A stretch of DNA of 64,000 nt, taken from Haliangiales bacterium. Lineage in GTDB: Bacteria; Myxococcota_A; Polyangia; Haliangiales; Haliangiaceae. Shown piece by piece: positions 1 through 64,000 of this stretch (position 1 is its first letter; each line of letters begins with the position of its first letter). The notes below the pieces were generated by a model. The model was not told the origin of the DNA and searched no databases. It saw only the letters and a program-made list of their open reading frames with translations. The stretch spans positions 36,097 through 100,096 of the forward strand of contig JBBQEX010000005.1 in assembly GCA_038321315.1 (NCBI GenBank). Direction: 5' to 3'. The translations under genes and the position numbers were made by a program.

Positions 1-1151
1 GTGATGAACGTGCGGTCGACGCGGATCCGACCGTGGCCGAGCTCGACGAGATCGCTGAGCTGGAGCCCGTCGGCGATCACCAGCGTGTCGGTCGTCGCGG
101 TCAGCACGCGCGTCTTGTCTCCGGGTGCGCGCGAGGCGGCGACCCGGATCGAGAGTCCGTCGTCGAGGATCTGGAGCGCGCCGACCGCGAGCTTGCCGTC
201 GTTGGTCACCAGCGTGACCGCGCCGTTCGGTCGGACCTGCGGGACGAGCGCGGCCGAGCGCGCGAGCAGCGACGTCACCGCGAACGCGAATGGATCGGTC
301 GCGATGTCGAGCCACGCCGGCTGGTTGGCCTGCGGTGGCATCAAGGTCTGCGAGCTCGGCCGCCACTTGTCGTCGAACCGATCGCGGGCCTCGATGATGC
401 CGGTCGCGGCTCCGAGCTCGACGCGCGCGACCTCCTTGAGGCGCGCCGCGAGCAGCTTGCCGCCGTTGGTCGGGCCGCGCGCGCGCGTCAGGATCCGGGC
501 GAGTCGCGCCTCGTAGTCATCGAGCGCGTCGTTCGCGCACGAGGTCTTGTCGCCGCAGTCGACCAGCTTCTTGCCGAGCGTGTCGATCAGATCGCCGAGC
601 AGTGGATCGTCGACGATCTGCTGGTGATCGGTGGTCACGACGAACGTGCAGAACCGGTAGCCGGTCGCGAAGAAGCCGGTGTCGCCCGGGATCATCACGC
701 GATACTGCGGATCGCTCGCGCCGGCGCGGCGCCACGGCGCCGACACCAGGACCGCGGCGTCGCGCACGCCGAGCTCGGCGCGCGGGAACAGCTCGAACGC
801 GCGATGGGTGCCGGCGTGCATCGTCGGGATGTCGAGCTCGCGCTCCGGGGTGTCCTCGTCATCGCCTTCGTCGTCGGCGGCCGAGTGTGCGGTCGCGTCG
901 ATCCGGAGATCGTGGAGCACCGCGCCACACTCGGGCCCGGCGCCGCCAAACAGGTGTGCCGAGCCGACGCGGACGACGATCGCCTGCGCCGCCTCGACGT
1001 GGGCCTCCGCGGAGCCCGCCAGGTAGAACGCTCGCCCGGCGGGGACCTCCTGATCGGGGCCGGCGTCGGTGAGGGTCACCGTCGGGATCTCGTCGGCGGC
1101 GGCAGGCGCCACCAGACCGACGAGCAGGGACAAGGCCAGGTGATTGCGCAA
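1..1151 (-). CDS. Hypothetical secreted protein; N-terminus inside window, C-terminus runs past window start
   Basis: Reverse-strand translation from a TTG/alternative start near 1151 reads (L)RNHLALSLLVGLVAPAAADEIPTV... as an open frame down to position 1. The N-terminus has a signal-peptide-like hydrophobic stretch. The ORF is absent from the track because it lacks an ATG start. The start codon is uncertain. Confidence 0.4.
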   Translation of the reverse strand, partial: MRNHLALSLLVGLVAPAAADEIPTVTLTDAGPDQEVPAGRAFYLAGSAEAHVEAAQAIVVRVGSAHLFGGAGPECGAVLHDLRIDATAHSAADDEGDDEDTPERELDIPTMHAGTHRAFELFPRAELGVRDAAVLVSAPWRRAGASDPQYRVMIPGDTGFFATGYRFCTFVVTTDHQQIVDDPLLGDLIDTLGKKLVDCGDKTSCANDALDDYEARLARILTRARGPTNGGKLLAARLKEVARVELGAATGIIEARDRFDDKWRPSSQTLMPPQANQPAWLDIATDPFAFAVTSLLARSAALVPQVRPNGAVTLVTNDGKLAVGALQILDDGLSIRVAASRAPGDKTRVLTATTDTLVIADGLQLSDLVELGHGRIRVDRTFI

Positions 1152-1325
1152 CGCGGAAATTATCGTAGCGAGCCCGGCGAAGTGTGTCGAACTATGGAGA
1201 AAGCCTGACGCTGGCAAACCACACTTCGTGCCCCCCCTGTGTCCGGGGCGCAACGGGTTTGGTCGCCGAACCCCACGAAACCACGCGAGAACGCGTCGGC
1301 GCGACGCTTGCTCGTGCTTCGCACC

Positions 1326-2405
1326 ATGCGGACGTCCACCTGGCTCTCGGTATTCACCCTGTCGGCGTTCTCGACCCTCCCGGCGTACGCGAGCCATGGC
1401 TCGGTGAGCAGTGGTGGATCGTCATCGTCGTCGTCGTCGTCATCATCATCGTCGTCGTCATCGAGCTCGCGCGCGTCGTCGTCGTCCGGTGGTGGCAGCA
1501 GCTCGCACACGTCGAGCCCGGTCAGCCACGGCACCACGACCAGCGGTGGTGGCTCGCACGGTGGGGGTGGCTGGGGTGGTGGGGGCGGCACGGTTCGCGA
1601 TCACCGCAGCCACGGCGGTGGTGGTGGTGGCGGCAGTGGTCGCCCGATCTCGCACGGGGATGGCGCCGGCGGCATCACGTTCGGCGATTCGCCCGGTCAC
1701 GGCGACCCGAATGGCCCGACTGGACCGACGGTGCGCGATCATCGGCATCCGATCGTCGTCGACGGCGTCGTGGTCGACAGCGGCGGCGATGATAGCGGCT
1801 ACTACTACGACTGCTGCTCGACCGACGACGCGGTCGGCTATCGCGAGGCGCCGTACGGCGCGTGGGGTCGCCCGAGCGAGATGCCGCACCTCGCGATCGA
1901 GCTCGGGACCGGCATGCGCCGGTTCGGCGATCCGCTCGCGAGCCAGCTCGGCACCAAGGCCAGCGTCGATAGCGCGATCACCACGCAGCTCCGTTTCCTC
2001 GTCCACATGCACGGCGCGCTCTACCTCGGTGCCGAAGGCGAGCTCGGCGGCCTGATGACGCACGGGCCGAGTACGGGGACGACCGATCCGATGATGTCGC
2101 CGACCTCGGCGATGGTGTTCGGCGGCGCCGGCGTGGTCGGCGCGATGTCGCGGCAGGGCAACGCCGCGTTCGGGGTCGAGCTCGCTGTCGGCGGTCGCTC
2201 GGTGGTCTATCAGTTCGAGACGCTCGACGAAAAGTCGGCGCAGTCCGCGACCTCGGCCCTCGTCGAGCCGCGGGCTCGCGCGCAGTACTGGGTCACGCCG
2301 TTCGTCGCGCTCGGCGCGCAGGCCGGCGCGAACATCATCAACCGCGGCGACTGGATGGCGGGCGCGTTCCTGTCGCTCCACACCCGTGCGTTCGGCAACG
2401 ACTAA
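1326..2405 (+). CDS. Secreted protein with a Ser/Gly/His-rich low-complexity region and a C-terminal outer-membrane beta-barrel-like domain
   Basis: ATG at 1326 (MRTSTWLSVFTLSAFSTLPAYA) gives a signal peptide. A poly-Ser run and Gly/His runs (GGGGWGGGGG, TVRDHR repeated) follow. The C-terminus has alternating hydrophobic strands (AFGVELAVGG, YWVTPFVALGAQAG, AGAFLSLHTRAF) typical of OMP beta-barrels. The antisense ORF 1160..1591 is a composition artefact. Confidence 0.55.
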   Translation: MRTSTWLSVFTLSAFSTLPAYASHGSVSSGGSSSSSSSSSSSSSSSSSRASSSSGGGSSSHTSSPVSHGTTTSGGGSHGGGGWGGGGGTVRDHRSHGGGGGGGSGRPISHGDGAGGITFGDSPGHGDPNGPTGPTVRDHRHPIVVDGVVVDSGGDDSGYYYDCCSTDDAVGYREAPYGAWGRPSEMPHLAIELGTGMRRFGDPLASQLGTKASVDSAITTQLRFLVHMHGALYLGAEGELGGLMTHGPSTGTTDPMMSPTSAMVFGGAGVVGAMSRQGNAAFGVELAVGGRSVVYQFETLDEKSAQSATSALVEPRARAQYWVTPFVALGAQAGANIINRGDWMAGAFLSLHTRAFGND

Positions 2406-2861
2406 GGCTTCGCGGCGAGCTCGCGCACGACGCGCAGCGCCTCGTCGATGTGCTTGCCGAACCGGATCATCGAGTCGAACCGGTGGACGAGCTTGCCGGT
2501 CTTGTCGAACACGAACGTGACGCGGCCGGCGAGGCCGAGCGTCTTCTTGACGCCCCACGCGTCGGCGACCTTGCCGCCCGGATCGGTGAGCAGCGTGAAC
2601 GGCAGCCGGTGGTTCGCCTTGAACTTCTCGTGCTTCTGCGCGTCGTCCTTCGAGATTCCGATGACGTCGGCGCCGGCGTCGGTGAACGCCTGGTACTGGT
2701 CGCGAAAGCCGCACGCTTCGATCGTGCAGCCGTAGGTCTCGTCGGCCGGATAGAAGTAGACGACGAGCGCCTTCTGACCGAGGTGATCGCGGAGCTTCAC
2801 GTCGCCCTCGGCGCCGCGCAACGTCGAGTCGGGCATCGGGTCGCCGGAGCGGAGGTCGGCC

Positions 2862-2863
<2 letters not shown>
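2402..2863 (-). CDS. bcp: Thiol peroxidase, Bcp-type peroxiredoxin (AhpC/TSA family)
   Basis: MADLRSGDPMPDSTLRGAEGDVKLRDHLGQKALVVYFYPADETYGCTIEACGFRD carries the peroxidatic-Cys motif and the Prx fold. Start taken at MADL, 24 codons inside ORF 2402..2935. Confidence 0.8.
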
Positions 2864-4355
<1,492 letters not shown>

Positions 4356-4889
4356 TCAGTTCGCCGTGAAGCTCGCCGAGGCGATCGTCGCCTTGCAGTC
4401 GGGGATCGTGGTGCCGTCGCCGATGTTGATCTCGGTGAACGCGAGGTTCGAGACCGTGCCGGTGATCGGCGCGGTCACCGTCGTCAGCGTGATGCTGCCG
4501 GCGCTCGCGAAGTAGAACTTCGACGGGCCGCTGGCCGGGATGATGTCGGCGATGATGTTCGTGCACAGGCCGCACGTCGTGTAGTTGGCGTCCGCGCCGG
4601 CGATCGGATACGTGCCGGGCGCGACGCCACCGGCGAACACGCCCTTGCCGGGAACCAGCTTGATGAACAGGTCGTCCTTGCCCGGCGGCCCCGGATCGAG
4701 GACGACCGTGATCGTCGTGCCGCCGCCCGCGGATCCGGCGGTCCCGGTCACCGCGCCGAGCGCGCCGTACGCCGGCTTGACGAGGCAGGTCGCCGACGGA
4801 TCTGCATCGGGCTGCGGCGTGCTGTCGATCAACACGGTCGCCGGATCCGAGCTACAGCCGACCAGAAGTGCAACGAGGGCGAGGCGCAT
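4356..4889 (-). CDS. Hypothetical lipoprotein
   Basis: MRLALVALLVGCSSDP has a lipobox (LVGC). The rest of the 177-aa protein is Thr/Gly/Ala-rich and has no recognisable catalytic motif. Confidence 0.7.
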   Translation of the reverse strand: MRLALVALLVGCSSDPATVLIDSTPQPDADPSATCLVKPAYGALGAVTGTAGSAGGGTTITVVLDPGPPGKDDLFIKLVPGKGVFAGGVAPGTYPIAGADANYTTCGLCTNIIADIIPASGPSKFYFASAGSITLTTVTAPITGTVSNLAFTEINIGDGTTIPDCKATIASASFTAN

Positions 4890-4904
4890 CGCCCGAGTAT
4901 CGCA

Positions 4905-7900
4905 CTACGGCGTCGTCGTGAGGACGCCGAGCATCGTCGGGTCGAACACCAGGCCGGCGTTCGAGCCCGCGCCGTCGAGGTCGCAGTACGTCCAGTTGCT
5001 GCCGTCGCGCGTCGCGCGGCTCGTGTAGCTGAACGTGCCGGCCGGGCCCGGCGCGAGGAACGTCCCGACGTTCCGGTCGTTGTTGCCGACCTGGCTGTCG
5101 AAGCTCGTCGGGAACCAGGTGAACGGCGCGATCCGCGGGTCGGATGCGGCGGCGCCGTAGCCGATCTGCATCGTGATGCGCGCGGACGGACCGGCCGCCT
5201 CGGTGAGGCCGGCGTCGTAGACGATGCCGTAGATCGGCACGGTCGCCGTACCGACCTGCTGGCTCGTCGCGGCCGGCGTGTCGAGCACGCAGTAGTCGAG
5301 CTCGGCGGCCTTGCCGGTCCCGTTGGCGGCGCACGCGCACGCCTGTGCGGGCGAGCCGCTGTCGCGCGGGCTCACCGCGGTGAGCGTGCTGATCGCGAAG
5401 TCGGTATCGTTGTCGTTGACGTCGGCACAGCCGCCGCCGTTGCGCACCGCGCCCTTGGTGGCCGACGTCGCGATCGTATTGCCGGCGCCCTCGACGCAGT
5501 TCGCCGTCGTGCCGTAACCGAGGAAGTCGATCGTGTTCGCGACCGGGCAGGCCCCGGCCAGCGCGACGACGCCGTCGACGAGCGCGACCTTGCCACCGGT
5601 TCCGGACAGGTCGAACGCCACGGTCGCGTCGACCGCGGGCAACGCCGCGCCGACCACGCCGCCGCTCCCGCCACCGATCAGGAAGTAGCCACCGGGCGGC
5701 ACCACGGCGCTCGGCAGCGCGCCGACCGCCCACCCGGTGCCCGCGCTGCTCGCGTACTGGATCGACAGCCCGGCGGTGCTGGCCGGCGTCGCGCCGGCGT
5801 TGTGGAGCTCGATGAAGTCGTTCTGGATCACCGCGCCCATATTTCCACCGCCACCGTAGACCTGACTGATCAGGAGGCCGGTGGCACACGCGCCGTCGGT
5901 CGTCACCGTGAACCCGGTCGCCTGCGTGAAGTCCGCGAGGGCCGGCACGCCCGCGGCGTTCGCGATCGTCGCGAGCACGCGGATCCGGTAGGTCGCGAAC
6001 GGCGTCAGCGGCGCGGCCGGCGCGAAGCTGGCGACCGTCGGGGTCATCATCACCGGCGCCGCGGCGGCGAACCCGATGCAGGTCGTGAACCCGTCACCCG
6101 ACAGCTGCACGGTGCCGGTGCACGGGCCGCTCGCGAGCTGGCCGACCAGCGACGCGGTCGCCGGGACCTCGTTGAACGCGACCGCGATCGCGGCGGCCGT
6201 GCGCACGTTCGGGGCGCCATCGGACGGGATCGTCGAGGTGACCGCGATCGTCGGCACGGTGACCGTCGTCGTGCCGGTCGCGCCGCCCTGGGTCGCGGTG
6301 ATCGAGGTCGAGCCGACCGCGACGCCGGTGACCTTGCCGCGCGGGCTGGTCGACGTCACCGTCGCGACCGCGATGTCGATCGAGGCCCACGTCGCGGTCG
6401 TCGTGACGACCTGGAGCGTCGCATCGGTCATCGTCGCGGTCGCGACCAGCTGCTGCGTGGCCGCGACCGCCACGCTCGGGTTCGCCGGCGTGATCGCGAT
6501 CGACACGATCGTCGCGGCGGTGACCGTCAGCGTCGTGGTGTTCGAGATCGTGCCGAGCGTCGCGCTGATCGTCGTCGGGCCGGCCTTGAGCGTCGTCGCG
6601 ACGCCCTCGCTGCCCGGCGCGTTCGAGATCTGCGCGACCGTCATGTCGGTCGAGGCCCACGTGACCTGCGTCGTGAGGTTCACCGTCGACGCGTCGTCGT
6701 AGGTGCCGGTCGCGGTGAAGCTGACCGGCAGGCCCTTGGCGACCGAGGGCGCGGTGGGCGTGATCGCGATCGACACCAGGTTGCGATCGTGGACCGCGAG
6801 CGTCGTCGTGCCGGTGATGCCGGACAGCGTCGCGGTGATCGTCGCGGGCGTCACGTTGCCGGCGATGCCGGTCGCGAGGCCCTGCGAGCCGCCGGCGTTC
6901 GAGATCTGCGCGGTCGTCGTCGGCAGCGCAGCCCACATCACCGACGTCGTGAGGATCTGGGTCGACGTGTCGCTGAACGTGCCGGTCGCGATGAACTGCT
7001 GCGTGGTGCCGGTGGCGATCATCGGATCGGGCGGCGTGATCGCGATCGACTCGAGCACGGCGTTGGTGACGGTGAGCGTCGTCGATCCCGACACCAGGCC
7101 GATCGTCGCGCTGATCGTCGTCGGTCCGACGGCCTTGGCGGTCGCGAGGCCGCCGCTCGCGATCTGCGCGACCGTGGTGTCGGACGAGGCCCAGGTGACC
7201 GACGCGGTGATGTCGGCGACCGTGGTGTCGCTGTAGGTGCCTTCGGCGGTGAACGCCAGCGTGCGGCCCTTCGGCAGCGACGGGTTCGTCGGCATCACCT
7301 GGATCGACACCAGCGTCGCCGCGGTCACGGTCAGCGTGGTCTCGCCGTGGATCGTGCCGAGCGTGGCCCGGATCTGCGTCGGGCCCGCCGCGCCGAGGTT
7401 GTTCGTCGTCGCGAGCCCACCCGGCGCGATCGTGGCGACCGCATCGCTCGACGACCACGTCACCATCGCGGTGATGTCGACGACCGACGTGTCGGTGTAC
7501 GTGCCCATCGCGGTGAACTGCACCATCGAGTTGCCCGATGCCGACGGGTTGATCGGCGTGACCTGGATCGAGAGCAGGTCCGCAGCCGTGACGGTCAGCG
7601 TCGTCGTGCCGATGAATCCACCTGACATCGCGGTGACCGTCGACGTGCCGGGCGACACCGCGGTCGCGAGGCCGGTCGCCGGATCGATCGTCGCGTGTGC
7701 GCCGCTCGCGCTCCACGTCGCGGTCAGCGGCGTGGTCGTCGCGTCGCTCAGCGTGCCGGTCGCGACGAACTGCTTCGTGAGGCCCTTGGCGAGCGACGGA
7801 TCGATCGGCGTGACCTGGACCGACACCAGCACCGCCGGCGTCACCGTCAGCACCGTCGAGTCCGCGATCGTGCCGGACGACGCCTTGATCGTCGTCGTGC

Positions 7901-9494
7901 CGACCGCCAGGGTCGTCGCGAGGCCGAACGAGCCCATCGCGTTCGAGATCGTCGCCTTGGTCTCGTCAGCTGACTCCCACAACACCGTGTTCGTCACGTC
8001 CTGCATCGTGGTGTCGCTCAGCGTGCCCATCGCCTTGAACTGCTGGGTGAAGCCATGCGCCACCGACGGCGCGACCGGAGTGACGACGATCGAGACCAGC
8101 ACGGCGGGCGTGACGGTGAGCGTCGTCCCTCCGCTGATCGCGCCCGAGGTCGCGGTGATCGTCGTCGTGCCGACCGCGAGCGCGGTGGCGGTCCCGTGAT
8201 CCGCCGCGTTCGAGATCTTCGCGATGTTCTGATCGGACGACGTCCACGCGACCGAGTCGGTGATGTCCGTCATCGTCGCGTCGCTGAACGTGCCCATCGC
8301 GGTGAACTGCTGCGTGTAGCCGCGCGCGAGGTTCGTGGCGACCGGCGTGACCGCGATCGAGACCAGCTCGGCGTCGGTCACGGTCAGCGTCGTCGTGCCG
8401 ACCGTGGTGCCGCTCGTCGCGGTGATCATCGAGGTGCCCGGAGCGACCGCGGCGGCGAGGCCACTCGCGCTGTCGATCGTCGCGGTCGCGGTCGTCACCG
8501 ACGCCCACGCGACGCTGCCGGCGAGATCCTGCACGGTGTGGTCGCTGAACGTCCCCTTGGCGACGAACTGCTGCGTGCGCCCGCGCGCGACCGTCGGGTT
8601 CGCCGGGGTGATCGCGATCGACGTCAGCACCGCGTCGGACACGGTGACCAGCGTCATGCCGTGGATCGCACCGTACGTCGCGGTGATCGTGGCGGTGCCC
8701 TTGGCCACGCCGGTGACGAGGCCGCTCGCGGCGACCGTCGCGTGACCCGCCGTGTCCGACATCCACGCCGCGGTCGCGGTGAGGTCCTGCACGGTGTGAT
8801 CGCTGAACGTGCCGGTCGCGGTCAGCTGCTTGGTCGTGCCGGCGGCGAACGTCGGCGTCGTCGGCGTGACGGCGACCGAAACCAGCGTGGCATTGGTGAT
8901 CGTCGTCGTCGCGGTGCCGCTGATCGCGCCGAGCGTCGCGGTGATCGTCGACGTACCGGCGGTGAGCCCGGCGAGCATGCCGGCGCCGTCGACCGTCGCG
9001 ACCGCGGTCGTCGCGCTCGCCCACGTGACCTGCGCCGTGACGTCCATCGTCGTCGAGTCGCTGTAGATGCCGGTCGCGGTGAGCTGGCGCGACGTGCCGG
9101 CCGCGAGCTGCGGCGCCGGCGGCGTGACGCCGATCGCGACCAGCGTCGCACTACCGACGGTGACCGCCACGGTCGCGCTCAGGCCGCCGCTCGTCGCGGT
9201 GATCGTCGCCGCGCCCGGACCGACGCCGCGGATCGCGGCCTCGCCGTCGGTGGTCGGCGTCGCGGTCGCGACGGTCGCGTTGCTCGACGCCCAGGTCAGC
9301 TCGCTCGGCACGGTGCCGTCGGCGGTCGTCACCTTGACCGTGACGGTCTCGCCGGCGACCAGGCTGAGGCTGTCGGTGCTGATCAGCAGCGAGCCGGTCG
9401 GCGTCTTGGCGTGGTCGTTGTCGCCGCACGCGAACAGCGCGACGACGACGAACCAGACCCCCACGAACCTCGTCAACCCGCGCGATGAAAGCAT
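4905..9494 (-). CDS. Giant cell-surface lipoprotein with about 12 tandem Big_2 (bacterial Ig-like group 2) domains, an SbsA-type Ig-like domain and a lamin-tail domain
   Basis: Real start MLSSRGLTRFVGVWFVVVALFACGDNDH (lipobox LFAC) at 9494. The upstream 571 codons of ORF 4905..11207 are antisense to the carboxypeptidase gene and Arg-rich. A roughly 90-aa unit (LVSIAVTPxxPxxAxGxTQQFTATGTFSDxTxxDxTxxVxWxS...GLAxAxxxGTxTITATxG...TLTVT) repeats about 12 times. The C-terminal part has LLISQVYGGGG...NDFIELHN...GWAVGALPSAVVPPGGYFLIGG, which is LTD-like. Confidence 0.8.
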   Translation of the reverse strand: MLSSRGLTRFVGVWFVVVALFACGDNDHAKTPTGSLLISTDSLSLVAGETVTVKVTTADGTVPSELTWASSNATVATATPTTDGEAAIRGVGPGAATITATSGGLSATVAVTVGSATLVAIGVTPPAPQLAAGTSRQLTATGIYSDSTTMDVTAQVTWASATTAVATVDGAGMLAGLTAGTSTITATLGAISGTATTTITNATLVSVAVTPTTPTFAAGTTKQLTATGTFSDHTVQDLTATAAWMSDTAGHATVAASGLVTGVAKGTATITATYGAIHGMTLVTVSDAVLTSIAITPANPTVARGRTQQFVAKGTFSDHTVQDLAGSVAWASVTTATATIDSASGLAAAVAPGTSMITATSGTTVGTTTLTVTDAELVSIAVTPVATNLARGYTQQFTAMGTFSDATMTDITDSVAWTSSDQNIAKISNAADHGTATALAVGTTTITATSGAISGGTTLTVTPAVLVSIVVTPVAPSVAHGFTQQFKAMGTLSDTTMQDVTNTVLWESADETKATISNAMGSFGLATTLAVGTTTIKASSGTIADSTVLTVTPAVLVSVQVTPIDPSLAKGLTKQFVATGTLSDATTTPLTATWSASGAHATIDPATGLATAVSPGTSTVTAMSGGFIGTTTLTVTAADLLSIQVTPINPSASGNSMVQFTAMGTYTDTSVVDITAMVTWSSSDAVATIAPGGLATTNNLGAAGPTQIRATLGTIHGETTLTVTAATLVSIQVMPTNPSLPKGRTLAFTAEGTYSDTTVADITASVTWASSDTTVAQIASGGLATAKAVGPTTISATIGLVSGSTTLTVTNAVLESIAITPPDPMIATGTTQQFIATGTFSDTSTQILTTSVMWAALPTTTAQISNAGGSQGLATGIAGNVTPATITATLSGITGTTTLAVHDRNLVSIAITPTAPSVAKGLPVSFTATGTYDDASTVNLTTQVTWASTDMTVAQISNAPGSEGVATTLKAGPTTISATLGTISNTTTLTVTAATIVSIAITPANPSVAVAATQQLVATATMTDATLQVVTTTATWASIDIAVATVTSTSPRGKVTGVAVGSTSITATQGGATGTTTVTVPTIAVTSTIPSDGAPNVRTAAAIAVAFNEVPATASLVGQLASGPCTGTVQLSGDGFTTCIGFAAAAPVMMTPTVASFAPAAPLTPFATYRIRVLATIANAAGVPALADFTQATGFTVTTDGACATGLLISQVYGGGGNMGAVIQNDFIELHNAGATPASTAGLSIQYASSAGTGWAVGALPSAVVPPGGYFLIGGGSGGVVGAALPAVDATVAFDLSGTGGKVALVDGVVALAGACPVANTIDFLGYGTTANCVEGAGNTIATSATKGAVRNGGGCADVNDNDTDFAISTLTAVSPRDSGSPAQACACAANGTGKAAELDYCVLDTPAATSQQVGTATVPIYGIVYDAGLTEAAGPSARITMQIGYGAAASDPRIAPFTWFPTSFDSQVGNNDRNVGTFLAPGPAGTFSYTSRATRDGSNWTYCDLDGAGSNAGLVFDPTMLGVLTTTP

Positions 9495-9565
9495 GCCGGG
9501 GGTTTCGCAGATGCCGGTTCGCCGGTCCAGCGGTTTGCGAGCGATGTCCGGGTCGAATGCAACGC

Positions 9566-9826
9566 TCAGACCGCAGCGCTCGCGGACTTGCCGGGTGCGC
9601 GATCGACGACCTCGTCGACTCCCGACTGACGTGCGCAATGCGCACAGCAGAAGTACTGACCGTGCGCTTCGAGCCCGTGCCCGATGATCGGCACCGTGCA
9701 GTAGGCGCACCGCGGCGCGAGCACCTGGATCGCACACTGGAACGAATCGAACGTGTGCGTCGTGCCGCCGATCGAGATCTCGAACGCCTTGTCGTAGGTA
9801 TTGCCGCAGCATTCGCATTTCTTCAT
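9566..9826 (-). CDS. Small Cys/His-rich protein with two YHS/TRASH-like metal-binding modules
   Basis: MKKCECCGNTYDKAFEISIGGTTHTFDSFQCAIQVLAPRCAYCTVPIIGHGLEAHGQYFCCAHCARQSG... has 9 Cys and 4 His in 86 aa. The two halves each fit the YHS pattern C-x-C-G...Y.G..Y.FC..C. Start ATG is 94 codons inside ORF 9566..10108. The gene is divergent from the M14 operon. Confidence 0.6.
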   Translation of the reverse strand: MKKCECCGNTYDKAFEISIGGTTHTFDSFQCAIQVLAPRCAYCTVPIIGHGLEAHGQYFCCAHCARQSGVDEVVDRAPGKSASAAV

Positions 9827-9872
9827 GGAGCCGGCGGTTGCAAGACCTGCACCCGGCGCGCACCGCGCTACA

Positions 9873-11084
9873 ATGAAGGGAATGCGCCGCGACCTCGTGG
9901 ACGGATTTCGTGGCCGGTTCGTCGCAGCGAGCGGGCTTGCCCTGGCGGCGATGCTCGTGTGTCGCGCGCCGTCGCCGGCACCGACCCACGTCGCGATCCG
10001 CGTGGCGTGCGCCGGTGACACGTGCGCGCTCGCCGAATCGCTCGCCATCGACGTGTGGAGCGAGGAGCGCGGCCCGACGCTGCCGCTCGACCTCGTCGTG
10101 CCCGACACCGCGCTGGCGACCCTCGCGGCCGCGGGCGTGACGTGGGAGGTGCTCGTGCCGGATGTCGACGCGGTCGCCGAGGCCGAGCACGCGCGCCTGC
10201 AGGTGCCGAACGCCGACTTCTTCGGCGAGTTCCGCGACTACGGCGCGATCACGACGCGACTCCACGAGCTCGCCGAGCAGGCGCCCGATCGGGTCGGCCT
10301 GCAGTCGATCGGAACCTCGCTCCAGGGCCGGCCGATCTGGGCGCTGAAGATCGGGCACGGCGCGACGCCGATGCTGGTCGACGGCACGCAACACGCGCGC
10401 GAGTGGATCGCCGCGATGACGACGACCTGCGTCGCCGATCGCCTGGTGCACGACTACGCGACCGACCCGGCGGTGCGCGCGTTCGTCGATGGCACGACGC
10501 TGTGGATCGTGCCGGTCGACAATCCCGACGGCTACCAGTACTCGTGGAGCGACCGGCGCTACTGGCGCAAGAACCGCCGCGACGGTCACGGCGTCGATCT
10601 CAACCGCAACTTCTCGGTCGCGTGGGGTGGGGCGGGAGCGAGCCGGCGCGAGTCCTCCGAGGTCTATGCCGGCCCGTATGCGTTCTCGGAGCCCGAGTCG
10701 AGCGCGCTGCGAGACCTCGCGAAGCGCGAGCGGTTCGCGCTGCACGTCGACTTCCACGCGTACGGCCAGCTCGTGCTCTACCCGTGGAACCACACCGGCA
10801 CGCCGACCAAGGATCGCGATCGGTTCGCCGGTATCGGCGATCGGATGGCCTCGGCGATCTTCGCGACGCACCAGGTGCGTTACGCGCTGATGCCAGGGAT
10901 CGACCTGTACGCCGCCGCCGGGACGATGACCGACTGGATGTACGGCGAGGCCGGAGCGCTGTCGTACACGATCGAGCTGCGGCCGAAAGGTGGCAGCGGC
11001 TTCGTCCTGCCGCCCGCGCAGATCCGACCGACGTGCGACGAGGGTCTCGCCGCGGTGCTCGCGCTGCGCGCCGGACTCAGATGA
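9873..11084 (+). CDS. Zinc carboxypeptidase, peptidase M14 family, secreted
   Basis: HAREWIA, NPDGY, WRKNR, GVDLNRNF, FHAYGQ and YTIELRP are M14 (carboxypeptidase A-like) signatures. N-terminal signal MKGMRRDLVDGFRGRFVAASGLALAAMLV. Start ATG at 9873, in frame with ORF 9801. Confidence 0.85.
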   Translation: MKGMRRDLVDGFRGRFVAASGLALAAMLVCRAPSPAPTHVAIRVACAGDTCALAESLAIDVWSEERGPTLPLDLVVPDTALATLAAAGVTWEVLVPDVDAVAEAEHARLQVPNADFFGEFRDYGAITTRLHELAEQAPDRVGLQSIGTSLQGRPIWALKIGHGATPMLVDGTQHAREWIAAMTTTCVADRLVHDYATDPAVRAFVDGTTLWIVPVDNPDGYQYSWSDRRYWRKNRRDGHGVDLNRNFSVAWGGAGASRRESSEVYAGPYAFSEPESSALRDLAKRERFALHVDFHAYGQLVLYPWNHTGTPTKDRDRFAGIGDRMASAIFATHQVRYALMPGIDLYAAAGTMTDWMYGEAGALSYTIELRPKGGSGFVLPPAQIRPTCDEGLAAVLALRAGLR

Positions 11085-18716: not shown

Positions 18717-20177
18717 ATGGACAAGGTCACGCAGGAGGTCGTCCCGATCCTCATCCTCGTGACGATCGTGTTCATCGTCGTGCGGCGGCTGCCGAAGGTC
18801 GAGCTCGGGCACAGCCCGGAGTTCCGCCGACGCCGCGTGCTCAACTGGTTGCCGCTCGGCCTGACGTACGCGTTCCTCTACATGGGTCGCTACAACATCG
18901 TCGAGCTGATGAACCAGAAGGCCATCACCGGCCGCGAGTTCGGCGACATCGACGCCGTCGGCTCGATCGTCTACGGCCTGGCCTTCCTGATCAACGGCCC
19001 GCTCGCCGATCGCCTCGGCGGTCGCAAGACGATCCTGATCGCGGCGGTCGGTGCCGCGGTCTGCAACATCGCGATCGGGTTCCTCATCAAGACCGGCGAC
19101 TTCTATCAGTTCCAGACCATCGCGCTCGACGGGCACGGCTGGCCTGGCGTCGTCACCGCGGGCGCGTATCGCGAGGCCGCACCGTCGGTCTCGACGCTGA
19201 CGCTGCTGTTCGCGCTCAACATGTACTTCCAGAGCTTCGGCGCGGTGTCGATCGTCAAGGTCAACGCGTCGTGGTTCCACCTTCGCGAGCGCGGCACGTT
19301 CGGCGGCATCTTCGGGATCCTGATCTCGCTCGGGCTCTACCTCGCGTTCGACTGGGCGCCGAAGATCGCGGATCTCACGTCGCTGCCGTGGCTGTTCTTC
19401 GCGCCGGGCTTGATCCTGCTGCTGTTCTGGCTGCTGTCGTATATCTGGGTGCGCGACACGCCCGCGCAGGCGGGGCTCGCCGACTTCGATGTCGCCGACG
19501 CGTCGAGCGGCGAGACCGGACCACCAGACAAGGCGCTCGTCATCATCAAGCGGATGCTGTCGAGTCGCGTGCTCCTCATCATCGCGGCGATCTCGTTCTG
19601 CTCGGGCTTCCTCCGGCAGGGCATCCTCAAGTGGTACAAGACGTTCGCGTCGGGCGTCCCCGGCCTCGCCGAGACGTTCATCAGCCGGCACTGGGGCATG
19701 GTGTCGTGCGCGGCCGGCATCACCGGCGGCATGTTCGCCGGCATCCTCAGCGATCACTTCTTCAAGTCGCGCCGCCCGCCGGTCGCGATCGTGCTGTTCG
19801 CCGCGCTGTTGCTCGGCGCCGTCGCGATCGTGCCGCTGCTGTCGGTGCCGGTGACCATCGGCTTCGTGATCGCGTTCATGGCGATGTCGGTGATCGGCGT
19901 GCACGGCATGCTGTCCGGCGTCGCGAGCCAGGATTTTGGCGGTCGCCGCAACGCCGGCACCGCGACCGGGCTGATCGATGGCTTTGTCTACTTCGGCACC
20001 GCGTTGCAGGGCTTCGTCTACGCGCGCACGCTCCCCGAGCGCGGCACGCCCGAGGCGTCCGACGTGTCGAGCTGGCTCGCGTGGCCGATCGCGATGATCC
20101 CGATGGCCGTCATCGGGCTCGCGCTTTCGATCACGATCGTGAACGCGGTCGTCAAAGCTCCGCCCGCGAAGTCATGA
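18717..20177 (+). CDS. MFS transporter, organophosphate:phosphate antiporter-like (GlpT/UhpC-like)
   Basis: About 12 TM segments. NWLPLGLTYAFLYMGRYNIV is typical of OPA-family MFS. Confidence 0.8.
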   Translation: MDKVTQEVVPILILVTIVFIVVRRLPKVELGHSPEFRRRRVLNWLPLGLTYAFLYMGRYNIVELMNQKAITGREFGDIDAVGSIVYGLAFLINGPLADRLGGRKTILIAAVGAAVCNIAIGFLIKTGDFYQFQTIALDGHGWPGVVTAGAYREAAPSVSTLTLLFALNMYFQSFGAVSIVKVNASWFHLRERGTFGGIFGILISLGLYLAFDWAPKIADLTSLPWLFFAPGLILLLFWLLSYIWVRDTPAQAGLADFDVADASSGETGPPDKALVIIKRMLSSRVLLIIAAISFCSGFLRQGILKWYKTFASGVPGLAETFISRHWGMVSCAAGITGGMFAGILSDHFFKSRRPPVAIVLFAALLLGAVAIVPLLSVPVTIGFVIAFMAMSVIGVHGMLSGVASQDFGGRRNAGTATGLIDGFVYFGTALQGFVYARTLPERGTPEASDVSSWLAWPIAMIPMAVIGLALSITIVNAVVKAPPAKS

Positions 20178-20998
20178 CCACGCGGCGTCGATCGGCGACC
20201 AGCGCGGGCCTGCGTCGCGACCTGCTCGACGCGGTCGCCCACCTGCTCGCGCAGGCTCGCAGTGCCCTCATCATCACCGGGCCCGGGCTGTCGGCGGACT
20301 CCGGCGTCGTGCACTACCGCGGCATCCCCGGGCTGGTTCGCAAGAAGCCCGAGGACGGCAAGCTGCTCGAGCACGCGATGACGGTCGAGACGCTGCTCGC
20401 GAAGCCGGGGCTGACCTGGAAGTACCTCCTCGAGATGGACACGCACATCAACGCGGTGCAGCCGAACCGCGGGCACGAGATCATCGCGCATGCCGAGCAG
20501 GATCTGCGGCGGCTCGCGGTGATGACGATCAACGTCGATCGGCTGCACCAGCGCGCCGGCAGCAAGAACGTGATCGAGATGCACGGCGCGCTGCACGACC
20601 TCCTGTGCACGCAGTGCGAGATCAGCCAGCGCTGCACGAGCTTCGCGAACATGGACGTCCCACCGGTCTGCCGGGTGTGCGGCACGATCCTGCGTCCCGA
20701 TATGCCGCTGTTCGGTGAGGCGCTGCCGGCCGATCCGTTCACCCGGCTCCAGGAGGAGCTCGAGACCGGGTTCGACCTCGTGATCGCGGTCGGCATCAAC
20801 ACGATGTTCCCGTACATCGCGCGGCCGATCCTGGTCGCCAAGTCGGAAGGGATCCCGACCGTCGAGATCTGTGCCGGCACGACGGAAGTGTCGGATCTCG
20901 TGGACTTCCGGTTCCGCGGCACGCCGATGCGCGTGCTCGACCTGATCTGGGACAGCTACAAGCAGCTGCCGCGCGACACGCAAGATCCGCACGGCTGA
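20174..20998 (+). CDS. NAD-dependent protein deacylase, Sir2/sirtuin (CobB) family
   Basis: ALIITGPGLSADSGVVHYRG is the NAD-binding GAGIS-like motif. A Zn ribbon CTQC...CRVC is present. ATG overlaps the MFS stop (ATGA). Confidence 0.8.
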   Translation: MTTRRRSATSAGLRRDLLDAVAHLLAQARSALIITGPGLSADSGVVHYRGIPGLVRKKPEDGKLLEHAMTVETLLAKPGLTWKYLLEMDTHINAVQPNRGHEIIAHAEQDLRRLAVMTINVDRLHQRAGSKNVIEMHGALHDLLCTQCEISQRCTSFANMDVPPVCRVCGTILRPDMPLFGEALPADPFTRLQEELETGFDLVIAVGINTMFPYIARPILVAKSEGIPTVEICAGTTEVSDLVDFRFRGTPMRVLDLIWDSYKQLPRDTQDPHG

Positions 20999-21063
20999 TG
21001 GGCGTTCACGCTCGTAAGTGTGCGGATAGCTAGCGTTACCAATCACTGCTTCCATCGGGAGAT

Positions 21064-23040
21064 TTGCCCGTGATAAGTCGGTCCTCCATGCAGCTTCGCA
21101 GTGTGTTCGTGGCCGCCATCGTGGCGGCGGGTTTCGGGTGTGGCGGGGACGATGGCGCGAAGGGTCCTTCGTTTCCGGATCAGCACCCCCGCGTGTTCCT
21201 CGCGCAGAACAAGACGCGCCTCAAGCAGGCGCTCGCGGACGGCAAGCCGGAGGCCAAGCGGTTCTCCGATATGGTCGACAAGTGGATGGCCGATCCGACC
21301 GGCTCGAACATCTACAACTTCGTCGAGTGGTACGCGGCGCTGATGGGCCAGCTGACCGAGGACCCGAAGTACTGCAAGGCCGCGGTCGCCTCGCTCGACA
21401 AGTACATCGCCAACGAGGAGACGATGATCGCGGGCGGCCAGGCGCCGATGGTCGTCGCTGATTCGTATCTCCAGATCGGCGGCATCGTCGGCAACATCGC
21501 GCTGACGATCGACTACTGCTACGGCGAGGTCGGCGACAAGCGCACGCGCTGGCTCGCCTACGCGAATCAGGCGGTGTGGAACGTCTGGAACTTCAAAGAC
21601 GCCACGTGGGGCGGCAAGAAGATGGACTGGAGCGGGTGGTCCGTCGACAACCCGGTCAACAACTACTACTACTCGTTCCTGCGGGCGACGATGTTGCTCG
21701 GCCTGGTCGCGCACGGCGAGCTGCCCGATGCCGACGGCTGGATCACCGAGTTCCACGACACCAAGCTCACCGACCAACTCTACCCGGTGTTCACCAGCGA
21801 TCTCGTCGGCGGCGGCTCGCGCGAGGGCACCGGCTACGGCATCTCGATGCGCGCGCTGTTCGAGGAGATGGACTGGTGGGACCAGTCGACCGGCGAGGAT
21901 CTCTCGAAGAAGACGCCGCACACGCGGGCGTCGATGCTGTCGATGATGCACGAGACCGTGCCGACGCTCGATCGCACCGCGCCGATCGGCGACCAGACCC
22001 GCGACGCCGCGGCGCCGCTGTTCGACTACCACCGCCAGTACCTGATCGAGCTGATGCACCTGTTCCCGAGCGACCCGGTCACCCCGGCGGCGCGCTCGTT
22101 CCTCGACGCGAGCTCGGTCCCCGAGATGGACCAGCAGTTCATGTACGTCTACGATTTTTACTATCCGATCAGCGATGTCGTCGCGAAGCCGCTCGACACG
22201 CTCAACACCGCGTACTGGGCGCCCGGCATCGGCAACCTCTACGCGCGCTCGAGCTGGGACAAGTCGGCGACGTGGATGGCGCTGATCGCCGGCCCGTACA
22301 CCGAGTCGCACGCGCACGAGGACCAGGGTTCGTTCCTGTTCTACAAGGACGAGTGGCTCGGCTACGACCCGAACACCGAGACCGCGTCGGGCATCCGCCA
22401 CGAGAACGAGGCGCACAACCTCGTCCGCATCACCGACGGCACGACGACGATCCACCAGCACGACAACACGGTCTCGCAGCTGCTCGGGCTCAAGCAGGGC
22501 AACGGCTACGTCTACGCCGCGGCCGACGTCACCGCCGCGTATACCGGCGAGGCCAAGGTCCAGCAGGTCCAGCGCGAGATCCTGTTCATCCAGCCGAACA
22601 TCATGGTGGTCTACGATCGGCTGAAGACCTCCGACGGCACGAACCTCGTGTGGCAGGTCACCTCGCCGGTCGCGTCGACCGCGAACGGCAACAGCGCGCT
22701 CGTCCAGGGCACGCACCACGCGATGCACGTCCAGAACATCGTGCCGGGCATCGGCCCCGGGCCGGTCCACTCGTTCCAGGACGATGACTCGGACTACCGC
22801 GGCGGCTACCGCACCGACTTCACGCAGGGTGGCGGCGACAAGCGCTTCCTCACCGTGATCTCGACCGATGGCGACGTCGCCAGCGCGACCGCGAACGGCA
22901 CGGACGGCGTGACGATCAACCTCGCGGGCGGCGGCACCGCGACCGTCACGTTCCAGCACGACAGCGTCGGCGCGTCGTACACGCCGGCCGGTGGCAGCGC
23001 GATCTCGCTCGGCGCCGGCGTGCAAACGCTCGCGGAGTAG
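21064..23040 (+). CDS. Heparinase II/III-like polysaccharide lyase family lipoprotein
   Basis: Lipobox AAGFGCGGDD. SHAHEDQGSFLFYKDEWLGYDPN matches the heparinase II/III C-terminal signature. The N-terminal alpha/alpha toroid is Trp/Tyr-rich. The track start is TTG at 21064. A GTG at 21070 has a GGGAG RBS, and an ATG at 21088 is also possible. Confidence 0.7.
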   Translation: MPVISRSSMQLRSVFVAAIVAAGFGCGGDDGAKGPSFPDQHPRVFLAQNKTRLKQALADGKPEAKRFSDMVDKWMADPTGSNIYNFVEWYAALMGQLTEDPKYCKAAVASLDKYIANEETMIAGGQAPMVVADSYLQIGGIVGNIALTIDYCYGEVGDKRTRWLAYANQAVWNVWNFKDATWGGKKMDWSGWSVDNPVNNYYYSFLRATMLLGLVAHGELPDADGWITEFHDTKLTDQLYPVFTSDLVGGGSREGTGYGISMRALFEEMDWWDQSTGEDLSKKTPHTRASMLSMMHETVPTLDRTAPIGDQTRDAAAPLFDYHRQYLIELMHLFPSDPVTPAARSFLDASSVPEMDQQFMYVYDFYYPISDVVAKPLDTLNTAYWAPGIGNLYARSSWDKSATWMALIAGPYTESHAHEDQGSFLFYKDEWLGYDPNTETASGIRHENEAHNLVRITDGTTTIHQHDNTVSQLLGLKQGNGYVYAAADVTAAYTGEAKVQQVQREILFIQPNIMVVYDRLKTSDGTNLVWQVTSPVASTANGNSALVQGTHHAMHVQNIVPGIGPGPVHSFQDDDSDYRGGYRTDFTQGGGDKRFLTVISTDGDVASATANGTDGVTINLAGGGTATVTFQHDSVGASYTPAGGSAISLGAGVQTLAE

Positions 23041-23054
23041 TTAGTATCGGCGGG

Positions 23055-23867
23055 ATGTCCCGCTGGCTCGCGACGACGATCAAGCTGTTGCCGGTGGTCG
23101 CGGTCGCGGCGGTGCTGTCGATCGGCGGCCTCGTCGCGTTTCGCGCGATCGTGCCGGTCGCCGTGCTGCGGCCGTCGTCGAGCGAGGTCGGCAACTACCT
23201 GCAGACCGTCGGCGGGATCTACGCGGTGCTGCTCGCGTTCGTCGTCTACGTCGTGTGGGGCCAGTACAACGAGGCGCGCGGGCTGGTCGATCGCGAGGCC
23301 ACCGCGCTCGTCGATCTGCACCGCACCGCGAGCGGCCTGCCGCCCGAGACCCGCGCGGAGATCCAGTCGGGCCTACGCGGCTACGTCGATGCCGTGCTCG
23401 CCGACGAGTGGCCGGCGATGGCGTGTCGCGACGAGGTCACGATCGAGAAGGTCGGCGAGCGCCTCGATCGCGTGTGGCTCGCGATCCATCGCTGCCGGCC
23501 GGCGAACGCCTGCCAGCACACCGTGTTCGGCGAGGTGCTGACGCGGTTCAACAACCTGACCGACATCCGCACGAACCGGCTGAGCGCGTCGCGCTCGCGG
23601 ATCCCCGGCGCGATGCGGATCCTGCTCTACACCGGCGGCATCCTGACGACGTGCTCGATGTACCTGCTCGCGATCGATCTGTTCTGGATCCACGCCGCGA
23701 TCACCGGCGCGCTCGCGGGTGCGATCGGTCACGTCCTGTTCCTCATCACCGACCTCGACGACGCGTTCGCTGGCGACTATCAGGTCGCCAAGATGCCCCT
23801 CCTGCGCGCCCTCAAGCACTTCGACCGCGACGCCCACGTCATCGACGCCGACTGCACGGCGGCATGA
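23055..23867 (+). CDS. DUF4239-like membrane protein
   Basis: Four predicted TM helices with the interhelical acidic segment LVDREATALVDLH. Family assigned by pattern recall only. Confidence 0.6.
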   Translation: MSRWLATTIKLLPVVAVAAVLSIGGLVAFRAIVPVAVLRPSSSEVGNYLQTVGGIYAVLLAFVVYVVWGQYNEARGLVDREATALVDLHRTASGLPPETRAEIQSGLRGYVDAVLADEWPAMACRDEVTIEKVGERLDRVWLAIHRCRPANACQHTVFGEVLTRFNNLTDIRTNRLSASRSRIPGAMRILLYTGGILTTCSMYLLAIDLFWIHAAITGALAGAIGHVLFLITDLDDAFAGDYQVAKMPLLRALKHFDRDAHVIDADCTAA

Positions 23868-26425
23868 TGGTAGGTTCGCCCGCCGTGGTGCCGCGTCCGA
23901 AGCCCTTGCGATTCGAGCTCGCGATGGTCGTGCTCGTCGCCTGCACGATCCTCCTGCCCGGGCTCGGTGGTTACTCGCTGGTCGATCCGTGGGAGACGCA
24001 CTACGGCGAGGTCGCGCGCAACATGCTGGTCGACAACGACTACGTGTACACGCAGTGGCCGGGCACGAACCTCGAGGATCAGGCCAACGAGGGCTTCCGC
24101 AGCAAGCCGGTCTTGCAGTTCTGGATGATGGCGGCCGGCCTCAAGTCGGTCGGCGTCGGGGCGCACGGTGGCTACTCCGGCGAGATGGTGCACGACGCGC
24201 GCACGATGATCGGGATCCGCTACCCGTTCGTGCTCTCCGCGCTCGCGGGCCTCGTCCTCATGTGGGTGATGCTCGCGCGGCTGATCTCTCGCCGGGTCGC
24301 GTGGCTCGCGCTGCTCGTCGTCGGCTCGTGTCCGTTCTTCTGTCTGGTGTCGCGCCAGGCGATCCCCGACATGCCGCTGGTCGCGTGCACGATGGGGGCG
24401 CTCGCGCTGTTCACGCTCGCGATGGAGGACGGCGATCGGCCGATCACGCGATGGAGCTGGCGGCGCGGCCGGATCCAGCTCGACGCGCGCCACGTCGTGC
24501 TCGGCGTGTTCGGCGGGTTCGTCGTCGTCCAGCTGGTCTACGACACCGTGTACTTCGCGACGATCGGCGACTGGGCGTTCCGCGGCAATCTGCCGAACCC
24601 CGCGATCTGGCTGCCACTCCTCGGGATCATCGGGCTCGGCGGCATGTTCCGCGACGGGTTCGCGATGATGCGCGCGCCGTTCGTGTTGCTCGGTGCCCCG
24701 ATCGCGCTCGCGCTCCGCGAGCCGATCCCTCCGGACGCGCGCCTCGGCATCTACGCCGCGTGGGAGCGCCACGCGATCGATCGCTACATCATCCGCGGCC
24801 TCGCGTATCCGGTGCTCGGCAAGTGGGGCCCGACGCAGGCGGTCGCCGATCGCGCGCTCGCGATGGCGCCGATCGCGACGATGCGCCAGGTCTACCTGAT
24901 GGCGTGCTACGCGCTGCTCGGCGTCTCGATCCTCGCCAAGGGCCCGCCAGGCGTCGCCGTCGTCGGCGGGGTCGGCGTGTTCTACGTGATCCTGCTCGGC
25001 AAGTGGCGGGCGCTCTACAACGGCGACTTCGAGATCAAGCGCGGCCTCCTGTTCGCGTCGGTGATCTTCCTGCCGTGGCACCTCGCGATGTGGATGAAGG
25101 CCGGGCCGGCGTTCATCAACGAGTACCTGTTCACCCACATCCTCAATCGCGCGACGACCGGCGTCGATAACTCGCCCGGCACCTTCGAGTACTACTCGTC
25201 GCAGATCGGCCACGGCATGTGGTTGTGGGCGGCGCTGTTACCGGCGGCGATCGCGAGCGGCTTCGCGCAGGCCAAGATCGCGACGCGCGAGGGGCGCGTG
25301 CGCTTCATCATCGCGCTGTGGGCGATCGTCGGCGTCGCGTTCTTCTCGCTGGTCCAGACCAAGTTCCATCACTACATCCTCCCGGCGATCCCGGCGCTCT
25401 GCATCCTGGTCGCGCTGTTCCTCGACGATCTGCTCGCCAAGCGCGAGCGGTTGCACCCGGTGTTCGCAGCGATCGCGATCGCGATCGTGTTCCTGGTCTG
25501 CCGCGACCTGATGTTCGAGCCCGAGCGCTGGATCGAGATGTTCGTGTTCCGCTACGACCGCCCGTGGCCGGCCGGCGAGCCGTGGGCGATCGACACGTCC
25601 GACGCGTTCCTCGGCCTCGCGATCTTCTCGGTCATCGCGATCGCGATCGCCGCGACGCGCTTCGTGCGGACCGGCGTCGCGCTGATCGGCGTCGCCGGGC
25701 TCGCGATCTGCATCTTCGCGCTCCACGTGTACATGCCGCCCGCCGGCACGCACTGGGGCATGCGCGACGCGATCAAGACCTACTACGACCAGCGCACGGT
25801 CTACGGCGAGCAGATCGTGTACTTCGACGCCCACCAGCTGCACAGCGACTGGGGCGATCCGACGCGCGGTCGGATCTCGTTCGACACCGTCGTCCCGGAG
25901 TCGCTCCAGATCGGCCAGCCGATGACCGTGAAGATCCAGCTGCGCAAGCCGGACGACGAGCGCGTCACGGTCGACCAGTTCACGCTGGTCGGTGCGGCAT
26001 CGAAGATCGGCGATCACACGGTCGAGATCACGCTCGCGCCCGGCGAGCGCGACAAGCTGGCGCCGTCGCTCAAGCTTGCCGGCACCGGCGCGTACGGCCG
26101 CCACCGCGCGCTCTACACGGTCGACGCCGACCGGCTGATCGCCTGGCAGCTGTACTGGCGCGGCGAGCAGTTCTGGTCGGGCGGCGAGATCTGGGACTAC
26201 CTGCCGGAGATGCGCACGTCGTTTCCGCCGACCAACAACACCGAGTTCACCAAGTACCTGGCCGACCGCCAGCGCATGCCGCTCGGCCGCCGCTACTTCC
26301 TGGTCACCGACGCAGGTCGCATCACGAGCGTGAAGTCGATGCTCCCGACGCAGCGCGGTAAGGACACGTTCGTCGTGCTCGACACCACGTCGAACAAGTT
26401 CTCGCTCGCTGCGTTCGACCAGTAG
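23864..26425 (+). CDS. Glycosyltransferase family 39 (ArnT/PMT-like) integral membrane protein
   Basis: Real start MMVGSPAVV at 23864 overlaps the DUF4239 stop (ATGA); upstream codons are Arg-rich. LVDPWETHYGEVARNM and many TM helices match the GT39 family. A large C-terminal soluble domain follows. Confidence 0.8.
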   Translation: MMVGSPAVVPRPKPLRFELAMVVLVACTILLPGLGGYSLVDPWETHYGEVARNMLVDNDYVYTQWPGTNLEDQANEGFRSKPVLQFWMMAAGLKSVGVGAHGGYSGEMVHDARTMIGIRYPFVLSALAGLVLMWVMLARLISRRVAWLALLVVGSCPFFCLVSRQAIPDMPLVACTMGALALFTLAMEDGDRPITRWSWRRGRIQLDARHVVLGVFGGFVVVQLVYDTVYFATIGDWAFRGNLPNPAIWLPLLGIIGLGGMFRDGFAMMRAPFVLLGAPIALALREPIPPDARLGIYAAWERHAIDRYIIRGLAYPVLGKWGPTQAVADRALAMAPIATMRQVYLMACYALLGVSILAKGPPGVAVVGGVGVFYVILLGKWRALYNGDFEIKRGLLFASVIFLPWHLAMWMKAGPAFINEYLFTHILNRATTGVDNSPGTFEYYSSQIGHGMWLWAALLPAAIASGFAQAKIATREGRVRFIIALWAIVGVAFFSLVQTKFHHYILPAIPALCILVALFLDDLLAKRERLHPVFAAIAIAIVFLVCRDLMFEPERWIEMFVFRYDRPWPAGEPWAIDTSDAFLGLAIFSVIAIAIAATRFVRTGVALIGVAGLAICIFALHVYMPPAGTHWGMRDAIKTYYDQRTVYGEQIVYFDAHQLHSDWGDPTRGRISFDTVVPESLQIGQPMTVKIQLRKPDDERVTVDQFTLVGAASKIGDHTVEITLAPGERDKLAPSLKLAGTGAYGRHRALYTVDADRLIAWQLYWRGEQFWSGGEIWDYLPEMRTSFPPTNNTEFTKYLADRQRMPLGRRYFLVTDAGRITSVKSMLPTQRGKDTFVVLDTTSNKFSLAAFDQ

Positions 26426-26482
26426 TCCTGTGCTCCGGCGCACGGTGGTGGGCGTGGCCCATCGAATGCAGCGTCGTCGAGC

Positions 26483-27208
26483 ATGCGCGCATTCATCCTC
26501 GGCCTGTCGCTGCTCGCGGGGGCCTGTACGTCCACGATCCAGACGGAAACCACCCATCCGGTTCGCCAGCCGGTCGTGGCCGCGCGTGCGAACGAGCCCG
26601 TACGTGCGATCGAGGGACACGGTGGACGCGACCCGCTCGCCTATCGCTGCGGCGACACCGTCCTCGCGGATCAGTCGACCAGCGGCGGCGAGCGCCTCCA
26701 GCTGTCGCAGCCGTGTTTCGATCCGCAGGAAGAAGCCGCCCAGGCGCCACGCGCGCTCCCCGCCAACGAGCAGGCGCGCGTGCCGAACGAGGTGCAGCGC
26801 GCGTCCGGCGGCCTCGTCGAGACCGAGCTCGTCGCGTGCCGCAACATCCCGGAGCGCGAGCTCGCGCACTCGCCGTTCGCGCACCACAAGGCGATCAGCG
26901 AGGTCATCCCGCACTACGCCGGCGGCACGGTGCGCGGCGCGCGCGTGGTGTTCAAGAAGATTCCCGGGATGACCGAGGCGTGGATGCGCCAGGACATCGC
27001 GTGTCACCAGGCGCGATTCGCGAGCCGCAGCGACTCGGCGAGCTACATGCCCGAGGATCCATCGATGATCGCCGGCACCCGGGTCACGGTCGAGAGCGAT
27101 CGCGCCACGGTGACCGTGCTGATCGAGGCGACGACCGACGAGGCCGGCCGCGAGGTCCTCGCGCGTGCCCGCGCCCTGATCGCCGCGCCGGCGACCGCAC
27201 TTCGGTAG
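26483..27208 (+). CDS. Hypothetical lipoprotein
   Basis: MRAFILGLSLLAGACTST (lipobox LAGC). No recognisable domain. Confidence 0.6.
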   Translation: MRAFILGLSLLAGACTSTIQTETTHPVRQPVVAARANEPVRAIEGHGGRDPLAYRCGDTVLADQSTSGGERLQLSQPCFDPQEEAAQAPRALPANEQARVPNEVQRASGGLVETELVACRNIPERELAHSPFAHHKAISEVIPHYAGGTVRGARVVFKKIPGMTEAWMRQDIACHQARFASRSDSASYMPEDPSMIAGTRVTVESDRATVTVLIEATTDEAGREVLARARALIAAPATALR

Positions 27209-27223
27209 TGATATACCGCGGCG

Positions 27224-28120
27224 ATGACCGCCAAGACGCTCGTCGTCGTCGCCTCGCTCGCCCTCGGCTCGACCGCATCGGCCGGTAACAAGTCGTGGAC
27301 CGCGGTGAAGAGCAAGCTGCCCACCAGCACCGCGATCGTCGCCAGCTTCGATCTCGCCGCGGCCCGGAAGACCGCGACGTTCGCCAAGGTCGTCGAGACG
27401 TTCACCGGGCGCAAGAAGCAGGTCGCCGACGCGATCGCGCTCGTCAAGTCGATCTGCGGCATCGACGCGCTCACCGCGCTCGACTCGGCGACCGTCGTGC
27501 TCGACGCCAACCAGCACGGCTACGTCGCGCTCGGCATGGCGAACCTCGACGAGGTGAAGCTGATCGCGTGCATCGACAAGCTCGCGGCGCACGACGATCC
27601 GAAGAAGCACGTCACGGTCACGAAGCTGACGGGCGGCGTCAGCCAGTACCAGATGACCGGCGACACCGACAAGTTCTGGCTCGCCTGGCCGGCCAGGGAC
27701 GTGCTCGCGTTCGACGTCGACACCTCGAAGCACGACGCGATCGACGGGCTCGCCAAGGGCAAGGCCGCGACCGGCGACCTCGCGACGTTCCTGGGCAAGA
27801 CAACGCCGACCGCGCTCGCGTTCGGCGCCGCGACGATCGGCAAGGACAACATCAACGGCGGCTACGGCACGATGACGCTCGCGAAGGGCAAGGTCACCGC
27901 GGTGATGCGCGCGACCATGGTCTCGCCCGATGCCGCGAAGAGCATGGTCTCGGTGCTGACCACGACGCTCGCGCAGGCGAGCGCGAACACGCCGCCCGAG
28001 ATCACGAAGCTCGTGAAGGCCGTCGTGGTCGGCATGAAGGGCAACGACCTCACGATCGACGCGGTCGTCGACGATGCCGACGTGGCCGCGATGATTCCGT
28101 TGCTTGCGAAGCTGTTCTAG
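27224..28120 (+). CDS. Secreted hypothetical protein, tandem paralog 1
   Basis: Signal peptide MTAKTLVVVASLALGSTASA. About 45% identical to the next gene product, with conserved KSWTA(V/I)K(S/G)KLP, (I/T)CGID and TGDLA motifs. Confidence 0.65.
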   Translation: MTAKTLVVVASLALGSTASAGNKSWTAVKSKLPTSTAIVASFDLAAARKTATFAKVVETFTGRKKQVADAIALVKSICGIDALTALDSATVVLDANQHGYVALGMANLDEVKLIACIDKLAAHDDPKKHVTVTKLTGGVSQYQMTGDTDKFWLAWPARDVLAFDVDTSKHDAIDGLAKGKAATGDLATFLGKTTPTALAFGAATIGKDNINGGYGTMTLAKGKVTAVMRATMVSPDAAKSMVSVLTTTLAQASANTPPEITKLVKAVVVGMKGNDLTIDAVVDDADVAAMIPLLAKLF

Positions 28121-28141
28121 ATCGGTGTACCAATCCGCCCC

Positions 28142-29050
28142 ATGACCCAGAGACTGGCGTTCGGTGCGGTGGTGCTCGTGGTTGCCCTGGCTCACTCGGC
28201 GGCGGCCGAGACCAGGTCGTGGACCGCGATCAAGGGCAAGCTGCCGGCCGACGCGATGCTGGTCGTCGGCTTCGACGTCAACCAGGCACGCGCGGCGTCG
28301 TCGTTCGGCAAGCTCGTCGAGGCGGTGACCAGCGAGAGCCACGATCTGGGCGACGGGCTCGCGCTCGTCAAGACGACCTGCGGGATCGATCCGGTCACCG
28401 CGGTGACCGACGTGACCATCGTCATGCGCAAGGACGAGAAGGGCATCGTCGTCGTCGGGATGACCGGCGTCGACGAGGCCAAGCTGCTGGTCTGCGCGAA
28501 CAAGCTGCAGGCCAAGGACAACCCGAAGAAGACGATCACCGGCAAGAAGGTCGGCGCGGTGACCGAGTACTCGGTCACCGACGAGAAGGACAAGCTCTAC
28601 GTCGCGTGGCTCGCCAAGGACGTCGTCGCGTTCAGCTTCGATCCCGACAAGCGCGTGGTGCTCGACGCCGCGATCGGCGGCAAGGGCGCGACCGGCGACC
28701 TTGCCAGGTCGCTCGCCAAGACGTCGCCCAGCGCGTTCGTGTTCGGCGCCGCGTCGATCGGCAAGGAGGGCATCGCCGGTGGGTTCGGCTCGATCACGCT
28801 CGCCAAGGGCGTGCTCACCGGATCGATGAAGATGACCGCGCAGAGTGGCGAGCTTGGCACCACGCTGCTCGCCGAGATCACCAAGGAGCTCGCGCGCGAC
28901 ATCGAGCGCAGCACGAAGAAGGCGCCGACGCTCGCCACCGTGTTGAAGGGCATCAAGGTCTCGGGCAAGGGCGCCGAGATCACGATCGACGCCGCGGTCA
29001 ACGAGGCCGATCTCCCGGGCCTCATCCCCGCGCTCGACAAGATCTTCTAG
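28142..29050 (+). CDS. Secreted hypothetical protein, tandem paralog 2
   Basis: Signal peptide MTQRLAFGAVVLVVALAHSAAA. Collinear similarity to 27224..28120 over the full length. Confidence 0.65.
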   Translation: MTQRLAFGAVVLVVALAHSAAAETRSWTAIKGKLPADAMLVVGFDVNQARAASSFGKLVEAVTSESHDLGDGLALVKTTCGIDPVTAVTDVTIVMRKDEKGIVVVGMTGVDEAKLLVCANKLQAKDNPKKTITGKKVGAVTEYSVTDEKDKLYVAWLAKDVVAFSFDPDKRVVLDAAIGGKGATGDLARSLAKTSPSAFVFGAASIGKEGIAGGFGSITLAKGVLTGSMKMTAQSGELGTTLLAEITKELARDIERSTKKAPTLATVLKGIKVSGKGAEITIDAAVNEADLPGLIPALDKIF

Positions 29051-29054
29051 AAGC

Positions 29055-29609
29055 TCAGTGCGCGATCTTCGTGGTCTGCAGCGCGACCGCGAACTCGGTC
29101 TCGCTCGCCGCGTCGGTGACCGGGAAGCGCCAGCGCGCGGCGACATCAGCGACGCACTTCTTGAACTCGGGGCGGAGGCCATCGCCGGTGACGGTCGTCA
29201 TCGTGACCGCGCCGATCGCCTCGATCGACAGCTTGACCGTCGCGGTGGTCTCGACGCGCTTGGCCTGAGGGACGCGATCCCAGCAGTACTCGATGTCGAC
29301 GAGCCGGGTCCTGGCGACGGCGCCGACCTGCGCGTCGTTCAAGCCCTTGAGCTTGAGGGTCGGCTCGGTGTCCTTGGCCTCGGAGATCGCGTGCTTCTTG
29401 TTGAGGACGTCGTAGCCCTCGCCGACCTTGGCGAACGTCGGCTGGACGTCGTCGAGGATCGCGAGCCCGGTGCCGAGCGGCTTGGTGACCGGCGCCGCCA
29501 CGGGTGCCTTGGTGGTCGGCTTGGTGATGCGCTTCTCGGCGAGGGCCGGAGCGGCACACAGCGCGAGCGTTGCGAGCGCAGCGAACATCGTCGAGGAGGT
29601 CTTCATCAT
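29055..29609 (-). CDS. Secreted hypothetical protein
   Basis: Start MMKTSSTMFAALATLALCAAPALA with a GGTGA RBS. 184 aa with a Lys/Pro/Thr-rich linker. Confidence 0.6.
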   Translation of the reverse strand: MMKTSSTMFAALATLALCAAPALAEKRITKPTTKAPVAAPVTKPLGTGLAILDDVQPTFAKVGEGYDVLNKKHAISEAKDTEPTLKLKGLNDAQVGAVARTRLVDIEYCWDRVPQAKRVETTATVKLSIEAIGAVTMTTVTGDGLRPEFKKCVADVAARWRFPVTDAASETEFAVALQTTKIAH

Positions 29610-29746
29610 GACTTCACCTACAGCAGCCTCCGTGCCACTGCTCGGCGAGCATGGATCCGGCCACTTGCCGCTCGAGCGGAGACAGCCGTCCCGAGATACG
29701 GTCGACCCCACCCTGGCGCCTCGAGTTGCCGGTGGCGTCGGGTAGC

Positions 29747-30742
29747 TTAGCGACGCGCGTCTTTATCAGCAGATAGCGCCGAGGCGGCGCGCGTCATCAG
29801 GGCGTCGGGCTCGGTCTCGTCGGCCGACTCGACGACCCCGAAGCTGGCCTTGATGATGGTCTCGCACAGCTTGGCCTCGCCGATCGTGACCCGGCAGCGC
29901 TCCGACAGGATGCGGGCACCCTCGAGGGCCGTGCCGGGCAGGACGATCGCGAACTCGTCGCCGCCGAGCCGAAAGCAGGCGTCGATCACCCGGGTGTGAC
30001 CCTTCAGGATCGTCGCGATTTCACGAAGGATCTGGTCGGCCGTCGCCTGACCGAAGCGGTCCGCGGCGGTCGTGAACCCCTCGAGGTCGAGCAGGGCGAG
30101 CGAGAACGACTGACCGTAGCGCTTGCTGCGACCGAGCTCGGCCTGCACCCGGTCCTCGAACGCCCGCCGGTTCTCGAGCCCGGTCACCCCGTCGTGCGAC
30201 GTATCGGTCCGCGGGCGCGGATAGCTGTGCGCCTTGTGGAGCGCGATCGCGACGATGTTCGACAGCAGGCGCAGCGTCTCGACGTCCTCGTCGGTGAACG
30301 CGCCGGGCTTGGCGCCGACCAGCTCGAGGACCCCGACCGGGTGCTCGCCGTACAAGATCGGCACGTCGACGACCGAGGCGACGCCGTGGCGACCCCGGGT
30401 GTCGGCATCCGCGCGCGGGTCGCTGCCGACGTCGTCGATCCGGAGTGGCTTCCGGTCCGCGATGCAGCGGGCGGCGAGCGTCGAGGTGACGGACAGCCGG
30501 GTGCCGAGCGCGGTCTTGGTCGAGCCGGAGGTCGCGCGGTAGACGAGGTCGTCGCCCTCGACGAGCGCGACCACGACGCCGGTCGCGTGGGTCAGGCCCG
30601 CCGCGCGATCGGCGACGAACCGCATGACGTCGTCGCCCGAGGCGTTCATCGAGGCGATGGCGTTCTGCAGCTCGATGATCTCGAGCAGGCGGCCCTGACT
30701 CGGGATGGCAAGGTCGGCCATGGTGGCGTCATCATATGTCAA
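29747..30742 (-). CDS. GAF-domain diguanylate cyclase (GGDEF)
   Basis: N-terminal GAF-like domain. The C-terminus has RYGQSFSLALLDLEGF...RLGGDEFAIVLP, the GGDEF active site. Confidence 0.8.
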   Translation of the reverse strand: MTYDDATMADLAIPSQGRLLEIIELQNAIASMNASGDDVMRFVADRAAGLTHATGVVVALVEGDDLVYRATSGSTKTALGTRLSVTSTLAARCIADRKPLRIDDVGSDPRADADTRGRHGVASVVDVPILYGEHPVGVLELVGAKPGAFTDEDVETLRLLSNIVAIALHKAHSYPRPRTDTSHDGVTGLENRRAFEDRVQAELGRSKRYGQSFSLALLDLEGFTTAADRFGQATADQILREIATILKGHTRVIDACFRLGGDEFAIVLPGTALEGARILSERCRVTIGEAKLCETIIKASFGVVESADETEPDALMTRAASALSADKDARR

Positions 30743-30800
30743 AGCGCCCGCACAAGCGCAGCGTCACCACGATTCCCGAGGGGCTGCGGGTTCTTCGCAC

Positions 30801-31865
30801 TCAGTCGGCGATGAAGTTCTTCCACTTCGTCAGGTAGCCGACGAACAACGGCGACACGGCGCGATCGAGGAGCTCGGCGCGGGTGACCGGGGCGCGCTGG
30901 ATCTCCTTGCCGGCGGCGATGTCCTTGGGCCACGCGGGGTTGATGATGCCGGAGCGGCCGAGCGCGACGACGTCGGCGCCACGATCGAGCGCGGCCTCGG
31001 CATCGGCACGCGTCCAGATCTTGCCGCACGCGATCACGGCGACGTCCCTCGGGACGGCAGCGCGCACGAGCGTGATCGGGTGCGCGTCGGGGCGCTTGGT
31101 CGTCATCCGGGTGACGTCCCATAGCGAGGCGTGCAGGAAGTCGGCGCCGTCCTCGGCGAGCCACGCGGCGACCTGGAGGTTGTCGTCGAGGTCCATGCCC
31201 TTGGCCTGGCCGAAGTCCTCGAGCGACAGCCGGATGCCGAGCGTGAAGCCGGCGCCGCAGCGCGCGCGGATCTGGCGCGTGATCGCGCGGACCATCTGCG
31301 CGCGGACCTCGAGCGGCCCGGGGTTCATCGCGCGCGACAGGTACTGCGAGATCAGGTAGCCGTGCGCGCCGTGGAGCTCGACGCCGTCGAACCCGGCGGC
31401 CTGGCAGCGGGCGGCGGCGTCGACGAACTGGGCGATCGCGCGATCGAAGTCGGCGGCGGTGCCGGCGCGCGGCGGCACGAAGCCGGGCGTGTCCTCGGTC
31501 CACGTCGTCGCGCTCCAGGTCGGCTCGCCGGTGAGCGTCGCGTCGGCGCGCACGCCGCCGTGGAACAGCTGGACGATCGCGGCGGCGCCACCGGCCTTGA
31601 TCCGCGCGGCGAGCCGGGTGAGGCCAGGCAGGCACGCGTCGCGATCGACGCCGAGCTCGCCGGGCCACGCCTTGCCGTCGAGGCCGACGTACGCGGCGCA
31701 GGTCGACACCAGGCCGAACCCGCCGTCGGCGCGGCGCGCGAGGAACGCGAGCTCGTCGTCGCCGAGCAGGCCGTCGGGCATCGACTGCATGTTGGTCAGC
31801 GGCGCGAGGGCGACGCGGTTGGGGAGGACGAGGCCGGAGCGGAGGGTCAGCGGATCGAACAACAT
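30801..31865 (-). CDS. NADH:flavin oxidoreductase, Old Yellow Enzyme family (second paralog)
   Basis: MLFDPLTLRSGLVLPNRVALAPLTN...FDGVELHGAHGYLISQYLS. Start is 50 codons inside ORF 30801..32015. Confidence 0.8.
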   Translation of the reverse strand: MLFDPLTLRSGLVLPNRVALAPLTNMQSMPDGLLGDDELAFLARRADGGFGLVSTCAAYVGLDGKAWPGELGVDRDACLPGLTRLAARIKAGGAAAIVQLFHGGVRADATLTGEPTWSATTWTEDTPGFVPPRAGTAADFDRAIAQFVDAAARCQAAGFDGVELHGAHGYLISQYLSRAMNPGPLEVRAQMVRAITRQIRARCGAGFTLGIRLSLEDFGQAKGMDLDDNLQVAAWLAEDGADFLHASLWDVTRMTTKRPDAHPITLVRAAVPRDVAVIACGKIWTRADAEAALDRGADVVALGRSGIINPAWPKDIAAGKEIQRAPVTRAELLDRAVSPLFVGYLTKWKNFIAD

Positions 31866-31896
31866 CGTCCGGCAATCTACTGCTAGCGTCCGCCGC

Positions 31897-33294
31897 GTGC
31901 TGGCCAAGCCCCTCGTGATCCTCTGTCTCGTCGGCGCTTGCTCCGACTCCGCCGCACCGAAGTCGACGACGCCGGACTGGCCGTACGAGCCGGTGCCGAC
32001 CGATCCGCAGCGCACGGGCGACCCCGCGAAGGGCTACGACTACCTGGTCAACGGCGGCTACATCTCGTGCGGCCTGCCGAAGTCGCTGTACGACAAGGTC
32101 TACGGGCCGGCACCGGCCGAGGATCGCCTCCCCGGTCGCACCGGCGCGAACGCCACGCTGCCGTACTACTACTCGGCGGCGAAGTCGGCCGAGGGCGTCG
32201 ACATCGTGTCCGCGAACTGCCTGACCTGTCACGCCGCGAAGCTCGACGGCAAGGTCATCGTCGGGCTCGGCGCGCACGACGGCGACTTCACGACGACGCA
32301 GGCCGGCCAGGTCGGCGGCGTCGGCGACCTGATCACCGATCCGACGGAGCACGCCGAATGGGCGCGCTTCAACTCGCACGTCCAGGCGATCGGGCCGTAC
32401 ACGCAGACGCTCACGGTCGGTGTGAACCCGGCCGACAACCTGACGGCGGCGCTGATGGCGCACCGCGATCCGGCGACGCTCGCGTGGTCCGACACCGCGC
32501 TGCTCGAGCTGCCGCCGGCGATCGTCGCGCCGGTCGACGTGCCGCCGTGGTGGCGCATGAGCAAGAAGGCCGCGATGTTCTACAACGCCTCGGGCCGCGG
32601 CGATCACGCGCGCATCGAGATGGCCGCGTCGCTGTTGTGCTCGGACACCGTCGCGGAGGCGACCGCGATCGATGCCGCGTTCGTCGACGTGCGCGCGTGG
32701 ATCGAGTCGCTGCCGGCGCCGGCGTGGCCGTCGACCGTGGACATGACGCTCGCGGGGCAGGGCAAGCCGATCTACGAGGAGCACTGCGCCGGCTGTCACG
32801 GCACGTATGGAGAGGGGGGCGTGTATCCGAACCAGCTCGTGCCGCTCGCCGACATCGGCACCGATGCCGCGCTCGCGCAGGGCTCGTCGCAGTTCGCCGC
32901 GCGGTTCGTCGCGTGGTTCGCGGCGTCGTTCTGGGGCCAGATGTCGCGCATCGAGCCGTTCGAGGGCTACATCGCGCCGCCGCTCGACGGGATCTGGGCG
33001 AGCGCGCCGTACTTCCACAACGGCTCGGTCCCGACGATCGAGGCGGTGATCGATCCGACGAAGCGGCCGACGTACTGGACGCGCACGTTCGACTCGAGCG
33101 ACTACGACCACGCGTCGCTCGGCTGGAACTTCACGGTCGTCGATCACGGCCAGGACGCCGAGCCGACGCCGGCGAAGCGGAAGTTGATCTACGACACCAC
33201 GAAGCCGGGCTACGGCAACGGCGGTCACGCGTTCGCCGGCGACCTCAGCCACGAGCAGATCTTCGCGCTGATCGAGTACCTGAAGACGCTATAG
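31897..33294 (+). CDS. Di-haem cytochrome c lipoprotein, DUF1111-like putative peroxidase/oxidoreductase
   Basis: Two CxxCH haem motifs (CLTCHAAK, CAGCHGTY). Lipobox LCLVGACSD. GTG start at 31897; the upstream part of ORF 31459 overlaps the OYE gene antisense. Confidence 0.65.
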   Translation: MLAKPLVILCLVGACSDSAAPKSTTPDWPYEPVPTDPQRTGDPAKGYDYLVNGGYISCGLPKSLYDKVYGPAPAEDRLPGRTGANATLPYYYSAAKSAEGVDIVSANCLTCHAAKLDGKVIVGLGAHDGDFTTTQAGQVGGVGDLITDPTEHAEWARFNSHVQAIGPYTQTLTVGVNPADNLTAALMAHRDPATLAWSDTALLELPPAIVAPVDVPPWWRMSKKAAMFYNASGRGDHARIEMAASLLCSDTVAEATAIDAAFVDVRAWIESLPAPAWPSTVDMTLAGQGKPIYEEHCAGCHGTYGEGGVYPNQLVPLADIGTDAALAQGSSQFAARFVAWFAASFWGQMSRIEPFEGYIAPPLDGIWASAPYFHNGSVPTIEAVIDPTKRPTYWTRTFDSSDYDHASLGWNFTVVDHGQDAEPTPAKRKLIYDTTKPGYGNGGHAFAGDLSHEQIFALIEYLKTL

Positions 33295-34128
33295 GAACGC
33301 GGCGTTGATCTCGCCGTGGGTCACGGCGTGCTCGGCGAGCGGCTCGGAGCGACCGTCGGCGAGGAAGTCGCGCGCGAGCATCGCCATTCGCGCCCACGCG
33401 GATTGCGCGAGGGCCGAGCCGGCGCTGAGCCGGCGCACGCCGAGCGCCTGCAGCGCCGCGACCGCTGGGAGCTTGGGGCGCGCGAGCACGTTCAGTGGCA
33501 GATCGACGGCCGCCGCGATCGCCGCGATCTCCGACGGCTCGATCACGCCGGGCACGAACAGCCCGTCGGCACCGGCATCCCGATAGCGCAGGCCGCGCGC
33601 GATCACCTCGGCGACGCGCTCGGCAGGTGGCACGAGGCCGCGGAGGTAGACATCGGTGCGCGCGTTGACGAACACCTCGACGCGCTGCTTGATCGCGGCG
33701 ATCTTGTGCGCGAGCAGCTCGGCGGGAGCGCCGGCATCCTCGAGGTTGATGCCGGCCGCGCCCGCGTCGACGAACGCGGCGATCGTGTCGGCGACCGCGC
33801 CGGGATCGGTCGCGTAGCCGGCCTCGGCGTCGACCGACAGCGGGAGCTCGATGACGCGCGCGATCGACCGGATCGTCGCGAGGTGAAGCGCGATCGGCAG
33901 CGCGTCGCCATCGGGATAGCCGTGCGACCACGCGACCGCGGCGCTCGAGGTCGCGATCGCGCGCACGCCGGCACGCGACGTCAGCCGGGCGGTGCCGGCG
34001 TCCCAGCAGTTGGCGAGCAGGAGGACATCGGGGCCGGCGTGGAGATCTCGGAACGTGGTCACGGGGCGACTGTAAGCCCTGTGTAAGCGCACAGCGCGCC
34101 TCGCGCGGTCGGCCGTTTGATCGCGCAT
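33289..34128 (-). CDS. Isocitrate lyase/PEP mutase superfamily enzyme (2-methylisocitrate lyase / carboxyvinyl-carboxyphosphonate phosphorylmutase-like)
   Basis: TTFRDLHAGPDVLLLANCWDAGTARL...GINLEDAG...KIAAIKQRVEVFVNARTD are family hallmarks. Start is uncertain (ATG at 34128, or a GTG at VTTFRD about 34062). Confidence 0.7.
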   Translation of the reverse strand: MRDQTADRARRAVRLHRAYSRPVTTFRDLHAGPDVLLLANCWDAGTARLTSRAGVRAIATSSAAVAWSHGYPDGDALPIALHLATIRSIARVIELPLSVDAEAGYATDPGAVADTIAAFVDAGAAGINLEDAGAPAELLAHKIAAIKQRVEVFVNARTDVYLRGLVPPAERVAEVIARGLRYRDAGADGLFVPGVIEPSEIAAIAAAVDLPLNVLARPKLPAVAALQALGVRRLSAGSALAQSAWARMAMLARDFLADGRSEPLAEHAVTHGEINAAFL

Positions 34129-34894
34129 GACCAAGCTGAACCAGCTCCTCCTCCTGTCTCTCGTCGCCACCACCGCAGCCTGCTCGAGCAAGCCGCAGAT
34201 CATCGAGCTCGATCGCGGCGATGCGTCCAAGCCCCTCGCCGAGCCCAAGACCTCGATGCAGGTCACCGGCCTCGCGACGCTCGAGGTCGCGCCCGACGCG
34301 GCCGATCTCACGATGACGCTGACCTCCGAAGGCGGCAAGCCCGGCATCGCGGCCGCGAGCGTGACCGCGAAGGAGCAGGCGCTCGTCGCGCAGCTCGCGA
34401 AGATCGGCGTCGAGGCGTCGGATGTGAAGTTGTCGTACCTGACGCTCGATCCGTTCTACGATCCGCCGGTCAGCGAGTACGCGTCGCCCAAGCTGCACGG
34501 CTATCGCGCGTCGCTCACGGTGACCGCAACGACCAAGGCGTTCGGCAAGATCGCCGGCATCATGGAGGCCGGCGCCGACGCGGGCGCGACCTCGCTGTCG
34601 ACCCAGTTCCGCCGCACCGATCTCGCCGAGCTCAAGAAGAAGGTGCGCGACATGGCGCTCACCGCGGCGCGCGACAAGGCCAAGCAGACCGCGGCCGCGC
34701 TCGACATCCAGCTCGGCGCCGTCGTGTCGGTCAACGAGAGCCCGGCCGGGATGTACAACCAGACGTACTTCCCGCAGGTCGCGAACGCGATGCGCGCCGA
34801 GACCGCCGCGGCGCCGGTCGGGGTCGCGCTCGGTGCGACGCTGCAGCCGCTGACGCTCGAGGTCACCGTCGGCTATCAGTTCGCGCACGCCTAG
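34127..34894 (+). CDS. SIMPL/DUF541 family periplasmic lipoprotein
   Basis: MTKLNQLLLLSLVATTAACSS (lipobox TAAC). The domain is SIMPL-like. Confidence 0.75.
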   Translation: MTKLNQLLLLSLVATTAACSSKPQIIELDRGDASKPLAEPKTSMQVTGLATLEVAPDAADLTMTLTSEGGKPGIAAASVTAKEQALVAQLAKIGVEASDVKLSYLTLDPFYDPPVSEYASPKLHGYRASLTVTATTKAFGKIAGIMEAGADAGATSLSTQFRRTDLAELKKKVRDMALTAARDKAKQTAAALDIQLGAVVSVNESPAGMYNQTYFPQVANAMRAETAAAPVGVALGATLQPLTLEVTVGYQFAHA

Positions 34895-35829
34895 GCGTCG
34901 TCCTCGAAGCCCTCGCCGTACAGCGCGAATCGCACGGCTCCATCGCGGGTATCCATGTCGCCGACGTACATCCGGTTGTGCTCCGGGATCGCCTCGTACG
35001 CGACGCGGAGCGCCTCGCGGTGAGCGTCGCTCGGATCGGCCTGGAACAATGTATGGGCGGTGTGGCAGCGGCCGACCGAGTCGGGCCGACCGTTCGCGGT
35101 GTCGATCAGATCGGGGACCTGGCGGAACAGCTGCTCGATGTTCGTGGTCGACAGGTCGTCGCCGAGCGCGAGGTCGCCGAGCTCGTGGATGGTCACGCGC
35201 GAGCCGACCGCGGGCTCGCTCAGCACGCGACCCTCGTCGATCGCGGCGCGCAGCCCGGCGAGATCGAGCACTTCGGGATCTGGCAGGCGACCGAGCTCGA
35301 TCGTGCCGTCGGCAAACGCGCGCAGATCGGCCAGATACGTCACGGTGTTCTGGCGCACGAAGATCGAGAGGTGGTCGCCGTCGTGCCGACGCGTCCGGTG
35401 ACCATCGAGCACCTCGCGAACCGGGCGCTCGCGCGGCGAGCCGAGGATCGAGGTGCGCATCTTGCCCGGGCCGTCGATCGTCGTCCGGCCGCCGCAGTCG
35501 TGCAGGTTCTCGAGCCGCGGGTTGAGCTGCTTCACGAGCTTCCGCACGCGTGCGCGCATGCCGGCGGCCGTGACCTGCCAGCGGCCGCCGGCCACGGTCC
35601 AGCTCCCGAGCCCGTGCACCGAGATCGATTTGCCATCGGGCACCGAGGTGCGGACCCATCCGCTCTCGAGCTTCTTCGCGAACAGCGCGAGATCGAGCAA
35701 CTCCCAGCAGTTCACCAGGCCGTCGGCGTAGACCTGCAGGTTGATGAAGTAGTGCGCGCTGTTGTGGATGAACGCGGGCGTGACGACGCCGTCGACGATC
35801 TTCGTTCGCGAGATCCGGTTGCCGGACAC
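34891..35829 (-). CDS. Hypothetical protein
   Basis: 312 aa, varied composition, no signal peptide. A 4-bp convergent overlap with the SIMPL gene. No motif recognised. Confidence 0.55.
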   Translation of the reverse strand: MSGNRISRTKIVDGVVTPAFIHNSAHYFINLQVYADGLVNCWELLDLALFAKKLESGWVRTSVPDGKSISVHGLGSWTVAGGRWQVTAAGMRARVRKLVKQLNPRLENLHDCGGRTTIDGPGKMRTSILGSPRERPVREVLDGHRTRRHDGDHLSIFVRQNTVTYLADLRAFADGTIELGRLPDPEVLDLAGLRAAIDEGRVLSEPAVGSRVTIHELGDLALGDDLSTTNIEQLFRQVPDLIDTANGRPDSVGRCHTAHTLFQADPSDAHREALRVAYEAIPEHNRMYVGDMDTRDGAVRFALYGEGFEDDA

Positions 35830-35943
35830 GGGACGAGCCTATCAGGCCTCGGACGTCGGACTTCTGGCTTCGGCCGGAGGGAAACGGCAGGTGCGACGGG
35901 TGCAACGGCCAGCGTTCGAGAACGACGATGACCGTCTGCGTGT

Positions 35944-38091
35944 ATGGTTCGCGCCATGCGCAGGTTCATGCTGCTCGCCCTCATCGTCGGTTGCTCGGGA
36001 CCCAAGACGCCGCCGCCGAAGGCGCCCGATCTCGTCCCGGTCGCGTCTCCGGTGCCTCCACCCGCACCCCCGGAGTCGAAGCCCGACGAACCGAAGATGG
36101 CGTGGGCGCCCAAGACACTGACGCTCGCCGAGAGCGGCATCGTTCCCGGCTGGCTCGACAAGACCGTCGATCCTTGCACCGACTTCTTCCAGTACTCGTG
36201 CGGCTCGTTCGTCAAGACCGCCGTGATCCCGCCCGATCGCGCGTCGTGGGGCGCGATCGAGATCCTCACGCGCGAGAACGAGGAGTTCCTGAAGAAGGAG
36301 CTCGAGGCCGACGCGCTGTCGAAGAGCACCGATCCGGTGACGCAGAAGCTCGGTGACTACTTCGCGTCGTGCATGGACGAGGCCGCGATCGGCAAGGTCG
36401 GCACCAAGCCGCTCGAGCCGATCCTCGCGACGATCAACGCCGCGGTCGATCCCAAGACGATCTACGCCGCGATCACCGCGCTCCACGTCATGGGCATCAA
36501 GCCGTTCTTCGACCTCGGTCCGCAGCAAGACTTCGTCGACGCCACGCAGGTGATCGCCGGGCTGGATCAGAGCGGCCTCGGCCTGCCGGATCGCGACTAC
36601 TACCTGACGAGCAAGGGCTCGATGCCCAAGACCCTGAAGGTCTACACCGCGCACGTCGAGCGGATGTTCGTGCTGCTCGGCCAGTCGGCGAAGGACGCCA
36701 AGCAGTCGGCGAAGGACGTGTTGCGCGTCGAGACCGCGATCGCGAAGCTCGAGCAGACCAAGGTCGATCGCCGCGATCCGCACAAGATCTATCACCGCGT
36801 CGAGCGCGCCGGCCTCGAGAAGACCGTGGCCCCGACGTTCCCGTGGGATGCCTACCTCGCCGCGATCGGCGCGCCGAACGTCACCGCGATCAGCGTCAAC
36901 AGCCCGAGCTACTTCACCGGCATGGCGAAGCTCCTGACCACCGAGAAGCCCGCCGCGCTGCGCGCGTACCTCACGTGGTCGGTGATGCGCGACACCGCGA
37001 ACGAGCTGCCGAACGCGTGGCTCGAGGAGCGCCTCGTCATGCGCAAGGAGCTCAGCGGCGTGACCGAGCTGCCGCCGCGCTGGCGCAAGTGCACGAACCA
37101 CGTCGACGGCGATCTCGGCGAGTTGCTCGGCCAGGCCTACGTCAAGGCGAAGTTCACCGGTGACAGCAAGCCGCGCGCGGTCGAGCTGACCGCGTCGATC
37201 TCGGCGGCGATGAGCGACACGATCGACCACCTGCCGTGGATGGACGACGCGACACGCGGTCCGGCGAAGGAGAAGCTCGCGAAGATGGCGCAGCTGATCG
37301 GGTTCCCCGACAAGTGGCGCAGCTACACGTTCTCGGTCGCCCGCGGCGACTTCTTCGGCAACGTGCGCCGCGCCGCGCAGTTCGAGCAGGCGCGCCTGAT
37401 CGCCAAGATCGGCAAGCCGGTCGATCGCCTCGAGTGGCAGATGACGCCGCCGACGGTGAACGCGTACTACGATCCGTCGCTCAACCTGATCGCGCTTCCC
37501 GCGGGCCAGCTGCAGCCGCCGTTCTTCGCCGCGACGTTCCACCCCGCGGTCAACTTCGGCTCGATGGGCGGCGGCACGATCGGCCACGAGATCACGCACG
37601 GCTTCGACGACGAGGGCAGCCAGTTCGACGCCTCGGGAAACCTCCACGACTGGTGGAGCAAGTCGACCAAGGACAAGTTCGAGGCGGCGACCAAGTGCGT
37701 CGTCGATCAGTACGGCAAGTACGAGGCGGTCCCCAAGGTGCTGCTCGACGGCAGGCTGACCGCGGGCGAGAACATCGCCGACATCGGAGGCGTCAAGCTC
37801 GGCTACGTCGCGTACCAGCAGTACAAGGCGCAGCAGGCGGCGAAGAAGCAGCCGGTGCAGACCAAGGTCGACGACCTGACCGACGACCAGATCTACTACC
37901 TGTCGTACGGCCAGTCGTGGTGCGACAAGCAGACGCCCGCCGCGCTGGAGACCCAGGCGCACTCGAACCCGCACTCGCCGCCGAAGTGGCGCGTCAACGG
38001 CGTGGTCGTGAACCAGCCCGGCTTCGCGGCCGCGTTCGGCTGCAAGGCGAACACGCCGATGAACCCCGGCAAGCAGTGCAGCGTCTGGTGA
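35944..38091 (+). CDS. pepO: Peptidase M13 (neprilysin/PepO-like) zinc endopeptidase lipoprotein
   Basis: HEITHGFDDEG and GENIADIGG are M13 signatures. Lipobox LIVGCSG. Confidence 0.85.
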   Translation: MVRAMRRFMLLALIVGCSGPKTPPPKAPDLVPVASPVPPPAPPESKPDEPKMAWAPKTLTLAESGIVPGWLDKTVDPCTDFFQYSCGSFVKTAVIPPDRASWGAIEILTRENEEFLKKELEADALSKSTDPVTQKLGDYFASCMDEAAIGKVGTKPLEPILATINAAVDPKTIYAAITALHVMGIKPFFDLGPQQDFVDATQVIAGLDQSGLGLPDRDYYLTSKGSMPKTLKVYTAHVERMFVLLGQSAKDAKQSAKDVLRVETAIAKLEQTKVDRRDPHKIYHRVERAGLEKTVAPTFPWDAYLAAIGAPNVTAISVNSPSYFTGMAKLLTTEKPAALRAYLTWSVMRDTANELPNAWLEERLVMRKELSGVTELPPRWRKCTNHVDGDLGELLGQAYVKAKFTGDSKPRAVELTASISAAMSDTIDHLPWMDDATRGPAKEKLAKMAQLIGFPDKWRSYTFSVARGDFFGNVRRAAQFEQARLIAKIGKPVDRLEWQMTPPTVNAYYDPSLNLIALPAGQLQPPFFAATFHPAVNFGSMGGGTIGHEITHGFDDEGSQFDASGNLHDWWSKSTKDKFEAATKCVVDQYGKYEAVPKVLLDGRLTAGENIADIGGVKLGYVAYQQYKAQQAAKKQPVQTKVDDLTDDQIYYLSYGQSWCDKQTPAALETQAHSNPHSPPKWRVNGVVVNQPGFAAAFGCKANTPMNPGKQCSVW

Positions 38092-38094
38092 TCC

Positions 38095-38538
38095 TCACTG
38101 CCGCGCGTTGCTGATCGCGATCAGGGGCACGGTCGCGAGCAGCGCGAGCACCCAGAACACGACGCGGCCGTCGGCATGATGGTCGGAGTGATCGTGGCAG
38201 GTGACGTGCGGCGCGCTCGGCCGCTCGGCACACGTACCCGACTCTTCTTCGGTCTTGCTGCTCTCCGGGGCGGCGACGCAGATCGCGTCGGGCAACCGAT
38301 CGCGCGAGTCGCAGCGCCCGAACTTGAGCTCGCTATTGGGGCAGGCCTCGAGGCAGGCCATCGCCCCGGTCACGTCGCCGTCGGCGCCGGGCCCGGTACA
38401 GCGCTCGGCACAGGCCCGCGCCTCGGTCGACTTCAGTGCCAAGCGTACCGTGTTGGCCGGCTGGACCGTCGTGATCGTGCGTTGCCGGGTCGACGTGCAG
38501 GCCGCGAGCAGCGCGCAGGACAGGAGCATCTTTCGCAT
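38095..38538 (-). CDS. Cys-rich lipoprotein with C-terminal TM segment
   Basis: MRKMLLSCALLAACTST (lipobox LAAC). 10 Cys including CAERCTG and CLEACP. C-terminal FWVLALLATVPLIAI. Confidence 0.55.
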   Translation of the reverse strand: MRKMLLSCALLAACTSTRQRTITTVQPANTVRLALKSTEARACAERCTGPGADGDVTGAMACLEACPNSELKFGRCDSRDRLPDAICVAAPESSKTEEESGTCAERPSAPHVTCHDHSDHHADGRVVFWVLALLATVPLIAISNARQ

Positions 38539-38673
38539 TCCTCGACGGTAGCGATCCCACGGCGACCGCGGGTCATCGCTCACGCCGAGGTCACCGCGCG
38601 ATCACGAGGATTTCACGTGGTGTTACGCTGGGACGTGAAGTCCCAAGCACCGCCGGCCGCGCTGGTGTCCGCG

Positions 38674-39462
38674 ATGCTCGCCGATCCGACCGATCGCGAC
38701 GCGTACCTCGTCTATGCCGACTGGCTGTCGGAGCAGGGCGATCCGCAGGGCGAGCTGATCGCGACGGCGGTCGCCGCGCACGCCGAGCCGAAGAAGCAGC
38801 GCAAGCTCAAGATGAAAGCGACGCAGCTGCTCGCCGGCTTCATCGAATCGCGCTGCGTATCGGAGTTCCCTCAGCTCGCGCATCGGTTTCGCGCCTACCA
38901 GCTCGGCGATCACGAGCGTTCGCCGGACAAGCTGTCGACGTCGAAGGTCGGAATGATCACCTGGCGCTGGGGTGTGATCACGTCGATCGGGACGTGGGAG
39001 TGGCCGGCGAAGTGGCAGGCGCAGACGCTGGCGCTGCTGGCATCGCCGCTCGCGCGGTTCGCGCAGTTCATCTACTTGCGCGGTACGCCGATCGTCGATC
39101 TGTCGCCGATCGGTGCGATGCGCAGCCTCCAGGAGATGGAGCTGATCGGCTGCACCGAGCTGACCGATCTTTCGCCGATCGCGGGTCTGCTGGACCTGTG
39201 GAAACTCGAGCTCCAGCGCTCCGCCGTCGTCGAGCTCGGTCCGCTCGCCGCCAACCGAGCGCTGCGTTACGTCAACGTCGAGCGCACGAAGGTCAGGTCG
39301 CTGCGCGCGCTCCACGCGCTGCCGAAGTTGTGGGAGGTCTGGTGCCAGGAGACCGGCGTCACCGAGGTCGAGGCCGAGGCGCTGCGGGTCGCGATGGCCA
39401 GACACCCGATGCCGCCGAAGCCTCCGGGTGGCATGGATCGCCGCGACGTCTACGGGCCCTGA
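38674..39462 (+). CDS. Leucine-rich-repeat protein with N-terminal TIGR02996-type repeat-companion domain
   Basis: MLADPTDRDAYLVYADWLSEQGDPQGELIA matches the TIGR02996 motif. LRR-like segments LTDLSPIAGLLDLWKLEL follow. An upstream GTG at about 38618 with a GAGGA RBS is also possible. Confidence 0.6.
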   Translation: MLADPTDRDAYLVYADWLSEQGDPQGELIATAVAAHAEPKKQRKLKMKATQLLAGFIESRCVSEFPQLAHRFRAYQLGDHERSPDKLSTSKVGMITWRWGVITSIGTWEWPAKWQAQTLALLASPLARFAQFIYLRGTPIVDLSPIGAMRSLQEMELIGCTELTDLSPIAGLLDLWKLELQRSAVVELGPLAANRALRYVNVERTKVRSLRALHALPKLWEVWCQETGVTEVEAEALRVAMARHPMPPKPPGGMDRRDVYGP

Positions 39463-40205
39463 AGGCGGGCGATCAGCTGCTTGCCGATCAGGTACGCGTC
39501 GCCCGGCCACCGCGCCGAGACGTAGCGGCCGTCCTCGACGACGAACGCGTCGGTGTCGTCGTCGCGCGTGCCGCGCTTGCTGAGCGTGCGCGGGCCGCGC
39601 TCGAACTGCGCGCTCGAGCCGAGGGCCTGCTTGACCTCGTCCTCGACGTACGCCGGGTACGTGCGGTAGTAGCGACCGCGGCGCCAGAACGTCGAGAAGT
39701 ACGCGCTGCGCTCCATGTACTTGGGCAGGCACGTCGTGCGGACGTCGTGCAGCACGGACTTTCCGTCGGGCCGCTTCGCGCGCGCGGCGGCGAGCACGCC
39801 GTGACAGATCGCGGCGATCGGCTTTCGAGTCGCGAAGAACTCCGCGATCAGCGCGTGGACGACGGCGCTGCCGAGGTACTGGCGCATGCCGGGTGCGTGC
39901 CCACCCGCGAGGAACAGGGCGTCGAACGTCGCGGCGTGACAGGCGGACCACGGCAGCGGCGCGCCGAACTGCGGATCGCGCTCGAGCTCTTGGTAGAACG
40001 CGATCGGCTCGGGGCGCGCGCCGAGCTTGCCGAACACGACGCCGGTCAGGAGCAGCGGATCGCACGCCGGCTTCGCGCCGGCCTCGGTGGCGAACGCGAC
40101 GGTGTGGCCAGCCTCGACGAGCAGCTTCCAGGGCACCGCGACCTCGGTGACGTCGAAGTCGCGATCCGGAAGCGGAAACAAGACGCGTGCCATCGCCGGG
40201 AGCAT
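39450..40205 (-). CDS. DJ-1/PfpI (class I glutamine amidotransferase-like) family protein
   Basis: ARVLFPLPDRDFDVTEVAVPW...AAICHGVLAAA (nucleophile elbow Cys-His). The track start at 40238 is GTG. ATG options are at 40205 and 40193. Confidence 0.7.
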   Translation of the reverse strand: MLPAMARVLFPLPDRDFDVTEVAVPWKLLVEAGHTVAFATEAGAKPACDPLLLTGVVFGKLGARPEPIAFYQELERDPQFGAPLPWSACHAATFDALFLAGGHAPGMRQYLGSAVVHALIAEFFATRKPIAAICHGVLAAARAKRPDGKSVLHDVRTTCLPKYMERSAYFSTFWRRGRYYRTYPAYVEDEVKQALGSSAQFERGPRTLSKRGTRDDDTDAFVVEDGRYVSARWPGDAYLIGKQLIARLQGP

Positions 40206-40230
40206 AGCCGCGCGCGATAGTTCGAGCTGC

Positions 40231-42267
40231 GTGAGCACCCCGAAACCGAAGCGGCTGGTGAGCTACCCGCTGAGCCTCGCGCTCGTGGTCGCGACCCTGG
40301 TGACCGCGACCGGTGGCTGGATCGCGTGGTGGAACTATCGCGCGGGTCTCGAGAACACCCGCGCCCTCGCGTTCGAGCTGTTCGGGCAGATCGCGCACCA
40401 GACCGCCGACTCGACGTCCGCGTTCCTCGCCAAGGCGCCGCCGGCGGCCGAGACGCTGCGCAACTTCGCCGCCGACGAGCCCAGCTCGTCGAGCGACGCG
40501 ATCGCGCGGCGCGAGATGGGTGTGCTTCGCGCGAACCCGAGCTTCACGTGGGTGAGCTACTCCGACACCGACGGCCGGTTCACCGGCGCGTACTATCCCA
40601 GGCCCGGCCAGATCCGCGTCAACCAGAGCTCGATCGCCGACGGCAAGACGGCGCTGGTCGAGCGCGACGTGATCGGTGACGTGTGGCAGGAGTTCCGCCG
40701 CGATCCCGACACCAGGTACGATCCACGCACGCGGCCGTTCTACACGCTCGCCGCCGCGGCGAAGCACGGCGTGTGGACGCCGCCGTACGTGTTCTTCGAG
40801 AAGGTCCCGGGCATCACCTACGCGGTGCCGGCGATCGACGCGAGCGGGTTGCGCGGCGTGTACACCGTCGACTTCGATCTCGGGCGGCTATCCGAGCTCG
40901 CGCGCTCGCTGCATCCGAGCGCGCACGGCGCCGTCGCGATCGTCGCCGACGACGGCGCGATGCTCGCGCACCCGATCGCGCCGCTCGCGACCGCCGACGG
41001 CAAGCTCGCGATGGCGAAGGACGTCGCCGATCCGGCCCTGCGCGCGCTGGCCGCCGCACCGCGCACGACGCGCGCGCTCGACGTCGACGGCACGCCGTAC
41101 CTCGCGAGCTCGGTCGACATCCGCGTGCCCGACGGGCCGGCGTGGCGCGTCGTGGTCTACGCACCGGAGAGCGACTTCACCGCGGAGCTCGACAAGCGCG
41201 TGGTGTCGTCGCTGATCGTGTCCCTCATCGCCGTCGTGATCGCGGTGGTGATCGCGTGGGTCCTCGCGCGCCGCGTGTCGGGGCCGCTGACCTCGCTCGC
41301 CGAGGACATGTCGCGCGTCGGCGAGTTCCGGATCGACGACGCACCGCCGCGGCGCTCGCTGTTCCGCGAGATCGAGATGATGAACCGCGCGCTGGCGAAG
41401 ATGAAGGGTGGGCTGCGCTCGTTCGGCCGGTTCGTCCCGCGCGACCTCGTGCGCACGCTGCTCGCGTCGGGCCGCGAGGCGACGCTGTCGGGCGAGCTGC
41501 GCACGCTGACGGTGTACTTCTCCGACATCGCCGGGTTCACCACGCTCGCCGAGAGCATGAAGCCCGACGAGCTCGTGAAGTTCCTCGGCACCTACTTCGA
41601 GGACACGTCGAACATCATCGCCGAGGAGCACGGCACCGTCGACAAGTACCTCGGCGACGGCATCATGGCGTTCTGGGGCGCGCCGGAGGAGCTCGCCGAT
41701 CACGCGGCGCGCGCGTGCACCGCGGCGCTGCGCTGCCACCGGCGCGTGCGCGAGCTCGTCGCGGGCGGGACCACGATCAGCGCGCGCATCGGCATCGCGA
41801 CCGGCGAGGTCCTGGTCGGCAACATCGGCTCGCCGGAGCGCATGAACTACACCGTCATGGGCGACACCGCGAACCTCGCGGCTCGGCTCGAGTCGCTCAA
41901 CAAGCAGTACGCGACCGAGCTGATGATCGGCGAGCAGACCTACGAGCTCGCCAAGCACGCGATCGTCGCGCGGGCGCTCGATGTCGTCGCGGTCAAGGGC
42001 AAGCAGCGCGGCGTGCGGGTCTACCAGCTGCTCGCGCTCGCCTCCGATCACGACGCGACCGCCGAGGCGATCGCCGCCGACTCCGCGATCGCGCTCGATG
42101 CGTACCTCGCGCGCGAGTTCGCGACCGCGATCGTCGCGTGGGACCGCGTCCTCTTGCGCCTGCCCGACGATCGCGCGGCGAATCAGCTTCGCGCCCGTGC
42201 CGTGGCGTTCCGCGACGCGCCACCCGGCCCCGAGTGGGCCGGTGTGACGGTTGCCACCGAGAAGTAG
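40231..42267 (+). CDS. Class III adenylate/guanylate cyclase with periplasmic Cache-like sensor and HAMP domain
   Basis: GTG at 40231 precedes the TM helix LSLALVVATLVTATGGWIAWW. A periplasmic domain and a second TM follow. HAMP and the cyclase domain (FSDIAGFTTL...YLGDGIMAFWGAP...MGDTANLAARLES) follow. The first 68 codons of ORF 40027 are antisense to the DJ-1 gene. Confidence 0.8.
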   Translation: MSTPKPKRLVSYPLSLALVVATLVTATGGWIAWWNYRAGLENTRALAFELFGQIAHQTADSTSAFLAKAPPAAETLRNFAADEPSSSSDAIARREMGVLRANPSFTWVSYSDTDGRFTGAYYPRPGQIRVNQSSIADGKTALVERDVIGDVWQEFRRDPDTRYDPRTRPFYTLAAAAKHGVWTPPYVFFEKVPGITYAVPAIDASGLRGVYTVDFDLGRLSELARSLHPSAHGAVAIVADDGAMLAHPIAPLATADGKLAMAKDVADPALRALAAAPRTTRALDVDGTPYLASSVDIRVPDGPAWRVVVYAPESDFTAELDKRVVSSLIVSLIAVVIAVVIAWVLARRVSGPLTSLAEDMSRVGEFRIDDAPPRRSLFREIEMMNRALAKMKGGLRSFGRFVPRDLVRTLLASGREATLSGELRTLTVYFSDIAGFTTLAESMKPDELVKFLGTYFEDTSNIIAEEHGTVDKYLGDGIMAFWGAPEELADHAARACTAALRCHRRVRELVAGGTTISARIGIATGEVLVGNIGSPERMNYTVMGDTANLAARLESLNKQYATELMIGEQTYELAKHAIVARALDVVAVKGKQRGVRVYQLLALASDHDATAEAIAADSAIALDAYLAREFATAIVAWDRVLLRLPDDRAANQLRARAVAFRDAPPGPEWAGVTVATEK

Positions 42268-42332
42268 CACCAGACAAGTGCATGTGAGCGCGCGCGGGTA
42301 CCTCGCGACGGCGCGGCCCCTATGCTCCGCGC

Positions 42333-45005
42333 ATGCGATTTCCCCTCGTCGTCGCGGTCCTTGCCGCCTGCGGTCCCAGCCCCAAGCCGGTCGCGACCGC
42401 GAAGCCGCCGATCGTCACCGCGGTCGTGCCGCCTGCCACCGCGCCCGACGCCCGGCTCGTCGCGCCCGAGCTGCGCCTGCCACCGCTCGCGCGGCCGCTT
42501 CACAACCGCGTCGAGCTGACGATCGATCCCGCGACCGAGGACTTCACCGGCACGATCACGACCGAGCTCGAGGTCCTGGCGAAGACCAAGGTGATCTGGT
42601 TGAACGGCCTCGAGATCACGGTCGACCGCGCGACGCTGACCGTCGACGGCAAGGCGATCAGCGCGGTCGGCTCGAGCCCGGCGACCGGCTACGTCGCGCT
42701 GGTGTTCCCGACCGAGCTCGCGCCCGGCAAGGGCACGCTCGCGATCAAGTATCGCGGCAAGATGCACAAGGACGACGGCGACGGCATCTACACCGCGAAG
42801 GAAGCCAACGAGTGGTACGCGTTCACCCAGTTCGAGTCGACCGACGCACGCCAGGCGTTCCCGACGTTCGACGAGCCGTCCTACAAGGTGCCGTGGCAGC
42901 TCACGCTGCACACCAAGAAGGCGCTCGTCGCGCTGTCGAACACGCCGATCGAGAGCGAGACCGACGAGCCCGGTGGCATGAAGGTCGTGCGGTTCGCCGA
43001 GACCCGGCCGCTGCCGAGCTACCTCGTCGCGTTCGCGGTCGGCCCGTTCGACCTCGTCGACGCCGGCAAGACCCGCGGTGGCGCGCCGATCCGCATCGTC
43101 GTGCCGAAGGGCCGCAGCGCCGACGCCGCGTATCCCGTGATCGCGACGCGCCCGCTGCTCGATCTGCTCGAGGACTACTTCGGCACGCCGTACCCGTTCC
43201 CCAAGCTCGACATCGTCGCGGTCTCGGTGTTCAACGCCGGCGCGATGGAGAACCCCGGCCTCATCACGTTCAAGCAGGGGATCGTGCTGTCCAAGCCCGC
43301 CGAGCTCACGACCGAGCGGCAAGAGCGCTACGCGGTGACCGCGGCGCACGAGATGGCACACCAGTGGTTTGGCGACGACGTCACGCTCGCGTGGTGGGAC
43401 GACACGTGGCTCAACGAGTCGTTCGCGTCGTGGGCCGAGAGCAAGATCGTCGCGCAGTGGAAGCCCGAGTGGGATTCCGAGGTCGGGATGGTCGAAGGCA
43501 AGTCGCGCGCGATGGGGTCCGATAGCCTCGACAGCGCGCGCGCGATCCGCCAGCCGATCGAGACCACCGGCGACATCCTCCACGCGTTCGACGAGATCAC
43601 CTACGGCAAGGGCGAGGCCGTGCTGCGGATGATCGAGGGCACGATCGGGGCCGACGTGTTCCAGAAGGGCGTGCGTGCCTACCTGCGCAAGCACGCCGGC
43701 GGCAACGCGACCTACACCGACTTCGTCTCCGCGATCTCCGAAGCCGCCGGCCGAGACCTCGAGCCGCTGTTCGGCGCGTTCGTCAAGCAGTCGGGCGTGC
43801 CGTTCGTCTCGGTCGAGCTGTCGTGCAAGGGCGCGCCGAAGCTCGCGCTCGCGCAGCGCCGCTACGTGCCGACCGGCTCCGAGATCGACGCCAAGCGCAG
43901 CTGGCCGGTCCCGGTCTGCGTGCGCTGGTCCGCCGGTGGCAAGACCGGTCGCGACTGCACCGTGCTCGGCGCCGAGCAGGGCGAGCTCGCGCTGTCGGCG
44001 AAGTCGTGCCCCGACTGGGTGCTGCCGAACGACGGCGAGCTCGCGTACTACCGCTGGCTGCCCAAGGGCGACCTGATGTCGAAGCTGCTCGCGCACGTCA
44101 AGTCGCTGACGCTGCCGGAGCGCGTCGGCGTGCTCGGCGATGTTCAGGCGCTGGTGTCGAGCGGCGATCTGCAGAGCGGCGTCGCGCTCGGTCTCGTCGC
44201 CGAGCTCGCGAAGGAGAAGAGCCGCCACATCGTCGGCGCCTCGATCGGCATCGTCGCCGGGATCGACGACATGGTGCCCGACGCGCTGCGCCCGAACTAC
44301 GAGCGCTTCATCCGCAAGACCTACCTCGGGCGCGCCAAGGAGATCGGCTGGAAGGCGCGCGCGGGCGAGGGCACCGACATCAAGGAGCTGCGCCCCGCGT
44401 TGCTCGGCCTGGTCGCCGGCGACGGCAAGGATCCCGAGCTGATCGCGGCGGCCACCGCGCTCGCGTGGAAGTGGCTCGACGATCACAAGGCCGTCGATCC
44501 CGAGATGGTGCGAACCGTGCTGCACGTCGCCGCGCGCTATGGCGATCAGAAGCTGTTCGATCGACTCCACGCCGACGCCAAGGCCGCAACGCGCGACGAG
44601 CGAGGCCGCTACCTGTCGGCGATGGGCGCGTTCGCCGATCCGAAGATCGCGAAGCAGGCGATGGCGATCTCCCTGACCGACGAGTTCGAGCTGCGCGAGG
44701 GCATCGGCCTCATCAACTTCCAGGATCCGCGCACGCGCATGCAGGCGTTCGAGTTCGCCAAGGAGCACTTCGACGAGATCATGGCGAAGCTGCCGCCGAT
44801 GTTCCGACCGTACATGGCCTACATCGTCGTCCCGCTGTGCGACACGGACAAGAAGGCCGAGCTCGAGGCGTTCCTGCGGCCACGGATCGAGAAGCTCGAC
44901 GGCGGGCCGCTCGCGCTCACCCAGGCGCTCGAGCAGCTGTCGCTGTGCTCGGCGGGCCGCAAGGCGCAGACACCGGGCGTCGTCGCGTTCCTCAAGAAGC
45001 AGTGA
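42333..45005 (+). CDS. pepN: Aminopeptidase N, peptidase M1 family lipoprotein
   Basis: GAMEN exopeptidase motif and HEMAHQWFG...WLNESFASW zinc site. Lipobox LAACGP. Confidence 0.85.
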   Translation: MRFPLVVAVLAACGPSPKPVATAKPPIVTAVVPPATAPDARLVAPELRLPPLARPLHNRVELTIDPATEDFTGTITTELEVLAKTKVIWLNGLEITVDRATLTVDGKAISAVGSSPATGYVALVFPTELAPGKGTLAIKYRGKMHKDDGDGIYTAKEANEWYAFTQFESTDARQAFPTFDEPSYKVPWQLTLHTKKALVALSNTPIESETDEPGGMKVVRFAETRPLPSYLVAFAVGPFDLVDAGKTRGGAPIRIVVPKGRSADAAYPVIATRPLLDLLEDYFGTPYPFPKLDIVAVSVFNAGAMENPGLITFKQGIVLSKPAELTTERQERYAVTAAHEMAHQWFGDDVTLAWWDDTWLNESFASWAESKIVAQWKPEWDSEVGMVEGKSRAMGSDSLDSARAIRQPIETTGDILHAFDEITYGKGEAVLRMIEGTIGADVFQKGVRAYLRKHAGGNATYTDFVSAISEAAGRDLEPLFGAFVKQSGVPFVSVELSCKGAPKLALAQRRYVPTGSEIDAKRSWPVPVCVRWSAGGKTGRDCTVLGAEQGELALSAKSCPDWVLPNDGELAYYRWLPKGDLMSKLLAHVKSLTLPERVGVLGDVQALVSSGDLQSGVALGLVAELAKEKSRHIVGASIGIVAGIDDMVPDALRPNYERFIRKTYLGRAKEIGWKARAGEGTDIKELRPALLGLVAGDGKDPELIAAATALAWKWLDDHKAVDPEMVRTVLHVAARYGDQKLFDRLHADAKAATRDERGRYLSAMGAFADPKIAKQAMAISLTDEFELREGIGLINFQDPRTRMQAFEFAKEHFDEIMAKLPPMFRPYMAYIVVPLCDTDKKAELEAFLRPRIEKLDGGPLALTQALEQLSLCSAGRKAQTPGVVAFLKKQ

Positions 45006-45021
45006 TCGTATACTGGGGCGG

Positions 45022-46248
45022 ATGCTCGCGGCCCTCGACAAGCTGTTCGGCCGCCTGATCCGCATCGGGCGCACGCCCGCCATGCCGACGGCGATCGCGC
45101 GCTACGTCGTGCTGACGAACATCGTCGCGATCCTCGGGGTCGTGTTCACCGTGGGGTTCGGCTCGATCCTGCTGGTGCTCGGCTCGCCGGTGCACGCCGG
45201 GCTCCAGGTGCTCTACGCGCTCGGCTACCTGCCGACGATCGCGCTCAACAAGCGCGGCCACCACCTCGCCGCGACCACCTGGCTCGTGTTCGGTGGCCAC
45301 GTGCTCGTCGCGATCCAGGTGCTGGTCGAGGGTGGCGTGCTCGACGTCCAGCTGTTCTTCCTGCTGCACGCGGTGTTGCCGTTCCTGGTCTATCCGCCGC
45401 GCAACACCCGCCTCATGTGGGGGCTGTCGGCGCTCGCCGGCCTCGACATGCTCGCCATGCTCGCGATCGGAGACCAACTGCCGCAGCTCGGCCCGGACAT
45501 GCCGCACCTGCCGATCGTGCGCATGATCTTCCACGCCGGCCTGTTCGCGACCCTCGCCGCCTGCGCGTACTACGCGCGCCGCGCCACGCTGCTCGCCGAG
45601 TCCGCGCTCGACCTTGCGCACGCCCGCTCCGAGGAGCTGATCCACAACATCCTGCCGATGTCGATCGCGACCCGGCTCAAGCGCCGCGATGGCACGATCG
45701 CCGACGGCTTCAGCGACGTCACCGTCCTGTTCGCCGACATCGTCGGGTTCACGACGCTGTCGACCCACATGGCGCCCCGGGCGGTCGTCGAGTTGCTCAA
45801 CGAGCTGTTCTGCAAGTTCGACGATCTCGCCGGCACGCTCGGGCTCGAGAAGATCAAGACGATCGGTGACTGCTACATGGTCGCCGGCGGCCTCCCCGAG
45901 CCGCGCGCCGATCACGCCGAGGCGATCGCCGAGATGGCGTTCGGCATGCTGCGCACCGTCGCCGCGTTCAGCGCGCGAACGGGCGAGCCGCTCCAGATCC
46001 GCATCGGCATCAACAGCGGCCCCGTCGTGGCCGGGGTGATCGGCAAGCGCAAGTTCATCTACGATCTGTGGGGCGACACCGTGAACACCGCGAGCCGCAT
46101 GGAGTCGCACGGCGTCGCCGATGCGATCCAGATCAGCGAGCCGACCCACCGCCTGCTCGATGCCAAGTACGCGACCACGCCGCGCGGCGCGATCGAGATC
46201 AAGGGCAAGGGCCCGATGCAGACCTGGCTCCTCGGCGGCGCCAAGTAG
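45022..46248 (+). CDS. Membrane-anchored class III adenylate cyclase
   Basis: Six TM helices. FADIVGFTTL...IGDCYMVAGGLP...WGDTVNTASRMES is the CYC domain. Confidence 0.85.
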   Translation: MLAALDKLFGRLIRIGRTPAMPTAIARYVVLTNIVAILGVVFTVGFGSILLVLGSPVHAGLQVLYALGYLPTIALNKRGHHLAATTWLVFGGHVLVAIQVLVEGGVLDVQLFFLLHAVLPFLVYPPRNTRLMWGLSALAGLDMLAMLAIGDQLPQLGPDMPHLPIVRMIFHAGLFATLAACAYYARRATLLAESALDLAHARSEELIHNILPMSIATRLKRRDGTIADGFSDVTVLFADIVGFTTLSTHMAPRAVVELLNELFCKFDDLAGTLGLEKIKTIGDCYMVAGGLPEPRADHAEAIAEMAFGMLRTVAAFSARTGEPLQIRIGINSGPVVAGVIGKRKFIYDLWGDTVNTASRMESHGVADAIQISEPTHRLLDAKYATTPRGAIEIKGKGPMQTWLLGGAK

Positions 46249-47880
46249 TCAGTTCGCGCCGAGGTAGGCGCGCAGGCGCTTGGCGACGCGGCGGACCTCC
46301 GAGTTGGTCTTCGCGAGCGTCGCGGCGTCGCGCAGCTTCGCGTGGGCCTGCTCGACGAGCGCGGCGGCCCCGACGGCGCCGGCGCGCGCGCGGGCGGCAT
46401 CGATGCGGGCGGTGGCGAGCCCGCGCAAGACGAGCGCGATCGTGTCGCCGGGATGCGACCTGCGCGACCCGGCGTCCTCGCGCGCGATGCTCACCTCGTC
46501 GGCCTGGAGGGCAGCGGCGGGCGAGTGGATCGTGTCGGCTCGGGAGATCACCTCGGCCGCGGCCGAGGCGTCCCCGACCTCGGCGATCAACCCGGCCTGC
46601 GCGTACAGCATGCGCGCGATCTGCAGGTTGTCGCCGACGCTCTCGAGGGACATCTCGGTCTCGGCGTAGTGTGCGAGCGCGTCGGGCAGGTCGCCGCGGG
46701 TCTCGCTGAGGCGCGCGTACGCGAAGCGCACGAACGCGACGCGCCGCTGCTGGCCGATGCGAGTGAGGATCTCGAGCGCGGCATCGAGATCCTGCTGCGC
46801 CTCGACGAAGCGGCCCTCCTCGGTGAGCGTGCCGGCCCGCGAGGTCAGCGAGATCGCGGCGCTGCGCTCGTCCTTCGCCTTGACGAGCGCCTTGATCGCG
46901 GTGGTGTGCTGCTCGATCGAGGCCGCGTTGTCGCCGCGATCGAACGCGATGTTCGCGCGATTCGACAGCGAGATCGCGGCGTGGATCTTCAGCTTGGCCT
47001 GCTCGAACAGCGCGACGGAGCGGACGTAGTGAGCGTCGGCCTCGTCGAGGTGGCCATCCTCGGTCGCGATGTTGGCGACCATGTTGACGAGGTTGCCTTC
47101 GAGCGCCGGCCAGCCGAGGTCCTTGGCCAGGTCGGCGCCTTCGCGGGCGTGCCCGGCGGCCTCGCTCGACTTGCCCTCCTCGAACAGCGAGCGCGCGAGC
47201 GCGTAGAGGTGGAGCGCGACGCTGCGCATGTCGCCGGCGGCGCGCGACATGTCGACCGATCGGCGCGCGAGCTCGGTCGCCTTCGAGAGGTTGCCGCGAT
47301 CGAACGTGATGCCGGACAGGTGATAGATCACGCGCGCGACGCCCTCGGGTCGCTCGGCCGCCTCGTGCATCGCGAGCGCGCGGGTGCACGCGGCCTCGGC
47401 GTCGTCGAGTCGACCGAGCTGGTGGAGCGCGTAGGCGGACTCGTTGAGCAGGTCGGCGGTGACCTCGTCGTCGTCGCCGTCGACGAACGCGGCGATGCCA
47501 CCCTCGTAGTACGGCAGCGCCGCTGCCCACTTGCCGTCGCCGAGCTCGCGCGAGGCCCACGCACGCCACTGGTAGCGGAGGTTGGTGCGCTGGTCCTCGG
47601 TGAGCGCGATCTCGTTGGCGCGCGTCAGGAGCGCGATCGTCGCCGGGTGCTTCCGCGACGCGTAGCGCACCTCGCTGAGCAGCGCCATGAGCTCGAGCTC
47701 GAGCTCCTTCTTGCGGGACGTCTTGCGGGGCTTCGCGGGCGGCTTGGGCGGCGGCAGCTTGGCCTTGGCCTTGACCTTGACCTTCGCCTTCGCCTTGACC
47801 ACGACCGGCTCGGCGCGCTTCGCCTTCTTCAGCGTCGGCTTGGGCTTCTGCGGCTTCTGCTTCGGCTTCGACTTCCCCAC
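46249..47880 (-). CDS. TPR-repeat protein with Lys/Pro/Ala-rich (histone H1-like) N-terminal tail
   Basis: N-terminus MGKSKPKQKPQKPKPTLKKAKRAEPVVVKAKAKVKVKAKAKLPPPKPPAKPRK. Multiple TPR-like helical repeats follow. Confidence 0.7.
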   Translation of the reverse strand: MGKSKPKQKPQKPKPTLKKAKRAEPVVVKAKAKVKVKAKAKLPPPKPPAKPRKTSRKKELELELMALLSEVRYASRKHPATIALLTRANEIALTEDQRTNLRYQWRAWASRELGDGKWAAALPYYEGGIAAFVDGDDDEVTADLLNESAYALHQLGRLDDAEAACTRALAMHEAAERPEGVARVIYHLSGITFDRGNLSKATELARRSVDMSRAAGDMRSVALHLYALARSLFEEGKSSEAAGHAREGADLAKDLGWPALEGNLVNMVANIATEDGHLDEADAHYVRSVALFEQAKLKIHAAISLSNRANIAFDRGDNAASIEQHTTAIKALVKAKDERSAAISLTSRAGTLTEEGRFVEAQQDLDAALEILTRIGQQRRVAFVRFAYARLSETRGDLPDALAHYAETEMSLESVGDNLQIARMLYAQAGLIAEVGDASAAAEVISRADTIHSPAAALQADEVSIAREDAGSRRSHPGDTIALVLRGLATARIDAARARAGAVGAAALVEQAHAKLRDAATLAKTNSEVRRVAKRLRAYLGAN

Positions 47881-47898
47881 GCGGGAAGCATAGCCGAC

Positions 47899-49125
47899 CT
47901 AGCGGTACTGACGCCGGTGATCGGCGACGCCGGCGAATCGCCGCTGACCCGGGAGTGCCGGCTCGTCGATCGGTGAGGACGACGACATCGCCATGATGCG
48001 GTCGTACTCGTCGATCGTGATCCGCGTGCGCGCCGCGAGCTGCGCGCCGATCTCGGCGGTCGCGATCCGCGCCGTCGCGCGCGGCGACACCGTGCCGGAG
48101 AAGAACTCGCTCGTGCAGCCGCTGCCGTACGAGAACATGCCGATGCGCGCGCCCGCGAGGCACGCCGCGTCGGTCTCGAGCAGCCCGGCGAGGCCCATGT
48201 ACAGGGAGCCGGTGTAGACGTTGCCGACGCGCGAGCACACCGAGAGCGACGCCTGCACCTGGTTGGCGAAGCTGGTCTCGCCGCGCATCGCCTCGACCTC
48301 GACATCCCACGGCGTGTTGGCGTCCTCGAGATCGCAGCGACGCAGCTGCGCGTGCGCCTTCTTCGCCATCTTGCAGAACGGCACGTGATAGCAGATGCGT
48401 GCGAGCTGCTCGCTCACCATCGCGCCCGCGCGCATCGTGCCGCGCTCGATCGCGCGTCGCTTCCAGCCTCGGTACGCGACGCTGACGGCCTCGAGGTAGC
48501 ACTGCACCGAGTAGTGGCCGTCGACGCGCGCCTCGCGATCGCCGTGCGGTCGCCAGAAGTCGTGGACGTGCGTGCTCGCCATCCCCGAGATCCCGAGGTC
48601 GAGCTCGACCAGCGCGGGCTGCGCCGAGACGATCATCGCGACCGCGCCGGCGCCCTGGGTCGGCTCGCCTGCGGTGCCGACGCCGTAGCGCGCGATGTCC
48701 GAGCAGATCACGAGCGCGCTGCGATCGCCCGCCGAGCCCGACGCGATCCAGTCGACCGCGGCCATCAGGCCGGCGGTGCCGCCGTAGCACGCGTGCTGGG
48801 TGTCGTAGACGCGCATGTCGCGCGGCAGCTCGAGCAGGCCGTGGACGAACGACGCCACGGGCTTGCTGTGATCGACGCCGGTCTCGGTCCCGACGACGAG
48901 CATGCCGAGCTTGCCGGGATCGACGTTGCCGCCGGACAGCACGCGGCGCGCGGCGGTGGTCGCGAGCGACACGGTGTCCTCGCCGGGCTCGGCGATCGCC
49001 ATCTCCTTCGCGCCGAGTCCGTGAGTGTACTTCGCCGGATCGACGCCGCGCGCGTTGGCGAGGTCGGCGAGGTCGATGTAGCGGCGCGGGATCGCGATCG
49101 CGAGCGCGTCGATCCCGACCCTCAC
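47899..49125 (-). CDS. mvaS: Hydroxymethylglutaryl-CoA synthase
   Basis: MRVGIDALAIAIPRRYIDLADLANARGVDPAKYTHGLGAKEMAI matches the bacterial HMG-CoA synthase N-terminus. The catalytic Cys context ALVICSDIARY is thiolase-fold. Confidence 0.85.
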   Translation of the reverse strand: MRVGIDALAIAIPRRYIDLADLANARGVDPAKYTHGLGAKEMAIAEPGEDTVSLATTAARRVLSGGNVDPGKLGMLVVGTETGVDHSKPVASFVHGLLELPRDMRVYDTQHACYGGTAGLMAAVDWIASGSAGDRSALVICSDIARYGVGTAGEPTQGAGAVAMIVSAQPALVELDLGISGMASTHVHDFWRPHGDREARVDGHYSVQCYLEAVSVAYRGWKRRAIERGTMRAGAMVSEQLARICYHVPFCKMAKKAHAQLRRCDLEDANTPWDVEVEAMRGETSFANQVQASLSVCSRVGNVYTGSLYMGLAGLLETDAACLAGARIGMFSYGSGCTSEFFSGTVSPRATARIATAEIGAQLAARTRITIDEYDRIMAMSSSSPIDEPALPGQRRFAGVADHRRQYR

Positions 49126-49129
49126 GACG

Positions 49130-49717
49130 CTACTCCCGCGGCATCACGCCATCGAAGAACATCGACTCGACGCCCGCCGCGATCTGCTGCGCGTCGAGTG
49201 CGCCGTTCGGCCGGTACCACTTGTACGTCCACAGCACGACGCCGAGAAAGTTGAACGCCGCGATCGTCGGATCGACCGCGCGGATCTGGTTCTGCGCGAT
49301 CGCGTCGCGAAACGACTGCTCGAGGAACCGCACGTAGTTCTTCTTGCGCGCGTTGATCGCCTTCTTCGCCTCGCCGGTCAGCGTCTGATGCTCGTGAAGG
49401 ATGATCGTGACCTCCTTGGACGAGTCGGTCACCAGCTCCATGTTGCGCGCCATCGTCGCGCGCAGCCGCGCCAGCGGATCCGTGATGTGCGAGACCTTGT
49501 CGAGGACGCGCTCCTCGAACAGATCCATGCCGTAGTGCATGATCGCGAGCAGCATCGCTTCCTTGGTGCGGATGTGATGGTAGAGGCCGGCCTTGGTGAG
49601 CTCGCACGCCTCCGCGATCTCCTGCATCGAGGTCGCTTCGTAGCCCTTCTCGCAGATCAGCCGAGCCGCGTGCTCGAGGATCTCGCGATACCGCAGATCG
49701 CTCGGCGCTCGGGTCAT
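49130..49717 (-). CDS. TetR family transcriptional regulator (upstream of mvaS, AibR-like position)
   Basis: YEATSMQEIAEACELTKAGLYHHIRTKEAML is the TetR HTH. Stop is 4 nt before the mvaS start. Confidence 0.85.
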   Translation of the reverse strand: MTRAPSDLRYREILEHAARLICEKGYEATSMQEIAEACELTKAGLYHHIRTKEAMLLAIMHYGMDLFEERVLDKVSHITDPLARLRATMARNMELVTDSSKEVTIILHEHQTLTGEAKKAINARKKNYVRFLEQSFRDAIAQNQIRAVDPTIAAFNFLGVVLWTYKWYRPNGALDAQQIAAGVESMFFDGVMPRE

Positions 49718-49813
49718 CCAAGACGTGTAACACGGCGAAGCCTATGGGGGAATGACGCATCCTAACCTCGGACCGACCGGTCGGTAGGTCAAAGGTATGC
49801 GCGATGACGCAGA

Positions 49814-52030
49814 GTGTCAAGACGCAGGTCAGCTACCGTGGATCGGGTGCGTTGGGTCGTCGCGGTCGTGCTCGTGATCGGTGGAGGATGTCACCGATTT
49901 TTCGGCATCGACTCGCTGCCATTGCCGGACTCATCGTCGCCCGCCGATGGGGATCCGCTGCCCGGCCGCTGGCTCGCGGTGGCGCCGGGCACGTCGCACA
50001 TGTGCGCGATCGATCGCGTCGATCACTCGCTGTGGTGCTGGGGATCGAACGTCCAGGGCGAGGTCGGGACCGGGACGTCGGAGGTCGAGGTCTCCACCCC
50101 GCAGCGCGTCGGCGCCGCGCCGTGGCGCGCGATCGCGAGCGGCCAGGCGTTCTCGTGCGGCATCGAGGACGATGGCTCGCTGTGGTGCTGGGGGCACAAC
50201 ACCGAGGGCGAGCTCGGGATCGGCGGGGTCGATGCCGCGCACACGCCGACGCTCGCGTCCAGCCCCGCGTGGACCTCGGTCGCCGCGACGTCGTACGACG
50301 CGTGCGCGATCCGCGCCGACGGATCGTTGTGGTGCTGGGGCTACAACAACGTCGGTCAGCTCGGCGACGGCACGATCCAGAACCGGGTCTCGCCGGTGCT
50401 GATCGATCCCGGACCGTGGATCTCGATCAGCGCGGGCGCGACGTTCACGTGCGGCGTCAAGCAGGATCACTCGGGGTGGTGCTGGGGCGCCGGCACCTCG
50501 GGGCAGCTCGGGATCCCGTTCTCGTCGCTGCTGACGCCGAGCGCGCCACTCGCCGGCAGCTGGCTGCAGATCGCCGCCGGGATCGACTCGGCGTGCGGCA
50601 TCACGGTCGATCACGCGCTGCGATGCTGGGGCGCGAACCAGTTCGGCGTCGTCGGCGATGGCTCGATGAGCGGGCAGACGCTGCCGGTCGCGGTGCCGGT
50701 CGATGGCGTCGATCGCACCGACTGGAGCGACCTCGCGATCGCCGGGCAACACGCGTGCGCGCTGCGCACCGATCACACGATGTGGTGCTGGGGCGACGAC
50801 CGCCGCGGCGAGCTCGTGCAGACCCTGGCGATCGGCTACGCGCCGACGCCGGTCGCGATCGGCGGCGCCGACTGGCAGGCGATCGCGCTCGGCCCGTCGA
50901 CGACGTGCGCGATCGACGGCGCCCGCGCGCTGTACTGCGCGGGCAACGACAGCGGCTCCGAGCTCGGCGACGGCGGCACGAGCCACCGCGTGCCGACCGC
51001 GGTGCCGCACGCCGCGGCGCAGGTCGTGGCCGGCGGCAACACGACGTGCGTCACCGGCATGGATGGCGTGCTCGCGTGCACGGGCGACAACAGCAGCGGC
51101 GAGCTCGGCGACGGCACGCAGCTGACGACCGGCGGGTTCGCCGTCGTCGGCGCGGGGTACGCCGGCACGGTCGCCGCGGGTTACACGCACACTTGCGCGG
51201 CGAAGACGCTGACCTACTGCTGGGGTGCCAACGGACTCGGCGAGCTCGGCACCGGCACCGCGACGAGCGTCGAGTCCGCGCCGATCAGCGTCGCCGGTGC
51301 GCTGTCGGTGCTCGCCGCCTCGGTGCACACGTGCGGCATCGCGCCGGACACCACACTCTACTGCTGGGGGCCGAACGACTACGGCCAGCTCGCGACCGGC
51401 AACCAGAACCCGGCGCCGACGCCGTTCTCGCTCGGCAGCGGCTGGGTCCGGGTCGGCGTCGGCCGCGATCACACGTGCGGGATCACGACGTCGGGCGCGG
51501 TGTACTGCTGGGGGCGCGGCGCCGAGGGCGAGCTCGGCAGCGTCGCGATGCCGACGCCGTCGACCCAGACCTCGGCGGCCACGGCGGTCGGGATCTCCGC
51601 GGCGTCGCTCGCGCTCGGCGAGTACCACACCTGTGCGCTGTCGGCGGCGAACGACGCGATGTGCTGGGGCTACAACGCCAAGGGGCAGCTCGGGCTCGGC
51701 GATGTCGCGTTGCATCCGTTGCCGGCGCTGCTCCCGAAGAAGTGGACGCAGCTCGCCGCCGGGCTCGCGCATACCTGCGGGATCGAGGCGACGACGCACG
51801 CGCTGTGGTGCTGGGGGGACAACACGCGCGGCCAGCTCGGCGACGGCACGCTGCTCGAGCGCACGATCCCGGTCGCGATCGGCAGCGCGACGTGGAGCGC
51901 GATCACCGCTGGTGGGCAGCACACGTGCGGGCTGCAGACCGACGGCACGCTGTGGTGCTGGGGCAACAACGACTTCGGCCAGCTCGGTACCGGCGACGCG
52001 TGGCTCGCGCACTTCGTGCAGGTGCCGTAG
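49814..52030 (+). CDS. RCC1-repeat beta-propeller protein (about 14 repeats), probable lipoprotein
   Basis: Repeats of (L/M)WCWGxNxxGQLGDG. N-terminal WVVAVVLVIGGGCH. Confidence 0.8.
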   Translation: MSRRRSATVDRVRWVVAVVLVIGGGCHRFFGIDSLPLPDSSSPADGDPLPGRWLAVAPGTSHMCAIDRVDHSLWCWGSNVQGEVGTGTSEVEVSTPQRVGAAPWRAIASGQAFSCGIEDDGSLWCWGHNTEGELGIGGVDAAHTPTLASSPAWTSVAATSYDACAIRADGSLWCWGYNNVGQLGDGTIQNRVSPVLIDPGPWISISAGATFTCGVKQDHSGWCWGAGTSGQLGIPFSSLLTPSAPLAGSWLQIAAGIDSACGITVDHALRCWGANQFGVVGDGSMSGQTLPVAVPVDGVDRTDWSDLAIAGQHACALRTDHTMWCWGDDRRGELVQTLAIGYAPTPVAIGGADWQAIALGPSTTCAIDGARALYCAGNDSGSELGDGGTSHRVPTAVPHAAAQVVAGGNTTCVTGMDGVLACTGDNSSGELGDGTQLTTGGFAVVGAGYAGTVAAGYTHTCAAKTLTYCWGANGLGELGTGTATSVESAPISVAGALSVLAASVHTCGIAPDTTLYCWGPNDYGQLATGNQNPAPTPFSLGSGWVRVGVGRDHTCGITTSGAVYCWGRGAEGELGSVAMPTPSTQTSAATAVGISAASLALGEYHTCALSAANDAMCWGYNAKGQLGLGDVALHPLPALLPKKWTQLAAGLAHTCGIEATTHALWCWGDNTRGQLGDGTLLERTIPVAIGSATWSAITAGGQHTCGLQTDGTLWCWGNNDFGQLGTGDAWLAHFVQVP

Positions 52031-54631
52031 TCACTGCACGAGGCGCGGCGTCGACCGAGACTTCGTGCGCGCCTGATCGGTCGCGAGCGCCGGCAGGCCG
52101 AGCATCGCGCGCAGCGAGCCGGCGATCTCGACGATCGCGTCGTGCGACGTGCGGCTGATGCTCGTCATGTTCGCGAACCCGTGGATCAGCGTCTCGAAGC
52201 GACGGACGATCGCCGGCGAGCCGTTCGCGCGCAGCTGCGCGGCGTAGGCTTCGCCCTCGTCGCGCAGCGGATCGAAGCCCGCGGTGACCACGAGCGCGGG
52301 CGCCTGACCGGCCAGGTTCTTGCCATTGATCGCGCGGACGCGCGGATCGTCGGGCGACTCGCCCGAGGTCTCGATGTACTGCTCGTGGAACCAGGTCGTC
52401 GCCTCGCGCGTCAGCACGAAGCCATCGCCGAACAGGTGCTTCGACGGGTAGTCGCCCGCGCGATCGACCGTGGGATAGATCAACACCTGGCAGGTCGGCG
52501 CCTCGGGCGTGCGCGCGGTGGTCTGCGCGACGACCGTCGCGAGGTTGCCGCCGGCGCTGTCGCCGCACACGGCGATGCGCGTGGCATCGGCGCCGAGCGC
52601 GCTCGCGTGCACGCGGGCCCAGCGATACGCGTGCAGCGTGTCGTCGACCGCGGCCGGGAACGGATGCTCGGGCGCGAGCCGGTACTCGATCGCGAGCACG
52701 TGGACGCCGGCGTGACGACACAGCATGCGGCACAGCTGATCGTGGGTCTCGACATCGCCGAACACGAAGCCGCCGCCGTGGAAGAACACGACGAGCGGTG
52801 CGCGCTGGCTGGTCGGCGGCGCGTAGTGGCGGGCGCGCAGCGCGGGTGACTTCGCGCCTGCCGGGATCGTGAGATCGGCGACCGCGCCGACCTCGACCGG
52901 CGTGCCGTTGATCATCTTCGCGACGCGGCGCTGGCGGATCCGCAGCGCGCCGGGCTCGGCGCCGATGATCTCGTCGTCCTTCGTCATCGCGGCGATCACG
53001 AGCTGCATCTCGGTCGCGAGGGTCTGGCCGTCGACGACGACCGGCGGCTTGCGGAGGAGCGCGCGCTGCACGCGGTCGGGCAGCTTGGCGATCGCGCGAG
53101 CGAGCGAGCCCTTGACGCGCTCGCCACGGGTCAGCACGATCGGCTGGCGGGCGGCGGCGGTCATCGCGTACTCGGCGGGGCGGAACTTCTCGACCTTGCG
53201 CTTGAACGTGAACGTGAAGCCCGGCCACAGCGTCGAGTTGCGGCCGCTCTGATCGAGGTACCAGCTGTCGCAGCCGCCGGAGGTCCACACCGTGCCCTCG
53301 GTGCGCTTCTCGACGTCGGCGACGAACGCCGCCTGCGCCGCGGGCGTCGGCTCGACCGCGCCGATCGCGTGGGTCTTCATGTGGCGGAGCGCACCGAGCA
53401 GGTGCTCGATCTGGCTCTCGATCATCAGGATCACCGAGCTGTGGCCGAGGCCGGTGTTCGGGCCCTGCAAGATGAACAGGTTCGGGAACCCGCTGATCGT
53501 CGTGCCGAGGTGCGCGACCATCTTGCCGTTCCACACCGCGTCGAGCGTCTTGCCCTCGCGACCGCGGATGGCGCGCGCGAATGGGTAGTCCTGCACGTGG
53601 AACCCGGTGCCGAAGATGATCGTGTCGACCGCGTGGGTGCGGCCGTCCTCGGTGACGATGCCGGTCGGGACGACCTCGCGGATCGAGTCCGTGATCACGT
53701 CGACGTTGGGCTTCGCGAGCGCCGGCAGGTAGTTGTCGCTGATGAGGACGCGCTTGCAGCCGAGCGCGTAGCTCGGCGTCAGCTTCGCGCGCAGGACCGG
53801 GTCCTCGACGGTGTCCTCGAGGTAGCGCATCGCGTACCGCTGGGCGAGCTTGCCGACGCGCTTGTCGAGGAACGCGAGCGCCGACGCCTCGCGGTACGCG
53901 AAGATGCCGGCGCGGACCGCGCGCTGCGCGAGCGGCGAGGCGCGCAGGAGCTCCTTCCGGCGCTCCGACAGCGCGCGATCGTTGCGCGGCAGGACCCACG
54001 GCGGCGTGCGCTGGAACAGCGCGAGCGACCCGACCGTGGGCTGGATCGCGGGGACGAACTGGATCGCCGACGCGCCGGTGCCGACGACGGCGACCGCCTT
54101 GCCGGCGAGCTCGACGTCGTGGTTCCAGCGCGCCGAGTGGAACGTCTTGCCGGCGAACGTCGCGAGGCCGGGGAGCGCGGGGAGCTTGGGCTCGCTGAGC
54201 GCACCGACCGCGGCGACCAGCACGTCGGCGGTGAACTCGCCGCGCGAGGTGCCGAGGCGCCAGCGCTGGACGTCGGCGTCCCACGCGACCTCGGTGATCG
54301 CGTGCCCGAGCCGGAGGTGCGGCGCGAGCCCGAACCGCGCCGCGCAGTCGCGCAGGTACTGGAGGATCTCGGCCTGCGGCGAGTACGCGCGCGACCAGCT
54401 GGGGTTCCGTGCGAACGAGAACGAGTACAGGTGCGACTCGACATCGCACGCGCAGCCCGGATACGAGTTGTCGCGCCACACGCCGCCGAGCTGCTCGGCG
54501 CGCTCGAACACCAGGAAGTCGCGCTCGCCTTCCTGGGTGAGCCGGATCGCGGTGCCGAGGCCGCCGAACCCCGAGCCGACGATCGCGACGCGGGTGTGAC
54601 GAGCCGCCGAGGTCGGAGTGAGCTCTCCCAT
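52031..54631 (-). CDS. Fusion protein: type I Baeyer-Villiger flavin monooxygenase (N-terminal) plus alpha/beta-hydrolase esterase of the HSL/LipR family (C-terminal)
   Basis: N-terminal domain has GSGFGG (FAD), the BVMO fingerprint FAGKTFHSARW, and GTGASA (NADPH). C-terminal domain has VVFFHGGGFVFGD (HGGG oxyanion) and GDSAGGNLA (GDSAG nucleophile elbow). A single 866-aa ORF. Confidence 0.85.
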   Translation of the reverse strand: MGELTPTSAARHTRVAIVGSGFGGLGTAIRLTQEGERDFLVFERAEQLGGVWRDNSYPGCACDVESHLYSFSFARNPSWSRAYSPQAEILQYLRDCAARFGLAPHLRLGHAITEVAWDADVQRWRLGTSRGEFTADVLVAAVGALSEPKLPALPGLATFAGKTFHSARWNHDVELAGKAVAVVGTGASAIQFVPAIQPTVGSLALFQRTPPWVLPRNDRALSERRKELLRASPLAQRAVRAGIFAYREASALAFLDKRVGKLAQRYAMRYLEDTVEDPVLRAKLTPSYALGCKRVLISDNYLPALAKPNVDVITDSIREVVPTGIVTEDGRTHAVDTIIFGTGFHVQDYPFARAIRGREGKTLDAVWNGKMVAHLGTTISGFPNLFILQGPNTGLGHSSVILMIESQIEHLLGALRHMKTHAIGAVEPTPAAQAAFVADVEKRTEGTVWTSGGCDSWYLDQSGRNSTLWPGFTFTFKRKVEKFRPAEYAMTAAARQPIVLTRGERVKGSLARAIAKLPDRVQRALLRKPPVVVDGQTLATEMQLVIAAMTKDDEIIGAEPGALRIRQRRVAKMINGTPVEVGAVADLTIPAGAKSPALRARHYAPPTSQRAPLVVFFHGGGFVFGDVETHDQLCRMLCRHAGVHVLAIEYRLAPEHPFPAAVDDTLHAYRWARVHASALGADATRIAVCGDSAGGNLATVVAQTTARTPEAPTCQVLIYPTVDRAGDYPSKHLFGDGFVLTREATTWFHEQYIETSGESPDDPRVRAINGKNLAGQAPALVVTAGFDPLRDEGEAYAAQLRANGSPAIVRRFETLIHGFANMTSISRTSHDAIVEIAGSLRAMLGLPALATDQARTKSRSTPRLVQ

Positions 54632-54649
54632 GAACGCCAGCGTAGGTTG

Positions 54650-55732
54650 CTATTGAACAGTGGTCAATAGTGAACGTCGATGTCCTTGGTTTGGCAGGGA
54701 GAATCGTGCGATCTGCCGGGCGACCGAGCCGAGCTGCTTGGCGAACGAGCCGGTGTTGTACGACTGGCCGTAGCGCTCGCAGATCGCGCGCACCGCCGGC
54801 GCCATCTCGGGATAGCGCGCGGCCGGGATGTCGGGGAACAGGTGGTGCTCGATCTGGTGCGACAGGTGGCCCGACGCGACGTGGAACGCGCGCCCGCCCT
54901 CGATGTTCGCCGAGCCATTGAGCTGGCGCAGGTACCACTCGCCGCGGGTCTCGCCGTCGAGGTCCGTGCGGAACACCGAGACGCCCTCGGGGAAGTGGCC
55001 GCAGAAGATGATCGCGAACGACCACACGTTGCGCATCGCGTTCGCGAGCAGGTTGCCGACCAGGACGCGCGGCGCGTTCAGCCCGGCGAGCAGCGGATAC
55101 GCGACGTAGTCGCGTCCGAACTGCCACGCGGCCTTCTTGAGGAAGCCCGAGGCGCGCGCGCGGAGCTCGGCGAACGACTGCTTGCCGGCGGCGCTCTCGG
55201 CGAGCCGCAGATCGTGCAGCCCGACGCCGTACTGGAACAACAGCGCGAGCAGCGCGGCCGAGACCGGCTGGAACAGGTGGTGCGGCTGCCAGCGCTGCTC
55301 GCCCGAGACCCGCAGAAACTGGTAGCCGATGTCGCGGTCCTTGCCGAGCACGTTGGTGAACGTGTGGTGCTCGTAGTTGTGCGAGTGGCGCCAGTCGTCG
55401 CCGGTGCACGAGGTGTCCCACTCGTAGTGCTTGCCGTCGAGCGCGGGATCGCCGGCCCAGTCGTACTGGCCGTGCATCACGTTGTGCCCGACCTCCATGT
55501 TCTCGAGGATCTTCGATAGCCCGAGCGCGCTCGTGCCGACGAGGAACGACAGCGGTCCGAAGCCGAAGTGGAGCAGGGCGCGACCGGCGACCTCGGTGTA
55601 GCCGACCAGCCGGATCATCTTGCGGATGTGATCGACATCGCGCTGGCCGAGGTCGGCGAGCGTGCGGGTGCGGAGCGCATCGAGCTCCGCGCCGAAGGCG
55701 GCGGTCTCGGCGGGCGTGAGGGTGCGAGTCAT
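54650..55732 (-). CDS. Membrane fatty-acyl desaturase (DesA3/stearoyl-CoA desaturase-like)
   Basis: Three His boxes: HNVMHGQY, HSHNYEHH, HQIEHHLFP. Confidence 0.85.
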   Translation of the reverse strand: MTRTLTPAETAAFGAELDALRTRTLADLGQRDVDHIRKMIRLVGYTEVAGRALLHFGFGPLSFLVGTSALGLSKILENMEVGHNVMHGQYDWAGDPALDGKHYEWDTSCTGDDWRHSHNYEHHTFTNVLGKDRDIGYQFLRVSGEQRWQPHHLFQPVSAALLALLFQYGVGLHDLRLAESAAGKQSFAELRARASGFLKKAAWQFGRDYVAYPLLAGLNAPRVLVGNLLANAMRNVWSFAIIFCGHFPEGVSVFRTDLDGETRGEWYLRQLNGSANIEGGRAFHVASGHLSHQIEHHLFPDIPAARYPEMAPAVRAICERYGQSYNTGSFAKQLGSVARQIARFSLPNQGHRRSLLTTVQ

Positions 55733-55745
55733 GAGTCAGGTCCTT

Positions 55746-56771
55746 TCAGAGTGCGAGTTCGAGATCGCCGCGCGCGACGGACGTGCACAGCCGGATCTCC
55801 TGGTCGGGTTCGGTCGACAGCGCGCCGGTCGCGAGATCCTCGACGACCCCGGAGCGCTTGGTGCAGCGGCACGTGTTGCAGATGCCCATGCGACAGCCGT
55901 GCGCGGGGCGCTCGCCAGCGCGCTCGAGCTGCTCGAGCAGCGTCCCGCTGCCGTCGATCGCGACCGTGCGATCGGCGATCGCGAGATGCACGCGAGCCGG
56001 CGCGTTCGCGGACCTCGTCGCCGGGATCGCGGCGACGAAGCGCTCGCGATGGATCGGCTTGCCCGCCGCCGCAGCGACGAGGTCCATGAGTGGTGCGGGG
56101 CCACACGTGTAGACCTCGCGGGTCGCGAGATCCGGCACGCGCGCCACGAGGTCGGCCGCGGTCAGGTGCGCGCCGGCGTGGACGACGACGCGCAGGCCGG
56201 GAAGGTCGACCGCGTGATGGTGGAACTCGTCGACGAACGCAGCCCGATCCTCGCGGACGGCGTAGACCACGACGACGTCGGTCAGCTCGGCGCGATCGAC
56301 GAGGTCGCGCAGCATGCCGAGGATCGGCGTGATGCCGCTGCCGCCGGCGACGAGCGCGAGCCGCGCGGGCACGCGCTCGGGCAGCACGAAGTCGCCGGCC
56401 GGATCGCCGAGCGTGACGATCGTGCCGCGCCGCACGTGATCGTGCAGGAAGCCAGAGACCCGGCCGCCCGGCACGCGCTTGACGGTGATCGCGACGCGCC
56501 TGCGATCGCCGGGCAACGACGTGATCGAGTAGCAGCGGCGGACGCGCTTGCCGGCGATCTCGAGGTCGACCGGCACGTACTGGCCGGCGGTGTGGCCGGG
56601 CCAGCGCGAGGGCGCGAGCACGAACGTCTTGGTGTCGGTGGACTCGTCGATGATGTCGACGACGCGGGCCCGGCGCTCGCGCAGCGACCACGTGGGCCGC
56701 AGCTCGCCGAGCAGGAAGTTGGCGTGGCGGTCGAGATACAGACGCCGCCAGGCTGTGGAGAGGAGCAGCAT
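55746..56771 (-). CDS. Ferredoxin-NAD(P)H reductase-like oxidoreductase with C-terminal 2Fe-2S ferredoxin domain (desaturase electron donor)
   Basis: RCYSITS FAD-binding motif, GGSGITP NAD-binding motif, and CRMGICNTCRC 2Fe-2S cluster. This is the same arrangement as the Rv3230c partner of DesA3. Confidence 0.85.
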   Translation of the reverse strand: MLLLSTAWRRLYLDRHANFLLGELRPTWSLRERRARVVDIIDESTDTKTFVLAPSRWPGHTAGQYVPVDLEIAGKRVRRCYSITSLPGDRRRVAITVKRVPGGRVSGFLHDHVRRGTIVTLGDPAGDFVLPERVPARLALVAGGSGITPILGMLRDLVDRAELTDVVVVYAVREDRAAFVDEFHHHAVDLPGLRVVVHAGAHLTAADLVARVPDLATREVYTCGPAPLMDLVAAAAGKPIHRERFVAAIPATRSANAPARVHLAIADRTVAIDGSGTLLEQLERAGERPAHGCRMGICNTCRCTKRSGVVEDLATGALSTEPDQEIRLCTSVARGDLELAL

Positions 56772-56877
56772 TTCGGACTCCTTGTTACCTACGCATCCGT
56801 AACCTACGGTCGCGTAGGTAAGATGTCAACGAGTTTTCGACTGCGGACCTCCGTACGCGTAGTAAGAAGCGAGAATC

Positions 56878-57495
56878 ATGTCGTCCAGAACGCGTCTCAC
56901 CGCGAGCGCACGCCGGGCCCAGCTGGTCGAGGTCGGACGCGGCGTGTTCGCCAAGCACGGCTACGAAGGGACCTCGGTGGAGGAGATCGCGGACCGCGCG
57001 CACGTCTCGAAGCCCGTGGTCTACGAGCACTTCGGCGGCAAGGAAGGGCTCTACGCGGTCATCGTCGATCGCGAGATGGAGTACGTCGTGCGCCGGATCT
57101 CCGAGTCGATCTCGTCGGGCACGCCGCGCCAGCGCGTCGAGCAGGCCGCGCTCGCGTTCCTGACCTACGTGAAGGATCACCCCGACGGCTTCGCGATCCT
57201 CGCGCACGACACGCCGCTCGCCTCGAAGGAGGCCGGCATGACGTCGCTGCTCGCCGACATCGCGGTCCGCGTCGGCGACGTGTTCGCGGCGTCGTTCAAG
57301 GCGGCGGGCTACGACCCCCGCGCCGCGCCGATCTACGCGCACGCGCTGATCGGGATGGTCACGTTCGTCGGGCGCTGGTGGACGGAGACGCGCAAGCCGC
57401 ACGTCGAGGAGGTCGCGGTCCACATCGCCGCGCTCGCGTGGATGGGCCTGCGGCACCTGCCGAAGCGGCCGCGGTCGTCGCGCGCGTCGTCGTGA
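56878..57495 (+). CDS. TetR family transcriptional regulator, divergent from the desaturase operon
   Basis: YEGTSVEEIADRAHVSKPVVYEHFGGKEGLY is the TetR HTH. Confidence 0.85.
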   Translation: MSSRTRLTASARRAQLVEVGRGVFAKHGYEGTSVEEIADRAHVSKPVVYEHFGGKEGLYAVIVDREMEYVVRRISESISSGTPRQRVEQAALAFLTYVKDHPDGFAILAHDTPLASKEAGMTSLLADIAVRVGDVFAASFKAAGYDPRAAPIYAHALIGMVTFVGRWWTETRKPHVEEVAVHIAALAWMGLRHLPKRPRSSRASS

Positions 57496-59039
57496 TCGCG
57501 CTCGCGCCACCGTTCGAGCTGCCGGCGCGCGTGCCGAGCCCGTTCGCGCTCCCACCGCATCCGATCGCGGTGCGCGCGGCCGAGGCGCTGCGCGCGACGC
57601 TCGGGTCGCGCACCGAGGGCAAGATGTTCGGCGTGCTCGTCGTGCGCGACGGCGATCGCGTCGGTTACCTGTGCGCGTTCTCCGGCATGCTCGACGGCGC
57701 GTGGGACATCCCCGGCTTCGTCGGCCCGGTGTTCGATGCCGTGGCCCGGGATGCGTTCTGGCCGGCCGGCGAGGCCGACCTCGCGGCGATCGATCGCGCC
57801 CTCGACGCCGCGCGGATCGCTGCCGCCGGTCCGCGGGACGCGCTCGCCGCGTTCGACCGCGAGCACGCCACCGCGCTCGACGCGCTGCGCGCCCACCACG
57901 TCGCGAATCGCGCGGCCCGCCACGCGGCGCGCGCGATCGGCGGCGAGGGCCACGCGCTCGATCAGGCGAGCCGCGCCGACACCGCCGAGCGCCGCCGCTT
58001 CGACACGAGCCGATCGGACGCGCGTGCGCCGCTGGTCGCCGCGCTCCGCGACGGCGAGGTCGCGGCGCTCGAGGCGCGACGCACCGACGCCTCGCGAGGC
58101 TACCTGCAGCAGATCTTCGCGACCTACCGGTTCGCCGACGCGCGCGGCGCGGTTCGCGAGCTCGCCTCGCTGTTCGCGCCCGACGCGCCGCCGGGTGGCG
58201 CCGGCGACTGCGCGGCACCCAAGCTGTTCGCGCACGCCTATCGCCAAGGGCTCGTGCCGATCGCGCTCGCCGAGTTCTGGCACGGCCCGCCGCCGCCGAC
58301 CGGCGATCGCCGGCACGGCGTGTACTACCCGGCATGCCGCAGCAAGTGCGGCCCGATCCTGGCGCACGTGCTCGGCGGCCTCGAGGTCGATCCGGCGCCG
58401 GTGTTCGGTGGCGGTGCGATCGATCCGGCCGCGCCGCGCACGCTGTTCGAGGACGCGTGGCTCGCCGTCGTCGACAAGCCGGTCGGCCTGCTCTCGGTCC
58501 CGGGCCGCAGCGGCCAGCTGCGCGACTCGGTGGCGACGCGGCTGCGCGCGCGCTGGCCCGGCGCCGAGGTCGTCCACCGGCTCGACCTCGACACGTCCGG
58601 CGTGATGCTGGTCGCCAAGGATGCCGCGACGTTCGTCGCGCTGCAGCGGATGTTCGCGCGTCGCGAGATCGCCAAGCGCTACGTCGCGATCCTCGATGGC
58701 GACGTGGCCGGCGACCGCGGCACGATCGAGCTCGCGCTGCGCGTCGATGTCGACGATCGACCGCGCCAGATCGTCGATCCGCTGCACGGCAAGGCCGCGG
58801 TCACCGACTGGGAGGTCGTCGCGCGCGGCGGCGGTCGCACGCGCGTCGTGTTCGTGCCGCACACCGGCCGCACGCACCAGCTGCGCGTCCACGCCGCGGT
58901 CGGGCTCGGCGCGCCGATCGCGGGCGACCGGCTGTACGGCCGCGACGGCGAGCGCCTCCTCCTGCACGCCGAGCGGCTCGAGCTCGTGCACCCGCACACG
59001 GGCGCGCCGATCGTCGTCGAGCTACGCGCCGGCTTCTGA
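57492..59039 (+). CDS. RluA-family pseudouridine synthase with N-terminal extension domain
   Basis: GTG overlaps the TetR stop (GTGA). The C-terminus has VVHRLDLDTSGVMLVAKD, the RluA catalytic Asp motif. Confidence 0.7.
   Translation: MIALAPPFELPARVPSPFALPPHPIAVRAAEALRATLGSRTEGKMFGVLVVRDGDRVGYLCAFSGMLDGAWDIPGFVGPVFDAVARDAFWPAGEADLAAIDRALDAARIAAAGPRDALAAFDREHATALDALRAHHVANRAARHAARAIGGEGHALDQASRADTAERRRFDTSRSDARAPLVAALRDGEVAALEARRTDASRGYLQQIFATYRFADARGAVRELASLFAPDAPPGGAGDCAAPKLFAHAYRQGLVPIALAEFWHGPPPPTGDRRHGVYYPACRSKCGPILAHVLGGLEVDPAPVFGGGAIDPAAPRTLFEDAWLAVVDKPVGLLSVPGRSGQLRDSVATRLRARWPGAEVVHRLDLDTSGVMLVAKDAATFVALQRMFARREIAKRYVAILDGDVAGDRGTIELALRVDVDDRPRQIVDPLHGKAAVTDWEVVARGGGRTRVVFVPHTGRTHQLRVHAAVGLGAPIAGDRLYGRDGERLLLHAERLELVHPHTGAPIVVELRAGF

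Positions 59040-64000: not shown

Follow-up and report, generated by a model that had tools for sequence, protein, structure and literature searches.

A single 866-aa open reading frame (ORF) in the 64-kb stretch of DNA that we analyzed (hereafter, the window) is, by the evidence of its sequence, a true natural fusion, end to end, of a Baeyer–Villiger monooxygenase (BVMO) and an HSL-family esterase. It adjoins a reductase–desaturase gene pair with a divergent TetR-family regulator, and we consider it likely that these are two independent units side by side: a BVMO–esterase fusion produced by gene merger and a self-contained desaturase module. The juxtaposition of fusion and desaturase is lineage-specific, occurring in this genome alone among the loci compared, and is not a conserved pathway. 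All four ORFs lie where they were originally predicted, with gaps between the three co-oriented genes of 18 and 13 nt rather than the 19 and 14 bp first given.

A BVMO and an esterase in one polypeptide

The fused gene and its two domains map as follows.

52031–54631 (−): BVMO–esterase fusion ORF, 866 aa, no internal stops
53147–54631 (−): BVMO domain, residues 1 to ~495 (Pfam, solved-structure match, Foldseek and alignment with stand-alone BVMOs)
52031–53122 (−): HSL-family esterase domain, residues ~504–866, stop codon counted (Pfam, PDB and alignment)

Pfam assigns FMO-like/Pyr_redox_3 to the N terminus and Abhydrolase_3 to residues 614–820 (6.6e-69; 232 bits, with a cut-off of 25), which places both domains on one polypeptide, as the original prediction had it. 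The N-terminal half is a type I BVMO of the short, ~500-aa kind; its best matches among solved structures are cyclohexanone monooxygenases (6er9, E = 7e-75, residues 15–459), and its fold gives Foldseek TM scores of 0.80 to 4rg3/4aox and 0.78–0.82 (target-normalised) to CHMO, STMO, PAMO and OTEMO. The C-terminal half is a family IV, GDSAG carboxylesterase with its own N-terminal cap helices and best matches HSL-type esterases of solved structure (Est8, 4ypv, E = 4e-65, residues 563–843). None of the four proteins passes an NCBIfam equivalog cut-off: LipP1 is the best model for the esterase (304.6 bits, below the cut-off of 350), the chloramphenicol hydrolase and Aes models score far under theirs, and the fusion also draws weak matches to ArsO and trimethylamine monooxygenase.

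Alignment with separately encoded relatives sets the domain junction at residues ~495–504 (nt ~53122–53147) and not at nt 53300–53500, where it had been proposed to lie. The same comparison with unfused relatives indicates that the esterase's own N-terminal cap makes up the junction, with no added linker. The AlphaFold model of the whole protein (pLDDT 89.7, pTM 0.79) is well ordered across this region, with pLDDT values of 82–95 for residues 490–550. GC3 is 0.92–0.96 in all four ORFs and 0.96 over the entire fusion ORF, as expected for real genes in ~71% GC DNA.

We judged motif conservation on 56 fused sequences (this one and those of 55 other 90%-identity clusters), across which all catalytic motifs are invariant. 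In the BVMO half, these include the glycines of the two Rossmann GxGxxG/A motifs (GSGFGG, residues 19–24, and GTGASA, residues 184–189) and the F, H and W of the fingerprint FAGKTFHSARW at residues 159–169 (F159-x-G161-xxx-H165-xxx-W169), in line with the FxGxxxHxxxW assignment made originally. The residue that follows the fingerprint Trp is Asn here and Asp in 45 of the 56 homologues. A second BVMO motif, GGVWRDNSYPGCACD at residues 49–63, fits the consensus [A/G]GxWxxxx[F/Y]P[G/M]xxxD, and its G49-G50-V-W52...Y57-P58-G59...D63 positions do not vary; the same is true of the active-site pair K293-R294, whose counterpart in the alignment with cyclohexanone monooxygenase 6er9 is KR. The esterase half carries HGGG (618–621), GDSAG (690–694), DPLRDE (787–792) and HGF (817–819), with H618-G-G-G621, G690-D-S692-A-G694, D787 and H817 invariant. 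On this comparison of sequences, both halves of the fusion are under selection.

These residues suggest a reaction sequence in which NADPH would reduce FAD, and O2 would then give the C4a-peroxyflavin. This species would attack a ketone, with Arg294 stabilising the Criegee intermediate, and the resulting ester would be hydrolysed to acid and alcohol by the Ser692/Asp787/His817 triad with HGGG as the oxyanion hole. The ketone in question is probably an open-chain aliphatic one.

Relatives and origin of the fusion

At least 55 further clusters at 90% identity, drawn from independent assemblies, show the same continuous architecture, which answers the count of homologues that the original prediction had proposed. 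The closest sequence found is at most 68% identical to the 866-aa protein, and the best matches come from Kofleriaceae, Polyangia and Myxococcales metagenome-assembled genomes (MAGs). Against metagenome contigs, the BVMO domain finds distant relatives only (30–46% identity), with one partial match at 71%. Complete plasmids of Burkholderia glumae carry a BVMO–esterase fusion in RefSeq (WP_012732758.1, 821 aa). The rarity that was first implied is overstated: such fusions are common in databases and are mentioned by Aalbers & Fraaije 2018 (PMC6563810), who cite van Beilen et al. 2003 (Environ Microbiol 5:174) for them. As a kind, the fusion is not new, being already recorded in databases and reviews.

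The closest unfused BVMOs (P0056, P0066 and P0115) are 65–66% identical to the BVMO domain, and each lies in a BVMO–Abhydrolase_3–adh_short operon with a divergent TetR. The BVMOs of these operons align to fusion residues 12 to ~496, and the separately encoded esterases of loci L125–L127 align to residues 504/511–846/863 with 51–53% identity. ORFs in the unfused operons overlap by 8 nt (BVMO/esterase) and by 4 nt. The Rosetta-stone logic of the original prediction is borne out here, in that downstream of each of the closest unfused BVMOs come a separate orthologous esterase and then an SDR. We propose that the fusion arose by merger of two adjacent genes overlapping by 8 nt, whose parents would have belonged to a widespread TetR-regulated BVMO–esterase–SDR operon oxidising secondary alcohols and ketones.

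The SDR gene is kept directly downstream of the fused homologues P0032 and P0038. Other arrangements occur among the relatives, including an esterase–BVMO fusion in reverse order and, each as one natural polypeptide, BVMO–SDR (P0265) and SDR–BVMO–esterase (P0257). Across these pairings and fusions, the BVMO is partnered with two different alpha/beta-hydrolase families, in either order. A further relative from the BVMO subfamily, P0250, is fused to a CDP-alcohol phosphatidyltransferase (CDP-OH_P_transf), which hints that some members of the subfamily act on lipids. Targeted tblastn indicates that the esterase domain was secondarily lost in one syntenic pair. We did not accept a single origin of the fusion, in view of this loss and because fused and solo BVMOs interleave in our neighbor-joining tree of fusion and fission history, which is rough and carries no support values.

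Two readings of the fused protein other than a ketone-to-acid enzyme need to be weighed. Since the two ORFs of the unfused relatives share no more than 8 nt, a one-base error could mimic a fusion, but an assembly or sequencing artefact, in the form of a missed stop or frameshift between overlapping genes, is extremely unlikely because the same architecture recurs in the 55 other clusters from independent assemblies, complete B. glumae plasmids included; the GC3 of 0.96 along the ORF and the conserved, confidently modeled junction argue in the same direction. It is also quite improbable that the N-terminal domain oxygenates heteroatoms (S/N) in vivo, as EthA and the FMOs do, with the esterase acting on an unrelated substrate or activating a pro-substrate. 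The Pfam FMO-like match and the weak ArsO and trimethylamine-monooxygenase matches are consistent with such a role, and the short BVMOs EthA and MymA activate thioamides by S-oxidation according to the title of Grant et al. 2016, a paper cited in PMC5700317; however, neither the two BVMO-specific motifs nor the active-site Arg varies, and recurrent pairing or fusion with esterases of two families in either order, together with an SDR, best fits a ketone-to-ester-to-hydrolysis sequence. We retain the BVMO–esterase assignment.

An adjoining acyl-CoA desaturase module

The genes next to the fusion, and the sites between them, are as follows.

54632–54649 (−): intergenic gap from desaturase stop to fusion start, 18 nt (sequence)
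54650–55732 (−): DesA3-like membrane acyl-CoA desaturase, 360 aa (Pfam FA_desaturase; three His boxes)
55746–56771 (−): Rv3230c-like reductase (Pfam FAD_binding_6, NAD_binding_1 and C-terminal Fer2)
56785–56821 (no strand): putative TetR operator, 37-bp palindrome (inverted repeat I1, 88% complementary)
56878–57495 (+): divergent TetR-family regulator (Pfam TetR_N and TetR_C_32)

The desaturase has the His boxes HNVMH, HSHNYEHH and HQIEHH. Its homologues at 67–77% identity are named by their sources as acyl-CoA desaturase or NADPH-dependent stearoyl-CoA 9-desaturase, its mycobacterial homologues are 53–58% identical, and no solved structure similar to it by sequence was found. The mycobacterial analogies and high GC pointed to an actinobacterial origin, which was rejected on the grounds that the best matches of the desaturase, like those of the fusion, are Kofleriaceae, Polyangia and Myxococcales MAGs. 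The reductase combines FNR-type FAD/NAD(P)H domains with a plant-type 2Fe-2S ferredoxin domain and lies 13 nt upstream of the desaturase. In 76 of 80 related loci, including those of many Mycobacterium species, a reductase gene immediately precedes that of the desaturase, which upholds the proposed likeness of this pair to the mycobacterial arrangement.

The TetR gene is divergent from these genes, as had been noted. The best NCBIfam model for its product is FasR (118 bits, under the cut-off of 330), and its closest matches of solved structure are 6o6p/6o6n (E = 1e-27, residues 5–196), which bear a generic name in the PDB and which we take to be FasR; the predicted protein is FasR-like over its whole length. 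Orthologues with 74–76% identity are divergent from reductase–desaturase pairs in loci L007–L009, as are TetR_C_32 regulators in L089 and L091. The putative operator consists of 17-nt arms around a 3-nt spacer and is closely preceded by a TTGACA −35-like hexamer of the reductase promoter. Its pattern, AACCTAC...CGTAAGTTACG...CGTAGGTT, is kept in the same place in all five of these loci (L007, L008, L009, L089 and L091). Together, the FasR/DesT-like TetR, the putative operator, the reductase and the desaturase would constitute a self-contained and widely conserved module for aerobic acyl-CoA desaturation.

Comparable systems are DesA3/Rv3230c, the two-protein acyl-CoA desaturase of Mycobacterium tuberculosis, and desT-desCB of Pseudomonas aeruginosa. 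The resemblance lies in a reductase gene directly upstream of a three-His-box desaturase and in a divergent TetR with a palindromic putative operator over the promoter; the difference is the extra gene, the fusion, that follows the desaturase in this window only.

Adjacency of the fusion and the desaturase

The original prediction joined all four genes in a module for desaturation followed by ketone cleavage, which the comparison of loci does not support. The fusion lies downstream of the desaturase in none of 80 related desaturase loci, the closest of which end with a convergent unrelated gene, and no desaturase, reductase or copy of this TetR occurs near fused homologues in any of five contexts; the TetR, operator, reductase and desaturase are conserved together as a separate unit. 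Fusion and desaturase are side by side in this genome only, so their proximity does not argue for a shared pathway. Targeted tblastn found no SDR homologue in the 64-kb window, and the TetRs near the fusion are unrelated to BVMO-associated TetRs beyond the HTH region. In this genome, the fusion gene lacks its usual SDR and TetR partners.

The 18-nt gap before the fusion has no obvious Shine–Dalgarno sequence and holds a 9-mer, AACCTACGC (54640–54648), that resembles an operator half-site. The window contains two copies of this pattern where 0.14 would be expected, with the other copy in the operator, and its significance is uncertain because it was picked after the sequence had been seen. A scan of 51.5–57.6 kb for sigma-70 promoters and intrinsic terminators found nothing and is uninformative at 71% GC. 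The short gap, the shared strand and the lack of a terminator-like site make co-transcription with the desaturase, and hence acyl-CoA-type TetR control, most likely, probably with read-through into the fusion gene from the desaturase promoter. Co-transcription under such a regulator leaves room for a local functional link between fusion and desaturase.

A stronger form of that link would be one lipid-remodelling pathway that comprises the TetR, the reductase, the desaturase and the BVMO–esterase, in which an acyl chain is desaturated, converted to a ketone and cut. We regard this as unlikely. The common strand with gaps of 13 and 18 nt, the absence of a detected terminator in that low-information scan, the operator-like 9-mer ahead of the fusion and the CDP-OH_P_transf–BVMO fusion among relatives are all compatible with it, as is the mycobacterial precedent for BVMO and esterase chemistry on long-chain keto-lipids, namely the passage from keto-mycolates to wax-ester mycolates. 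Yet the adjacency is unique to this window; a desaturase yields an alkene rather than a ketone, and neither the gene cluster nor the DNA around it in the window encodes a hydratase or alcohol dehydrogenase that could lead from one to the other. Moreover, orthologues that share 67–77% identity with the desaturase function with no BVMO. There is a small chance that the BVMO–esterase has been captured by an acyl-CoA-sensing desaturase regulon and acts on a membrane-lipid-derived ketone or oxo-acyl chain. Such capture would proceed by co-transcription from the TetR-controlled promoter, perhaps aided by the operator-like half-site in the gap, and it would make desaturation and oxidative chain cleavage one regulated membrane-remodelling response. 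We favor two independent units, of which the fusion is a real but ordinary addition to the known BVMO–esterase fusions in a lineage-specific position.

Discussion

The fusions mentioned in PMC6563810 embody the same idea as the protein described here, a BVMO joined to an esterase able to hydrolyse its lactone or ester product; this protein differs from other recorded fusions in that no sequence found shares more than 68% identity with it and in that it resides in a Myxococcota-like genome. The literature we searched, in which van Beilen et al. 2003 was represented through the citing review, yielded no biochemical study of a natural BVMO–esterase fusion. Engineered BVMO fusions and ADH–BVMO–esterase cascades (PMC6563810) follow the same logic, from alcohol to ketone to ester to acid plus alcohol, whereas the natural proteins are joined without an added linker. 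Natural linker-free BVMO–esterase and SDR–BVMO–esterase proteins could serve as ready-made cascade biocatalysts. For annotation, our analysis counsels caution, in that 18-nt spacing alone does not define a pathway: two conserved modules merely adjoin here.

The parallel first drawn with the mymA operon of M. tuberculosis holds, in that the unfused relatives share the gene order mymA–lipR–Rv3085, which are contiguous in that species (PMC5700317). The operon encodes a BVMO (Rv3083, mymA), an HSL esterase (Rv3084, lipR) and an SDR (Rv3085), the same activities in the same order as in L125–L127, and it resembles the fusion in pairing a ~500-aa BVMO with a GDSAG-type esterase. In our window, by contrast, BVMO and esterase form a single gene, with the SDR missing. 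A mymA-type BVMO–esterase–SDR operon with a dedicated divergent regulator is present in L125–L127 and absent from the window; the regulator of the M. tuberculosis operon is presumably the AraC-type VirS and not a TetR. The fusion provides clear evidence, by comparison, of a working partnership between this BVMO subfamily and an HSL esterase, usually joined by an SDR, and it supports a ketone-to-ester-to-hydrolysis reading of mymA–lipR-type operons.

A single reading frame joins a BVMO to an esterase

The originally predicted Baeyer–Villiger monooxygenase (BVMO)–esterase fusion, accompanied by a desaturase, a reductase and a divergent TetR regulator, is borne out by an uninterrupted ORF, Pfam assignments, structure matches and motifs. 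Coding-type codon bias in this ~71% GC region is limited to the four ORFs of that prediction (GC3 of 0.92–0.96). The features of the locus are:

47899–49717 (−): HMG-CoA synthase with a second TetR (TetR_C_24) directly upstream
49814–52030 (+): RCC1-repeat protein, 738 aa, convergent with the fusion
52031–54631 (−): BVMO–esterase fusion, 866 residues, translation uninterrupted
54640–54648 (−): 9-mer AACCTACGC, right before the fusion ATG
54650–55732 (−): desaturase (FA_desaturase, three His boxes)
55746–56771 (−): FNR-type reductase, 2Fe–2S domain at the C-terminus
56785–56821: 37-bp palindrome, putative TetR operator, directly past a TTGACA hexamer in the TetR–reductase intergenic region
56878–57495 (+): TetR regulator, divergent from the reductase
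~57500–59039 (+): RluA-type pseudouridine synthase (motifs HRLDLDTSG and HQLRVH; ~300-aa N-terminal extension)

The fusion begins with FMO-like, Pyr_redox_3 and NAD_binding_8 domains, and residues 614–820 form an Abhydrolase_3 domain (E 6.6e-69). Cyclohexanone monooxygenases are the solved structures that resemble residues 15–459 (E 7e-75); for residues 563–843 they are HSL-type esterases, Est8 among them (E 4e-65). Both motif sets are complete: GSGFGG, GGVWRDNSYPGCACD, FAGKTFHSARW, GTGASA and K293–R294 in the BVMO part, and HGGG, GDSAG, D787 and H817 in the esterase part. An alignment of 56 fused sequences shows no variation at any catalytic or cofactor-binding position in either domain. The AlphaFold2 model generated from this alignment is confident over its entire length (pLDDT 89.7, pTM 0.79), with a pLDDT of 82–95 at the junction (residues 490–550). 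Its N-terminal half resembles CHMO, STMO and PAMO (TM ~0.8), and a structure search with the model found no solved chain spanning both halves.

Among 5.8 billion clustered proteins searched, at least 55 further 90%-identity clusters have both domains (827–889 aa; 47–68% identity to our fusion at 93–99% query coverage), with source names including Kofleriaceae, Polyangia, Myxococcales and Rubrivirga. Complete RefSeq plasmids of Burkholderia glumae, many in number, encode an 821-aa BVMO–alpha/beta-hydrolase fusion (WP_012732758.1; for example, NZ_CP100304.1, 38648–41113) in an operon that runs aldehyde dehydrogenase–GMC oxidoreductase–fusion, with a divergent AraC regulator. Because fused clusters recur with invariant residues, the junction is confidently modeled and the B. 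glumae plasmids encode a fusion, the reading frame is very unlikely to be an artefact.

Fusions probably derive from a conserved operon, and the fused state is labile

Unfused BVMOs of ~510 aa share 63–68% identity with our BVMO domain and are as close to it as most fused ones. We examined the neighborhoods of three, all on long contigs (P0056, P0066 and P0115), and found the same operon in each: a divergent TetR, the BVMO, an Abhydrolase_3 esterase and an SDR, with an additional aldehyde dehydrogenase in one of the three. At the BVMO stop and esterase start, the two genes share 8 nt, and the SDR and esterase overlap by 4 nt; one indel close to the BVMO/esterase overlap is enough to merge both genes. 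Because the separate BVMOs align with fusion residues 12–~496 and the separate esterases with residues 504/511–846/863 (51–53% identity), the apparent linker is an N-terminal cap belonging to the esterase itself. An SDR also lies directly 3′ of the fused gene in two more distant Rubrivirga homologs (P0032 and P0038).

In an exhaustive 50%-identity representative library, relatives of our BVMO take further forms: esterase–BVMO in reverse order (P0244), BVMO–Abhydrolase_1/6 (P0259, P0262 and P0282), Abhydrolase_1–BVMO (P0266), BVMO–SDR (P0265), an 1114-aa SDR–BVMO–esterase triple fusion (P0257) and CDP-alcohol phosphatidyltransferase–BVMO (P0250). In a rough neighbor-joining tree, fused and solo BVMOs are intermingled. 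Two syntenic Kofleriaceae loci with 80% DNA identity differ in the same respect: one has a fused gene (L003, 8001–10568), and in the other the BVMO is solo and 58 aa remain from the esterase C-terminus (L129, 4632–6534), which indicates secondary loss of the esterase domain. The tree and this pair indicate that the fused state is labile over evolution. At the closest fused homolog (P0002, 68% identity; L005/L006), the next gene is a convergent second FMO-like/Pyr_redox_3 gene (10505–11965, −) with 27% identity to the BVMO domain; beyond it lies a gene of the enoyl-CoA hydratase family.

The unfused operons and the recurrent, varied fusions uphold the original Rosetta-stone argument for BVMO/esterase coupling. 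They point to a classical alcohol-to-acid route, in which the SDR would convert a secondary alcohol to a ketone, the BVMO the ketone to an ester and the esterase the ester to acid and alcohol. The gene order of the unfused operons is identical to that of mymA–lipR–Rv3085, genes described as contiguous in Mycobacterium tuberculosis (PMC5700317).

The desaturase operon is a separate module

The reductase–desaturase gap is 13 nt and the TetR–reductase intergenic region 106 nt. Desaturase homologs at 67–77% identity are very numerous, with source names such as acyl-CoA desaturase, linoleoyl-CoA desaturase and NADPH-dependent stearoyl-CoA 9-desaturase. With each species represented by one genome, a scan yielded 80 desaturase loci (53–68% identity) in Myxococcota, Mycobacterium, Amycolatopsis, Solirubrobacterales and gamma/beta-proteobacteria. 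By tblastn, 76 of these loci have the reductase immediately 5′ of the desaturase, and the three closest have a divergent TetR (74–76% identity). At the two loci whose desaturases are most similar to ours (77% and 75% identity), the order is TetR↔reductase–desaturase, then an unrelated convergent gene. The palindrome pattern recurs at the matching position in five related loci. The TetR is FasR-like (FasR is the top NCBIfam model, at a score under its cut-off), with 6o6p/6o6n as top PDB matches (E 1e-27). Given this recurrence, TetR–reductase–desaturase is a complete, conserved module, akin to Rv3230c–desA3 and Pseudomonas aeruginosa desT–desCB.

The fusion and the coupling of its halves stand, and the four-gene pathway of desaturation and ketone cleavage originally proposed does not. 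By tblastn, no BVMO–esterase lies 3′ of the desaturase at any of the 80 loci; four have a BVMO or esterase match within 8 kb, none adjoining. Conversely, no desaturase, reductase or TetR like ours occurs within 8–10 kb of five fused homologs (P0002, P0004, P0005, P0032 and P0038). No homolog of the operon SDR is present in the 64-kb window, and no gene near the fusion encodes an enzyme for converting an alkene to a ketone. From these comparisons, we conclude that the arrangement is probably a lineage-specific juxtaposition. The two TetRs of the window resemble BVMO-associated TetRs in the HTH region only.

The flanking genes are unrelated (RCC1-repeat protein, TetR and HMG-CoA synthase, cyclases, peptidases and pseudouridine synthase). 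The RCC1-repeat stop codon abuts that of the fusion with 0 nt between the genes, and the 3′ end of the TetR gene touches or overlaps the start of the pseudouridine synthase gene; a wrong-frame ORF there (57671–59104) has no Pfam domains. The TetR_C_24–HMG-CoA synthase pair is reminiscent of the myxobacterial aibR/mvaS isovaleryl-CoA shunt.

The fusion is likely co-transcribed with the desaturase, because the gap is 18 nt, a scan around both genes found no terminator-like site and the gap holds no clear Shine–Dalgarno sequence. The 9-mer in this gap is identical to a TetR-operator half-site; the half-site pattern, picked post hoc from the sequence, occurs twice in the window, where 0.14 occurrences would be expected. 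Together with likely co-transcription, this operator-like element leaves room for a local regulatory link, which may exist.

Significance

Natural BVMO–esterase fusions are already mentioned in a 2018 review (Aalbers & Fraaije, PMC6563810), citing van Beilen et al. 2003. Many proteins with this architecture occur in databases, annotated RefSeq entries included, so its kind is already known; a literature search of incomplete coverage found no paper characterizing such a fusion. What is new is the position of our fusion 3′ of a desaturase operon, although as a pathway this is unsupported. These natural linker-free cascade enzymes, the triple fusion included, are uncharacterized candidates for biocatalysis, and their value is mainly practical.
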